Of a stretch of DNA of 64,000 nucleotides, positions 1-64,000 are shown in pieces. The stretch's first letter is position 1; each line of letters starts with the position of its first letter. The stretch lies in the NCBI RefSeq assembly GCF_009914755.1, contig NC_060936.1. The stretch is one strand, 5' to 3'. The position numbers and the translations under genes were made by a program. The notes under the pieces are model-generated. The model worked only from the letters and a program-made list of their open reading frames with translations, did not search any database and had not been told where the DNA came from. This stretch comes from the human T2T-CHM13v2.0 reference genome, Homo sapiens.

Positions 1-1917
1 CCCCCACTGGGGCTGCCAGGCAGGAGGGATGATACTGGGCGGGCAGCCAGGAGCAGGGGTCGCCTGGGGGGCCCGCCCGTCCCACCAGCCCTTCCCGGGA
101 GGCCCTGGCTGCCAGGGCCTACTCTGACGCATCTCGTCCGCGTCCTCCAGCGTCCGCCCGGCCCTGCGCAGTCGTGGCCGGCAGAGGGAGGGGTGGCGGG
201 CTGCCGGCCAGGACGAGGTCAGCAGGCTGGCCAGAGTCCAGCCTCGTTCACTGAGAGGGCAAAGCAGGCCCCAAGGGCGGGGGCCTGGGCCTAGTCGCAC
301 AGGGCGGGACAAACCAGGTGTCCTGACTCCCAGCCGAGGACTCCTGCACCCGGGGGCTGTGTGCTGGACACTGGGCAAGGGGTGGACGTACGCCAGGCCC
401 AGCTCGGGGAGGGAGGACACGGCCCTGGGCGGGGCTGCAGGGGAGAGGACGGGAGGCTGCAAGTGCCCTGCGGGGCCTCAGGCCTAGCCTGAGTGTTCTG
501 GGGACGGACAGGATGCAAGCTGATCCCCCGGCTCCCCAGCCCGGGGCCAGCCACATGGACCCAAAATACAGACTCTGGGAGGCAGCTTATCAATGGGGCT
601 GCCCCATGACCTCAGCGGTCCCCCGGCGAAGGCAGAAACATGTGTTTCTATGACTCTGTCCCCACAGCCAGCAGGAGCGGGGCGGGGAGCCGTCTGCCCT
701 GACCCCGCTATCCAGGCACAATGGCCCTGGCTGCCTGCCTCCAGGGCAGACCCAGCCACACCATGAACACTGTTTTCCAAGCTGGGACTGTCGGGCAAGA
801 AGCTCAGGGGTTTGGTGCCCTCAGAAACCCGCAGGCCAGGCCTTTGCTCATCACAGGGTCAGGGTCAGGCCGTCCACTTCTCACACGCATGGGCGCGGTT
901 CCTGTTGGCAGTGGTTCCTGGGGACCCTGAGATTTTGTTTTGTGGAACCTATAGAAATCCGGGTGAACCTCAGTTCCTAGGGAATGTCCTAGGACTTCCC
1001 CCTTTAACATGGCCCAGGGTGAACCCCAGGGCAGAGACAAGGGCCCCGCATGACCCTGCGGGTCTGATTTTCCTCCCTCGCTTGCTCTGCCCAGGACCAT
1101 TCCAAGGGACTTGGGAGGGGAGAAAACAGACCACACTGTAGTTGAAATAAAATGGCCTGCCTGCCCCACCAGAAAACAATTCCTCCAGCCATCCAGATGT
1201 GAGCAGGACGCAGTCTCCGCGGGTCTGCCCTCTGCCAACCGAGATTGGCCCTAACTTGGGTAGCCATCTTTGGTTCTGGGCTGGAGGCCTTGAGGCCCAA
1301 AGCATCTGTGCTGAAAATGGGTAAAAGGCGGCATTCTCAGGGATGTGGGGTCACCCAGGCCAGGAGCAAAGACAGAGGCCAGAAAGGAAAGAACACACCT
1401 CAGAGACATCAACACCCAAACAGGACGGCACTGGGGTCCTCCAGGCCACCCCAGCTGGAGAGGAATTTGCAAGGGGAACCTCTGCACCTGTGATCCAAGG
1501 TGATCACCTGTGATCCTGAGCCCTGGACCCTTGGCTGATGGGAGATGAGCCACCAAAAACATGTTGAACCTGTGGCTTTTCCCCAACCCCACGGCCACCA
1601 CGCTCGCATCTCCATCACCAGCCCCAGGGCACTTGCAGCTGCCTCCTGACTGTGCCTCTCACTCCCAGCAAATCCCCCACATGGTTTCATGGGTAAATCA
1701 CATCTGGCTCTCTTGGGAGAGGCTCGTAAAGGCCTTCTCACTGCCCTGAGAACAAAATGCAGCCCCCACCTGCCAGGGCGTGACTCAGTGCCCCCACCCC
1801 CGTGAGAGCTGCCCCCCGTCCTGCCAGGCTGCCCCCTCCCTGAGCCACCCTTTGGCACCTGAATCCACCAAGCTCATTCCCACCTCGGGCCTTCGCACTT
1901 GCTGTTCCCACCACGCT

Positions 1918-2325
1918 GAGGGTAGAACTGTGTCCCCCCAGAGAAGGTACGTTCAAGTCCTAACCCAGGGTCTCTGTGAATGTGACCTTATTTGGAAATA
2001 GGCTGTTTGCTGATATAATCAAGTTAAGATGAAGCTGCACTAGATTAGGACAGCTGCCCATCCAATGCCTGGTGTCCTCAGAAGAAGAAAGTGTGGACAC
2101 AGAGATGCACAGGGCGAAGGTCATGTGACAGCAGAGCCAAAGACGGAGTGGCATGCCAGCAATCACGACCGCCAGCAGCGGCCAGGAGCTGGAAGAGGCG
2201 GGATGGATCTGCCCAGAGGCTCGGAGGCTGCGTCTCGGCCTGCATGGTGCCCCCAGGCTCCTGGCCTCCAGGACTGTATTTGTTAAAAGCCACCTGGCTC
2301 GAACTACCTTGTGAGGGCGGCCCTA
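1918..2325 (+). mobile_element. MLT1 (ERVL-MaLR) solo LTR
   Basis: gaatgtgaccttatttggaaatagg...gatataatcaagttaagatga signature. Confidence 0.85.
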
Positions 2326-2620
2326 GGAAGCGAGCAGGCTGCCTGGCACACTCTCTCCCTAGCGCTGCCCAGGGCTGCCTCCTCTGTCCGGGTCTCAGCT
2401 TGGATGTCACCTCCTGGGGAGGTCCTCCCGGCCACACCTCCGCCCCTTCCTGGCCTGCATCTCTCATTCCTGGACTCTACTCCAAGTCTGCCTCCCTAAC
2501 CACACCTCGGGCTCCCCCAAAGCAGGCAGAGCCAGACTGGGTGCGGCTGTCTAAGTAGGTAGTCGCTGCTCAGTGTCTGCAGACAAAAGCCAAGGTTAGG
2601 GCTGCCTGGCGCCCACTCAC

Positions 2621-3209
2621 CGGTTCTTGTCGCCGCCCTCGGCCTCATCCACCTCGTCTGCACTGCAGGTAGCACTGGAGTCGCTGTCCTGGGGGGCGCC
2701 CGAGCTCTTGGCAGTGGTGGCCCTGCCGCTCCCGCCCTCCTTCTTCTCTGCCTTGAGCGCCCCCTCGGCCGTGGCCTCAGCGGCCTCCGCGTCCTTGCCC
2801 TTGGCCGGCCCCTCCTCGGCTTCCTCCGTGCACTCGCTCTTGACGGGCTCCTCGGCCTTCCCTGTGTCCACTGCCAGCTCCTCAGCCGCGGGGGGCTTCT
2901 GCTCCTCCCCCTCCTCCACTGGGGGCGCTGCTGCGGTCTCCTCCTCCTTCTCCTCCTTGGGGACCACAGGAGGAGGTGCAGAGGGCGATGGGGGTGCTGG
3001 TGGGGGCGTAGGGGCTCCGGTGGCTTCAGAGGCCGGGGTGGGCTCAGTGGGGGCCGGGATGTCCTCCGGTGGTGGGGTGGGTGGCCCTGGGGGTGGCCCG
3101 TCGGCGCCCAGGGTGGCTGGGGGCTTGGGCCCATTCTGCCCTGTGTCCTTGGCGGCCTCAGTGTGAGGAGAGGGGATGCTCTCGGTGTCTGAGCTGTTGT
3201 TGACAGTGG
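2621..3209 (-). CDS. NCOR2: NCOR2 exon L (589 nt): (A)TVNNSSDTESIPSP...DSDSSATCSADEVDEAEGGDKN(R); Pro/Glu-rich
   Basis: Lies inside ORF 2617..3273; acceptor gcacag|CC, donor CG|gtgagt. Confidence 0.97.
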
Positions 3210-3799
3210 CTGTGCAGGGCGAGAAGGAAGAGGGGATGAGCAGGGTCTGGCGGGGCCTCCAGAAGAGATGCATGGCCCTGACCCTCGGGATGAGGCCGCT
3301 CTGTCGCCTGATGCCAAAACAGCCCCAAGGCTCCTACACACCTGGGCTGCTGCCTAGAGCCCCACCCCTGAGACAAAGCCCCTGACCAGGCCCCTACCCA
3401 CAGCTGCTGCCCTCGCCTGGCCGCCTTTCTCCCAGACTGACCCTGCTGGCATAACCTGGTTAATTCCCAACCCCAGGACCTCCTGGTGGTCAGCACCCCC
3501 GACAGATGGAGCCAGCCTGAGGGTGGCCGTGGGCAAAGGCCTTCGTCCTGGGGGTCTCCATGTTCTCATCTGAGCTCTAACCCCGGCTCTGCCCCGCACT
3601 GGCTGCGTGCCACGGGAAACTCAGGTTACCTCTTGGGCCTCAGTTTTCCCATCTGCAGAACGGGAGAACAATAGTTCCCATCTCACAGGGCGGAGAAGCT
3701 GGCAATTGTGAGGGCAAGGGCAACTGCCTGGTGACTGCCTGCTGCTGCACCACCATCGCCACCATCATCGTCACATGACAGTGTAGAATGCGCTCAGTG

Positions 3800-4340
3800 T
3801 GAGTACAGGGGACCCAGGCACAGTGGACAATGAGGCCAGTGCGTGTGCAGGGGACCCGGGCACAGTGGACAATCACGAGGCCAGTGCGTGCGCAGGGGCC
3901 CCGGGCACAGTGGACAGTGAGGCCAGTGCGTGCGCAGGGGCCCCGGGCACAGTGGACAGTGAGGCCAGTGCGTGCGCAGGGGCCCCGGGCACAGTGGGCA
4001 GTGAGGCCAGTGCGTGCGCAGGGGCCCCGGGCACAGTGGGCAGTGAGGCCAGTGCGTGCGCAGGGGCCCCGGGCACAGTGGGCAGTGAGGCCAGTGCGTG
4101 CGCAGGGGCCCCGGGCACAGTGGACAATCATGAGGCCAGTGCGTGCGCAGGGGCCCCGGGCACAGTGGACAATCATGAGGCCAGTGCGTGCGCAGGGGCC
4201 CCGGGCACAGTGGACAATCATGAGGCCAGTGCGTGCGCAGGGGCCCCGGGCACGGTGGACAACGAGGCCAGTGCGTGCGCAGGGGACCCGGGCACGGTGG
4301 ACAACGAGGCCAGTGCGTGTGCAGGGGCCCCGGGCACAGC
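3800..4340. repeat. GC-rich minisatellite, 42/45-bp unit, about 12.5 copies
   Basis: Unit gaggccagtgcgtgcgcaggggccccgggcacagtggacagt (variant ...aatcat). Confidence 0.97.
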
Positions 4341-4829
4341 CCACACCAACGGCCTCAGCATGGGTTTTACACAGCAGGAGCGCGATCTGTGCTGGCGGAG
4401 TGGCAGGATGAAAGCACGCACCCAAGGATGGCAAGGAGAGCCCAGCCGCATTCCTGGCTCTCTAGCCCCCAAACCCACACCCGGCTCTTCTTTGAGTCTC
4501 AATGTCTCCCATTTTCTGTAAAATGGGGATACTTGAAAACCCCTGCATTTGCTATCAGGGAAATCAAACCCGGTCGGAGACCCAAGCGTACCAGTGAAAA
4601 TCAGCAAAGCAGTGGAGACGGGAAACTGGTCTGCTGGAGTGAGCCCGGGACCAGCATGGGGAACAGCCACTGTGCTGGGAAGGAAGCCCAGAGGCCGCGG
4701 AGCACAAACGGTGGCGCTCACAGAAAGAGGCATGTGCTCAGAAGCGGGGTTCCTTGTGGAGGACCGGGGACCTTGGGATGCCCGCCCCGGCCCGGCCCTA
4801 CCCCCCAGGCCAGCCGGCCACATTCGTAC

Positions 4830-4880
4830 CTGGGCCACTGCATTCCCCTCTGGGCACCTCATTCCCAGAGGCATGTAAGG
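4830..4880 (-). CDS. NCOR2: NCOR2 exon K (51 nt, symmetric cassette): (A)LHASGNEVPRGECSGP(A)
   Basis: Acceptor cttccag|CC, donor CAG|gtacga; phase 1/1; peptide matches the long SMRT isoform as recalled. Confidence 0.93.
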
Positions 4881-7800
4881 CTGGAAGGAAGTCAGAGAAG
4901 AGTTAGAAGTGAGGCGGCACCAAGTAGTGGGAGGGGAGGGAGGAGGCAACGTGGCCAAGAGGGGCCTGAAGCCCAGTGCACAGCAGTGAGGCCTCGCTGC
5001 TGCTCACTCTCCTGCCCCGACTGCCCTTCTCCATGGACCGATGAGCCCTCTCCCTCTGGGCTCTGGCCAGCGGCCACAGGTGACCTGCAATAGCCCTGAG
5101 CAGGCTGGTCCAATGGCCTGTTCAAGGCCAGCCAATAATGGGGTTGTTCAGGGTGAAAAGTGAGCTTCAGCCACTCTGGGTGTCCTTGCCCTAAGTCATC
5201 AGCCTCCTGGTGGAACCAGGCTCCCAGGATGCCTGGAGTGGGAGGTGTTGACCTCAGGGATGGGCAAGGTTGCAGGGAGAGGCTTTTGGGGCTGCTGGGG
5301 CCTCTTCAGCCTTCATTGCCCCCCCACCAACCCTCCAGTCTCTCCTGCTTCTCACCTCCCTTCAGGCCCCAGAGCAGAGGCCACCCTTTTTAGAAACAAT
5401 AGCAACAGCAGCAACGCTGGCTGCATACAGGCCAGGCTCCGTGCCGAGTTCTTCACACACGACTCCTTTAAGACCTCTAAGACTGGGACCACCAACTCTC
5501 ATGTGCAGATGAGGAAATGGAGGCAGACAGGTTAATCAGCTTGCCCAAGGCCACGCTGTGGAGGGGAGAGCACTGAGCCCAGCTTCCTGTGTCCTTAACC
5601 CCTGGCCTTCCTCTGCCTGGTGACTTCAGCAATGTCATTCCCTTCCTTCCACAGTCAGAGTACAGGACGTTGGGAGGCCAACGCTGAGGGCCCCAGGACC
5701 AGGGATGAAACTTCTGGGTCTCAGTTTGTTCATCTACAAAATGGGCAGTTAACTTCTCGGTCTCACAGTTATCAAGGGGGTCTGGGGCAGGAGCCTGCAT
5801 GAGAAGCACTCCAAGGGCTTGTGACAGTGCAGGTGGCTGCACTATGCCCCGAGGTTTCTGATTCAGTACGTGTGGACTGGGGCCCAAGAATCAGCACTTC
5901 TAACAAATCCCAGGGAACACTCTGCCACCGCTGCCCTAGAATCCAGGTGAAGTGCTTTGTGCAGCATCTGACACACAGTAGGTGCTTAACAAGAGTGACC
6001 AAAAAACCACCAAAAATAAAAAATAGAAACACACCACCAGATGGCCTCCTTTCCTTTCTGCCTGGAGGTCCCCAGTACCGGGCTGCCTGGGTTTGAACCC
6101 CGGTCACCAAATGCGCCTTGGATAACCCCGCTATGCCTCAGTCTCCCCATCTGTCAAATGCGGAGAACAGCATGGCTTCATTCACTATGAGGATACTATT
6201 ATTATTACTGGAGAAACCACTGGGCCAGGGTATCACTCCCAGCCCCGCGCTGGTGTATTTCCAGCCCAGATGCAACAAGACGCTTTCCACTGCCCCCGGG
6301 GAGGGGCCTGCAGTGCCGCTGGGGCTGGCTGGGTCTCCGGGGAGATTCAGGCAGGGCAACCTCAGGCTCCAACCCAGCACCTGCCTCACCTCCCCATCCT
6401 GAGCACAAGAGACAGGTCACGCAGCGTGCGCTGGCTGGGCCGGCAGACCCCGAGCCTACCGGCTATGTGCTGGGACACCCCATGGGAGGGGTTCTCCTCT
6501 CCCCTGGGCTCCTCGTCCTTAAGATGGGCTAACACCCTGGGCACCAGGAGGCTTAATCAGGGCCTCTCACCTGCCGTCCCTGATCTCTCAGAGCAGCCAC
6601 GGAAGACCACCACTGTCACAGAAGCCTCAGCTCCAGCCACCTCAGCCCTCCCTCCTCCCCCACCCAGCAGAGCATGCCCCTCCCCGTCCCTACGGGGCTA
6701 TGTAAGCTCTGCAAGCGATGCGGGGGTCGTTGCCACACAGTCCTGGGCGGCGTCTGCTCCGGTTTTAATGTGTGGCCATGGCTTGGCTTCCTGAAATGCT
6801 CCCACCAAGCCTGCATCCCGCCCATTCAGACACTGGAGGGATATTTACAGAGGGGACTGGGTTTCTGCTCCCGGGGTCTTCTCCTGGCTACAGACCCAGG
6901 ACCCAAAATGGGACGACCCAAGGGACTCGTGGCCCAGGCCTTCCTTCCATCAGACACTAGCCAGGCTTCTGGTCAACTTGGGTCAGAGAGACCCAAAGCT
7001 GGTGGGGAGGCCAGACTCAGTGTCCCTGACCCGCCCCCAACTTGAGATGAGTCACCCAAGGGCCCAGTTGCCCATTTCCAGCGGGAAGCGGGGGTTCGGG
7101 CTGGTGAAACCCTGCGGGCTGGAGGAGCCTGGATTTATCTGCAGGCTGGGCTTATGGAACCAGGAGGTGACTTGCACCTTCTGCCAGGGAGAAGCCAGGG
7201 CGTTCAAAGGCAGAGAGGGAGGGACAACAGGAACAACAAGAAGGACCCCAGACGGGGCAGGAGGAAGGAGGGTTGAATTCACCAAGGACTTGGGCTCCGC
7301 CGGGCTGCTTGTTTCTCCTTCAGAGAGTCAGAAAGGAGAGTCAGGGACACTCAGCAGAGAAGGGCTGAGGTCCTCCAGGGGCCTTCGGTCACGCCACAGG
7401 GGGAGCAGTCTAGACCCCCAGCTTCCCCTTTGACAGGGAAAAAGAGGCACAGGGTGGGGGTCGAAGGTGGATGCACTCGTGACCGAGAGTGCGGGGCCAG
7501 GTGTCGGCAGCCCGTGTTCAGTTCCCGGGTCTATACACACTGATAACAAAGTTGAGCCGTGTGTTATCCGGAGCCCTGGACAACACACAGCTCATGTGGT
7601 CACAGTCCTGCATTTGAGGGGACTCGGGGGGACCCACCAGCACCATGCACACGATGGCTTTACGCCCTCTCTTCAGCAGCACTCACCTGGTGGGGCATTT
7701 GTCTAGTCTACAGCTGGTGCAAACAACACACTCCATGGTACCTGGGGCGCCTGGGCCCAGGCCTTTAAGTGCCTGAGCCTCGGTTTCCCCATAGAGAAAA

Positions 7801-7973
7801 CGGGGACACCAAAGAAGGGGACTGAATTATTTATCACTCAAATAGGGACACTTGGGAATAAAAGGAGACACTGAAAATAACTATATAACTTGTACAATAT
7901 TTACCGACTGACAGATAGGTTCTATTTATGCTGGTTACCTTGTAAAAGAGTTCTGGTCAAAAAACAATTTTCG

Positions 7974-8278
7974 GGCCTGACGCGGTGACTCACACCTGTA
8001 ATTCCAGCACTTTGGGAGGCCAAGGTGGGCAGATCACCTGAGGTCAGGAGTTTGAGACCAGCCTGACCAACATGGCGAAACCCCATCTCTGCTAAAAATA
8101 CAAAAATTAGCCGGGTGTGGCGGCGGGCACCTCTAATCCCAGCTACTCAGGAGGCTGAGGCAGGAGAATTGCTTGAACCCGAGAGGCAGAGGTTACACTG
8201 GGCCGTGATCACGTCACTGCACTCCAGCCTGGGCGACAGAGCAAGACTCCGTCTGAAAAAAAAAAAAACAAAAAAAAA
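7974..8278 (+). mobile_element. Alu (AluS-type), full length
   Basis: GGCC start, dimeric arms with A-rich linker, A tail, imperfect TSD (aaaaaca/cttttc). Confidence 0.95.
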
Positions 8279-8653
8279 CTTTTCCAAAGTAAATTTTTTT
8301 CTAAACTGTGACATCGGATGGGGTGAAAGACAGCAGGCACCCACAGGGCTGGCCTGGACGTCTGGTCACCCAAGCATAAGACTGGACTCATGGGCATCAG
8401 AAGAGCTGAGCGAGGCTTGGGGCTCCCAGAGAAGCTGATTATTCTCAGTATTGTTATGGCCTTCATCCTTGTGCCCATTACTGGTGAGTTTCTGGCAAGT
8501 CAGGCCCGCACCTTCCAGGGAGTCGAGGCCCCTTCTAAGGAGGACCCAGATGACTCAGGGGAGAGGAGGCTGCCGGGATCAGTTCCCGCTATGCCCTCCC
8601 TCAGAGCTCGGACCCACAGCTGCCAGCCACCTCCAAGCCGCGCCAGCCCTCAC

Positions 8654-8801
8654 CTTCAGCCTCCTCCACCATCTCCTCCTCATTTCCGCTCACGCCCGAC
8701 GCCTCCATCTCCTCATCCTCCACCACGGGCGGGAATGCAGCCTCCTCGCTGGCCGCCGCCGGCGCTTTCTTCTTCTTCCTCCGCGCGTTCCTCTCCTTCT
8801 C
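8654..8801 (-). CDS. NCOR2: NCOR2 exon J (148 nt): EKERNARRKKKKAPAAASEEAAFPPVVEDEEMEASGVSGNEEEMVEEAE; basic NLS-like stretch
   Basis: Acceptor ccccag|GAG, donor AAG|gtgagg; 49 codons + 1 nt. Confidence 0.97.
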
Positions 8802-9410
8802 CTGGGGCACAGGGAAGCAGCAGATCAGGACTGGGGCCTGGGCTGTCAGCTCGGGGACTCCCCATGCCTGGGGCCTCGCCGCAGGTGCAAAGGGCAGTGA
8901 TCCCGGCCATGTAGCAATGAGGGTGACCGTCCCCCTCACACCCCACCTCGGCAGCCAAGCGTGCCAGGGTTTATTTTTACCGGGGGCTTTATTCTTCCAT
9001 TGAGCCCCAGATACACTCTGGGTACAGGCTGGCCCCTCAGCCACCCTGACATCCTTCCTGAGCACCAGAGAACCTGCCTGACATTGCCCAGGAGTCTCCT
9101 AGTCAGAGCGAGTGACCACGCCTCCTGGGGACACCCTGTCAGCTTCATCGGCACACGTGGAGTGAATGAACACAGGAAGCTTTTCCTTGCTATGCAAGTC
9201 TCACCTGTCCCTGGGGGAACAGGCCAGCCTGGGAAGCTCGCGTTTCATTCCCTGAACCTTTACAGAACACCTACTGTGTGCCCAGCTCTGCATACCAGGG
9301 CTGTGGGGACACAAGGCACGGGGTAGACAAGGTCCTGCCCTTGGAGGCTGCCCTGCCGCTGGGGAGACTGGCAACGTGCTCCTCACACAGAAGCAGCACT
9401 CAGAGGATCA

Positions 9411-9510
9411 GAGGGTCGCGTGGGTGAAACGGGATGGGACAAGGAGCACAAGGGCAGCACTCAGAGGGTCGCGCGGGTGAAACGGGGTGGGACAAGGAGC
9501 ACAAGGCAGG
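9411..9510. repeat. 53-bp tandem duplication (2 copies)
   Basis: gagggtcgcg.gggtgaaacggg.tgggacaaggagcacaagg at 9411 and 9464. Confidence 0.9.
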
Positions 9511-10138
9511 GGCTCCTCTGGACAGAACAGTCTGGAAGAGCTTCTGCAAGGAAGTGACATTTGAGCCAAGATTTGACGGCGGAGGGAATGGGCCAGGCCA
9601 GGCTCTGGACGAGAGTGGCAGGTGCGGGGAGTCACAGGTGCAAAGGCCCCAGTGTGGGGAACATGCCGGGTGTGTCCAGGAATGGAAAGAAGCCCTCATC
9701 GTCGGGCCTCCACTTTCCCCGCACCGCACCCTGCTCCTGGGAACCCCAGCTCCTCACACACAGAGCCCACCCTTCTTCCCCCAGCTTAGGCACCATCATC
9801 AAACCACTCGTCTTGGTAGCTCACTGGGGTGGGTGTCTCTTTGTCCCCACGCTGAGCCAGGCAGAGGCTCAGAAAGCGTTTGTTGACTGACTTGCTGAGC
9901 AACTGTGAAAGGCCAGCCTTCGTGGGCTTGAACGCATAGACAGCAGAGAGCAGGGGCATCGTGGAGGCAGCATCTCGAAGTGACTGGGGACTCCCAGGGG
10001 GACTGGAAAGACACTGGGGGGTGCCCACCACAGCCTGGTGTGACGGGGGGGCGGCAGCCTGATCCCTCTGGGGTTGCTGAGAAAGAGGTGGGCCCTCCGC
10101 CACACCTGGAGGTGCCCGCAGCTCTCAGCCAAGAGCCC

Positions 10139-10558
10139 TGTACTGGGTTGAATGGTGTCCCTCAAAGTTCACATCAACCCGGAACCTCAGACCTTATTTA
10201 GAAACGGGATCCTGCATATGTCATTAGTTAAGATGATGCCACACTGGAGTGGGGTGGGCCCTAAATCCAACAGGACTGACAGCCTTGGAAGAAAAGGGAA
10301 ACACGGATTCAGGGACACGAAGGCCCTGTGGCAGTGGAGGCACATGTGGAGAGATGCAGCTACAAGCCAAAGAATGTCACGAACTGCCAGCAGTCGCTGG
10401 AAGACGGAAGAGGCTCCCCTGCAGCCTTGAATGTGAGCACAGCCCTGTGGACGCTTTGGTTCCAGACGTCTAGCCTCCAGAATTGGAAGAGAATACATCT
10501 CTGTTGTTTGAAGCCACCGGTCTGTGGTACTTCCTTGCGGCAGCCAGGGGGAATCACA
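10139..10558 (+). mobile_element. MLT1 solo LTR
   Basis: tgtactgggttgaatggtgtccc...ctgttgtttgaagccacc...tgtggtactt. Confidence 0.88.
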
Positions 10559-11534
10559 CATCCCTCTGCGCTGGTGCACCCGGATTCCAAGAAAAAGCTG
10601 CTGACGTCCAGACCACACAGCCTGCTCTCGGGCAAATGCCAGGTGGGCCCCGCCCACCCCAGCCCTTCACCGTGGCCAGGCTGGAGCTGGGCCTCATGGA
10701 GGGGAGGAGAGGGGGTCTCGGGCTCCAAGCCCCAGCCACAGGCAGGGAGTGGGATCACTTCCTGTCCTGCCTTCTTCCTGAGCAAACAGGGTTCCTCTGA
10801 GCACAGCCCCTTGGAACGCAGGGAGGAAAAGGGAAACGACTGCTCGTCCGTTAGTCACAGTTTCCGACACCAACAGTCGGCCAGAGGGCCACAGCCCTGC
10901 CCCTGCCAGTGCCCACAGGGCCCACAGGGATGCCCAGCTCTGCAACCCCGCACACGTCCTGGGCCCAGTCCCAGCCCTGCCCCGAATCCTGAGCCTCTCC
11001 CAGGAGAGTTCGAGCCTGTGGCGGCCTGAGAAAGTGGTGGCATGTGGGTTCTGCGGCTGCGGCCGAGGGCTCCCCCTGCTTCCCGAATCTATTTTTGGCA
11101 GACAGAGGCTCAGGAAAGACTCAGGGCTGGGTGCCCTGAGCTGCCCGGGCGGTGGCTGGGACATGGGAGATGCTCAGAGTCTCGCAGGGAACAGGGGTCT
11201 CCTGTCGGCCTGGTGGTGGCGCCCAGCATCCTGGAGTGCAAGGTGTCTCTGCGGGGGGCGGCGTGGGGTCTCTGAGGCAGTGGACGGGGATGGTGCCAAC
11301 ACCCTGAATCCCCACAAAGCTGGGTCTCAGAGAGAGTCCCAGGAGTTACAGTTAATCCTTACACACATGGTCCAGCACTGTGGGATCAGGAGGTGTGTGT
11401 AGAATAGGAGATGCTAGTGATGGCATTAATCATTATGCCTGACGTTTATTAAGCACCTACTATGCGCCAAGCGGTTTCTGGTATTAATTTACTGGACCTG
11501 CACAGCTGCTCTGCAAATCAGCGCATGCCACCCC

Positions 11535-12160
11535 CTGCTTCAAACTCTCCAACACCTGGATACAATCCCCAAGTCCTCCCCCTATCCATATGGCCCTGTG
11601 TGATCCAGCCCTGGACCCTGCCTGCCTCTCCAAGCTGCTCTCCCCTCTCCCCTCCTCAGAGACTGTGCTACAAACACACTGCCCTCCCTGCTCGCTGCCC
11701 CAGCCACAGGGCCTCTACACTGGCTGTTCCCCTGCCTGGACACCCTTCCCCTAGATATCTGCATAACTCACTTCCTCACCTCCTTCGGGCCTTAGCTCAG
11801 ACATCAGAGAGGTCTTCCCTGATCACTCCATCATTAGCTCATCCCTCCCACCCCCACCATCAATCACTTTCTACTACATTCTTCTCATAGCATCTTCAGA
11901 CTCCATTCTGAAATTGAGTGTGTGAACCTGTCTCTCGCACCAGCTCCTCAAGGGCTGGGATCTTTGTTCTCTGCTGTATTCCCACCATACCTGGAACAGT
12001 GTCTAGCACAGAACAGACGCTCTGTAACTATGTCTTTAGATGAATGAACCTGATAGACAGTGACAATGGCTCAGAGAGGCAAAGACACTTGCCCAAGACC
12101 ACACAGCTCATGAGTTGAGGAGCTCAGATTTGAATGCAGGCCAGCTTCAAACATTTCGTG
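11535..12160. mobile_element. L2 3' fragment followed by MIR (similar L2 pieces at about 9520-9690, 20640-21010, 39690-40030)
   Basis: gggcctctacactggctgttccc...agaggtcttccctgatcac...gatgaatgaa; ggctcagagagg..cttgcccaagaccacacagct. Confidence 0.7.
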
Positions 12161-13339
12161 GCTGGACCATCTCTCTGCAGGCCTGTGCAGCCTCAGGTAG
12201 AAGAGATTAACAGCAGAAAACAAGGCGGGGCTGGGCCAAGGCTGAGGCGGACAGAGACTGAGGAACGTGGAAGCCGAGCCCCAGGGGCCTGAATTCACAG
12301 ATGGGAGAAAAGGGTAACCTTCGGCCATAAGGAGGGGGAGGGAAACCTCGTAGAAGACACTGATGCCAAGTGTTACATAACTCCGGGACATGCCCCGCCC
12401 GCCCGGCCGCCGGATCCTGCTTCCTGCTGACGTCGCCTGCGGCCACACTCGGGCCAGACCTAGTGCAAGGCGGGAGGGGACACCCACTGACCCTCTGCTT
12501 CCCCACTCCTTCCTTCTCTGGCCAAGGGTGACATGTCTTCCTGTACTCCAGACAGGGCTGGGCCAGCAGCCAGAGGTGGCTGATACTGCGTTAGGATTCA
12601 CTGGGATATGCCCTCCTCCCTGGGACTGAAAGGCACAGGGGAGGGGCAGGAGGTGGAGGTCACCAGGTTCAGCGGCACCTCTCCTGGTGAGACCTGCTTG
12701 CTTACTGCAGCGATGGGGAGCTCACCACTACACCAAGAACGGCTACTGTCAAGACGGATGGCCTGGCCTGAGCCCCACTTCCTGTAGTGGGTCCCTGCAT
12801 CTGCTCCGCTTTCTCTGCAGCCCGCGATATGAGGGTGCTCCTTCAAGGTCGGCCAGGAGCGAGAACCAACCCCACACTCCCAAATCACTCATTCTCATCC
12901 AGGTCCCAACCTGGATCTCGGGGTCCCCTCCTGTCCACGCCTCCAGAGTCTTCAGCGTCAGGGGACAGAAGGGCCACCTTCTTTATCAGCTTTGACTGTG
13001 TCATTCGGATCAGAATCACTTTCATCGACACTAGGACGACCCACTTTGAGTCCAGCCCTGGATGGGGGCTGTGTCTCAGCTCAGAATCCTTCAATGCAGC
13101 CCCCACTCCCTCCACGGTCCACTAACGAAGTGTTAGCTCCACAGCCCAGCAGGAAAACCCCATCCATGTCTCTGCCCTCAGGGCAGCTGCCATTGCTTCC
13201 CTGGGATACAGCAGGCGCTGAATATGGGGCTGCTGAATGGACAGTGAGGATAATACTGAATGCTTATTGAGGGCTGACCAAGGACCAGGCACCACCCTTT
13301 ACAAAAAGAAACACACTTGTTCTTCAACAGCCCTACGAC

Positions 13340-14270
13340 TGGGTCCCATTCTTATCCCCATTTTACAGAGGTGGAAAGTGAAGCACGGAGAGGTGAAGCC
13401 CAGTATCCTTGGACCCAGTCACTAAGCGGCAGAGCTGGGGTACAAAGCCACCAGCTCCAAAGCCCTGCTCTGCACCATCCTTCTGGGATGCCTCTTTGAA
13501 TGAATGGATGAATGAATGAATGAATCAATCAGTCGTGAGTGTGCCACCACCAGCACCATCACAGCTCTCACTAGCAGAGTGTCTGGGGCATACTAGGCCG
13601 CATTCCCAGCACTCTGCAGGCAGCCACCCAGTGTATTCCCATAACAGCCCTTTGAAGTGGGTTCCATTATTGTCCCCATTTCACAGATGGGGAAACTGAG
13701 GCACAGAGAGCACAGGTCACTTCCCCAAGGCCACACAGCTAGTAGGTGGCAGAGCCTACGTTCAAACTCAGCTCTCCTGGGCCCAGTCCCTGCTCCCAAC
13801 CCATAGCACACTGTGGCTGTGCCTGCACGCACCGTTCAAGAGGCGCCCTCGTCAGTGGGATCTCTGGCTGCATGTTCGTCCACGCCAGCGGCTTCACTGG
13901 TGGTCACCACACTCAACAGGGTGCCTTAAGCATGGCCCGTGCCACCTTGGCCCAGTGCTCATACCTCCCACAAATCTCCTAGTCTAATAAAACCTTCCAA
14001 CTCAAAAAAAAAAAAAGAGGGGGCCTCAGGTGGCCCTGAGAAGGGGGTAGATGGCATCCAGATAAAATAACAATAACCACAGCAGTAAGAGTAACTAGGG
14101 CACGTCGCCCTCCCGGAGCGCTGCCCCTCTGGCAGGCACTAAGGACCTCACAGGTAATCACTCGTTCACTCCTCATAGGACCTCTTGGATAACAACTGTT
14201 ATTCTCCTACCTTACAGATGGGGAAACTGAGGCTTAGAAGGCTGAATTCACTGCCCAAGGTCACAGGGGT
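13340..14270. mobile_element. MIR cluster (further MIRs at about 3620, 5500, 24130, 25330, 37440, 50740, 54440, 60570)
   Basis: Repeated MIR core cccattttacagatg.ggaaactgaggc.cagag. Confidence 0.75.
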
Positions 14271-16091
14271 GCCCAAATCCACAAGCTGGGCCTTGACCCC
14301 AGTCTCGCCCTGGGCCTAATGGGATGGTTCACCGTGCTGGGGTCTCTGGTCCTCCAAGCCACTCTCAGGTTTTGGAGTCTCTAGGGGTACAGTGGGGCCA
14401 CACCCTGCGGAAGCCTGGAAAGCCAGGCTGTGTGGCAGCAGGCTGCAGCGGGGGGAGACGTCCATGGTCGTGGGGTGAGGGGGACAGGCGGAGGGAGCCC
14501 CAGAGAGGGGAGGCGGGGGGAGGAGAGAGAAAGTGAAAGGACAGCTGGGGAGAAAGCAGGAGGCCCTTTTTGTTCCTGGGGAGATGCTCAGGGCCAAAGC
14601 CCTGCCCCCAAGTCATCCTGGATGAACCACCTCAGACTCCTGACCTGGCTGACAGAATCAATGGCCCACAACATCCCCCGGCCCAGGCCCCCTTCTGCGC
14701 CCCCAGGCTGCTCTGGCTCAGGCCCTCTTTGCCACAAGGGACTTCAGCAAGTGTTAGGGACGGGGTTCTGCACATTCAGCCAGATGCGGTGCCTTCCTCC
14801 ACACCCAACCAGAAGGCCCGAAGCATCCAGAAGGAAAAGGCGCTGCCTGAAGCCCTGAGCTCTGGGGACAAATCCCAGGGGCCAATGTGGAGGGCACGCG
14901 GGGCACTGCTTAACTGGAAGTGATGGGGAGGGGCCTCCCTGAGGCCAGAGGGTGGATCTCAGCCCTGACCACAGGGCCGTGGGACCGTGGCCCCTCGGTC
15001 CCGGAGCCACCAGCGGCCGCGCGCACACATGACTCACTAAGAACCCACTCGGGAGGGTGGAAGGATGTCCTTAAATTCTGCACAGTGCTTGGGCGGAGTT
15101 CAAACAGGGGGAGGCTATACCTGGTCCTCCCACTGCAGGCTGTGTGACCTCACAGCCTGCTCACCCTCTCTGGGCCTCAGCAGGTTGCACTGAGGGAGCA
15201 ATTCAGCATGGCCTGCCCGGAACCCACTGCACACACTTTACACCCAGGCACAAGGCAGCCCGATGTCATGGTTTGGGAGTGGCGGGGGGAGGAGTAGTCC
15301 TGGGGGAGGGGAGCTATGCAACCCCTCCCTCAGTGCTTCTGTATCGATGAGGAAACACGCAGCCTAGCGATGAAGAGCGTGGGTGCTGATCTCATAACTG
15401 TGGGTGCATATCGCAATTCAGTCGCACATGAGCCTGGCTAAGCCTCAGTTTCCCCAGCTCCAAAAAGGGGACAATGCTTGGCAAGTGTGTCAAAGAGGGA
15501 GAAAGGAGGGAGGAAGGGAAGGAGGAGGAAGGGAAGGAGAGAGGGAAGGCAGCAGAGGTCTCCCCAAAATGCTCCTCAATTCCCAGAAACAGCTGTGGAA
15601 GAAGCGGCTGCTCCTCAGAGGCCATTTACACGCTGGCGAGGCGAGCCTGCACCTTCTGTGCTTGTGGAGGAGGGAAGGGTCTCAGCCTCCCGTGGCCTGC
15701 CTCAAGCCCTCCAGGATGCTGGGGCTGAGACGTCCGCCCCTGCCCCCCCAGACCTGTCCCTCCCCAACCACGGCAGCCCTAAAGCTGTGAGGTCAAATGG
15801 GGCGGGGGAGCCACTCGCTCAGGACCCATTTGCCTCCGGGTCCTCATTCCAACGCGGTGACAGCCCGAATTCCTGGCTGAGTCAGTCTGGTCCACCGCGC
15901 TCCTTCCCCCACACCGTGAGACAGGGCTGAGGGCCCCCAGAGGTGTCTGTCTGAGAGGAGTGGGGTGCAGGGTGGGGGTGGAGGGCAGCCTGGCCCGGCC
16001 CGTCTCCAAGGCAGGGACACTCATAGCAGCATTGCCGCCTGCAGCCATCTCGGGGTACTCCCGGGCTTGAACCCCCAGAAGCTGAGTTCTA

Positions 16092-16475
<384 letters not shown>

Positions 16476-17666
16476 TCAGGCCCAGGACCTCTGGAAGAAG
16501 AGACAGTGATGGGCCACGTGTCCCCTAGCGGGGAAGGTACTAGAGGGTGGCAGTCCTGGCCTCTGGGGTCTGGTTTCTCAGTCACTTGACTCCAGGCCAG
16601 GATGCATGGGAAAGGCCTGGGCTGGAGGAGCCAAAAGCGACAGGTGAAGTCCCACCGAGGTCACTGCGCGGGAGTCTGGGGGCGGAGGGCTGTGAATATC
16701 CAGAACGCACAGCCTCTGCCCAGGCCCCACCTCTCCTGCTGGGCGGAGGGCCTGGCCTACGTGACCCAGCCCTGACACTCGCTCACAGCTGCAGGCGAGG
16801 CCTCGGGAGACGGGTTGTTTTCCGGCCACACCGGCCCAGCGAAAGGAAGGGACGTGGTGAGCAGGGGATGGGAGGGTGGAAGTCAGGGTGGGGATGAGCT
16901 GGGGCCAGGAGCCTCCAGGCCCAGGTTAACTGGGGCACCTCCAGGGCCCAAACTCCCTAAGGGCACCTAAAGGCCCACTCAGGACTCGGGGCCCACCAGG
17001 CTTGGTTGCGCAGCTGGAATTTGCTCCCAAACCCCAACCCGCACAACCAGGAGGTTCTCTCAGCCTCACAGACCTCCTGCTGTGGGAAGAGACCCTCCAG
17101 GAATCGGCAGAAAAAGCTCCCTCCATCACTAGGTCTCAGGCCAGAACCAGAGCATGCCGCCCCCCAGGTTCTAGTTTCAAGGCCACAAACACCAGGCTCG
17201 GCAGAAACACAGCCCCTGCTGCACCGGAGGCAGTGCCTGGGAAGCCAAGCCCCCGGTCTCGGCCTGTCTGCCCGGCGAGCTGCGGCACACACAGGCACAG
17301 GCCAGGCAGCTCTATATTTATGCCTGTGTCTCCAGCGGCGTGACCTTGTGTGGCCCAGCCAGTCCATGCAGGTAGGGCCTGCCCACTTTCCCAGGGCTGT
17401 GGGAGAGACAGGGAGTGCTCCTGACCTAGGGGTCTGTGCGGCAAGAGGGTGCCCCTCCAGGGCAGCAGGCCCCAAGGCTGAATCACGTAGCTCGGGACAT
17501 GGCAGCCTCTCTGAGCTGGAGCTCCACTTGTAAGGACTTTAATGAAGGATTTCCCATAATGAAGGTTTTAACCATTTTCCTTGAATAAAATCAAGCTGCA
17601 AGCCAAGCTCCAGCTAAAATTGTTCAGAGGTTGGGGAGCTGAGGGGCAGCCGTCTGTGTTGGTATT

Positions 17667-17723
17667 TTCATTCATTCATTCATTCATTCATTCATTCATT
17701 CATCCACCCACCCACCCACCCAC
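17667..17723. repeat. (TTCA)n(CCCA)n compound tetranucleotide repeat
   Basis: Direct reading; probably an L2 tail derivative. Confidence 0.85.
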
Positions 17724-19154
17724 GTGCTGGCTGCCTGCCTGCTACACACAAGGCTCTAATGCAAATAAAACAACAGCAGCAGAAACATCAACACATCAGC
17801 CCGTGGCACGGCTAACTGACACACAGAGTTTGCAAAGCCCTTCAAAGACTTGGTTCCGTCTCATCCTTGCTGTCATGGCTGTGACCATTTTCCCATCCCC
17901 AGGAGGGGGAAATCTCGGTTCAGAGGGTCCCGCCAACTCACCCAAGCTTAGAGGACCAGCCAAGGGGGGCAACGCGGGCGTGGGGCCCCAGACTTCCTGC
18001 CCTCCGGGTCCTCTGGCCCCCGTGGCGTGGGGGTGGCACTGACTGACAGGCCACCTGTTCGCCTGCCGTGGCCCTGGGAGCCACGTGGCCTCACAGCCCG
18101 CTCCTCAGGGTTCCTCAAGGACAGGCGCAGAAGGGGAGGGCCGGGGCGTGGGATCAAGTGGCACCCGGCCCCTGACCTTTCCCTCCGCCCGCGCCAGCAG
18201 CAGCTGCCACTTCCAGAACCTGGCGGACAGGGCCGCGCGTTTATTTATATTTCCCCAGCCGGGGCCAAGAGAGCCCAGGCAAACACACCGGGCCAGAGGG
18301 ATCACAGACCCGGCACCCGGGTGGGAGAGGGCGAGAGGGGGCGGGTCTCCCATCTGGGCCTGCTGGGTGGGGTGGGCATGGAGAGCTCAGGGGGTGGGGT
18401 GAGGGTGGCCCAACAACACTGGGGAGGTTGACATTTCCAAACTCAGTCAATAAATAAGGAGGTAGCTAGGAGCCTGGCTGGGGGCTGGGGACCCTAATTA
18501 ACTCCGATCATGGGGGCAGTGGGAGTGGGTTGAGGGCAGAGGAGAGGGGATGGAGGTGGGGGTGGGGGTCACCCAGCCCTTCCTGAAAACATACGGCTCC
18601 CAAAGGAGCTGGGCAGAGTCATCCAGGCGCCTGGCCAGAGCTCGCTAGCAGTCTTGGCCAGCCCTTCTGCTCTCCGGCCTCAGTTTCCTTAACTGCCGTG
18701 TGAGGAGCCAGAGTGGGTGTCCCATTAGTGCCGGCCAGGGCTGCGGGGTAGGGGCAGGCTGGCACTGGCTTCCTCTGGTTCCTGTTCTGGGAAGCCCAGG
18801 CAGAGGGTGCCAGGCACGGAGAGAAAGACTTTCTACCCTACCGTGCCTTGGAGACCACCCCGCCAGACCCAGCTTGAAGCCCCCGTCCACTTGGAGAGAC
18901 CCCCTGTGCACACAGCATCACAGACCTTCCCAGGCACAGATCCAGGTCCCACCCCTGCTTCCAGGAGAGCTTCAGCCCAGCAGGGAGAGAGAGGAGAGGG
19001 CATGGGGGAAAGGATGGGCTGGGACCCCCATCCACTCCAGGGGCCCAGAACTCCGACTCCCCAGCTGCCCAGCCTCAAATCCCAGATGGCCACGTTGCGG
19101 TCCCTGTCCCTGCACCCGCAGTCCCCCATCCCCTCCCCAGGACCACTCACTCAC

Positions 19155-19200
19155 ATCCTCTCATTCGCGTCTCCCCCTCGGCCAAGTTTTCCGGAAACAT
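19155..19200 (-). CDS. NCOR2: Candidate coding part of an alternative internal first exon (MFPENLAEGETRMRG+T)
   Basis: ATG at 19200, 15 codons + 1 nt, then GAT|gtgagt; phase 1 matches the exon I acceptor; lies at the downstream edge of a CpG island. No transcript evidence available here. Confidence 0.5.
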
Positions 19201-20050
19201 AGGGCTGGGAAGATGCCCCAGGGAGCGGGCCGAAGTGGGCCGGCAGGCTGGGCGGCCGCGGTCGGCTCTGCGAGGCTGCTGGTTGGCGTCTGCTGGCGGC
19301 TCAGCTCAGCCTCACATCCTTCTCCGTCCCACGGTGAGGGAGGGAGGGAGGGAGGGAGGGAGCGAGGGAGGGAGGGACGCGGCGGGCGGAGGCTGGCTCG
19401 AGAGGGGCGGGCGGGAGGCAGCTCCTCACAAGTCCGCCTGCCTGTGGTGGCCCGGGGCTCCTCCAGCGGCCGCTGCCACCTCTGACGCCGTCCCCAAGCC
19501 GCTGTGGGCGCGCGAGGTGCCCTTCCCCGAGGGTGGTGGGTGGCGGGAAGTTCTCAGTGGTGCGTGTGGGATGCCCCTGGGCCAGGTATCACCGGGGCGC
19601 AGCGTGCCGAGCTCCTCCAGCACCAATGTGCCCAGTGCGGACGCTCAGCGAGCAATGCCGGCCAGAGCCCACAGACCCCCGGGCCGGGCAAAATCCAAGG
19701 ACCCAGGCCCAGCAGGGCAGCCGTGTCCCCCGCAGCCGGGCTCAGCTCTGATCTTCTTGCTGCCTGACCCAGCGAGACGCGGCAGGACTGAATGTGACCT
19801 CCAGACGGAGGCTCGCGGCGGGCGGGCAGGCGGGCGGGGGAGCGTGGCAGAGGCCCAGGTTCACAAGGGGCGGGCCAACTTGGCACTGGCTCCCCCTCCC
19901 TCTCTCCCCATCCGCGGCGGTGGCGGCGTCAGCAGTGGTAAGAACAGATGAGGGTTCCAGAAAAACAGAGCTTCTCCACCCCCGGCAGACAGGGAGCAAA
20001 CAGCTTCTTCCGCCATCATCCCCCGCCGCCCGTCCCCCCACCCTCCGTGT
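19200..20050. promoter_or_regulatory. Intragenic CpG island / putative internal promoter
   Basis: Visibly high CpG density versus flanks, several GGGCGG boxes (e.g. about 19384-19413, 19819-19836, 19868), (GGGA)n run 19337-19377, TGACG half-CRE at 19483, no transposons. Confidence 0.75.
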
Positions 20051-21319
20051 CAGTTCCACCTGAGCTCTGCCCCCTGCCTGGCCTGATGCTGCCGAGGCTG
20101 ACCGAGCCCTCTGTCGGGGACTGTGGGTGGGCAGGGCTAGCCTCGCATTCCGGAGGGATCCCGGGATTTGAGGAGCCTTTGCAGGGTGCACATGAGACCG
20201 CCAACCATTTAGGGGAGGGGGAAGGGTTTGGGGATTTGGGGTCCCCAAAGAGCCCTCTGCTGCTGGGGGGGTCTCGGGACCACAGCTGCCCCTTTCGTCC
20301 TCCTCCGAGAGCCCCTGCAGCCGTGAAGGAACACTGTGGGAAATGCCGGGGAGCCACCCAGAAGGTTGAAAGTTAACTGAGCTGAACTTTGGATCCTAGA
20401 TTCAGGTCACGACCGACTTCCCTGACTCTGGGATCATTAACCTGCTTTTCCCTTTAACTCCCAGCCCTTCCATCCTGCCCCCTAAAAATCTGGGGAGCAG
20501 AAGGCGTCTCTGGAATGTCCCTGCACCCCCAGCCCTCGTCCTGGGGCACGATGCCAGGGGAGGGCAACAAACCTCAACCACATCAGGGATCTGGGCCTCT
20601 CCACCTGAGTCCTGCCCTCTGCCCTCTGCAGGGGAGGTCTCAGTGCACTTTTAAGGATGCCAACCCCGTGAAATCACTCCTCTGCTTAAAATCTTCCAGT
20701 GACCACATGAAGCTCTTGGAATAAAATCCAAAGGCCCTAGCACGGCCCAGGTGACCCTTAGGAGCCAGCTCCATGAACCCGCCCAGCCTCTCTCTGGGTC
20801 ACTCGTGTGTGCCCCAGGGCCTTTGCACCAGCTGCTCCTGCTGCCTCCACGGGTTTTCTCACAGATGTGCCTTGTCTTCCCTCTGGTCTTGGCTCAAGTG
20901 ATGGCTCCTCAGAGAAGCCTTCCTTGCCCGCCCCTCCAAAGTGACCCCCCCCCGTCGCCCTGCCATCCCAGGGTTTGATCATCTTCATAGCTTTCACCGC
21001 CTCTGAAATTAGCTCCCTCGTCCCACTGCTCATCGGCAGGTGTCCGGGGCCTGCTGAGCACCCTGGGCATCTCTGCCACCCGTCTGGGTCCCTGGTAAGG
21101 AGCTTGCAAAGGAAGAGGGGGCTGTGCGTTTAGCTCTGCAGGGGGCCCCGAACCCTCCCAAAAGAGGCTGGGGTATCCCCCTTGACATCCAGGCACACGC
21201 CCCCAACACTCTGTGCCGGGGCGGAGATGGCAGATTCTGCCACCATGCCCTGTGGTCTGGATTCCCCGACCCCACTTCTAATTTCTAAGGAAGGAGTTTC
21301 GTTCTGAAGAGTCAGGAGG

Positions 21320-23020
21320 CAGGAACTAGGAAGTGAAATTGACCAAGACAGGAAGTCCAGCCAGGAGGTCTGAGTCACAGACGCCGAGTGGAGAGCCAGG
21401 CGCAGGGGCCCGGCGGCCACGGGAGTGGGTGCTTGGGGCCCCGCTGGGCTAATCCTCCTCTGGGCACCCATGGGGCAGCGTCCCACATGCCATCCGTGGG
21501 CCCATGACGAGCTGTTCTTGTGGGGGCCAGGACTCAGCCTCCTCGGCTCAGGTGCTCTGGCCCTCAGGGAGGCCTGCGCTGCCGCTCAGATGCCTCCAAG
21601 CTGCTTTTCTCCAAGGGTCTGCAAACCTGCATCCACAGCTAGGACTCCGAGGGGACCACACCACCGCCCACCTGCATCTGGGGATGTTGCAGCTGTTTTC
21701 TCTGGAAGTCAGCCCCCAACCCTGGAAACACACTCGCTCTCCCCACCCCAGCCAGTCACCTCCAGCCTTGACGTTTCCCACCCCTTCCATGAAGACTCAC
21801 AGGCTGCCTGCCAGAGGGGTGCATCGACCACCGCCCCCCACCTGCCATTTTCCCCGAGAAACTCAGCATGCTCTGCCTAAAACCCTATCAAAGTTGGGAG
21901 GAAAAGAACCCAGCCGTCTTGGGCCTGAGTCATGCCACTTCCTCATTTCAGAAACCCCAAGCCCTGGCGGGGGGGGGTTCCACAGGGACGGTGCCTCCGC
22001 ATTGACACCCTTGACAGGCCGGGCACTCCTGCGTGTCTTGTCAGGACTTCCTGAACTCCTGCCATCCTGAAATCCTATCAGGATGTTGGCTGGATAACAT
22101 CACACCTGGACTTGCACCTCCCCACTCTTTTCTCTCCATCTACTCTTTCAAAAATCAGCCTCGCTATCTGCCTTAGCCTCCGCATCAGCAATTATACCCG
22201 TAAATCATAGGTACGATGTGAAAAAGCTACGTCTTCTCCCAGCTCTCAAAAAAACCCAGACTCATTAAGATGAAATAAAGTCACCTGCATACGACCTGGC
22301 GCTGTCTCGCCTACCATTTCCGGAAGTGCCACGTTACACCTTTCAATGTCACGTTTTCCTACAGAGCAGAGCAAAGTTGGAAGCCAGCCTGGGGGGTCAG
22401 ACAGACCACCCCATGCCCTGTGTCCACTGCAGTGGGCTGGGTGAGCACTGGCTCTCCCTCTGGCCTTGGTCTTCTCCTGTGCAAAGCAGAAGTCGTGTGT
22501 ATGCGTGCGTGTGTACACACGCGTGTGGAGGGCCTGCCTTGTTCGTGAGCACCAGCCACGCCACGTGACGACAGGCATCATTACTACCGCATCGACCGCC
22601 AGGTGCTCCTTCCCTGAGTCAGGAGCCATGTGGATGCGGATTCATGGGTCTCCCCTAGGAGGGAAGGGGGGCTTGTTGATGCCTGATTTCATCTTCAAGG
22701 GTGCTGACAGGAGCAAGAGTGTGGTCCAGACCCTGCCCCTGTGTCTGGCTGTACCCCAAGTTCCTGCAGAAACCCCAATTTTTTCCTCCCTCCAAACCAT
22801 CACAACAGACTGTTTCTCACATATCCGGCCGGGAGGCCAACCAGCCCCAGACATGCACCCTCCCTAGTGGTCTCTCTCCAGACCACACGTGGTGACAGTC
22901 TCCTTGGACGCGAGCCCCGAGGCACCGCACCGTCCCTGCCTGGTATACCACCCCTCCTGAGTCACACAGCTCGAGTGTCGCCTCCTGCTGGGCCCTGACG
23001 GACAGCTGCACCAGGAAGTA
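21320..23020. promoter_or_regulatory. Putative AP-1/ETS/E-box enhancer cluster
   Basis: TGAGTCA at 21371, 21926, 22615, 22958; GGAAGT-type ETS cores near 21329, 21351, 21937, 22322, 23014; CACGTG at 22562 and 22886. Confidence 0.45.
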
Positions 23021-24893
23021 GCCGGGCAGACCCAAACCCAGGAGCAGCAGCACTGCCTACCGGCCCGCCCACCCCACTGTAAGCTCTGGCAGCTTTGTGC
23101 GGCAAAGCACACAGGCGCTCCTCTTTTGGGGGGCCCATGGTGGGCACAGCCCAAGGCTTTCCCAGTGGACATGTAGTGGAGGAGGTCCTGCTCTCCAGGC
23201 TCCAGGCTGGGGGCTCACCCCTCCCCTTCCCATGCCTTAGACGCTTCATCTATAAAAGCCCGTCAGGCCAGCCCATGTGCACAGCAATGGGTGGTTCCTG
23301 CCTCGCTCCTGTGAGAAGTGGCAAGGCCACTAGACAAGGCAGCTGGAGTCCTGGGGGAGGCCTCTGGGGTCTGCCCGGGCTTACTGGGAGCCACCAGGGC
23401 CTGGTCTTGCACATCCTCCCACTGTTGGCCGCTCCCTGGAGATTGGGAAGGACTGGCAGCCCGGAGGCGGGCCAGAGCCAACTCCCGGTCTAGAATGGTG
23501 TGACAATGGTGTGACCGGGAGCCTCCCAACCCCCTCCACAGCAGGTTCTCTGCCCGCCAGAGAAGAGGGCTGGGGCCTGGAGGAGCTGCCAGCAGAGCCT
23601 CGGGCCTCTCGCACAGCTGGGTCAGGCTTCCAAGCCAGGCCAGGCTGACCTTTCCCAGGGGAACCGAGTCCCTCATCCCAGCCCTGCTCCTGCCCTGCCC
23701 CTCCTTCCCCACTTGGCGCTGGGCCCGAGGGCAGGCGGCCAGCTCCCCGGAGCTGCCCGGTTCCTGGGGAAGCTGCCTCCTGAACATTCTCGGTCCTCAG
23801 GCAGCACAAGCCCCAGGGCAGGCAGCCACAGCCGCATGCACACAAGAAGGGAGGTTGCTCACTTGCCCACCAGAAACCCTATGGCCATCATGTCCCCAGC
23901 CCCTCCCCAGTGGCCTCCCACGCTCTAGAGTAATAGCTACACTCCATCCCATGCTGGCAAGGCCAGGCTCCCGGTGGCCCCTCTACCTTCTGGGATTCAA
24001 CCACTTCTCATGGGGCCACACTGTCCCTGCCATGGGGCCTTTGCACATGCCTGTCCTGCCTTTGTTACCTGGTCAACAGGTTGGCCCATGGACTAACCTG
24101 TTCAGCTCTCATGCCAACCCCATTCCTACTCTGCAAGTAGAGTGCCTGGGTTCAAATCCCAGCTCTACCACTTCACAGCTGTGTGACCCTAGGCTGCTCA
24201 CTAAGCCTCTCTAGGCCTCGGTTTCCTCATTTGAATAACAGAAGTATTAACAGCACCTGCCTCCTAGTCAGGTTGGTAGAGATAAAGTGACTTCATACAC
24301 ACAAAGCTTCCAGCAGTGCCCAGCACGCAGGATGGGCTCCACGGTGTTACTGGGTGATATTCACTATTATTTCGTGCTCTGGGTGTCGGCCCCTTCCTCG
24401 GGGTAGCCCTCTGACTGGTGGCCCCCAGCACCATGGAAGTTCCTCCAGTTGTCACTGTACATTTGCTTGGCAGGTGACTTACCTCCGACCCCCATCGCCG
24501 GGGCGAAGACAGAGGTGGCGGGGGCCGAGGCCCCAAAGTGTAGGTACCTGCTCAGGGTCAGACTCTGCAGGAGGCACAGCTGGGACCCAAACCTAGGGAG
24601 CAGGGTCTGGAGACTGCGCCCTAAGCTAGCGGCCTGCCATTTCTGAGTGCCTACTGTATACCAAGGACTGTTCCTATGTGGCTCGCTCCGTCTTTAAAGT
24701 GCCCCTGGGAGGTAGCATCCCTGCCTCATCTGAGAGAACGATGGTAACTGAGGGTGAAACAGATGGGCCAGGCCAAGGTCAGGGGGCTAAGGAGCTGCTT
24801 GTAGCTACAAAGTGATGGGGAGGTCGGTATGCCCCGGGCAGCACTGCCCTCAGCTCTTCTGTGTACTTTCACCAAAACCCCAGGAAGGTGGGT

Positions 24894-25311
24894 GTGCTGG
24901 GTTGGAGAGCATCCCCCCAACATTTTGTGTCCACCAGAACCTATGAATGTGACCTTATTTGGAAAAAGGATGTTTGCAGATGTGATCAAGTCAACGTGGG
25001 GTCATACTGGATTGGGGTGGGTCCTTGTAAGAAGAGGAAAATGTGGACAGAGACACGCAGGGAGAAAGGCACACAAAGACAAAGGCAGAGCCTGGAGGGA
25101 TGTGGTCATGAGCCAGGGACTGCCAAGGCTGCAGGCAGGCGCCAGGGGCTGGGGGAGGCAAGGCAGGCTCCTCCCCAGAGCCTCTGGAGGGAATGCAGCC
25201 TCTTGGATGCCTTCAACTTGGACTTCTGGCCTCCAGAACAGTGAGAGAATACATTTATTTTAAGCCACCCAGTTCATGACCCTTTATTATGGCAGCCACA
25301 GGAAACATACA
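24894..25311 (+). mobile_element. MLT1 solo LTR
   Basis: gaatgtgaccttatttggaaa...gacttctggcctccagaac...ggaaacataca. Confidence 0.88.
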
Positions 25312-26351
25312 GTGGGCGCTCCTTGAATCCCACTGTACAGATGAAGAAACTGAGGCACAGAGAGGTTGGCTGACTTGCCTGAGGTCACACAGCTGAAACA
25401 TCCAGGGGGTTGAGACCTGGTTTCTCCCTAGGAATGGGGCCCCTCTGCTGCTCATCCTCCAGGGCCATGCTACTAAAGTCTTCCAGAGGCTTCAGGCAGG
25501 CTGGGGTCCGAAGGCCCTGGGGAAACCTGGCTGCTTACCTGCCCAGGCTCCCCGAGGGAGGGGTGGGGCTGGCTCATTCCTGAGTGCCCCTGCCACACAG
25601 AGAGTGAGGCACTATGTTGCTGAAATGATGGGTAAAGGATGGGCAGAGACCATCTGCCTCAGCAATAGCCGCTTCTCCAGTCCCTTTTCCTAACTCTTGG
25701 TTTTCTGGGCGGGGGCTCCAGAACGTTCCTAGCTTCTCCACCCCGACCCCCTATGGAGGAGTTGCTGGGGCCTGCCAGCACCTGTCTCCCCGCCCCACCC
25801 CCGCTCCCTCCTGCCATCGCCTGGAACACACAGCCATTAGCAGCCACCCTGAGCAGTAATTGTCCAGATTGCTGTAATTCACGGCAGACGAACATGCTGC
25901 TGCTCACGACATTATTACAAATGTCACTGAGCAGGGCCTCCGCGTGCACGGCCCCCAGGGGACGCTCACTGCCGTCTCCATGGGCAGGACCCAGGATGAG
26001 CTCACTGTCATCACTGAGGACCCAACCTTGAGATGGTGGGACACGGGCTCCTCTCCGCCGGTGAGTCATCCCCAGCCGTCCTCCCAGCCTCCGGATCTGC
26101 CCTTCCAGAAGGCAAACAGAGGGCAGGCACTGTCTTCCCAGTTCTCAGGCAATGGGCGGTGGGGGCGGGGGTGGTCACCGGTGAGGAGGTGGTAGTGACA
26201 ACACGAGACACGAGAAGGGATGGAGAGGCGGTGGGACCCTGGGCTGACCGTTTGGGGATGTCCACGCGGAGTCCTCCGATGGGTGGGTGCTCTGGGAAAT
26301 CTCCCAGCCAACAGGCTGAGATCCCAGGGACTCACCTGTGATTAAAAATCT

Positions 26352-26834
26352 CACACAATTTTACACAAATGCTCACAGCAGCACTCTTCACAACAGCCAC
26401 ATGGAAACAACCCACACATCCCCCAAGAGATGAACGACCGACAAAATGTGGTCCGTGCAGGTGAGGGAATATTATTCAGCCGTACAAAGCTACTCAGATG
26501 AACCTCAGAACCATCATGCTCCCAGAAAGGAGCCAGACACAAAAGGCCACAAACTGTAGGATTCCATTCATTGGAAACGCCCAGAACAGGCCAATCCACA
26601 GAGACAGAGAGTGCATTAGTGGCTGCCAGGGGCTGGTAGGGCTGGGGCGGGGCCCTGGGAGGGACTGCTAATGGGTATGGGATTTCCATCTGGGGTGAGA
26701 AAAAGTTCTGGAACTAGGCAGTGGTGAGGGTTGCACACCAATGCAGATGTACTTCATGCCACTGAGATGTTCACTTTCCAGTGGTTAGAATGCTGAGCTT
26801 CGTGCCATGTGTATCATCTCAAAATTAAATAAAA
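26352..26834 (+). mobile_element. Old L1 (L1MB/MC-like) 3' fragment
   Basis: ggaatattattcagcc...aggagccagacacaaaaggccaca...gttctggaacta...aattaaataaaa. Confidence 0.85.
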
Positions 26835-26964
26835 GGCGGCGGGAATCACACAATTTCAATAAAGCTTCTTTTGCAGCCTATAATGAAATACATGCCAGAA
26901 ACCACCAAGTGGACATTAAAGACAGAGAAACAACAATGTGGCCTCTCTGGGGGCTGACAGCAGC

Positions 26965-27027
26965 CCCAGGCCCTACCAGCTGGATACAGTGCCCAGGCCC
27001 TACCAGCTGGATACAGTGCCCAGGCCC
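26965..27027. repeat. Perfect 27-bp tandem duplication (2.3 copies)
   Basis: cccaggccctaccagctggatacagtg x2. Confidence 0.92.
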
Positions 27028-28583
27028 CGCTGGCATGCCTCTCACTCACCACACACAGAGCCTGACCTGCAGCGGCAGGCAGGCCCTCCTTCCTGAATGG
27101 TGCGAGGGTCTCTCTGGGTCCAGGTTCACCTCAGCCTGGGGGGCGGAGGGCAGACTGCCCCCGGAGGAGCTCTGAGGGCGAGGGGCAGGGTCCCGGGGTG
27201 AGGGCGGGGGCTATGGGGGTCTTCTCAGGGCTGTGGGGACCCTCAGCACCCCCCACAACTACAGTGGAGGACGGGGCCGGGCCCAGGAGCCCCGTGATCC
27301 AGGCTGTTCTCAGATACACCTGCCCTTATGTGCCAAGAGCGTTTGCTATAAAGGGCCTTTGTTCCCTCCATAAGTCACGACCTGGAGCTTTCTGCACAAA
27401 GAAACCGCACGTCACAGACAGCCTCGACTCCAGCAGGGCCACGGGACCAAGCACGGGACAGGGACGGGGAGTGGGGGCCTGGGCCTGCTCCCGGCCCCAC
27501 ACACCAGCTCCGGAACCCGTGGCACTCCTTGGCCTCTGCTTCCTGGCTCCTTGCCCACAAACAGGGACATGGGCGGGGACAGGAGCAGGCCCCACCTCTT
27601 AGATAACCGAGAGTGAGCGTGCCGTGGGAGCCAGGTGCTGCCCCGGCCTCAGCAGTGCTGCCAGTGATGCACCAGCTCCAACAGCCCCTGCCCCAGGCCA
27701 GGCACGGCCGAGGGAGGGAGGAGATTCGCTCCCACTCAGCCCACCATGGGCCCTCACACAGGGTTATCTGATTCCGCACAGCCAACCTAGACGACCCTCC
27801 CACTCAACAGACGGGCAAACCGAGGCCCAGAGGCAGGTCACTGTGCTGGGAAGTAAAGATCTTGGCCAGGAGACAGCACAGCTGAGAGGGGATCCGGCTT
27901 AGGAGGCACTGGACCCCAGCCCCCACGGTGCTGCACATCACAAGGCCATCTGCTCGGGATGGCTTCTGCTGCCAGCACCAATGCCTGCTGGCTCCCTGCC
28001 GTGTGAGCCACTCCCACGACTGTCCCCAACGGCCTGGGTGTCCCCATCCACTCCAGAACCCGTCACCCAGATTGGGGTGCTCAAACCTGAGACAGGTTTC
28101 CAAAGCCCCAGCACACTTGAGCCCAGGATAGGACCTTTGGGGCTCTAAGGGCTGGATGAACGCCCTGCAGGTCTCCCTGACCCCAGGACTCTACCGAGAT
28201 GGCCGCCGGCAAGCTCTGACTGTCCCGAGATACCCAGGTGTGCTGCCACTGCTCTGTCCCCAAGGCCCAGAGGTGCTGGCCACAGAGGTCACCCAGAAGC
28301 CACTCGCTGACTACATGCACAGCACAAGCTGTGTCTCTCTGAGCTGCGCCCTCAAGTCACAAAGACAAGCCTGACAGCGCAGCTGCACAGACCCATTTTC
28401 TGGAAGGTAAAACTGAGGCTCCAGGGTGACAAACCTGAGAACAGCCCAGAACCAGAACCTCACCAGAGGCCTCACCACAGCCCCTGGCTCAAGGCCAAAT
28501 GTGTCAACACCCTCCCCAGCACGTGAGCTTCAGGCGCCCTGGATGCAAACCAACAAGGCTTAAAGCCGCCACACACCCCTCAC

Positions 28584-28646
28584 CTTTCTTGGCTGTTTCC
28601 ATTTCTTCTTCTGTCCAGCGAGAACTCTCATTCAGCTCCATGGAGG
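28584..28646 (-). CDS. NCOR2: NCOR2 exon H (63 nt): (A)SMELNESSRWTEEEMETAKK(G); start of SANT2
   Basis: Not in the ORF track in this frame; found by reading. Acceptor ttttcag|CC, donor AAG|gtgagg. Confidence 0.96.
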
Positions 28647-29119
28647 CTGAAAAGAAGATGCCAGGTTATTGGCAGGAGCCGGGAGAGGAGGCACTTTGCC
28701 TTCTGCCCTTTTCTCTCCTTTGAGCCAGGGAGGGAGTAGACCAGGCCTTGACAGTGTCACCGCACGGCTCTGAACCCCGTGGGAAGGCCACATTTCAGAC
28801 GCCCCTCCCCAGCCAGTACCCACCGTGGCACCTGACTCCCTGAGCCTTTATGCTGGGCTGGAGCTGTGCTGGGCAGTCCCACGTGCCGTTGGTCGGGGCC
28901 AACCTCCACACAAGCCGCTGAAGTCGGGGCACCTGCGATCACCCCATTTTATAGAAGGGGACACTGAAGCAGTCAAGGGCCTTGACCATGACTGCCTCTG
29001 CCTGCACTCTGTTGGGAAAGGGGTCACCTGGTGACGTGGCGACAGTGGGACACAAGCTTCAGGTGGGCCGGGACCTCATCTGACCGAGGACCCTCTCGGA
29101 GCCCAGCTCTTCTATTACT

Positions 29120-29279
29120 GTGGGGCTGTCCCATCACGGCAGGATGCTTAGCAACCCTGGACTCTGCACGCTGGACTCCAGCAACCCTACTCCAATTGTG
29201 ACCATCAAAACTGTTCACAGACACTGCCTGGCGTCCCCTAGTGGGGGAGTAAAATCGCCCATGGCGGAGAAGCCCTGCT
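29120..29279 (+). mobile_element. MER20 fragment
   Basis: aggatgcttagcaaccctgg...tgtgaccatcaaaactgt..cagacactgcc...aaaatcgccc. Confidence 0.7.
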
Positions 29280-30965
29280 CCAGAGGGAATGTTCATACCC
29301 CCACTCATCCAGGACAAGGAGGGGCTTCTGGTGTTACTGGGAAGGGACACAACCTGGCCTTGGGGTTGGCTGGAGGTGGCTGCATCTCTGCAGTGGCACT
29401 ATTTTTGGGTCTGTCTGCCGAGCTCCTCTGGATGTGAGCCCTGGCCCTTCCTTTCCAGTTGCTTAAGACCCATGAGTGGGGTGGGTGCGAGGGACGTCAG
29501 CTCCATGGACTCAGCACCTGGAACTGCGCCAGGGGGAGTATGTGTCCAACAGAGGCTGGCTGAGGAGTGGCGGAAGGTTCCAGCAGAAGAGGGGAGACGG
29601 CCCCCACCCCCATGGGCAGCCCCATCAGCCCCGACAGGCCAGAGCCACCCCAGCCTCCCCCATCTCTGCAGCCACAGCCTGGGCCTCTCTGGGACCTCAT
29701 CGATGCTCCCATTCCTCCCCACAGGACTCCCAGAGGAAGCCTACAGAAGCCAGGGGTGCCAGGGGTGCTGAGGGTGCCCAGTGCCAGAAGAGACATGGAA
29801 GGTCTAGGAGTGTGTTTTCCACCCTGCGGCTGAGCCCCCAGCATCAGCCTTGGGTCCGAGAGGACTATCCCCAGAGATCAGGCAGGAAGAAAGCCCTTTC
29901 ACCCTGGGCCTCCAAGTACACCGCCACCAAGAGGCAGCTGGAAAATATCTGCAGGAGCTGCATAGGCTCTGTGGCCAATGGGGCTGAGTTCTAACCCCAG
30001 CTACAATGAAATTTTTAGAGAGGGAACGTTTCCTCTCTGAGCTTCGAGTGGGCCATTTATGAAATAGGTCCAAACTACATCCCACGAGAAGAAGAGACAG
30101 GTGCATGACCCGGACCCCAGGGGACGGTGGGGGTCTGTGGGAGATGAAGCAGCATCTCCACCCTGAGAATGAGCCCTGGCAGGCGGGGCTTCGGCCTGAG
30201 CGCTTGGGCCCCTGGGTGGGTTCCCGCAGTGGCTGGAGGGCTGGACCCTAACAGCTAAACAAAGTAGAGACAACAGACGCACACCGCTGCCCCCTGCGGC
30301 GAATCTTGGGAACTGCCACTCACATCATCTCATTTTTTTCTACTTTCTGGGAGGGTAGTGAGGGATGAACACCCTTCTCAACAGAAGGGGAAACTGAGGC
30401 CCACGGAAGTGAAGGTACAAAACCAGATGCCTACCAGGGTAGAGGCTGGGTGGGGACAAGTAGAGCCCATGACATTCTAAGAAGGAGTGGTGGTTACTCG
30501 GCTCCCAACAACAGCCACCTCATGGGAACCTGGGCCAAGCGTGGCCAGATCTTCTGTTTTAAAAACGACAACCAAAAAATCCGGAACTGGTCACTGGGAA
30601 TTTTTTGTGACATCTCCCTGCTCTGAAATCACTGTGGTTGAAGCCACTGAACTCTTCCTACACCCCAGGCACTGTTCTAGGTGCTTCTCACATAGCAAGT
30701 GACTACAACTGTCCCCCCACGTTAGAGGTAACCACCGATTCCTCCCACTGAGAACATGAGGACCCTGAGGCACAGAGAGGTTCAGGAATTCATGCTGGGC
30801 CACACAGCACATCCAGTAGGTAGCGCTGGGATTTGACTCCAACCATGACTTACACCAACCCCTTGGCTGTTGCCAATTAACTCAAATTGCACGAAACTTT
30901 CATATGAGCGCAACCCGCCGTGTCTCCAGCCCCTTCCCCACCCGCATCCCTGGCCCCCAGCTCAC

Positions 30966-31138
30966 CCAGCTCGGCGCTCTGCTGGGGGGTGATGGCCTCC
31001 TCGCTGTTGGCCTCATTAGCCATTGAGCGGGTGATGCGGCCTTTGCGTCTTCCCTGGCTGTTGGCAGTTTTGCGGCCTTTGGAGGCCACAGCCTCCTTCT
31101 CGTCGTTGTCCTCCCCTGAGGTGTCGTCTGTCTTCTCC
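30966..31138 (-). CDS. NCOR2: NCOR2 exon G (173 nt): EKTDDTSGEDNDEKEAVASKGRKTANSQGRRKGRITRSMANEANSEEAITPQQSAEL
   Basis: Acceptor ctgtag|G, donor CTGG|gtgagc; 1+171+1 nt. Confidence 0.97.
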
Positions 31139-31387
31139 CTACAGGCCAGAGAGGGGAGATAGGATGGCTTCACCCGAGCCGGGAAATCAAACAGCCACTG
31201 GAGGAGACTGTTTCTTTAGCTGGATTTGCACTGGCTGCCAGCCATGGCACTAATCGGACGCTAGGAAAGAGGGGGAGAGGCCTGAGGTGAGGGTGGCCAG
31301 GGGCAAGTCTGCAGGGGCTCCATGTTCACCAGAAGTGGGAGTACAGCTGGCAGGACAACACCATGCTATTTCTCAAAAGGGAGTTGC

Positions 31388-31732
<345 letters not shown>

Positions 31733-32868
31733 TCACCAATAAGGCCATGTGGACAGGTAGTTAATTGGCTGGCTATTTTATTCCCCAAATGGGAGGTACT
31801 GGGAGCTTTCCTGCAAGGCTACTTTCTTCTGGGCTGGTGGTTATCTGCAAGACCATTTTATGCACCAAATAGAGAGATACTGTCTGCAAGACTATTTGGT
31901 GAACTAAATGGGGGCGTGGGCTGGCAGCAATTTATAGGGCCATTTTATTCGCCACAGAGGAGCTATTTCCAGAGGGGCTCTATAAGAGGCAATACATTGG
32001 CCTTCAGTATTATCAAGGGCCGGGCATCATCTTAGACATTGGCAGGAGGAAACTCTCTTGCTGGTTTTATGCAGGCCTAGCCTGCAGGCCTAGCTGTGGT
32101 GTGTGGGGGTGCTCACAACCTCGATACCCGAGCTGGGGCTCTCGCAGAAGTGACTGGGGAGAGTTTTACTGCGGGAGGCTCAGATTGATCACCTCTGCCT
32201 TCCCATTCATCTTCCTGAAAGGCCCTTGCTGGAAGCGTCTGGGAGACGGGGTGAGGAAGCCAGATGTTCTCTGAAGCCAAATTCCTGAGCCCATTACAGG
32301 TACCTGGCGCTAAGTCGTGCCGCCCCCCTTTCTCCAGCTGGCTGCACTCCTGCAGCCCCTGGCAGGCACAGGAGGCTGTCACGGCCCCCGCGGTGAGGCT
32401 GTGCCTTGATCTGCAAGAACTCACACTGCCATCGATGATTCTAAAGGTGACAGCAGCCGCCTGCACACCTAGTCCTTCCAGGAGGGCCTCTGATCCCCCT
32501 TTCCCCCTTCCTGGCGCCTCAGGAGGAAAGAGCGGGAGGAAGCAGGGAGGCAGAGAGTTCCAAAGTCATTGCCTGGATTTATTAGCTCAGGAGTGGAGCT
32601 CAAATGAGCTATCAGTCTCTAAAGTCTCCAGAGGGTTGGAGAAAGAAAGCGAGGGCGGAGGAGAGGGGGGAGCCAGGGAGGAGGAGTAGGGCGATGGGTG
32701 GGCTTCCGGAAGGGGGGCTGTCAGGGGCAAACGAGCAGAAAGCCCTCCCCCCTGCTCACAGGCAATTGGTGGGCACCCCACCCGTCTCTACAAAGGGTCC
32801 CCCAGAACCGTGTGCCACCCGGGTTGGGTCAGCGGCCGGGCCCTGCAGGGGACAGCAGGCTGCCTTAC

Positions 32869-32976
32869 TTGAGGAGGTCTTCCTTGTCGTTCTCCACCTC
32901 CGGCTTCTCCTCCTCCTTCTCCGCCTCCTTTTCCTTCTCCTTCTCATCTTTCTCCTCCTGGCTGCTGCGGGGCATG

Positions 32977-33026
<50 letters not shown>
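32869..33026 (-). CDS. NCOR2: NCOR2 exon F (158 nt): Q16-PMPRSSQEEKDEKEKEKEAEKEEEKPEVENDKEDLL(K); polyQ exon
   Basis: Pyrimidine tract then tgacag|CAG CAG CAA CAA (CAG)12; donor AA|gtaagg; 52 codons + 2 nt. The exact acceptor could shift by 3 or 6 nt. Confidence 0.94.

Positions 33027-33029
<3 letters not shown>
32979..33029 (-). repeat. (CAG)3(CAA)2(CAG)12 trinucleotide repeat spanning the exon F acceptor
   Basis: Counted directly. Confidence 0.97.
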
Positions 33030-33030
<1 letters not shown>

Positions 33031-36000
33031 CAGACCCCGGGGGAGGGCAGAGGGGAGTGGGGAGGGAAGAAAACCGTGAACAGGTGAATCTCTGCACCTG
33101 GGCTCAGACTGAGCTGGGGGAGGAGGAGGAAAACCCGTGGAGTCCACCCAGAAGAGGTCATAAACAACCGGGAAGCCAGGCCCCACTGGCATGAGATGGG
33201 GAGAGGCACGGCCTGGGGTCTTGCCGCCCTAGGGGCCTGGGGAGGCGGAGTCGGGGTGAGGGGCAGGAAGCATTGGTGTCAGAAGTGCTGGCTTCAATTC
33301 CTGCCCTTTCCACACAGTGGCTGTGTGAGCTTGGATGAGGGTCTTAACCTCTCTGTGCCGACTCCTTCGCCTTGACAATGGGGGTATTCAGCATGCCTGT
33401 GCCTCAGCTGAGGGCTGGGAGGTTGAAATGAGAGAATCCTCACCATGCTTACATCCGCATCTGGCCCGGATATTTAAGAGGGGCAGATGTGATCTGGGTT
33501 GAGAGAGGTGCCCTGGTGAGCCTCGGCAGGGGTGCCTGAGCATCTGGGAAGCTGGGGACACACCCCTGATGCCCCAGCCCTGCCCTGCCCCCGACAGAGC
33601 TCAGGCCACCTCTCTAAGCCTCGGTCTCTGAGTCTGTAAAACGGGGAGGTGGGGGGATGCCCCTGATTCCCCAGAGCCCAGGAAGGCCCCAGGCCTGCGT
33701 GGAGGTGGCTGCTCTGCTGCCTGGGCCTGGTCTCCCTCGCATGCCAGCACCCCAGGGGGACAGAACAAGCCCATTTTACAGAGCAGATCAGAGAGGCTGG
33801 GAGCCAAGCCAGCCTCCTTACTTGGGCCTCTTCCTGTCATCTGCCTCCCCGACCTGTCCCAGCCACTCTGGGCCTACCGCCCCTCCCCTCACCGAGATAG
33901 AGGAGGGAGTGTGAGCTCCTCCTGGCACCGCCTCCCGATTTCCTGTCATCCCGCCTGATTTCTTTTAAAGCACACACTGATTTTCTTGGACACCCCAAGG
34001 TCCTCCCTGCAGGCAGCTGCCAAACCAGACCATCTTTCCATCCCTCTGAGCCAAGCGAAATAAAAATAAACCCCAAAGCCTTTTAATGTGTACCAGGGGC
34101 ACAGTCACGGCAATGTTTCAAACCAGGGAGCAAGAACTCCAAGCAGATGGAAGAGGAGGGATCGGGGAGGTGAGAGAGACTCCCTTCTCTTGCCTTTCCT
34201 TCCTGCCAGGAACAGGTGCCTGACCCGCACACAACGCTCTCTCCAGCCTCTTTTCATTTAGGATGGGGCAGAAAAACAGAGCAAGTGTCTGACTGCTGCA
34301 GGCAACCGTGGGCTCCCTGAGGCTGCTGCCAGGTCCAGGGCAGAGCCTCGGGCCTGCATCTGCCTCTTTTCCCCAGGAATCCCTTGCCACCATGTTCTGT
34401 AAGAGGAGCCAGGAAGGGGCAGAGTTGCCCGACCTGGAACAGACCCCCCGGCCCCCAGGTTGCTGCTGATTCCCCAACAGGTGCCCGGCATCCTGGGATC
34501 AACCTGTTCTCCCTCTCCTGACCTCGAACCCTCAAACGTAACGTTTAAACAGCCGGCAGGTGAAGCCTCTTTTGGAGGTGGAAGCTGGGGCAGGGAGGGT
34601 TTTTTTGGCTTGTTCCTACACAGTATCCTTTCTGTCCACATTTGCCCGATGTGGGCAGAGGTAGGGACCCGGGGAGGGAGGAGTGATGTGGCTGGCTGGG
34701 GAGAGAGCCTTGGCCCCTGGGCTGCCCGGCATGGATGCCGTCTCCCCGGGTCAGATGTCCCTGGCAACAGCCCAGGGCCAGAGTCTGGGCAGGGCCGGGG
34801 CTTTTGAATCACACGGGCTTGGTGTCTCCTGAGACCACATTCAGCTACGTCTGTGCCAAGAAGTCCCCACCTGGGCTGTGGCGTCCCTCCCGATGGGAGC
34901 AGCAGCCACGGAGCCTCCTTCCCAGAGCATCTGCCCATCAGCCCCTGCACCTAGGCTGGTGGGGGCTCCATGACCCCCTGGGGCCTCACCCATGGACCAA
35001 CGAATCAGGCTAATGTCTGCTCCGGCATGGCCAGTAAATGCAGCTCCACACCCATCAGGCCGCAGGCAGGGGCCAGTTGGGAGAGGGATGCATCTGGGCC
35101 AGGCCCTGAGCTACGAGCCTTCCCCACCGCAGCTCTCCTCCAAGTCCTCAGAAAAGCCCCAAGGAAGAAGAGGCTGGTACAGAGGAGAAAATCCCCACAG
35201 ATCCCCGAGAGCTGACTATGTGCCCAGCACTGTGCTGTCCATTTTCTATGGGCCGGCTCCTGGCCCCTCTGAAGTCCTGATGGAGATGAAAACGCCACGA
35301 GTAACACCCCTGCACCATGCCAAGTGCTTTGCAAACACTATCCCAGCCTCAGAAACAGGAGAGCAGTGATCACTGGTCACATTCTGCAGAGGAGGAAACA
35401 GGCTCAGAGAGGCAAAGCTTCGAGGTCTCGGAGCAAAGGCTGACGGCCCAGAGTGTGGGGGATGGGGCCCTGCTGCCCCCAGAGCCCCCGCTGAGAGTCT
35501 CAGCCAACCCCCAGCCAGGATCTACAGTTTGTGTTCTGCAGACTTGCCAGCACGCCCCATCTACCTATCCCTACCTGCCTCCCACTCCAGACTCTACAAG
35601 CCCCGCCAGGGCCTGCCCACAACCCCCTCGCTCCTGGAACGTCACCCCCTATGTCTCCATATTCGATCGCTCATGGCACCACGTGCCTGGCTCCGTCCCA
35701 CATGGTCTCCCCTACCCACCCACCTGTCCATCTTACAGAACAGGAAACTGAGGCACCGAGTGCAATCCTGGCACCAAGCCTTGCCGCCTCCTCTTCCCTG
35801 ACATGTTAACAAGCCCCCAGGGCAGGGGTGCCTTCCACCCTCACCCTCTGGTTGGAGTGGGTGCAGCAACACCCACTAGCACAGCACCTTCTGGGCCACC
35901 CTGCAGCCAAGGCCTAGGGCCCTGTGCACAGGCTCCTCACTTCCTGTGGCCTCAACATCTCCTGTGGGAGAGGCATCCCTGCAGCCCACGCTGAGTGAGT

Positions 36001-36375
36001 CCGGTGGGGGAAGATGAAAAGGAGGAATAGCAGAGCAGCCCTGGCCTTAAAATATGCTTTCCAGTGGGACAGACCCCGGCAGCCTTAATGATGAACATCT
36101 GCAGGGTCTCGCAGTGGCCACCCGGGAGGCTGAGGGACTGATTGAGGGCCGCTCATACTCGCTGCTGGGAGATTATGCAGGGAGAGGGAGGTCCCAGCTC
36201 ACAACTCCCCCTGAGGAGCTGGGGGGACCCGGCAGCCGGCTCAGCCCCCAAAGCCTTCTATGTTTTAGGGCAGCAAGTGCAGCAGCCGACACTGGCGAGG
36301 CTGGGCTGCTGGGTCTTGGGCCTGTCCATAGAGCGGCAGAACTGCACCTGCTGGGCTTCCCGGGCCACTGGGGGC

Positions 36376-36910
36376 CATGGTTCTCAAGGTCCCATGACAT
36401 TGGCTGCACACTCAGATCTCGTGGGGAGCCCTGCGAAGTCCTGATGCCCAGGCCGCACCCCACACCAATGACATCCAAATCTCTGGGCGGAGACCCAGGC
36501 GTTCGTATGTTAAATTCCAGGTTATCCCGATGGGCAGCCAGATTTGAGAACCAGTGCTTTACCAGGGACTGGCAAACGTTTTCTGTAAGGGCCAGAGGAT
36601 AAGTATGCCGTCTCTGTCAACCCCCTTCTCAATTCTGCCACTGTCTTGTGAAAGCGGCCCTTATATCAACAAAAGGGCACGGCTGTGTGCCAATAAAACT
36701 TTATTTACAAAAGCAGGTGGTGGGCCGGATTTGGCCTGTGGGCTTTCGTTAGAGCACTCTGCTCCAGGCCAGTGTTACCCACACCTGCAGGTGCACACAC
36801 ATCCCCTGCCAATTCCCACTCAGTCGGTCTGGGGTGGGGCCTGGGACTCTGCATTTCTAACCTGCGCCAGGAGAAGCTGCCACGGCTGGCCTCAGATCCC
36901 ACTGAGGAGT
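36376..36910. mobile_element. Cluster of hAT MITEs: MER5A-like, MER58A-like, MER5-like
   Basis: tggttctcaa...ttgagaaccag; cagggactggcaaac...gccaataaaactttatttacaaaa; ctgcatttctaac. Confidence 0.8.
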
Positions 36911-38537
36911 GAGGCCTTCAAGAATCCTTGTCTCACAAGGCACATAAAGGACTCTGTGCAGCAGAAAACGCCTGTGGGCACCATTCCCTCAACGTGAGGG
37001 GACTGAAAGGAGAATCAGAAAGAACTAGAAGCCAGCTCCACTATCTCAAAGGACCCCGCCCTCGTGGTGGAGGGCTACCTCTGCCTTTCAGATGTGCCAC
37101 TGGTCAGGCTGACAGTGGGTTTGTGCCCTGTGCGTGGTCAGAAACATCCCCCCAAACCACAGTACAACTCTGTGACAAACCCTACTGGATCTATGGTTAG
37201 CCAGAGCCACTGGCCCAAAGCCCCAAGAGACACCTGCCCCCAGATCTGGACACTGAACCCATAACCCTCAGCCTGCCAGACAAGCAGCACATGACTGGGC
37301 CTGTGCAGAAGCCCCAGACTGGGGGCTATGCAGAAAAATATCTTAATTAAAAACAGCAAAAGCTCGCTGAGCACATTTGATGAGGCCTTCTTCTCCTAAT
37401 CACTTCCTACCTGTTATTTGAATCCTCCCAACAACTGGTATCATCCCAGTTTTATGGATGAGAATGCAAAGACAGAGGGAGTTTAAGTAACTCATCCAAG
37501 GTCACACAGCATTTCCTAGAAGGTCCTACAGCCAGGTGCCCTACCTCCGCCCTGGGCTGGGGGTTCACAGCCTCCTCCCTATGCCCATTTAAACCAAATG
37601 ATGCCATTGCCTGATTCTTTCCTTCCGCCAGCATAACCTGAACCCCCAAGGGGCACACCAGCCACCGAAAGATGTGGCCCCCAACTGTATGGAGCTTGTA
37701 TTTAGGTTGACAAAGACAGGCCAGATGGAGGCGCCGGTGACGAGGACACATTCAAAAGGCACATTCATGATGCAGATGAGGCAGCAAGGCGTGCTGACAT
37801 GCAGGGCGAGGGAAGGGGCTTTGGCAGAGCAGGAGGCCTCTGCGGCATGGCAATGGGAAAATGGCCCCTGTGCCTACCAAGTGGCACTTTGGGGCATGGC
37901 TGGAGGGCCTGGCCAGGGCTAACACCCATGCTCAGAAATACAGGAGGCATTCTGAGGGCGGTGGGAGCCCCCGGGGACCTTTCTCAAAAGGTGCAGGGGT
38001 CGCGGGGAGTCACATGACCCACCCCATGTTAAAGAGCAATCCAATAGCAGGTCGCAGGAAGGAAGACGGTGGATTCCGGGAATGAGAGGAGACAGTCCAG
38101 TGAGAAGGTGCTGCGACCACCCACGTAGGGGTTGATGAGATTTAATTCTCAGATGCTAAGTCCTTACAAATGTGTCAGGAGAACTTCCCAAAACCCAGCA
38201 ACACCGTCTGTGGCTCAATCTCATGCACTCATTCAACAAACACTTCACTGAGCATCTACCATGTGCCAGGTGCCCCTGAGAGGGCGCATCCTCATGACAC
38301 CTTCCACCTCCTGGCAGTGTAGGGATGGGGATTCCAGGAGCCTGGGGTTGGTGTGGAAAGTGGGGCCAGGGGTCAGAGCCGAGGCAGAACAGGGTTCCCT
38401 GTTGCTGGCAGCTCTTCCCTAACACCTGCTCTCTGTCCCTCGGATTCAGTCTCCTGTCCTTGCTGGGGAAAATGCAGTCAGGGGAGGCCATCTCAGTGCG
38501 TTTAAGGGTTGTCTTTTTATAAGATATACCAAGGCGT

Positions 38538-39543
<1,006 letters not shown>

Positions 39544-40032
39544 GCAGAAAGATGCGTGTCGACAGAACGTGAGCAACATTTAACACGCACATGGAAGCCT
39601 GTTCCGCCTGTACAGATGTGTGCTGTGCCAGCCGAGGCTCTGTTGTAAATCCTAATTCAGATCCCGACCCGCAACTCGGCATCAAATCCACAGTCCCTGC
39701 TCCTGCTCTGAGGCCAGGATTCCTGGCCCTGGCCCACCTCCCTCAGGGCAGCTCTCCCCATGCCCACCACCTGTCTCCTGGAAGATGGCCCGCATGTTCC
39801 TGCTTCAGGGCCTTTGCACGTGCTGTGCCCACGGCCTGGGGTGCTCCCCCGACTTCTGCCTGGCCAGTCCCTTCTTATCACTCAGGTCTGAGCCCAAGGG
39901 ACACCTCCTCAGAGAAGCCTTGCGGCCAGCTCCCTATAAAAGCTGCCCTCCTGCCCAGCAGTGGCCTCCTGACCCTGGCTTACATGTTTGCCCTTCAACA
40001 CTCTCTCAAATTGCCATGCTGATTGACTTACG

Positions 40033-40149
40033 CATGGTCCAAGTCCCCCATGGGTGTCAGCTCCAGGGACCTTGTTTGCCCTTTTTTTTGGAGGCTTGCA
40101 CATGGTCCAAGTTCCCCATGGGTGTCAGCTCCAGGGACCTTGTTTGCCC

Positions 40150-40160
<11 letters not shown>
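40033..40160. repeat. 68-bp-period tandem duplication overlapping an Alu tail
   Basis: catggtccaagt.ccccatgggtgtcagctccagggaccttgtttgcccttttttttgga at 40033 and 40101. Confidence 0.92.
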
Positions 40161-40441
<281 letters not shown>

Positions 40442-41364
40442 GTGACCTTGTTTGTCTTGTCCACGAGGGAATCACCTAGAATGACATCCCTGCAGAACAG
40501 ACTCAAACACCACCCATCCCCCAGGGACAACCTGCCGCCTGTGAGCCTGCCAGGGCCCCTCCCTCAGTGCCTCCAGCTGCCACAGACACCAAGGCTGCTG
40601 TTCTGGGAACTACTTCCTGACTCCAGCAGCCCAGCTTGAGATGTCCCCCAGGCCCCCTCGATCCTGACCGATCTGCTGCCTGGGGAGCGCTCACATTTTC
40701 CACCTCCTTCTGCCTCTCTGATGCGATCGCCCCTGCACTGCATCCTGGCCCATGCAAAGGCCATGTTGGTCTTTTCCTCAACCTGCAGCCCGGTCTGCTC
40801 CATCCCTGGGCTCCGGCCCACTCACCAGCTGCCTTCCCTGGGAGCAACATCCCTGACTGCAGGACGTGGGGAGCCCCCAACTGTCTCCCCACCTAGCACA
40901 AAGCTGGGCAGGAAACCAGAGACATCTGCTCACTTCAACCCTAAAACTGCACCCAATCCTGCCCAGCCCAGCTGGCCCTGACTGGAGAGGACCCAGCCAC
41001 CTCCTCTGGCAGGCCTGGGAAAGTCGGCACCACCGGAAGGCTGTGGGCCCATCCTGGCCCAGCCCCAAGCAGGCAGCAGGTTTGAAACAAGATACAAGCC
41101 CTCGGCCTGGGAGCTGAAACACAGCCTGGGGTGATCTGGCCCGCCCTGCCACCGGTCCCCACCATCAAGTGACTTCAGCACCTAGGGCAGGCAGCTAGCC
41201 CTGAATACCAACACCCACCGCACAGCGGCTGCCCCTCCCCAGGGACCAAGCCTGGCTGCTCCTGCCCTGGAACAGCCTTCCCGGTCATACTGTTCCCTGT
41301 GCAAACTGTCCGAGTGCCACAGCAAGGGGAACAAGGTCACCAGTCCCTCCGCAAAGAGCTGGGA

Positions 41365-41760
41365 GAGGACAGACGGAGGAGGCAGGGGACAGGGGGCTGT
41401 AGTGGGAGGGAGGAGAGAGAAAGGGAGAAAGGTGGGGGAGGAGCAGAGACCTGGAGGAGGAAGGGTGAGAGGAGAGACCCAGGGACAGGGTGAGGAGGGG
41501 AGGGGGCGGGGGAGGAGGAAGAGGAGAGATGGGGGAGAGAGAGAAGGGGAGAGAGAGAGAGAGCTAGAGACAGAGTTAAAAGACTTAGATGGGGGAAAGA
41601 GAGAGAGACGGGAAAGCACATGCAGAGAAACAGACGAGACGTGGACACAGAGATAAAGACACAGAGAAATAGAAAGAGGGAGGAAGACATGGGAAGAGAA
41701 ACAGACGTAGCCACCCGTGTGCGCGCATACACACACACAGAGAGAGAGAGAGAGAGAAAC
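41365..41760. repeat. Purine-rich (GA) low-complexity tract ending (CA)n(GA)n
   Basis: Direct reading. Confidence 0.85.
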
Positions 41761-44700
41761 CTAGAAAAATGCAGGAGATTCAGAGCCAGGGGCTTGGGCA
41801 GAGCAGACCCAGAGGGACAGAGATGGGGAACAGTGGAGAGTGGACGGCAGCAGTCGGGGGCGGAGCCTCGGCCTCCCTGGGCTTCCTTCTTGGACCCAGG
41901 CCGGATGACTGGAGCCCAGGACGGGCTGTTCCCGTCTCAGTGTCCCATCTCTGCAGAAAGAGAGGCCCCCTTGGCCACATGAACCCCCATCGCTGCGGGA
42001 AGGCCATATTGGCTACCAGGGGCCGGGCCCTGCCACCTGGCCTAGCCAGCCTCACATCCTCGCTCCCCAACGGTCTGCAGTCAGGCCCCAGCATTCCTGG
42101 GCTCTGGTTTTGCAATTCACTAGGATAACGCGGCCCTTCCATCAATGAATCATGGACTATAAACCACTGTGCCAGCGCTTGAGCTGTTCCCCGCACCGCC
42201 CCACAGTCCGTGATTCACCTCAGGGTGGTGGTGATGGGGCTCGGAGCCCAAGAGAGGATGCTCGGGCCTCAACCCAGCCTCCAGGCTCAAAAGCCGCTCA
42301 CGGCCGATCTCAGGGGCCAGGTTCCGGGAGGTGGGGGCTCGGCCCTCCCTTGCCAAAGCTCAGGCCTGTGGGGTCTCATGGGGGTGGGTGTGGAGGGGCT
42401 AGCATTCCAAAAGCCTATGCCCGGGCCTGCATCCCCGTGTCAGAACACAGAGAAGCTTCCAGAAAGAGGATGGCACCCTCCATTAAACAAGAAGGCAATC
42501 CCACCACTCTAAACAGCCATGCACATCCCTCGCCTCCAGCCGGCCACAAGGCTAAGCACCAGTGCCATGGATGCCAAGGTGGGCCAGAGTGAAGGCGGCC
42601 GCACACAGCGCGGGTCTGAGTCCAGAGACGTCCCATGGCCAGCACTTTTAATCAAGGACTTTCATATTCCACTTTATAACCATCCAAGTTTCAGAAACGT
42701 AACCATCGAAATGACACACAAACTGCTTTGGTACAGGGCACATGGTGTCGGGGTGACAGGGCGGAGAAGGGCCTGGTGCAAGCACTTCAGACAGGGCAGG
42801 TGTCCTTGAGATGACACGGTGGCACTGGCGTCTTGCTGCTGGGCTGTGGTTAAGCATTCGGGTGGCCACAGCATCTATGAAGCGTGGCTTTGCAAACATG
42901 CAGATGCACAGGCTGCCTCCTGGGCTGGACTGGCCAGACCTCCCTTCTAGAAGGGGCTGGCTGCCATCGGCTGTCAGGCGCGCTGACAATAACTCAGCTC
43001 AGAGCTGCCTCATCCAAGTTGGGCCCTGGCCAGGGAGGCCGTTGCCCACCCCAAACACCTGGGAAGGGCCGTTCCAGCTTGAGTGTACTCCCATGGGTGG
43101 TCTGGGCTGTGGGGTAGCCCACCTCGGGCTTAACAACCCCTTCAGCCACCCTGCTCCCTGCTCAGGGGCTGACCCCCAGCACCGAGGTTCTCAGCAGCGT
43201 CCTAGACCAACGCCTGGGAGCTCCTTGGAAATGCAGAGTCTTGGATCTCGGCCTTATTGTGGGGTGAGGGGTGCGGCCCAGTGACTGGGTTTCCCCAGCC
43301 CTTCCGGTGATTCCGACATGCACTCACATCTGAGGACTCAGACTGGGACACGTCCCCTCACAAAGCAGACCTTGGCCTCAGACGGGGAACTCCAGGAGGG
43401 CACAGCCCCAGGATGCTGGCTACAGCCATCCCAGCGTGGTCAGTGGTGTCTGAGGAAGTCGGAAGCCTCGCTGCCGGGGAAAGTGCACGGTCCAGTGTCC
43501 CTGGAGTCACTTCTCACCCCCAGCCCACAGGCTTCCCCTCCCTCGGGATCCCACCACAGCCTCCATTTCAATCCCACCTTGACAAATGGCGAAAGGAGGG
43601 GCACCCATGTCCTTGGTCCTGGGCCATGCACCCCCCAACTCAGGAAACCCACAGGAGGCACGTGGGCGCTGTTGACCCTGGGAGGGGCGGTCGTGCCCAC
43701 TCCCCGACACCTCGGAAGTCCTACCCTGTGTCCACCTCTGCAGCGTGGAATCAGGGCAGTCTGGGGTGTTGAGATGGGCCAGGCGCGGCTGATCCCTTTA
43801 CCCTATTTTCGGAAGGATTAAGGTCGGATTCGCATCTGAAGGTAGAGTCTGACAACCCTGGCATACAGTAGGCACTGAATAAATGCCCCCGGATGAACAT
43901 GCATATACTGTGCATCCGATGGGCACCTCCTGGGGGGTCTGTGGGGCGAGCAAGCTTGGGGACACGAGGCAGGAAGGCCCCTGCGAGCGGCCTCTGTCCT
44001 GGTGACATGAGAGAGGCCACTCGTGCCTGTCTTCAGCAGAGATGTGGCCTGGAGCCACGGGCACCGCGCCAGGACCACAAGCACCACAGCCTCTCTGCGG
44101 CCACCCACAGCAGCCTCCACAGCAACCCAGGAGAGAGGGGCTGTGCACTGGGAGTGGGGGTGCTGAGAGAGCGCAAGAGACGCAGAGCGGGAGACAGAGA
44201 TGGGGAGGAGAGACAAGGCGGGAGAGAGGGAGATGAGGAAGAGCCCTCAGCAACTCCCCAAAGACATATATGGTAACGGCGGAGGCACTGAGAGAGAAAG
44301 AGACAGTGGCCAGCTGCTGTCCCCAGGAGCTGAGGGACACATGGCAGGGGAAGAGACACAGGTGGTGGCGGGGGGTACTGAGCCCCCCCCACCCCAGGAC
44401 TCCCACCCACCCCATATCAGAGGGTGTCTCCACAGCACAGATCCAGCCTGGCTCACCTGGGGTCCCCGCATCCAGCATCCGACTCCCCACTGACATGGAG
44501 CCTCATCATGAGCCCCTCTGCCGCCTGCCCTCGCAGGGCTCCTGCACAGACCACAGGAGAGGCCTGTCCTACCTGGCGGATCAGGGCTGGCTTCCAGAAG
44601 GCTGGCTTTATGGCCAGTGTGCTGCCGAGGGGACGGCTGGGCCTCCCTCCAACTCCCCGGGCTGCATGTGCCAGGCTAGAACCCTCAGTCTGCCACTCAG

Positions 44701-46354
44701 CAGGCTCCTTGGAAGCTTCCTCACCTCCCTGTGCCTCTGTCTCATCTGGCCAGTGGGGATAATTACACACCTGTCCCCAACACTAGTGAGGTTGAAATCA
44801 TCACAGTGTGTGGCGATAGTGCTGCATGACTGTTGGCCGGCACCATCACTGTCGCCGTCATCATCACCATCATCGCCATCGCCACCATAGCGGCCAGCAG
44901 CACCCATCCCCATCACACAGCAGGGCCAGGTGCCCCTGGAATTTTGACAAGGCTCCCATGTCTCACTGGACTCCCAGGTCCCATCCCCCACCAGCCATCA
45001 AGGGGTCCAATGCATATTGGCTGAGATAACCTAAGTCTTCTTCCAAAACTAGAGGGCCCAGGAAGGGAGGGAGAACCCGACCTGCTGCCCTCCAGGTAAA
45101 CATCACGGAGAAGGGAGCTTGAGCTCCCTCCCACTAGACGACATCGGGGAAGAGGCAGACAGCATCTCCTGGCAGTGGGCACCCTACCCCTGAGGGTGGG
45201 TGGGCTCACTGGCTGGGAAGACCCGGGTTCTCCATCTTCCCGTGGTGCCTGGGGAGGGGGCCCATGTCACGGTAGGGGGAAGGGGCTGTGTCTGCTCACT
45301 CAGAAACCTATGAGGGAGAGAGAAGCATGGACAAGTGTCCTGGGGCAGCTGTGAGGGGAGTGGGGCTGGGCAGGGGCTCGTGTGCTCCATGGCCAGGGAT
45401 TCCCATCTGATCACAAGGCCTGAGCTGCCAGGATAGGTCAGAAAGAAGAACCGGCCCACAGAGGTACCCTGGGTGCCTGCATTGCCTGGAGCACAGGGCA
45501 GTGGCTCCCCAGCCCACAGTCACCAAGAGTCCCAGATGCCTGTCCCAGCCTGCAGGTGCCAGCCATGCTGAGGCAGCGGGGTAGTGGGTGGGGAGTGGTC
45601 TCAGTTCACCTCCCCACCCTCCTTAAGGAGCTGCAGGTTCTGTGTGCTCACAGCCTTGGCGCACTCAGAGACCACCACTGCCTGCACCTCCCGTCCGTCA
45701 CCGCAGCCTTCCAAGCAGCGGTGCTGGGCCCACCCCAGGCCTGCTGTGCCCTCACCTGGGGCAGACTGATCAGCAGTGTCAGTGGCTCCACAAATCCAGC
45801 CACAGACAGAGACGCTCAGCTGGCGGCAGTCACTGCATCTCCACTTAACAAGACAGGCTGAGCCTGAAGCTGCCGCTGATTTTCCTTGCTGCCATGGGGC
45901 AGAGAGGACTCTCAGCCCCAGAGTTAGCACTTGAGAACCCCTGTTTACCCCGTGGTTGTGAACCAGGCCTGTGGGGGGTGGCAGGGCCCAGGCCACGCCA
46001 CCACCTCCTTAGCAAACGCAGCTGATCCGAGGAAGGGGCGAGCCCTGGAGACAGACAGGGACCTCCTGCCCGGCTTGCTTTCTGCCATCTTTCTGAGAGA
46101 CGCAGAGCAGACAAGCATCATTTCCCCATCCTGGGAGCCCCTGCCTGGAACGGCAGCTTCAGCAGGGGATAAAAACTCACCAGCAAAGCCCCACCAACTC
46201 CCAGGCACCGCAGATACCACGGCTAAACCAGGACATCTCCGGTGTAAAGAGGGGCATGTTTCCTCCCTGCTATGGAACATTCTAGGGCTTCCCCGGTGCC
46301 CCAGCCTGGCCCCAGACATCTAATGCCCTCCTCCCCTGGTCTCACTGTAGTCTA

Positions 46355-46725
46355 ACCCAGAGGTCTTCTACTTGGGGCTGGGGGTGATTTCAACAGCAAG
46401 TAAGAGTTGTGTGGCATATACAGTGTTGAGCTGTTTTTTCCCTTTTTAAAAAATGTGACCTAAGATTTAAAATCAGGCAGTTTCACATAAAACTGGATTT
46501 CCAGCTCGTCATCAAAGATCAGAACACCTGGCAATTCAGGGCCAATGGCCAAGCGTCCACTGGAGCTGAGACGGGGCCCAAGCTCTGCAGTGAGCCACAG
46601 GCCTCACCACTCCCTACTCCCTCCCCAGACACGAAGGCAAGTGTGAGCTGTTATTTATCGAGTTTGCACTTCTATTTTTCACAGGGTAAAAAAAAACATC
46701 TCTATTTACCCATCAAAAATGAGCA
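46355..46725. mobile_element. MER102-like hAT fossil
   Basis: aaaatcaggcagtttcacataaaactggatttccagct...ctggcaa motif. Confidence 0.5.
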
Positions 46726-46970
46726 AAAGAAAGAGGGTCACATAATCTCCCTTTCTTTGTTCCTTTAAGGCCCTGGGAGGTACCGGGACCCCCACGAATC
46801 CAAAGACTCAGGCCCCCTGCTGTTCCTGAAGACACGCGCTGTCTCTCATGCTCCCTGCCTTTGCACTTGAGGGCCCCATCCCTGTCCGCCTGTGGGGCTG
46901 CTCCTCAACCTCATCTTTGGGGCCTTTTATTCTACGGAGTCTTCAAGGATGTGCCACCAATGCCACCTCC

Positions 46971-47360
46971 CAGGGAGACCGGCGGCACAGGGAGACCCCG
47001 CGGCACAGGGAGACCCGCGGCACAGATAGACCCCGCGGCACAGGGAGTCCCCGCGGCACAGATAGACCCCGCGGCACAGGGAGTCCCCGCGGCACAGATA
47101 GACCCGTGGCACAGGGAGACCCCACAGCACAGGGAGACCCGCGACACAGGGAGTCCCCGCGGCACAGATAGAACCCGCGGCACAGGGAGTCCCCGCGGCA
47201 CAGATAGACCCCGCGGCACAGGGAGTCCCCGCAGCACAGATAGACCCGTGGCACAGGGAGACCCCGCAGCACAGATAGACCCCGCGGCACAGGGAGACCC
47301 CGTGGCCCAGGGAGACCCCGTGGCACAGATAGACCCGCCGCACAGGGAGACCCGCGGCAC
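46971..47360. repeat. Minisatellite, 17-19-bp alternating units (ccgcggcacagggagt/ac; ccgcggcacagatagacc), about 20 copies
   Basis: Direct reading. Confidence 0.95.
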
Positions 47361-47479
47361 TGTCTTGAAGCCACCTGTTTACAATGGCTCTGAACAACCA
47401 GCATGAAGCTCCCCATGTCCTGCACACAATAAATGCTCAATCAATGGATGAGTCAGCAAGCTGGACATTCGCTCCGCCC

Positions 47480-47920
47480 AGAGCAAGCCGGACACTCACT
47501 CCTGAGAGCAAGCCGGACACTCACTCCACGGAGAGCAGGCCGGACAGTCACTCCACGGAGAGCAGGCCGGACAGTCACTCCACGGAGAGCAGGCCGGACA
47601 GTCACTCCATGGAGAGCAGGCCGGACAGTCACTCCACGGAGAGCAGACCAGACACTCACTCCACGGAGAGCAGGCCGGACACTCACTCCACGCAGAGCAG
47701 GCCGGACACTCACTCCACGGACAGCAGGCCGGACACTCACTCCACGGACAGCAGGCCGGACACTCACTCCACGGACAGCAGGCCGGACACTCACTCCACG
47801 GAGAGCAGGCCGGACACTCACTCCACGGACAGCAGGCCGGACACTCACTCCACGGAGAGCAGGCCGGACACTCACTCCACGAAGAGCAAGCCGGACACTC
47901 ATTCTACTGGACACTCACTC
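47480..47920. repeat. Minisatellite, 27-bp unit (gagcaggccggacactcactccacgga), about 15 copies
   Basis: Direct reading; 9-aa periodicity in the ORF track. Confidence 0.97.
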
Positions 47921-48374
47921 TACCACAGTACAGGCCAGGCCTCTACAACAGGATATGCCGGGCACCGACACCCCCCACCCTTCTTAAATTACCATGGTCT
48001 CCCCACCTCCCTCTGTGCAAATGTGGCTCTCACACAGGGGGAGGGGATGGGCCTCTGCTCTTCAGAGCCCCCAGCCCAGCTACCAGGAAGGGCTCCCACC
48101 ACAAGCCCAGCCTCAATGCCCCCAAACAGGTCATGGGAGGGGAACTGGGAAGGCCAGCAAGAGAATGAGCATACAGTAGGGGCCCAACAGACGCCTGATG
48201 ATGTTTTCCAAATACCTCTTGAGGCCGTTAGCCACCCTTCCTTTGTCACAATCCCCACCGCTCCCTGCTGCCTCTCATACCTCAGCATCTATATACTCCC
48301 TGACTGGCACTTACCTTTTTGCCTCTCAGTCTAGAAAATTCCTGAATGCACTTCAATTTCAAAAACACCGTAGC

Positions 48375-48697
<323 letters not shown>

Positions 48698-49118
48698 CAT
48701 AGCTACGTCTTTGGAATACATGCTCTGTGCCACTCGGCCTTGGTTTTACACATCTGTTAGAAGGGCAAGCAGACTGGTCAACTCTGGCTACAGAAAACTA
48801 GACAAGAAAACCCTCTCCACAAACGCAGCCACCCTTCCACGATCCCTGCGGATAAGGACCGAGTTCAGCCCCAGGCATCGTGGCTGGATGTTGGGAATGC
48901 GGCGAGGGGTGGCTCATGCTCCTGACAACAGCCTCGTTTCCCTCATGGGAGTTTTCTTAGGCTGTAGGAAAGTGGCTGTTTCACGGCAGACACTGGGACC
49001 CCGCCCCCAACCCGTGATGGCTGGTCTCAACACCTTATGGGTCTCGACCTCTGGCAGCCTGGGAAAGGGAAGGCGGGCAGCTCTGGGGAGGGGCTAGAGG
49101 GTGCCACTATAGGGAGTA

Positions 49119-49502
49119 CCAGCCACCTTCTCCCACCTGCAGCCTCTCCAGGCACAGTCCAACCAGCCTTGTGGGTGCAAAACAACGGCTTTACCATTCT
49201 CTGGGGACACTTTGTGTCTACCGGCCACCTGGAGCTGCTCCGGGCCTGGGCTTGACACAAAGTGGGCTTTAGGCCTCAGGTCCACACAAAGGTTTGTCCA
49301 AAGAAGATGGGGACTTGTAGGCCACACGTCTGGCTTGGCATTAGGGGTGTCAGAAAGCAGTCAGTGACCCTCAGAGGGACCTAGAAAAGCTGGTCCCTCC
49401 AGTCCCTTTGAGGCATGCCACTCCTGCCTACGAAAACTTCACTGGGATGCCAGGCACGTAGTGCTTCCAGAATCCACCCCCAGTTTGCAAGGACGCTCCA
49501 CG
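49119..49502 (+). repeat. 384-bp local direct duplication, copy 1
   Basis: Hand alignment to 52382-52765: 4 transitions, no indels. Confidence 0.97.
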
Positions 49503-49819
49503 CGGCTCGTGCTATTCTTGGCCTTTGTCACTCTCACCCGGCCCCCACCCCAGCCACTGAGGCCCCCAGGAAGGAAATGCCTCGACCGACTCCAATCCAG
49601 CAGCTGCCAGAGTGCCCACTGCCTCCACCCGCCTCCTCTGTGTGGTGCTCCCAGCATCTGCTCTGAGACGATGCTTCAAGAGCCCGGATGCAAAACAAAT
49701 TCTCCCAAACACCGAGCGCCCAGGATCCCCCTTTCAAAGGCGTGCCACTGAGCCTCTCATCTCTACCATTATTTACTGGATATTTTTTCAAACCAACTCC
49801 TTTTCCTCTAACTCGGAGG

Positions 49820-50038
49820 AAAAAGCAAACTTTTTCTATGAAGGGCCAGCTAGTAAACATTTGAGACCCTGTACGCCATACACTTTTGGTCACAACCATG
49901 CAACTCCACCAGAGCAGCAAGGACGCTGCCATGGTAATATGTAAACAAACAGGCATGGCTGTGTTCCAATAAAACTTTATTCACAAGAACAGATGGTGGG
50001 CCGGATTAGCCCCAGAGTCCCAGTCTGCCAGCCTCTGC
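49820..50038 (+). mobile_element. MER58A-like MITE
   Basis: gcaaactttttct..aagggccag...ggctgtgttccaataaaactttattcac. Confidence 0.8.
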
Positions 50039-50551
50039 TCTAGCGTAAATAATCTTTCAGTCTTATCCCAAGCAACGGCGTCTGAAAAAACGGCGAGCTG
50101 AAGTACTGGCTATTTTTTCTTTCAAGTATGTATTAAGATAAACACACACAACCATTAACATTTTAAACATGAAGTTTGTGAACTACCCCAAGTCATCCTG
50201 GGAAGCTCTTACTTTTGGAATGTAGCCTTTTTACGCACAGAGATCACAGGTCACCCAGTCAGGAGTCTGGGATTTCACAGGCTGAGGAGGCCCGTGGCTG
50301 TTTCTCCCCAGCTATCTTCCTGGCCACTACGGGAGGCTCGAGATAGCCTGGCAGGGTGAGCACCCCAGAGGGGGTCTCCCCACATCTGCTGCTACCACGG
50401 AGGGGAGCCTGCACTCACACTGCCGGTGGCCAAGCAACAACAACTCATGGAGACAGTTACCGCCAGCCATGCGGGGTGCTGGCCACCAAGCAAGTGGCCG
50501 CTGAGCATGCAGGGAGCCTGCAAGGACAGTCACCCCCACCTTGCCTCTTAC

Positions 50552-50650
50552 CTGGCTCTTGCCGCGGCGCCGATAGCTCCGTCTCACCAGGCTCTTATAG
50601 TTCTCATTCTTCTTAGTCAGGTAGTAATAGAGGACGCACTCAGCCACTGT
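50552..50650 (-). CDS. NCOR2: NCOR2 exon E (99 nt): TVAECVLYYYLTKKNENYKSLVRRSYRRRGKSQ; C-terminal helix of SANT1/DAD
   Basis: Acceptor cccacag|ACA, donor CAG|gtaaga; 33 codons, symmetric phase 0. Confidence 0.97.
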
Positions 50651-52381
50651 CTGTGGGACAGAGAAAGAGGACGCTGAGCAGGGTACAGCACAGGCATTCA
50701 GGGCAGGAGCCAGGAGCTCACATCCTGGGCTCATATCCTGCCTCTTCCACGTACCGGCTGGGTGACCTCGGACAGATGACCTAACCTCTGTGTCTCAGTT
50801 TTCTCATCTGTAAAATGGGAATGCTAATTGTACATACTTCACAGGATTATCACAAAGATCAGATCAGTTAATACATAGGTAAAGTACTTGGGACGAGGCC
50901 TGGCCCAGAGCAAACATGATGGAAGTCTTTCCTGTTATCACAGTCACCGCTGTTGCTATGGTTAATGACAGCGCTGACGTCGCCATGTCACCCCCAGCCC
51001 TTATGGGAAACAAGGACTCCAGCCCACAGCCGGGCAAACTCAAAGCCTTCCCCAAACATAGGTCCGGGTTCTCTTTTCCCTGGCTTCAGCCTTCTCTTCC
51101 CTGATATTTGAGGTCCTGAATAGCCTCTTCCAAGCCTTGTGCATCGGGACCGCCCCACGCCCCACGCCCCACGCGCCTCTTCCTGCGTTTCCTTCTTTTC
51201 TCTGCCTTGGTCTTTTCCATGTAGATTGGGTCTGAAAGCCGGAGCAACCAGCCCTCTATGAACCCCGGCCAAATGGGACGAGTAAAAGGGGCAGCCTCAG
51301 AAAGTGATGCCACGATGCCCCCACTTGCGGGCATGGAGCCCAGCTTGCCAATGCCCACAGCCGTTCCCCTTACAATGTAAAATGTTTCTGCAATGCTCTG
51401 GCCAGTGCCAAGCCAGGACCCCACCTCCAATGGGCATTCTGTGAGGCCTCTGAGCTGGGCCTCAAATCTCACTGCCCTCAACAGAAAGCCCCCAGCTGGC
51501 AGCCTCCTGCCAAGTACGACCGCCAGGGGGGCTCCCAGGCGGCCCCAGGCTAAACCCAGCCCACAAACATGGCAATCGAGAAAGACGTTTTATAATCAGA
51601 TGCCAATATTTGCAATTCAGGGGATGTGGGTGCCCGACTTCTCCTTTAACAATTCAAGAGAGCTCCTTCCTGCGCTCAGCAATGGCAGCCCGGCTCCGGA
51701 CAGCAGCTGCCCCCGCAGACGGGCACAGACTGGCTGGTCCACCTGGCTCCCAGCCAGACGTCAGCCTCACTCACTGTCAAGACCTGACTGTCCCCGCCGG
51801 CCTCTCCGTTGGCAGCTCCTGCTCCAGACCCCTCTGGAAGCTCTACTGAAGCCTTGTCCTGGGCTGCCTCTCAGCCAAAGAACATCATGAAGTTTACTCC
51901 CCAGCACAAAGACTTCTAATCCCCTCATCCTGAAGGAGGACTGCTCGATGGCCAGTTTCTGAAATGCTTCCATCCTGGGGAGCCCTAACCTAGAGTCCGC
52001 CGTGCCGTCCACTCCCTGAGGGAGACGTCGTCACTCAGAAGATGGGCTATTTATAGGGCTTGTTTCTCCACACTGGTTTTTCAGGCATGGAGAGATTTTT
52101 CCCCACACTGCTCGGTCTCTCTCCTTCTACGGTTATCAGCTCATGAGGGGCAGGCGCTGGGAACAGCTGTCCTTTAAAATAAGTGCCTCATCCTCCTGGC
52201 CTCCCTCCTACAACCAGGAAGCCCGAGCAGGGTGTCCACCAAGCTGGGGTGGGCAGGTCCCCATCTCTGAGAAACGTGATTCAGGGGAATGCTGCTTAAG
52301 ACACACGGACGGCAGCCTTTCTCCTCTGACCCCAAGATGCTGGGGGAAGGCCCAGGGGCCACGTCCAACATGCAGCCTCAT

Positions 52382-52765
52382 CCAGCCACCTTCTCCCACC
52401 TGCAGCCTCTCCAGGCACAGTCCAACCAGCCTTGTGGGTGCAAAACAACGGCTTTACCATTCTCTGGGGACACTTTGTGTCTACCGGCCACCTGGAGCTG
52501 CTCCGGGCCTGGGCTTGACACAAAGTGGGCTTTAGGCCTCAGGTCCACACAAAGGTTTGTCCAAAGAAGATGGGGACTTGCAGGCCACACGTCTGGTTTG
52601 GCATTAGAGGTGTCAGAAAGCAGTCAGTGACCCTCAGAGGGACCTAGAAAAGCTGGTCCCTCCAGTCCCTTTGAGGCACGCCACTCCTGCCTACGAAAAC
52701 TTCACTGGGATGCCAGGCACGTAGTGCTTCCAGAATCCACCCCCAGTTTGCAAGGACGCTCCACG
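52382..52765 (+). repeat. 384-bp local direct duplication, copy 2
   Basis: See copy 1; offset 3263 bp. Confidence 0.97.
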
Positions 52766-53095
52766 TGGCCTTTGAGGAGCTGGCAGGAGACCCGTCGGGC
52801 ACACGGGGCTCCAGGAAGCCTGGCCGTGCAGCTCTCCCTGGGGTTCTCGGGATTCCCAGGTGCTCAGCAACCTGAGGCTCCTCCTCCATGGGCCCAGGAG
52901 GCCAGGGCGGGGCCTGCACTGATCTATCTCCCAGATGGAAGGAAGGGAGGGAGGGAGGAGGGGAGCATGGCAGCTGGAGCAAGGGGCCAGGCAGGCCAGG
53001 GCCTTGTGGGCAAGGAGGGAGGGCCTCCACCCTGAGTCCACGCAGTTGCCCACGGAGGTGGAGACCGAAGGGGTATGGGGCGGGCAGCGACTCAC

Positions 53096-53150
53096 CTTCC
53101 TCTCCAGGAATGATGCGATCAGGCCAAAGTTCTTGGGATGCTGCATGAAC
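53096..53150 (-). CDS. NCOR2: NCOR2 exon D (55 nt): FMQHPKNFGLIASFLERK; SANT1
   Basis: Acceptor cccgcag|G, donor AAG|gtgagt; 1 nt + 18 codons. Confidence 0.97.
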
Positions 53151-55589
53151 CTGCGGGACGAGAAGGGTGGGCGTGAGACCTGGCCGAGGGGGGCTTTCCT
53201 GCGGGGCAGCCGATCGGCTCCCAGGCGCCTGCCATCCCCACTGGCCGGGCCTGGCGGGCACCGCCCCACTTGGAGCAATTAAGCCCAGGGGGGTGTGGGA
53301 AGGGCTGCTGCGGCAGACGGGAGGGGTGGGGACCCAGGGGTAAGAGAGGGCGTTCCTTGGAGTGAGTCACTGGCTTTAGCGCCTTTGAAAATATATTTGT
53401 TTGTCCTGCTGGAGGCGGCTTCCAGGAAAAATGAGGACACGACATGCAGCTCTTTGGTGGGGTTCCCCCCCCTTTAAAATCCACTTTTGTTTCTCTCTCC
53501 AGCTGGATCTGGGAAGCAGGGCCTCACCCAGCCCACACAGGGTCTGCTTGGGAACATGGCAGGGCCCCACCAGTGGGGTCATAGCTCACCAGGCTGCTGG
53601 GCCTCCCCAGAAGAGCTGGGAGCAGAGGCTCTGAGTGCCCGTGGGGCAGCAGGAGGGGGCTGGCCAGCCAAGGAGGCGGCAAGCATGGACTTAAGTCGGA
53701 GGGCGGTGGCGGGTCGCTGGCACTGTCCCAACTGGCTTCCTGCGTAGCCAGGAGAATTACTGGGAAACCACTGGGCCCAGGCTGAAATGTGAGGGCCAAA
53801 GGAGCGGGAGCATGGTGGGGGCGGGGATGTGGGTCAAGGCCTGCTCCACCCCAGGGGTGCTGGGTGGAGTCCCTGGCCCCAGGCCCAGGCGTCCCGGCGA
53901 CGTGCCACAGCCCCACAGCCTTCGCAGGGAGAGCAGCGGCTGGCTGCTAGTGAGGCTGGACTGTGGGCTCCCACGGAGGGAGGCTGAGTGAGCACCAGTG
54001 CCCGACCTGCCTGGCCCTCCAGATGGCTGGGCAGGAGGCCAGCAGGCCCCGCGCCTGCTTCCCAGCCAGACACCCGAGGATCCTGAACAGTCTCTGCTCT
54101 CTTCCCGGTGGAAGCGGCGCAGTGAGGAATGGCAGGCTTCCCTGGCCTGGGATCCCACCTCGGGCGGCTGGCAAGGCCGGAGCCATCCTAAGGCCCTTCT
54201 CTTCCAGGTAGGGAGAGTCCTTTCCTCTCCGCTCCCTCTCCTTGTCCCAGTGACATTTCCTTCCCTGCAAACCCCTCCCACGGGGTTTCCCCAGGCACAG
54301 TGGGGGCTCCCAAGAGACCAGGAATCAAACTTGGGAATCTCCTAGGTCCCCTGTTCCCCTCCCCCAATACCTCACTTGCACCCCTGGAAGACGTTTATTA
54401 GAAGTTTCCTATGCCCTGCATACCTCACAAGGGAGGCCCTGTCGCTATACCCATTTTACAGACGAGGAAATTGAGGTTCAGAGGGGGAATGGTCACATGG
54501 CCAGCACGTGGTGGAGCCCCATGCCGTCAGTAGGTGATTTTCAAAGCCCCGAGTGCTATCAATTCCTCTGCACATGAGACCTCAAACCAAGCCCACAGTC
54601 CTTGAGGCATGCAAGTGGCCAAGTTGCGGCTCACACAGGATGGAAGTTACGCCAGCCCCACGGGCCGGCAGATAGCAGCCCAGCCTGGGTCCCCCACCCT
54701 TCGGTTACTGAATTAACAGAGGGTGACATTATCAGACCTGCAGAGCCACATGAGATCTTCCGAAAGGCTGAAGCCGCAGAAAGTCTCCCAGAACACCTTT
54801 TTTTTTGTATTTCAGAAAAAATACATACACTAAAACATCATGCCTACCAGGGGGAACGTGAGTCTCAAACGCAACAGTAATTCAGTAATTCTTAACACCC
54901 GTGACCGTCCCACCATCACCTCCCTCGTTCAAAACTGTAAGAAGCATTCGACGGAGACTTTGATTTGACGTAGAAAGATCGTGCCTGCTATGGTGAGGCT
55001 GCAGGCACGAGCCATTAAGTAACCGAGTATTCCTGCTCAGGAACCAAGCGCTGTTTCCTGTGAAGGACCACTCACTCGGTGCTGTGGGCACTCCAGGGCT
55101 CATTACCCCACCCCTCTATTCTTATGGACGTTTCAACATTTCCATAATCAAAAGCTACTCTTAAAAAATGTTTTCCACCAAAGACCCTCCTGGATAGCCA
55201 CTGTGTCCTTTCTGAGTTCGGTATCTGCACTTGCGGGTCCACTCACCCCTGCCGGGGACCCAGAGTCACCCCATCCCTTAGGTCCTGCCTGGCACCTCTT
55301 TGGGGCCACAACCCTGGACCAAAGCCCAGGGCACTGGGGAAGGAGTGTCATTGCTTTGGAGGAAGCTCTTGTCCGGAGGCAGGGTCTTCCCCAAGGCAGC
55401 TCAGTAGCCTGCCGGGTGAACGTCGGGCAGTGACAAAGTCTCTTCCCTGCGTCCCCTCCTGGCCAAGCACAGAGGCCTCCGTCCACACCTCAGTTTCCCA
55501 CTCTCCTGCCTCCCAGAGCTCTGAGGTCCTGAGGAGGTGCTCTATGTCCTGGGCAGGGAACCCAGCCCTCTACGTGCAAGTGATTAGAG

Positions 55590-56351
<762 letters not shown>

Positions 56352-56726
56352 CTATACAGCCTCTCCATTCCAGCTGGAGGAGTCTGAACCCTGCCTCCAT
56401 TGTGTGCATGCTGTGTGGCCTTTGTGCACTGTCTGAACCTCTCTGAGCCTCCGTGTCATCAGCTGTGTACTGGGGTGGGCCTGGCTGAGCTGTCATAAGG
56501 GACAGGAGGGGGAAAATGCATGAAGCTGAGAAGACACAGGCACAGTGATGGGATCACGAACCCACTCAGCCAGCAGCTATTGTCAAAGACAAAACAAAAT
56601 AGAAACCACCAAAAGCCACTGGCCAGCTGCCGCCCTGCCCAAGGCTGCGGCCCAGCCTCTAAGTCCCTCCTGCCTTGTTCTTCCGACTCGCAGTGCCCCG
56701 TCTTACATCCAGCTGCCCTTACACTT

Positions 56727-57152
56727 TGTACCATATTGAAGTGTGTCCTCTTAAAATTCATGGCCACCCAGAACCTCAGAATGCGGCCTTATTTGGAAAC
56801 AGGGTCTTTCCAGATGTAATTAGTTGAAGTGAGGTTGTATTGGGTTAGGCTAGACCCTAAATTCAGTGTGACGGGTGTCCTTATAAGAAGAGGAGAAGCA
56901 CAGAGACAAAGGTCATGTGGGGTCGAAGGCAGAGCATGGAAGGATGCATCTAGAAGCCCCGGAAGGCCAAGGATGCTGGCAGCACCAGCTGGGAAGAGGT
57001 CAGGGACAGGCTCTCCCTTACGGCCCCCAGAAAGAACCAACCCCACGAAACACCAGGATTTGGACTTCCGGCCTCCACAACCAGGAGAGAGTAAATCCCT
57101 GCGGTTTTAAGCACCCCCCGGCATGCTCATTTGTGGTGGCTGCCGGGAGACA
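56727..57152 (+). mobile_element. MLT1 solo LTR ending about 65 nt from the exon C donor
   Basis: ccagaacctcagaatg..ccttatttggaaacagggtcttt..gtccttataagaagagga. Confidence 0.85.
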
Positions 57153-57216
57153 GCGCAGGCCTCAACAGGATGGGGGTGGGGGGCCGGGAGGCCAGGCCAG
57201 GTGATGGAGGACTCAC

Positions 57217-57395
57217 TTCTCCCGGAAGGTCTCCTTCTCCTGCTCACTCCACATGTTCATGACCTGGCGGTCTTTGTACACCTTCATGGGGTCGGCCATA
57301 AGCCCGTTCATGTTGATGAACTTGATGCGCTGCTGGTCAGCGTCGTACAGCATGGGCGGGATCACGGCCAGCTGGCGCATCTGCTTCTCCAGGTT
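57217..57395 (-). CDS. NCOR2: NCOR2 exon C (179 nt): NLEKQMRQLAVIPPMLYDADQQRIKFINMNGLMADPMKVYKDRQVMNMWSEQEKETFRE(K); start of DAD/SANT1
   Basis: Acceptor ccctgcag|AAC, donor AA|gtgagt; 59 codons + 2 nt. Confidence 0.97.
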
Positions 57396-58637
57396 CTGCA
57401 GGGAAACGGAGGGCAGGGTCAGAGGCCCAGGGACGAGGTGCTCCGGCCGGCGCAGGGGACCCAGGGAAGACACAGAGGGGACGGATGGTCTGCGCCAGAG
57501 CAGGGAAAACGCGAAACCGAGGAGAAGGAGAATGATGAGTTTAAAAATAATAATAGCTCATGCTGGGGGAAGGGAGAATGTAAAGGCCTCCCCGACAGGT
57601 TTATGGTGGGCAGGACTGTAGATTCAATGCAGAGAGCAGCAGCCGCCTTCTCTGCAGTGGGAGGGGAGCCATGAATCTTCCCTTTGGAAATGCAAGCGCC
57701 ATAAAGCACTGCAGGAAGGATGCTCAGCCCAGCTGGGCCCAGGGAGCCCGGGAGACAGGCTGGCCTTCCAGGTTCCGCAGGCAAGAGTGGGCCCTGGGGT
57801 CCAGCTGGCCCCACAGCATGCAGGCAGCCCAGGGGCGCAGAGAGGGTCAGCGCCTCGCTGGTGGAGAGGTCTTTCCTGCCCCCACACTACACGCCCCCTC
57901 CCGGCACCCCGCTCCTTCAGAGGGCCCACCTGGGATCTGGCCTGCCCAGCCCTGCATGCGGCAGGAGTCAGGCGGCCGCTCCTAATGCACTGGGATGACT
58001 ATTAAGAGGCTCTGAGCCGCCACTCAGCTGGGCTCACTTCCCCAAATCTCGCAGCCAGCCAATTACTGGCGATTAATTACCCATCTCCGGAGGTAGGCGA
58101 GGACTCCGCGTAGCCAAGGTCAGCCAGTTCAAACGATCCAGCTGCCCGGCCGCCCACATCCAACCTCTTCACTCAATGTGCAGGACTCCCAGCCAGGGGT
58201 CAGGTCGGGTGCGGGGCACAGCTCTGACCCCGGGGTGGGAGAGAATCCCCCCAAGAGGCTGGCATCTGTCTCCCAGACCCTTGGAGCTGTCCCCTACACC
58301 CCTGATACGGAACGGCGACCTTCCTCGGGTATCCCAGGGATGTAATAATGGCAGGACCCCCGGCACGGCCACAGGCAGGACCTCTGCTCTGCCCTCCCAC
58401 AGCTGCCTTCCTGTCCTTCCCATGCCGGCCATGTGCTCTGACCACAGGAAGCTCCCAGAAGGATGGGAAGTGCCTGTCCTCCGGCCCAGCCCCCTCCCTT
58501 GCACACTCCCGGGGGAACCTCAGGTCACCCCAGGCTGGCTGGGGAAGTTTCTGTCCCAAATTCCACTTCCACCCTTCACCCCGGACACAGCATCCTTGAT
58601 GTCCCTGAGGACTCTGATGACTGCATTCCCATGTGGC

Positions 58638-58640
<3 letters not shown>

Positions 58641-58697
<57 letters not shown>
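58641..58697. repeat. (TG)28 microsatellite
   Basis: Counted directly. Confidence 0.97.
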
Positions 58698-58702
<5 letters not shown>

Positions 58703-59199
58703 CAACAATCAGCCCAGGTGCCACACCCTTGGCCATCAGGTGAGGAATGCAGAGGAGAGGGCCACCGGCCTCCTCCTTCCAGTGCAGACTAAACCCACAG
58801 CCAGCCTCTCTGCGGGATGTCCATAAGTGCACAGCATCGGTGAGACAGGGGCTGACACGGCCCAGCTCCGGCGCCCAGCCTTCGAGGGCCGGGCCCTGTG
58901 GCTGTGCAATGCGATGGCTTTCTGAGCTCTGTTTTCTGTCAACTGGATGTTGTTGTAAACAAAAACGTACCACGAGAAGTTTTAAAATGAAAAATTATGT
59001 TTTAATGGCCAGATTCATCTTTGGATTGCCTGCGTCAGAATCAAGTGGGTGGCTGGGTAAAAATGCGGATTCCTGGGCTCTGCCCCAGACCAGCTGAATC
59101 AGAGTCTCTGGTGAGAAACTGCTACTTAAACCAGCCGCCCCCTCCCTGGGGCCCCTTCCATCTGTCTAATCTGAGCATCAGCATCGCAGGGCAGCGCGT

Positions 59200-59385
59200 T
59201 CTGTTGTCCAACAGAGCACTCTGCAGCCAGGGAGGTGTTCGCTGTCTGCTCCGCCCAGGAGGGGAGCTGCCAACCACAAGCGGCTGTCGAGCTCTTGAGA
59301 TGTGTCAGATGCAACCGAGGAACTGAATTGCTAATTTTATCCCATTTTAATTAATTTTGATTTCAATAGCCATGCGTGGCTCTGC
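59200..59385. mobile_element. MER3/MER33-like MITE (another copy near 63010-63200)
   Basis: ctgttgtccaacaga...gaggaactgaatt...ttaattaatttt..aatagccatgcgtggct. Confidence 0.6.
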
Positions 59386-60221
59386 TGTGCTGAGCTAAAG
59401 GGCTATAATCTCCCATCTGGACAAAAGCTCTCCCTGGACAAAAGTCCCCAGAAGGAAGAAACGTGCCGTGGCTGCCTCGTGTCTGCTGTGGTGTTAGGAG
59501 CAGGGGGTAGTGTCATCATGGGTACCTGACCCACAGGACCCGGGAGGGAACAGGCTGACACCAACTTCCTCCCCAGGAGAAAAGGCTGCCTCTCTGCTTC
59601 CTGGCCATCTGTGGGCCCCAGTGACGGCAGCCAGGGTCACCTAGGCTGACCCCAGGGTGTCCTGGCACCCCAAAGAGGCCTGAGGGGAAACCGGCCCTGC
59701 TCCAGCCAGGAGGGCTGAGGTGCCTGCGAGAAGGTCGTGGCTGCGTGGACAGCTGGCGTGCTGGGAACTCTTCGGCCTGCGCCATGCTCCCCCCACCCTG
59801 CCAGGCTCTGGGCCCTGGAAGGCTGACCCTGGAACCCACAGGCACTCCCGCCCCTTGGGCTTCTGGCTGGACTCAGCCAATGGGAAGTTCCAAAAGGAGG
59901 CAGGAGATGGGAAGAGTGAGAGGCAGGGTCCTCGTCCCCCAACCCCCTCCCTGTTGTGGCATCTGGATGGGGGAGCGCCAGGGCCCTCCCTGCAGGGGGT
60001 CCTGCTACCCTCCCTCTCAGACACATTAACACCCCTCTCTCTGCTCGCCCCTGCAGGCCTGGGACGGGTACCTCAATACCCACCTTGATTCCACCCGCGC
60101 TTCGGTGGCAAAGCCCCTCGACGTAAACCACCCGGGAGGTGGTTTCTGGCTAGGGCCTCTGCACCCTCACGGGGGATGCCAGGGAAAAGGAGCTGAGGCC
60201 AGAGTCAGGGCCTGGACTCAC

Positions 60222-60315
60222 CTCCTGCTCTGAGAGGCCATCGATGATCTCTGACACCTCGTGCTCGCTGCGGGCGGCCGACATGGACAGCCCACTGCCC
60301 CGCTGGCCCACCCTG
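60222..60315 (-). CDS. NCOR2: NCOR2 exon B (94 nt): (S)RVGQRGSGLSMSAARSEHEVSEIIDGLSEQE; NAGNAG acceptor
   Basis: Acceptor ccccag|CAG|G, donor GAG|gtgagt; 1 nt + 31 codons. Confidence 0.96.
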
Positions 60316-61223
60316 CTGGGGACCAAGGGGACACACTCAGGACCGGTCTTCTGGTGGTCGGGGACACTAGCAGACCCCTGTGGCGCAGCCCTGAGCCCAC
60401 GCCCTCCCCAGAGGAGAAGTGTGGGCAGCGGCCAGCAGAGGGGCCGGCCCCACACCCGGGGTCCTGGGGAGGCATGGAGCCCCCACCCCAACCCAGCAAG
60501 GCCAAACCCTGTGACATGGGCAGCTCAGTCCCTTCCTCTCTCCTAAAACACCCTGAAAAGCCCAGCTACAAAGATCTGGGTTCAAAGCCCAGCTCTGCCT
60601 CTTTGGCCCTGGGCCGAAGTGTTTCTCTCTGTGCCTCAGTTTCCTCCCCTGTCATATGAGGATTCAAAAGTGGCACCTGGCTGCCTAGAGCTGTTGTGGG
60701 GAACTTAATGAGACATGGCTTGTGACTTCAGTTAAGGGTGAAAGGTGTTGTTATCATTACCAATGAATCGCCTTATCTGTGCATCCAAAGAAAAATGGCC
60801 ATAGAACCACAGCTGCCTGTCACCAGGCACCTCTCAGATGGGGCCCACCCAGTCCTCACAGCCACTGGGGGAGGCTGACAGCGTGGTCTCTTAGCCACGT
60901 CTCTCCCCTTTGTCCCACACCAGGGATCTCAAACTCAGCTGCCTTCAGGGGTCGTGCAGGCCCCAGAAATGAGTGAAGCTGGCAGGTGCACGCTATGGCA
61001 CACGGGAAGAAGTGCTTGTCCCCAAAATGTATTTAAGTTCCAAGTAAGTATTAGGCCAAAGAGGCTCCACGTGACACAGGCCAGGGTCTGGTAGGGCCCT
61101 GGCCACTGGCCTGAGAAGCTGCTGTGCTGTTCTGTTCCTTCCTGGCCAGGCCACCTCTACTGAGGATGCTGGAGCTGACCCCGGGCCCTGACGTCGGGGG
61201 CCCTGGGCTCAGGCCCCGCTCAC

Positions 61224-61396
61224 CTCTGCATGCGCTCCTGCAGCTCGCGCTGCTTGCGGATCTCAGGGAACTGCTTCTCGTAGTACTCGCGCACCTTGCT
61301 CTCCTTGGCCCGCCGCCGGGGGTTGTTCTCGATGCGCTCCACCTTCTTCTCCCAGGCCTCCATGAGCTGGTCATAGCGCTGGCAGAACTTCTGCTC
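61224..61396 (-). CDS. NCOR2: NCOR2 exon A (173 nt): EQKFCQRYDQLMEAWEKKVERIENNPRRRAKESKVREYYEKQFPEIRKQRELQERMQ
   Basis: Acceptor ctcccag|GAG, donor AG|gtgagc; 57 codons + 2 nt; phase 0 in, phase 2 out. Confidence 0.97.
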
Positions 61397-61465
61397 CTGG
61401 GAGAGCGCAGGGGGCACTGCGGAAGATGCTCCTGCACCTGGCACCCGCCGCCTCCCCCCTGCCCA

Positions 61466-62875
61466 CTCACATGCAGGCAGACACACAGGTGCGTGCGCAC
61501 ACACACAAAGTCACACAGGCACACACATATACAGTCAGATACAGCCACACAGACACATACATACAGGCACACACATACAGTCAGATACACACAGGCACAC
61601 AAGCACACAGGCACATACAAGTCACACAGGCACACACAAATGCAGTCACACAAACACACATATACTCAGACACAGTCACAGACATGCACATACAGGCACA
61701 CACATACAGTCAGACAGATATACACAGGCACACACAAGTCACACAGGCAGACACACATGCAGTCACAGACACACACAGATACACAAAGTCACACAGACAT
61801 GCACACACAGGCACACACACATACAGTCAGACAGATATACACAGGCACACGTACATACAGGCACACACAAGTCACACAGGCAGACACACAGACACACACA
61901 TACAGTCACAGACACACACAGTCACATACACACATGCAGTCACCCACACGGTACACACACAGTAGACACACAGTCACACAGACAGTCACATGGCAGACAC
62001 ACAGACAGATACACAGGCAGACAGACAGACAGACACACAGTCACACAGGCAGACAGACAGTCATATAGGCAGATACACAGAGAGAGACACACACACAGAT
62101 ATATACACAGGCACACATACAGTCAGACAGATATACACAGGCACACATACATACAGGCACACACAAGATACACAGAGAGACACACACACACAGATATATG
62201 CACAGGCACACATACATACAGTCAGACAGATATACACAGGCACACATACATACAGGCACACACAAGTCACACAGGCAGACACACAGATACACACACATAC
62301 AGTCACAGACACACACAGTCACATACACACATGCAGTCACCCACACGGTACACACACAGTAGACACACAGTCACACAGTCACATGGCAGACACACAGACA
62401 GATACACAGGCAGACAGACAGACAGACACAAAGTCACACAGGCAGACAGACAGTCATATAGGCAGATACACAGAGAGACACACACACACACATATATACA
62501 CAGGCACATAAGTCACACAGCCAGCCAGCCAGACACACAGATGGTCACACAGGCAGACAGACACACAGTCAGTCACACAGGCAGGCAGACACACACACAT
62601 GGTCATGCAGGCAGACATATGACAGACACACACACAGTCCATCACACAGGCAGGCAGGCAGACACACAGGCGGTCACACAGGCAGGCAGACACACACACA
62701 CGGTCATCCAGGCAGACATATGACAGACACACACACAGTCGCAGGCAGACAAACAGATGCACACACAGGGTCTCGCAGGCAGACATGATGGACACACATA
62801 CACAGAGTCACACATGTAGACACACAACAGACACACACACATCACACAGGCAGACGACAGAAAGACAGGCACATA
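61466..62875. repeat. 1.4-kb degenerate CA-rich low-complexity tract with an internal ~400-bp-period duplication
   Basis: cacacag/gacacac motifs throughout; block cacccacacggtacacacacagtagac at 61941 and 62338. Confidence 0.95.
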
Positions 62876-64000
62876 GTTGCATGGCTATCCAGCAGACGGG
62901 GGCCCCTGAAGAAAACCCACAGACTTCCCCTGAGGACACGGTCACCTCCCTTCCTGGTGAACCGGCCACCCAGACCTGGCCTCCTCTGCAGAGGCCTGGT
63001 CCCAAATGGAAGCCACCCACCATGTGTGGCTCAACTGAAATCACAAATCCAGTAAAATTTAAGAGTCGGGCTCTAGTTCTCCCCAGCCATGCTTCCAGTG
63101 TCCAGCAGCCACATGCGGCTGGGGCTCCGGCCGCACCAGACAGCCCGGATGGAGCCCACTGCCACACCACAGGAAGCTGTGCTGTACAACATGCGGGCCC
63201 GTCAGCCCTGGGGAGGGGCAGCCGCCAGAGAAAACCACATTCCAAGCAGTTCCTCATTCCCCAGCCTCACCCCAAGGACCAGCTGTGAGGACCCCAGCAG
63301 CTCCCAGAGAGGGGGCTCTGCCTTCCCTCCAAGACAAGGAAGTCCCTCTCCACATCTAACCACAGTGCTGCCTGCTGCATGTCCTTTGAGAAGAGATCCC
63401 CAATCAGCCCAGAGCATAGCTGCCTGGCTTCCACATCTCCAAGGTGACTTGAGCAAGTGGCGGCGGGGGGCGGGGGGTGGGGGCGGGGAAGGGGACGCAG
63501 GGCGAGCCACCCACACAACCCCAGTTACTCCACCTCTAACAGCTGGGGGTGGACAGACGGTGTGATCTGGGAGCCTCCACAAACACCCACTTGGTGCTTC
63601 GGTACAGTCAGAAAGCCCCTCTCTGGTCCTGGAGCCCAGACACCTCAGCCCCACCCCACCCCATATTTCAGCTGCTGACCAAGGGCAAGCTGTGCCCTCC
63701 ATCCTCGACAGCCCCGTGACCATGACGGTCCCCACGAGGTGGCCAGGCTGGTGCTGGGTGGCCCAGAACCTAACCCCATGCATGCAGGCTGTGCCAGGAA
63801 CGCGCTGGAGATCAAGAGGCAGTTCTGGTGACAGACAACGGCCACACGTGCTCGGGGCAGTGGCTGCTGACAGCCCCAGTGAGGGATGGGGACTGCAGGG
63901 ACGGCAACAACCAGCCCATGCCACCTCGGCCCCTGTCCAAGAGGCCCCAGGCTCATGGGTGAGAAAAGCTCACCTCAAGCCAGCAGAGGAAAGTCACGTG

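What the first reader, a model, noticed from the sequence alone, without database searches (positions are those of the whole stretch)
19149..20050. Intronic CpG island with an in-frame alternative first exon: candidate HDAC3-uncoupled short SMRT
Seen: on the NCOR2 strand the CpG/GC-box island is followed by a UTR-like stretch, then ATG TTT CCG GAA AAC TTG GCC GAG GGG GAG ACG CGA ATG AGA GGA T|GTGAGT (ATG at 19200, donor at 19155/19154). The leftover T plus exon I's first GT gives TGT, so the frame continues [24 protein letters not shown]...; two in-frame ATGs are available. Established: the GPS2/TBL1-binding RD1 and the HDAC3-activating DAD are encoded upstream of this point, while the nuclear-receptor interaction domains lie downstream. 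Inference: an internal promoter could make an SMRT that docks on receptors but lacks RD1, DAD and the first helix of SANT2, i.e. a built-in modulator or dominant negative. Caveats: both Kozak contexts are weak, a phase match has a 1-in-3 chance prior, and it may already be annotated.
Basis: partly seen in the sequence, partly recalled or inferred. Interest (0 to 1): 0.8.

Follow-up and report, generated by a model that had tools for sequence, protein, structure and literature searches.

The report
Already-annotated internal NCOR2 first exon
The CpG island inside the human NCOR2 (SMRT) gene does carry an in-frame alternative first exon, but public gene models of human, mouse and other mammals already contain it, so it is a real, conserved and functionally unstudied short isoform and not a new discovery.

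Summary
The sequence observation holds. On the minus strand an ATG at 19200 opens 46 coding bases that end at GAT|GTGAGT (exon end 19155). Splicing to exon 16357 continues the NCOR2 frame. The exon sits at the downstream edge of the window's largest CpG island (19065-20112).

ATG, donor and phase alone are not beyond chance: 2 of 7 GTRAGT sites and 196 of 659 GT sites in this intron pass the same test. The protein database decides the matter. A 162-aa human "NCOR2, partial" record starts with exactly the predicted 16 residues. Mouse isoform X23 (XP_017176251.1, 1940 aa) and models from a ground squirrel, a lynx and a pangolin carry the same peptide at 14-15 of 16 identities.

The isoform lacks the first 612 residues, which hold the GPS2/TBL1 region, the HDAC3-activating DAD and most of SANT2 helix 1. 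It keeps the BCL6 site, three CoRNR boxes and the C-terminal tail.

Verdict: a real, conserved alternative first exon that is already annotated. My searches found no functional study. The "HDAC3-uncoupled modulator" role is a reasonable but untested inference.

The parts
19065..20112 (.). CpG island, the presumed internal promoter. It is TATA-less and holds 8 GGGCGG boxes.
   Evidence: 1048 bp, GC 0.70, o/e 0.61, 78 CpG, the largest island in the window; motif census.
19753..19822 (.). RefSeq 'silencer' functional element inside the island
   Evidence: Hub annotation supplied with the finding; not tested here.
19336..19377 (-). (CCCT)n microsatellite (GAGG on the + strand), 10.5 copies, in the presumed promoter or 5' UTR
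   Evidence: TRF score 77; sequence.
19312..19317 (-). ATG-TGA start-stop. It is the only minus-strand ATG in the 710 nt upstream of the main ATG.
   Evidence: 1 ATG observed against 3.9 expected; 4.5% of 2000 shuffles had as few.
19306..19308 (-). In-frame TGA that closes the reading frame upstream of the start codon
19155..19200 (-). Coding part of the alternative first exon: ATG plus 15 codons plus one base (phase 1). The 5' end (TSS) is not determined.
   Evidence: It is identical to the N-terminus of human record P0052.
19149..19154 (-). 5' splice site GTGAGT (context GAT|GTGAGT), 7 of 9 consensus positions
   Evidence: the 12 annotated NCOR2 donors in the window score 6-9 of 9.
19145..19150 (-). 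Second GTGAGT 4 nt downstream. It is out of phase, and its use gives a frameshift and an early stop.
19055..19154 (-). G-triplet-rich start of the new intron (14 GGG in 100 nt)
   Evidence: intron mean 4.0, and 0.3% of windows reach 14. That such runs act as splicing enhancers is recalled knowledge.
16215..16357 (-). Constitutive NCOR2 exon (SANT2 helices 2-3) that accepts the splice
   Evidence: Hub annotation

Best explanation
The island at 19065-20112 is an internal, TATA-less CpG-island promoter of NCOR2. Transcripts that start in it carry a first exon whose coding part is 19200-19155 on the minus strand. This exon splices from GAT|GTGAGT to the constitutive exon at 16357. Translation from the ATG at 19200 gives a short SMRT of about 1900-1950 residues, in which 16 new residues replace the first 612.

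The short form cannot assemble the GPS2/TBL1/HDAC3 core because it lacks RD1 and the DAD, and its SANT2 is altered. It keeps the BCL6-binding motif, three CoRNR boxes and the C-terminal LSDSE tail.

Shown here: the sequence anatomy, the presence of the exon in public gene models of five mammals, conservation of the 16-residue peptide, and the domain content. Inferred: that the island is the promoter, that the protein accumulates, and that it competes with full-length SMRT/NCoR at receptors and BCL6 while delivering no DAD-activated HDAC3. The exon itself is already annotated, so nothing about its existence is new.
For: Sequence: ATG, frame and donor were verified.

Human record P0052 (162 aa, 'nuclear receptor corepressor 2, partial [Homo sapiens]') begins with the exact predicted 16 residues. 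It maps to 19200-19155, then 16355-16215, then 8801-8655, then 3210-3061.

Mouse XP_017176251.1 isoform X23 (P0091, 1940 aa, a cluster of 23 sequences) and the ground squirrel 'isoform 4-T4' (P0092, 1952 aa, 20 sequences) start with the same peptide. Lynx P0081 and pangolin P0122 contain it too. Identity to human is 15, 14, 15 and 15 of 16, and 13 of 16 columns are invariant in the 4-row alignment of human, mouse, squirrel and pangolin.

Conservation steps up at the ATG. In the 19 in-frame codons before it, only 7 of 19 (lynx) and 4 of 19 (pangolin) match human.

Context: this is the largest CpG island of the window. ATGs are depleted on the minus strand only (1 against 3.9 expected on minus; 5 against 4.4 on plus). 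The donor is as good as the annotated ones, and G-triplets are enriched after it.

Domains: Pfam finds in P0091 only SANT profile positions 18-46 of 46 and no GPS2_interact. A full-length orthologue (P0123) has GPS2_interact at 142-229 and two SANT stretches. The join is at residue 613 of 2510, and residues 295-612 map to window exons upstream of the island.

A review places the core-complex region at SMRT residues 167-480 and the DAD at 412-480 (PMC3315023, passages seen).
Against: No transcript, CAGE, chromatin or proteomic data could be consulted, so promoter activity and protein output in human tissues are not shown.

The RefSeq table supplied with the finding lists no exon here among its 3 NCOR2 transcripts. 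The human record is only a 3'-incomplete 162-aa model.

The squirrel, lynx and pangolin models may be projections or ab initio predictions. They show an intact ORF in those genomes, not expression.

Both start contexts are weak.

The island is moderate (o/e 0.61) and lies in a generally GC- and CpG-rich region.

The paralogue NCOR1 has only about 1.4 kb and no island in the homologous intron.

Synonymous versus non-synonymous change could not be measured, because no other vertebrate DNA was available. Peptide conservation could therefore partly reflect DNA-level constraint on a promoter or splice site.

Six literature searches found no paper on this isoform.
Confidence: 0.75

Rival explanations
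1. The island is an intragenic regulatory element (an enhancer or silencer, or an orphan CpG island) that fires only weak or tissue-restricted transcripts. The spliced RNA exists, which is why it is in annotation, but the short protein is not made in meaningful amounts. On this view the conserved peptide reflects constraint on promoter-proximal DNA and the splice site.
For: The hub table lists a RefSeq silencer at 19753-19822 and many enhancers nearby, and no RefSeq exon here. The Kozak context is weak at both ATGs. An ATG-TGA start-stop lies upstream at 19317. The human model is only a 162-aa fragment. No publication was found.
Against: Identity of 14-15 of 16 residues across four orders, with a sharp drop just upstream of the ATG (4-7 of 19), is easier to explain by coding constraint. 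The first Met, the frame and the donor phase are kept in all five species. Mouse has a full-length 1940-aa model.
Confidence: 0.18
2. The exon is not a first exon but an internal cassette. It would be spliced between exons 28584 and 16357 from the main promoter and would insert extra residues into SANT2 helix 1 of an otherwise full-length SMRT.
For: The pangolin model P0122 reads it this way: canonical ...TAKKG, then 30 extra residues, then the conserved peptide. In human, five AG sites between the upstream stop and the ATG would keep the frame. A (CCCT)n tract lies about 30-75 nt upstream of the most upstream of those sites.
Against: Those five acceptors have poor pyrimidine tracts (0.23-0.50 in positions -25 to -4), while the annotated acceptors printed beside them are visibly pyrimidine-rich. 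The human, mouse and squirrel models start at the Met. The exon lies in a CpG island. Sequence before the ATG is poorly conserved in frame. The pangolin record is a 'hypothetical protein' with other irregularities.
Confidence: 0.05
3. It is a chance ORF beside a chance donor in a GC-rich intron, with no biological use.
For: About 30% of donor-like sites in this intron pass the same ATG and phase test.
Against: Independent gene models in human and mouse, and an intact, nearly identical peptide in five mammals.
Confidence: 0.02

Closest known systems
Mouse Ncor2 predicted isoform X23 (XP_017176251.1; P0091) and the human 'NCOR2, partial' record (P0052)
   Same: They have the same first coding exon, the same junction to LLEHGRNW, and 15 of 16 (mouse) or 16 of 16 (human record) identical residues. 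This is the same object.
   Different: The human record is 3'-incomplete and skips the small exon 4830-4880, which the mouse model keeps. Neither comes with functional data that I could find.
The original short SMRT cDNA (s-SMRT/TRAC) versus the extended SMRTe/SMRT-alpha
   Same: It is an SMRT form without the N-terminal repression and HDAC3-activating region but with the receptor-interaction domains. It is the historical precedent for an N-terminally short SMRT. This is recalled; only the titles of Park 1999, Ordentlich 1999 and Sande 1996 were seen, in a reference list.
   Different: As I recall, that clone starts roughly 400 residues further downstream and was not tied to this exon or to a CpG-island promoter. 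The papers were not held, so the comparison is untested.
Known SMRT/NCoR isoform diversity by alternative splicing (alpha, gamma, tau, epsilon and others)
   Same: It is the same gene and the same idea, that isoforms tune which partners the corepressor binds (PMC5069798 and PMC4554918, passages seen; PMC3315023).
   Different: Those variants change the C-terminal CoRNR-box region by splicing and keep the N-terminal repression domains. Term searches of those two papers found no mention of an NCOR promoter, first exon or start site. Here the N-terminus is changed through promoter choice.
Intragenic ('orphan') CpG-island alternative promoters
   Same: It is a CpG island in a gene body with a first exon at its downstream edge, giving an N-terminally truncated product. 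This is general knowledge, recalled; the title of Maunakea 2010 was seen in a reference list.
   Different: Promoter activity and its methylation control were not tested for this island.

Membership tests
CpG island | Length of at least 200 bp (strict: at least 500 bp), GC of at least 0.50 (0.55), and CpG observed/expected of at least 0.60 (0.65) | tested here: met
   19065-20112 has GC 0.70 and o/e 0.61. The strict segment 19073-20013 is 941 bp with GC 0.70 and o/e 0.63 as a whole, and every 200-bp window in it passes 0.65.
Alternative first exon of NCOR2 | Start codon, open frame and a 5' splice site in phase with the next constitutive exon | tested here: met
   the donor matches 7 of 9 consensus positions, and the fusion is in frame.
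Alternative first exon of NCOR2 | Presence in independent gene models and conservation in other species | tested here: met
   human, mouse, squirrel, lynx and pangolin, at 14-16 of 16 residues. The independence of the last three models is unknown.
Alternative first exon of NCOR2 | A mapped transcription start site with promoter chromatin upstream of the exon | not testable with these tools
   No CAGE, RNA-seq or ChIP data were available. There is only indirect support: the island, the GC boxes and the minus-strand ATG depletion.
SMRT/NCoR core repression scaffold (GPS2-TBL1-HDAC3 assembly) | GPS2/TBL1-interaction region (Pfam PF15784) and the DAD (SANT1 with its N-terminal motif; SMRT 412-480) | tested here: not met
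   P0091 has no PF15784 and only one partial SANT stretch; the isoform starts at residue 613 of the full-length protein. The short form is therefore an NCOR2 product but not a core-complex scaffold.
SANT/Myb three-helix domain (PF00249), second copy (HID) | A complete 46-position profile that includes helix 1 with its conserved Trp | tested here: inconclusive
   only profile positions 18-46 match, and the Trp of RWTEEE is replaced. AlphaFold (4-row alignment, mean pLDDT 66.8) nevertheless draws a helix over residues 6-20 that continues into the retained LLEH. Foldseek's best hit is 2LTP (67 columns, E 1.4e-4).
Nuclear-receptor and BCL6 docking corepressor | CoRNR boxes, the BCL6-binding motif and the C-terminal LSDSE tail | tested here: met
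   in P0091, CoRNR-like motifs lie at 1436, 1558 and 1764, GRSIHEIPR at 822 and LSDSE at the C-terminus. The motif definitions are recalled.

The most novel reading that the evidence does not exclude
A short SMRT driven by an internal CpG-island promoter and conserved across boreoeutherian mammals is a physiological regulator. Its 16 new residues rebuild helix 1 of SANT2 without the canonical Trp. The protein lacks RD1 and the DAD, so it occupies nuclear receptors, BCL6 and other partners without bringing DAD-activated HDAC3. The ratio of long to short SMRT, set by promoter choice or island methylation, would then tune repression strength. This could account for some HDAC3-independent corepressor effects.
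Probability: 0.2. Interest if true: 0.65.

Novelty: already known. Interest (0 to 1): 0.3.

Why it matters
SMRT/NCoR repress through HDAC3, which is activated by the DAD. A natural isoform that keeps every transcription-factor docking site but cannot activate HDAC3 would be a built-in brake or competitor. It would bear on nuclear-receptor signalling, BCL6 biology and the interpretation of NCOR2 knock-outs, antibodies and siRNAs that target only N- or C-terminal parts.

The exon's existence is not new, because it is in public models. What remains open is whether the protein is made, where, and what it does. In the searchable library I found no paper that addresses this. Subscription-journal papers and supplementary tables were not searched and may hold such data.

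Tried and rejected
1. Paralogue test. The homologous NCOR1 intron (G000 C17, between about 16020333 and 16021730) is about 1.4 kb with no CpG island. The only island in the 20 kb fetched is at 16037136-16037431. This gives no support from the paralogue, and it is uninformative given the age of the duplication.

2. Chance test of ATG, donor and phase. About 30% of donor-like sites pass, so this feature alone proves nothing.

3. Literature. Searches and a peptide/accession search (0 papers) found nothing on an internal NCOR2 promoter or this isoform. One search was badly framed, because it did not force the gene name. Papers opened by passage concern other NCOR2 sites or other genes. The hg19 positions 124,908,601 and 124,844,786 named there are, by my own rough and unverified coordinate conversion, not this island.

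4. Papers not held: the EMBO J 2003 SANT2 paper, Malartre 2004, Goodson 2005 and Park 1999. The s-SMRT comparison therefore rests on recall.

6. Cassette-exon reading: considered and judged unlikely.

7. AlphaFold and Foldseek on the human partial protein give only a suggestion about helix 1, because the alignment is shallow and the pTM is 0.37.

8. DNA-level conservation (dN/dS, conservation of the ATG and GTGAGT) could not be run, because no non-human vertebrate genome is available in these tools.

9. The whole-genome search shows that the 301-nt exon region is single-copy in this assembly.

Full report
**1. The observation.**
An ATG lies at 19200, followed by 46 coding bases ending in ...AGA GGA T. 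The donor is GAT|GTGAGT, so the last exon base is 19155. The constitutive NCOR2 exon 16357-16215 begins with GT CTC CTG. The spare T therefore makes a Cys codon, and the reading continues as [18 protein letters not shown]..., the second half of the SANT2 domain. A second in-frame ATG lies at 19164. Both ATGs have C at -3, so the contexts are weak. An in-frame TGA at 19308 closes the frame upstream.

The island is real. The stretch 19065-20112 is 1048 bp with GC 0.70, CpG o/e 0.61 and 78 CpGs, against a window-wide o/e of 0.35. It is the longest of 41 relaxed-criteria stretches and one of only two that pass the stricter 500-bp criteria. It carries 8 GGGCGG boxes and no TATA box.

**2. Is it more than chance?**
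The coincidence of ATG, open frame, donor and phase is not. In the same 12,226-nt intron, 2 of 7 GTRAGT sites, 9 of 29 GTRAG sites and 196 of 659 GT dinucleotides have an in-phase ATG with no intervening stop.

Several contextual features do stand out:
- The exon sits at the downstream edge of the single large island.
- The 710 nt upstream of the ATG hold one minus-strand ATG, an ATG-TGA start-stop at 19317, against 3.9 expected; 4.5% of 2000 dinucleotide shuffles had as few. The plus strand shows no such depletion, with 5 against 4.4.
- The donor matches 7 of 9 consensus positions, inside the 6-9 range of the 12 annotated NCOR2 donors in the window.
- The first 100 nt of the new intron hold 14 GGG triplets against an intron mean of 4.0, and 0.3% of windows reach 14.

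A second GTGAGT lies 4 nt downstream and is out of phase. Its use would give an early stop.

**3. The decisive evidence.**
The large protein database turned out to hold named vertebrate proteins. A search with the 47-residue SANT2 exon among longer proteins returned three relevant records, all fetched:
- A 162-aa record named "nuclear receptor corepressor 2, partial [Homo sapiens]" (P0052). Its first 16 residues are exactly the predicted ones.
- A 1940-aa mouse record, XP_017176251.1 "isoform X23" (P0091, a cluster of 23 sequences).
- A 1952-aa golden-mantled ground squirrel "isoform 4-T4" (P0092, 20 sequences).

The mouse and squirrel records start with the same peptide carrying one and two substitutions.

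Two further searches used the first 40 residues of the mouse protein. Among 440 significant hits of 1067-3395 aa, three clusters carried the new N-terminus: P0091, P0092 and a giant pangolin model, P0122. Among 68 significant hits of 30-1066 aa, two carried it: P0052 and an Iberian lynx partial model, P0081. The sequences were fetched.

Identity to the human peptide is 15 of 16 in mouse, lynx and pangolin and 14 of 16 in squirrel. In the alignment of human, mouse, squirrel and pangolin, 13 of 16 columns are invariant. The first Met, the frame and the ...GC|LLEH junction are kept in all five species. The second Met is not kept in squirrel.

Where models read upstream of the Met, in lynx and pangolin, the in-frame translation matches human at only 7 of 19 and 4 of 19 positions. 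Conservation therefore steps up at the start codon.

The human record maps to 19200-19155, 16355-16215, 8801-8655 and 3210-3061. It skips the small exon 4830-4880, which the mouse model includes, and it stops inside an exon. It is thus a 3'-incomplete transcript model.

**4. What the product is.**
Pfam finds in the mouse short form only positions 18-46 of the 46-position SANT/Myb profile and no GPS2-interaction domain. A full-length orthologue (P0123, 2510 aa) has GPS2_interact at 142-229 and two SANT stretches.

The short form joins the full-length sequence at residue 613. Residues 295-612 of the full-length protein map to window exons 61396-28582, all transcriptionally upstream of the island. 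A structural review places the GPS2/TBL1/HDAC3-recruiting region at SMRT 167-480 and the DAD at 412-480, and it describes SANT2 as the histone-interaction domain (PMC3315023, passages seen).

The short form retains three CoRNR-like motifs, the BCL6-binding core and the C-terminal LSDSE (the motif definitions are recalled).

An AlphaFold model of the human 162-aa record used a 4-row alignment and reached mean pLDDT 66.8 and pTM 0.37. It draws a helix over residues 6-20 that runs from the new peptide into the retained LLEH, followed by the two remaining SANT helices. Foldseek's best match is the solved SANT2 of NCOR2, 2LTP. This hints that the new peptide replaces helix 1, though without its conserved Trp. 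It is weak evidence.

**5. Mechanism.**
The best reading is an internal CpG-island promoter plus an alternative first exon that produce an N-terminally truncated SMRT. This form cannot build the GPS2-TBL1-HDAC3 core but can still dock on nuclear receptors, BCL6 and C-terminal partners.

Whether it acts as a dominant negative is open. The middle region it keeps is reported to bind other deacetylases (abstracts of PMC3111469 and PMC4498904, seen in the listing). As I recall, the historical short SMRT clone still repressed in reporter assays.

Rivals considered:
- A weakly used regulatory-element promoter whose protein is negligible (0.18).
- A cassette exon, as the pangolin model reads it. In human this is disfavoured by the poor pyrimidine tracts of the five frame-keeping acceptors, at 0.23-0.50 (0.05).
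- Pure chance (0.02).

**6. Limits.**
No transcript, CAGE, chromatin, Ribo-seq or MS data and no non-human vertebrate DNA were available, so TSS, expression and codon-level selection remain untested. The squirrel, lynx and pangolin models may be projections or ab initio calls. The RefSeq table supplied with the finding lists no exon here. The NCOR1 paralogue has a 1.4-kb homologous intron without an island.

**7. Novelty and verdict.**
The exon and the isoform already exist in public gene models for human (partial) and mouse (full length), so the finding is already known as an object. The literature searches found no study of its promoter or function. Subscription journals and supplementary tables were not covered.

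Interest is modest at 0.3. It is a correct piece of reading that rediscovers an annotated but uncharacterised isoform. The conserved 16-residue N-terminus makes a functional short SMRT worth a targeted experiment.

Noticed in passing
window 46872-47998: A second CpG-rich island in another NCOR2 intron, between exons 33026 and 50552. The strict segment 46874-47393 has GC 0.67 and o/e 0.66. It may be another intragenic promoter or enhancer.
   Followed up: no
window 19336-19377: A (CCCT)n microsatellite on the gene strand, 10.5 copies, inside the presumed promoter or 5' UTR. It is likely length-polymorphic and a run of GGGAGGG motifs on the other strand.
   Followed up: partly
window 19312-19317 (-): An ATG immediately followed by TGA (a start-stop). 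It is the only upstream ATG in 710 nt, and it could damp translation of the short isoform if the TSS lies upstream of it.
   Followed up: partly
window 19145-19154 (-): Two identical GTGAGT donors 4 nt apart. The second is out of phase and would give a frameshifted product with an early stop.
   Followed up: yes
proteins P0060 (Gekko kuhli) and P0086 (Phrynocephalus forsythii): These lizard gene models begin with short, unrelated N-termini that also end in Cys just before LLEHGRNW. They may reflect an analogous first exon in squamates or be ab initio artefacts.
   Followed up: no
window 4830-4880 (-): The human partial model skips this 51-nt exon, whereas mouse isoform X23 includes its counterpart. 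This is alternative splicing downstream of the new first exon.
   Followed up: partly
G000 C17:16020195-16021790 (loci L003, L008): In NCOR1 the intron that splits SANT2 at the same place is only about 1.4 kb and has no CpG island. The 12.2-kb intron with its island is specific to NCOR2.
   Followed up: yes
protein P0122 (Smutsia gigantea): This pangolin 'hypothetical protein' reads the alternative exon as an internal exon after ...TAKKG, with 30 extra residues before the conserved Met. It is probably an annotation artefact, but it is the basis of the cassette-exon rival.
   Followed up: partly
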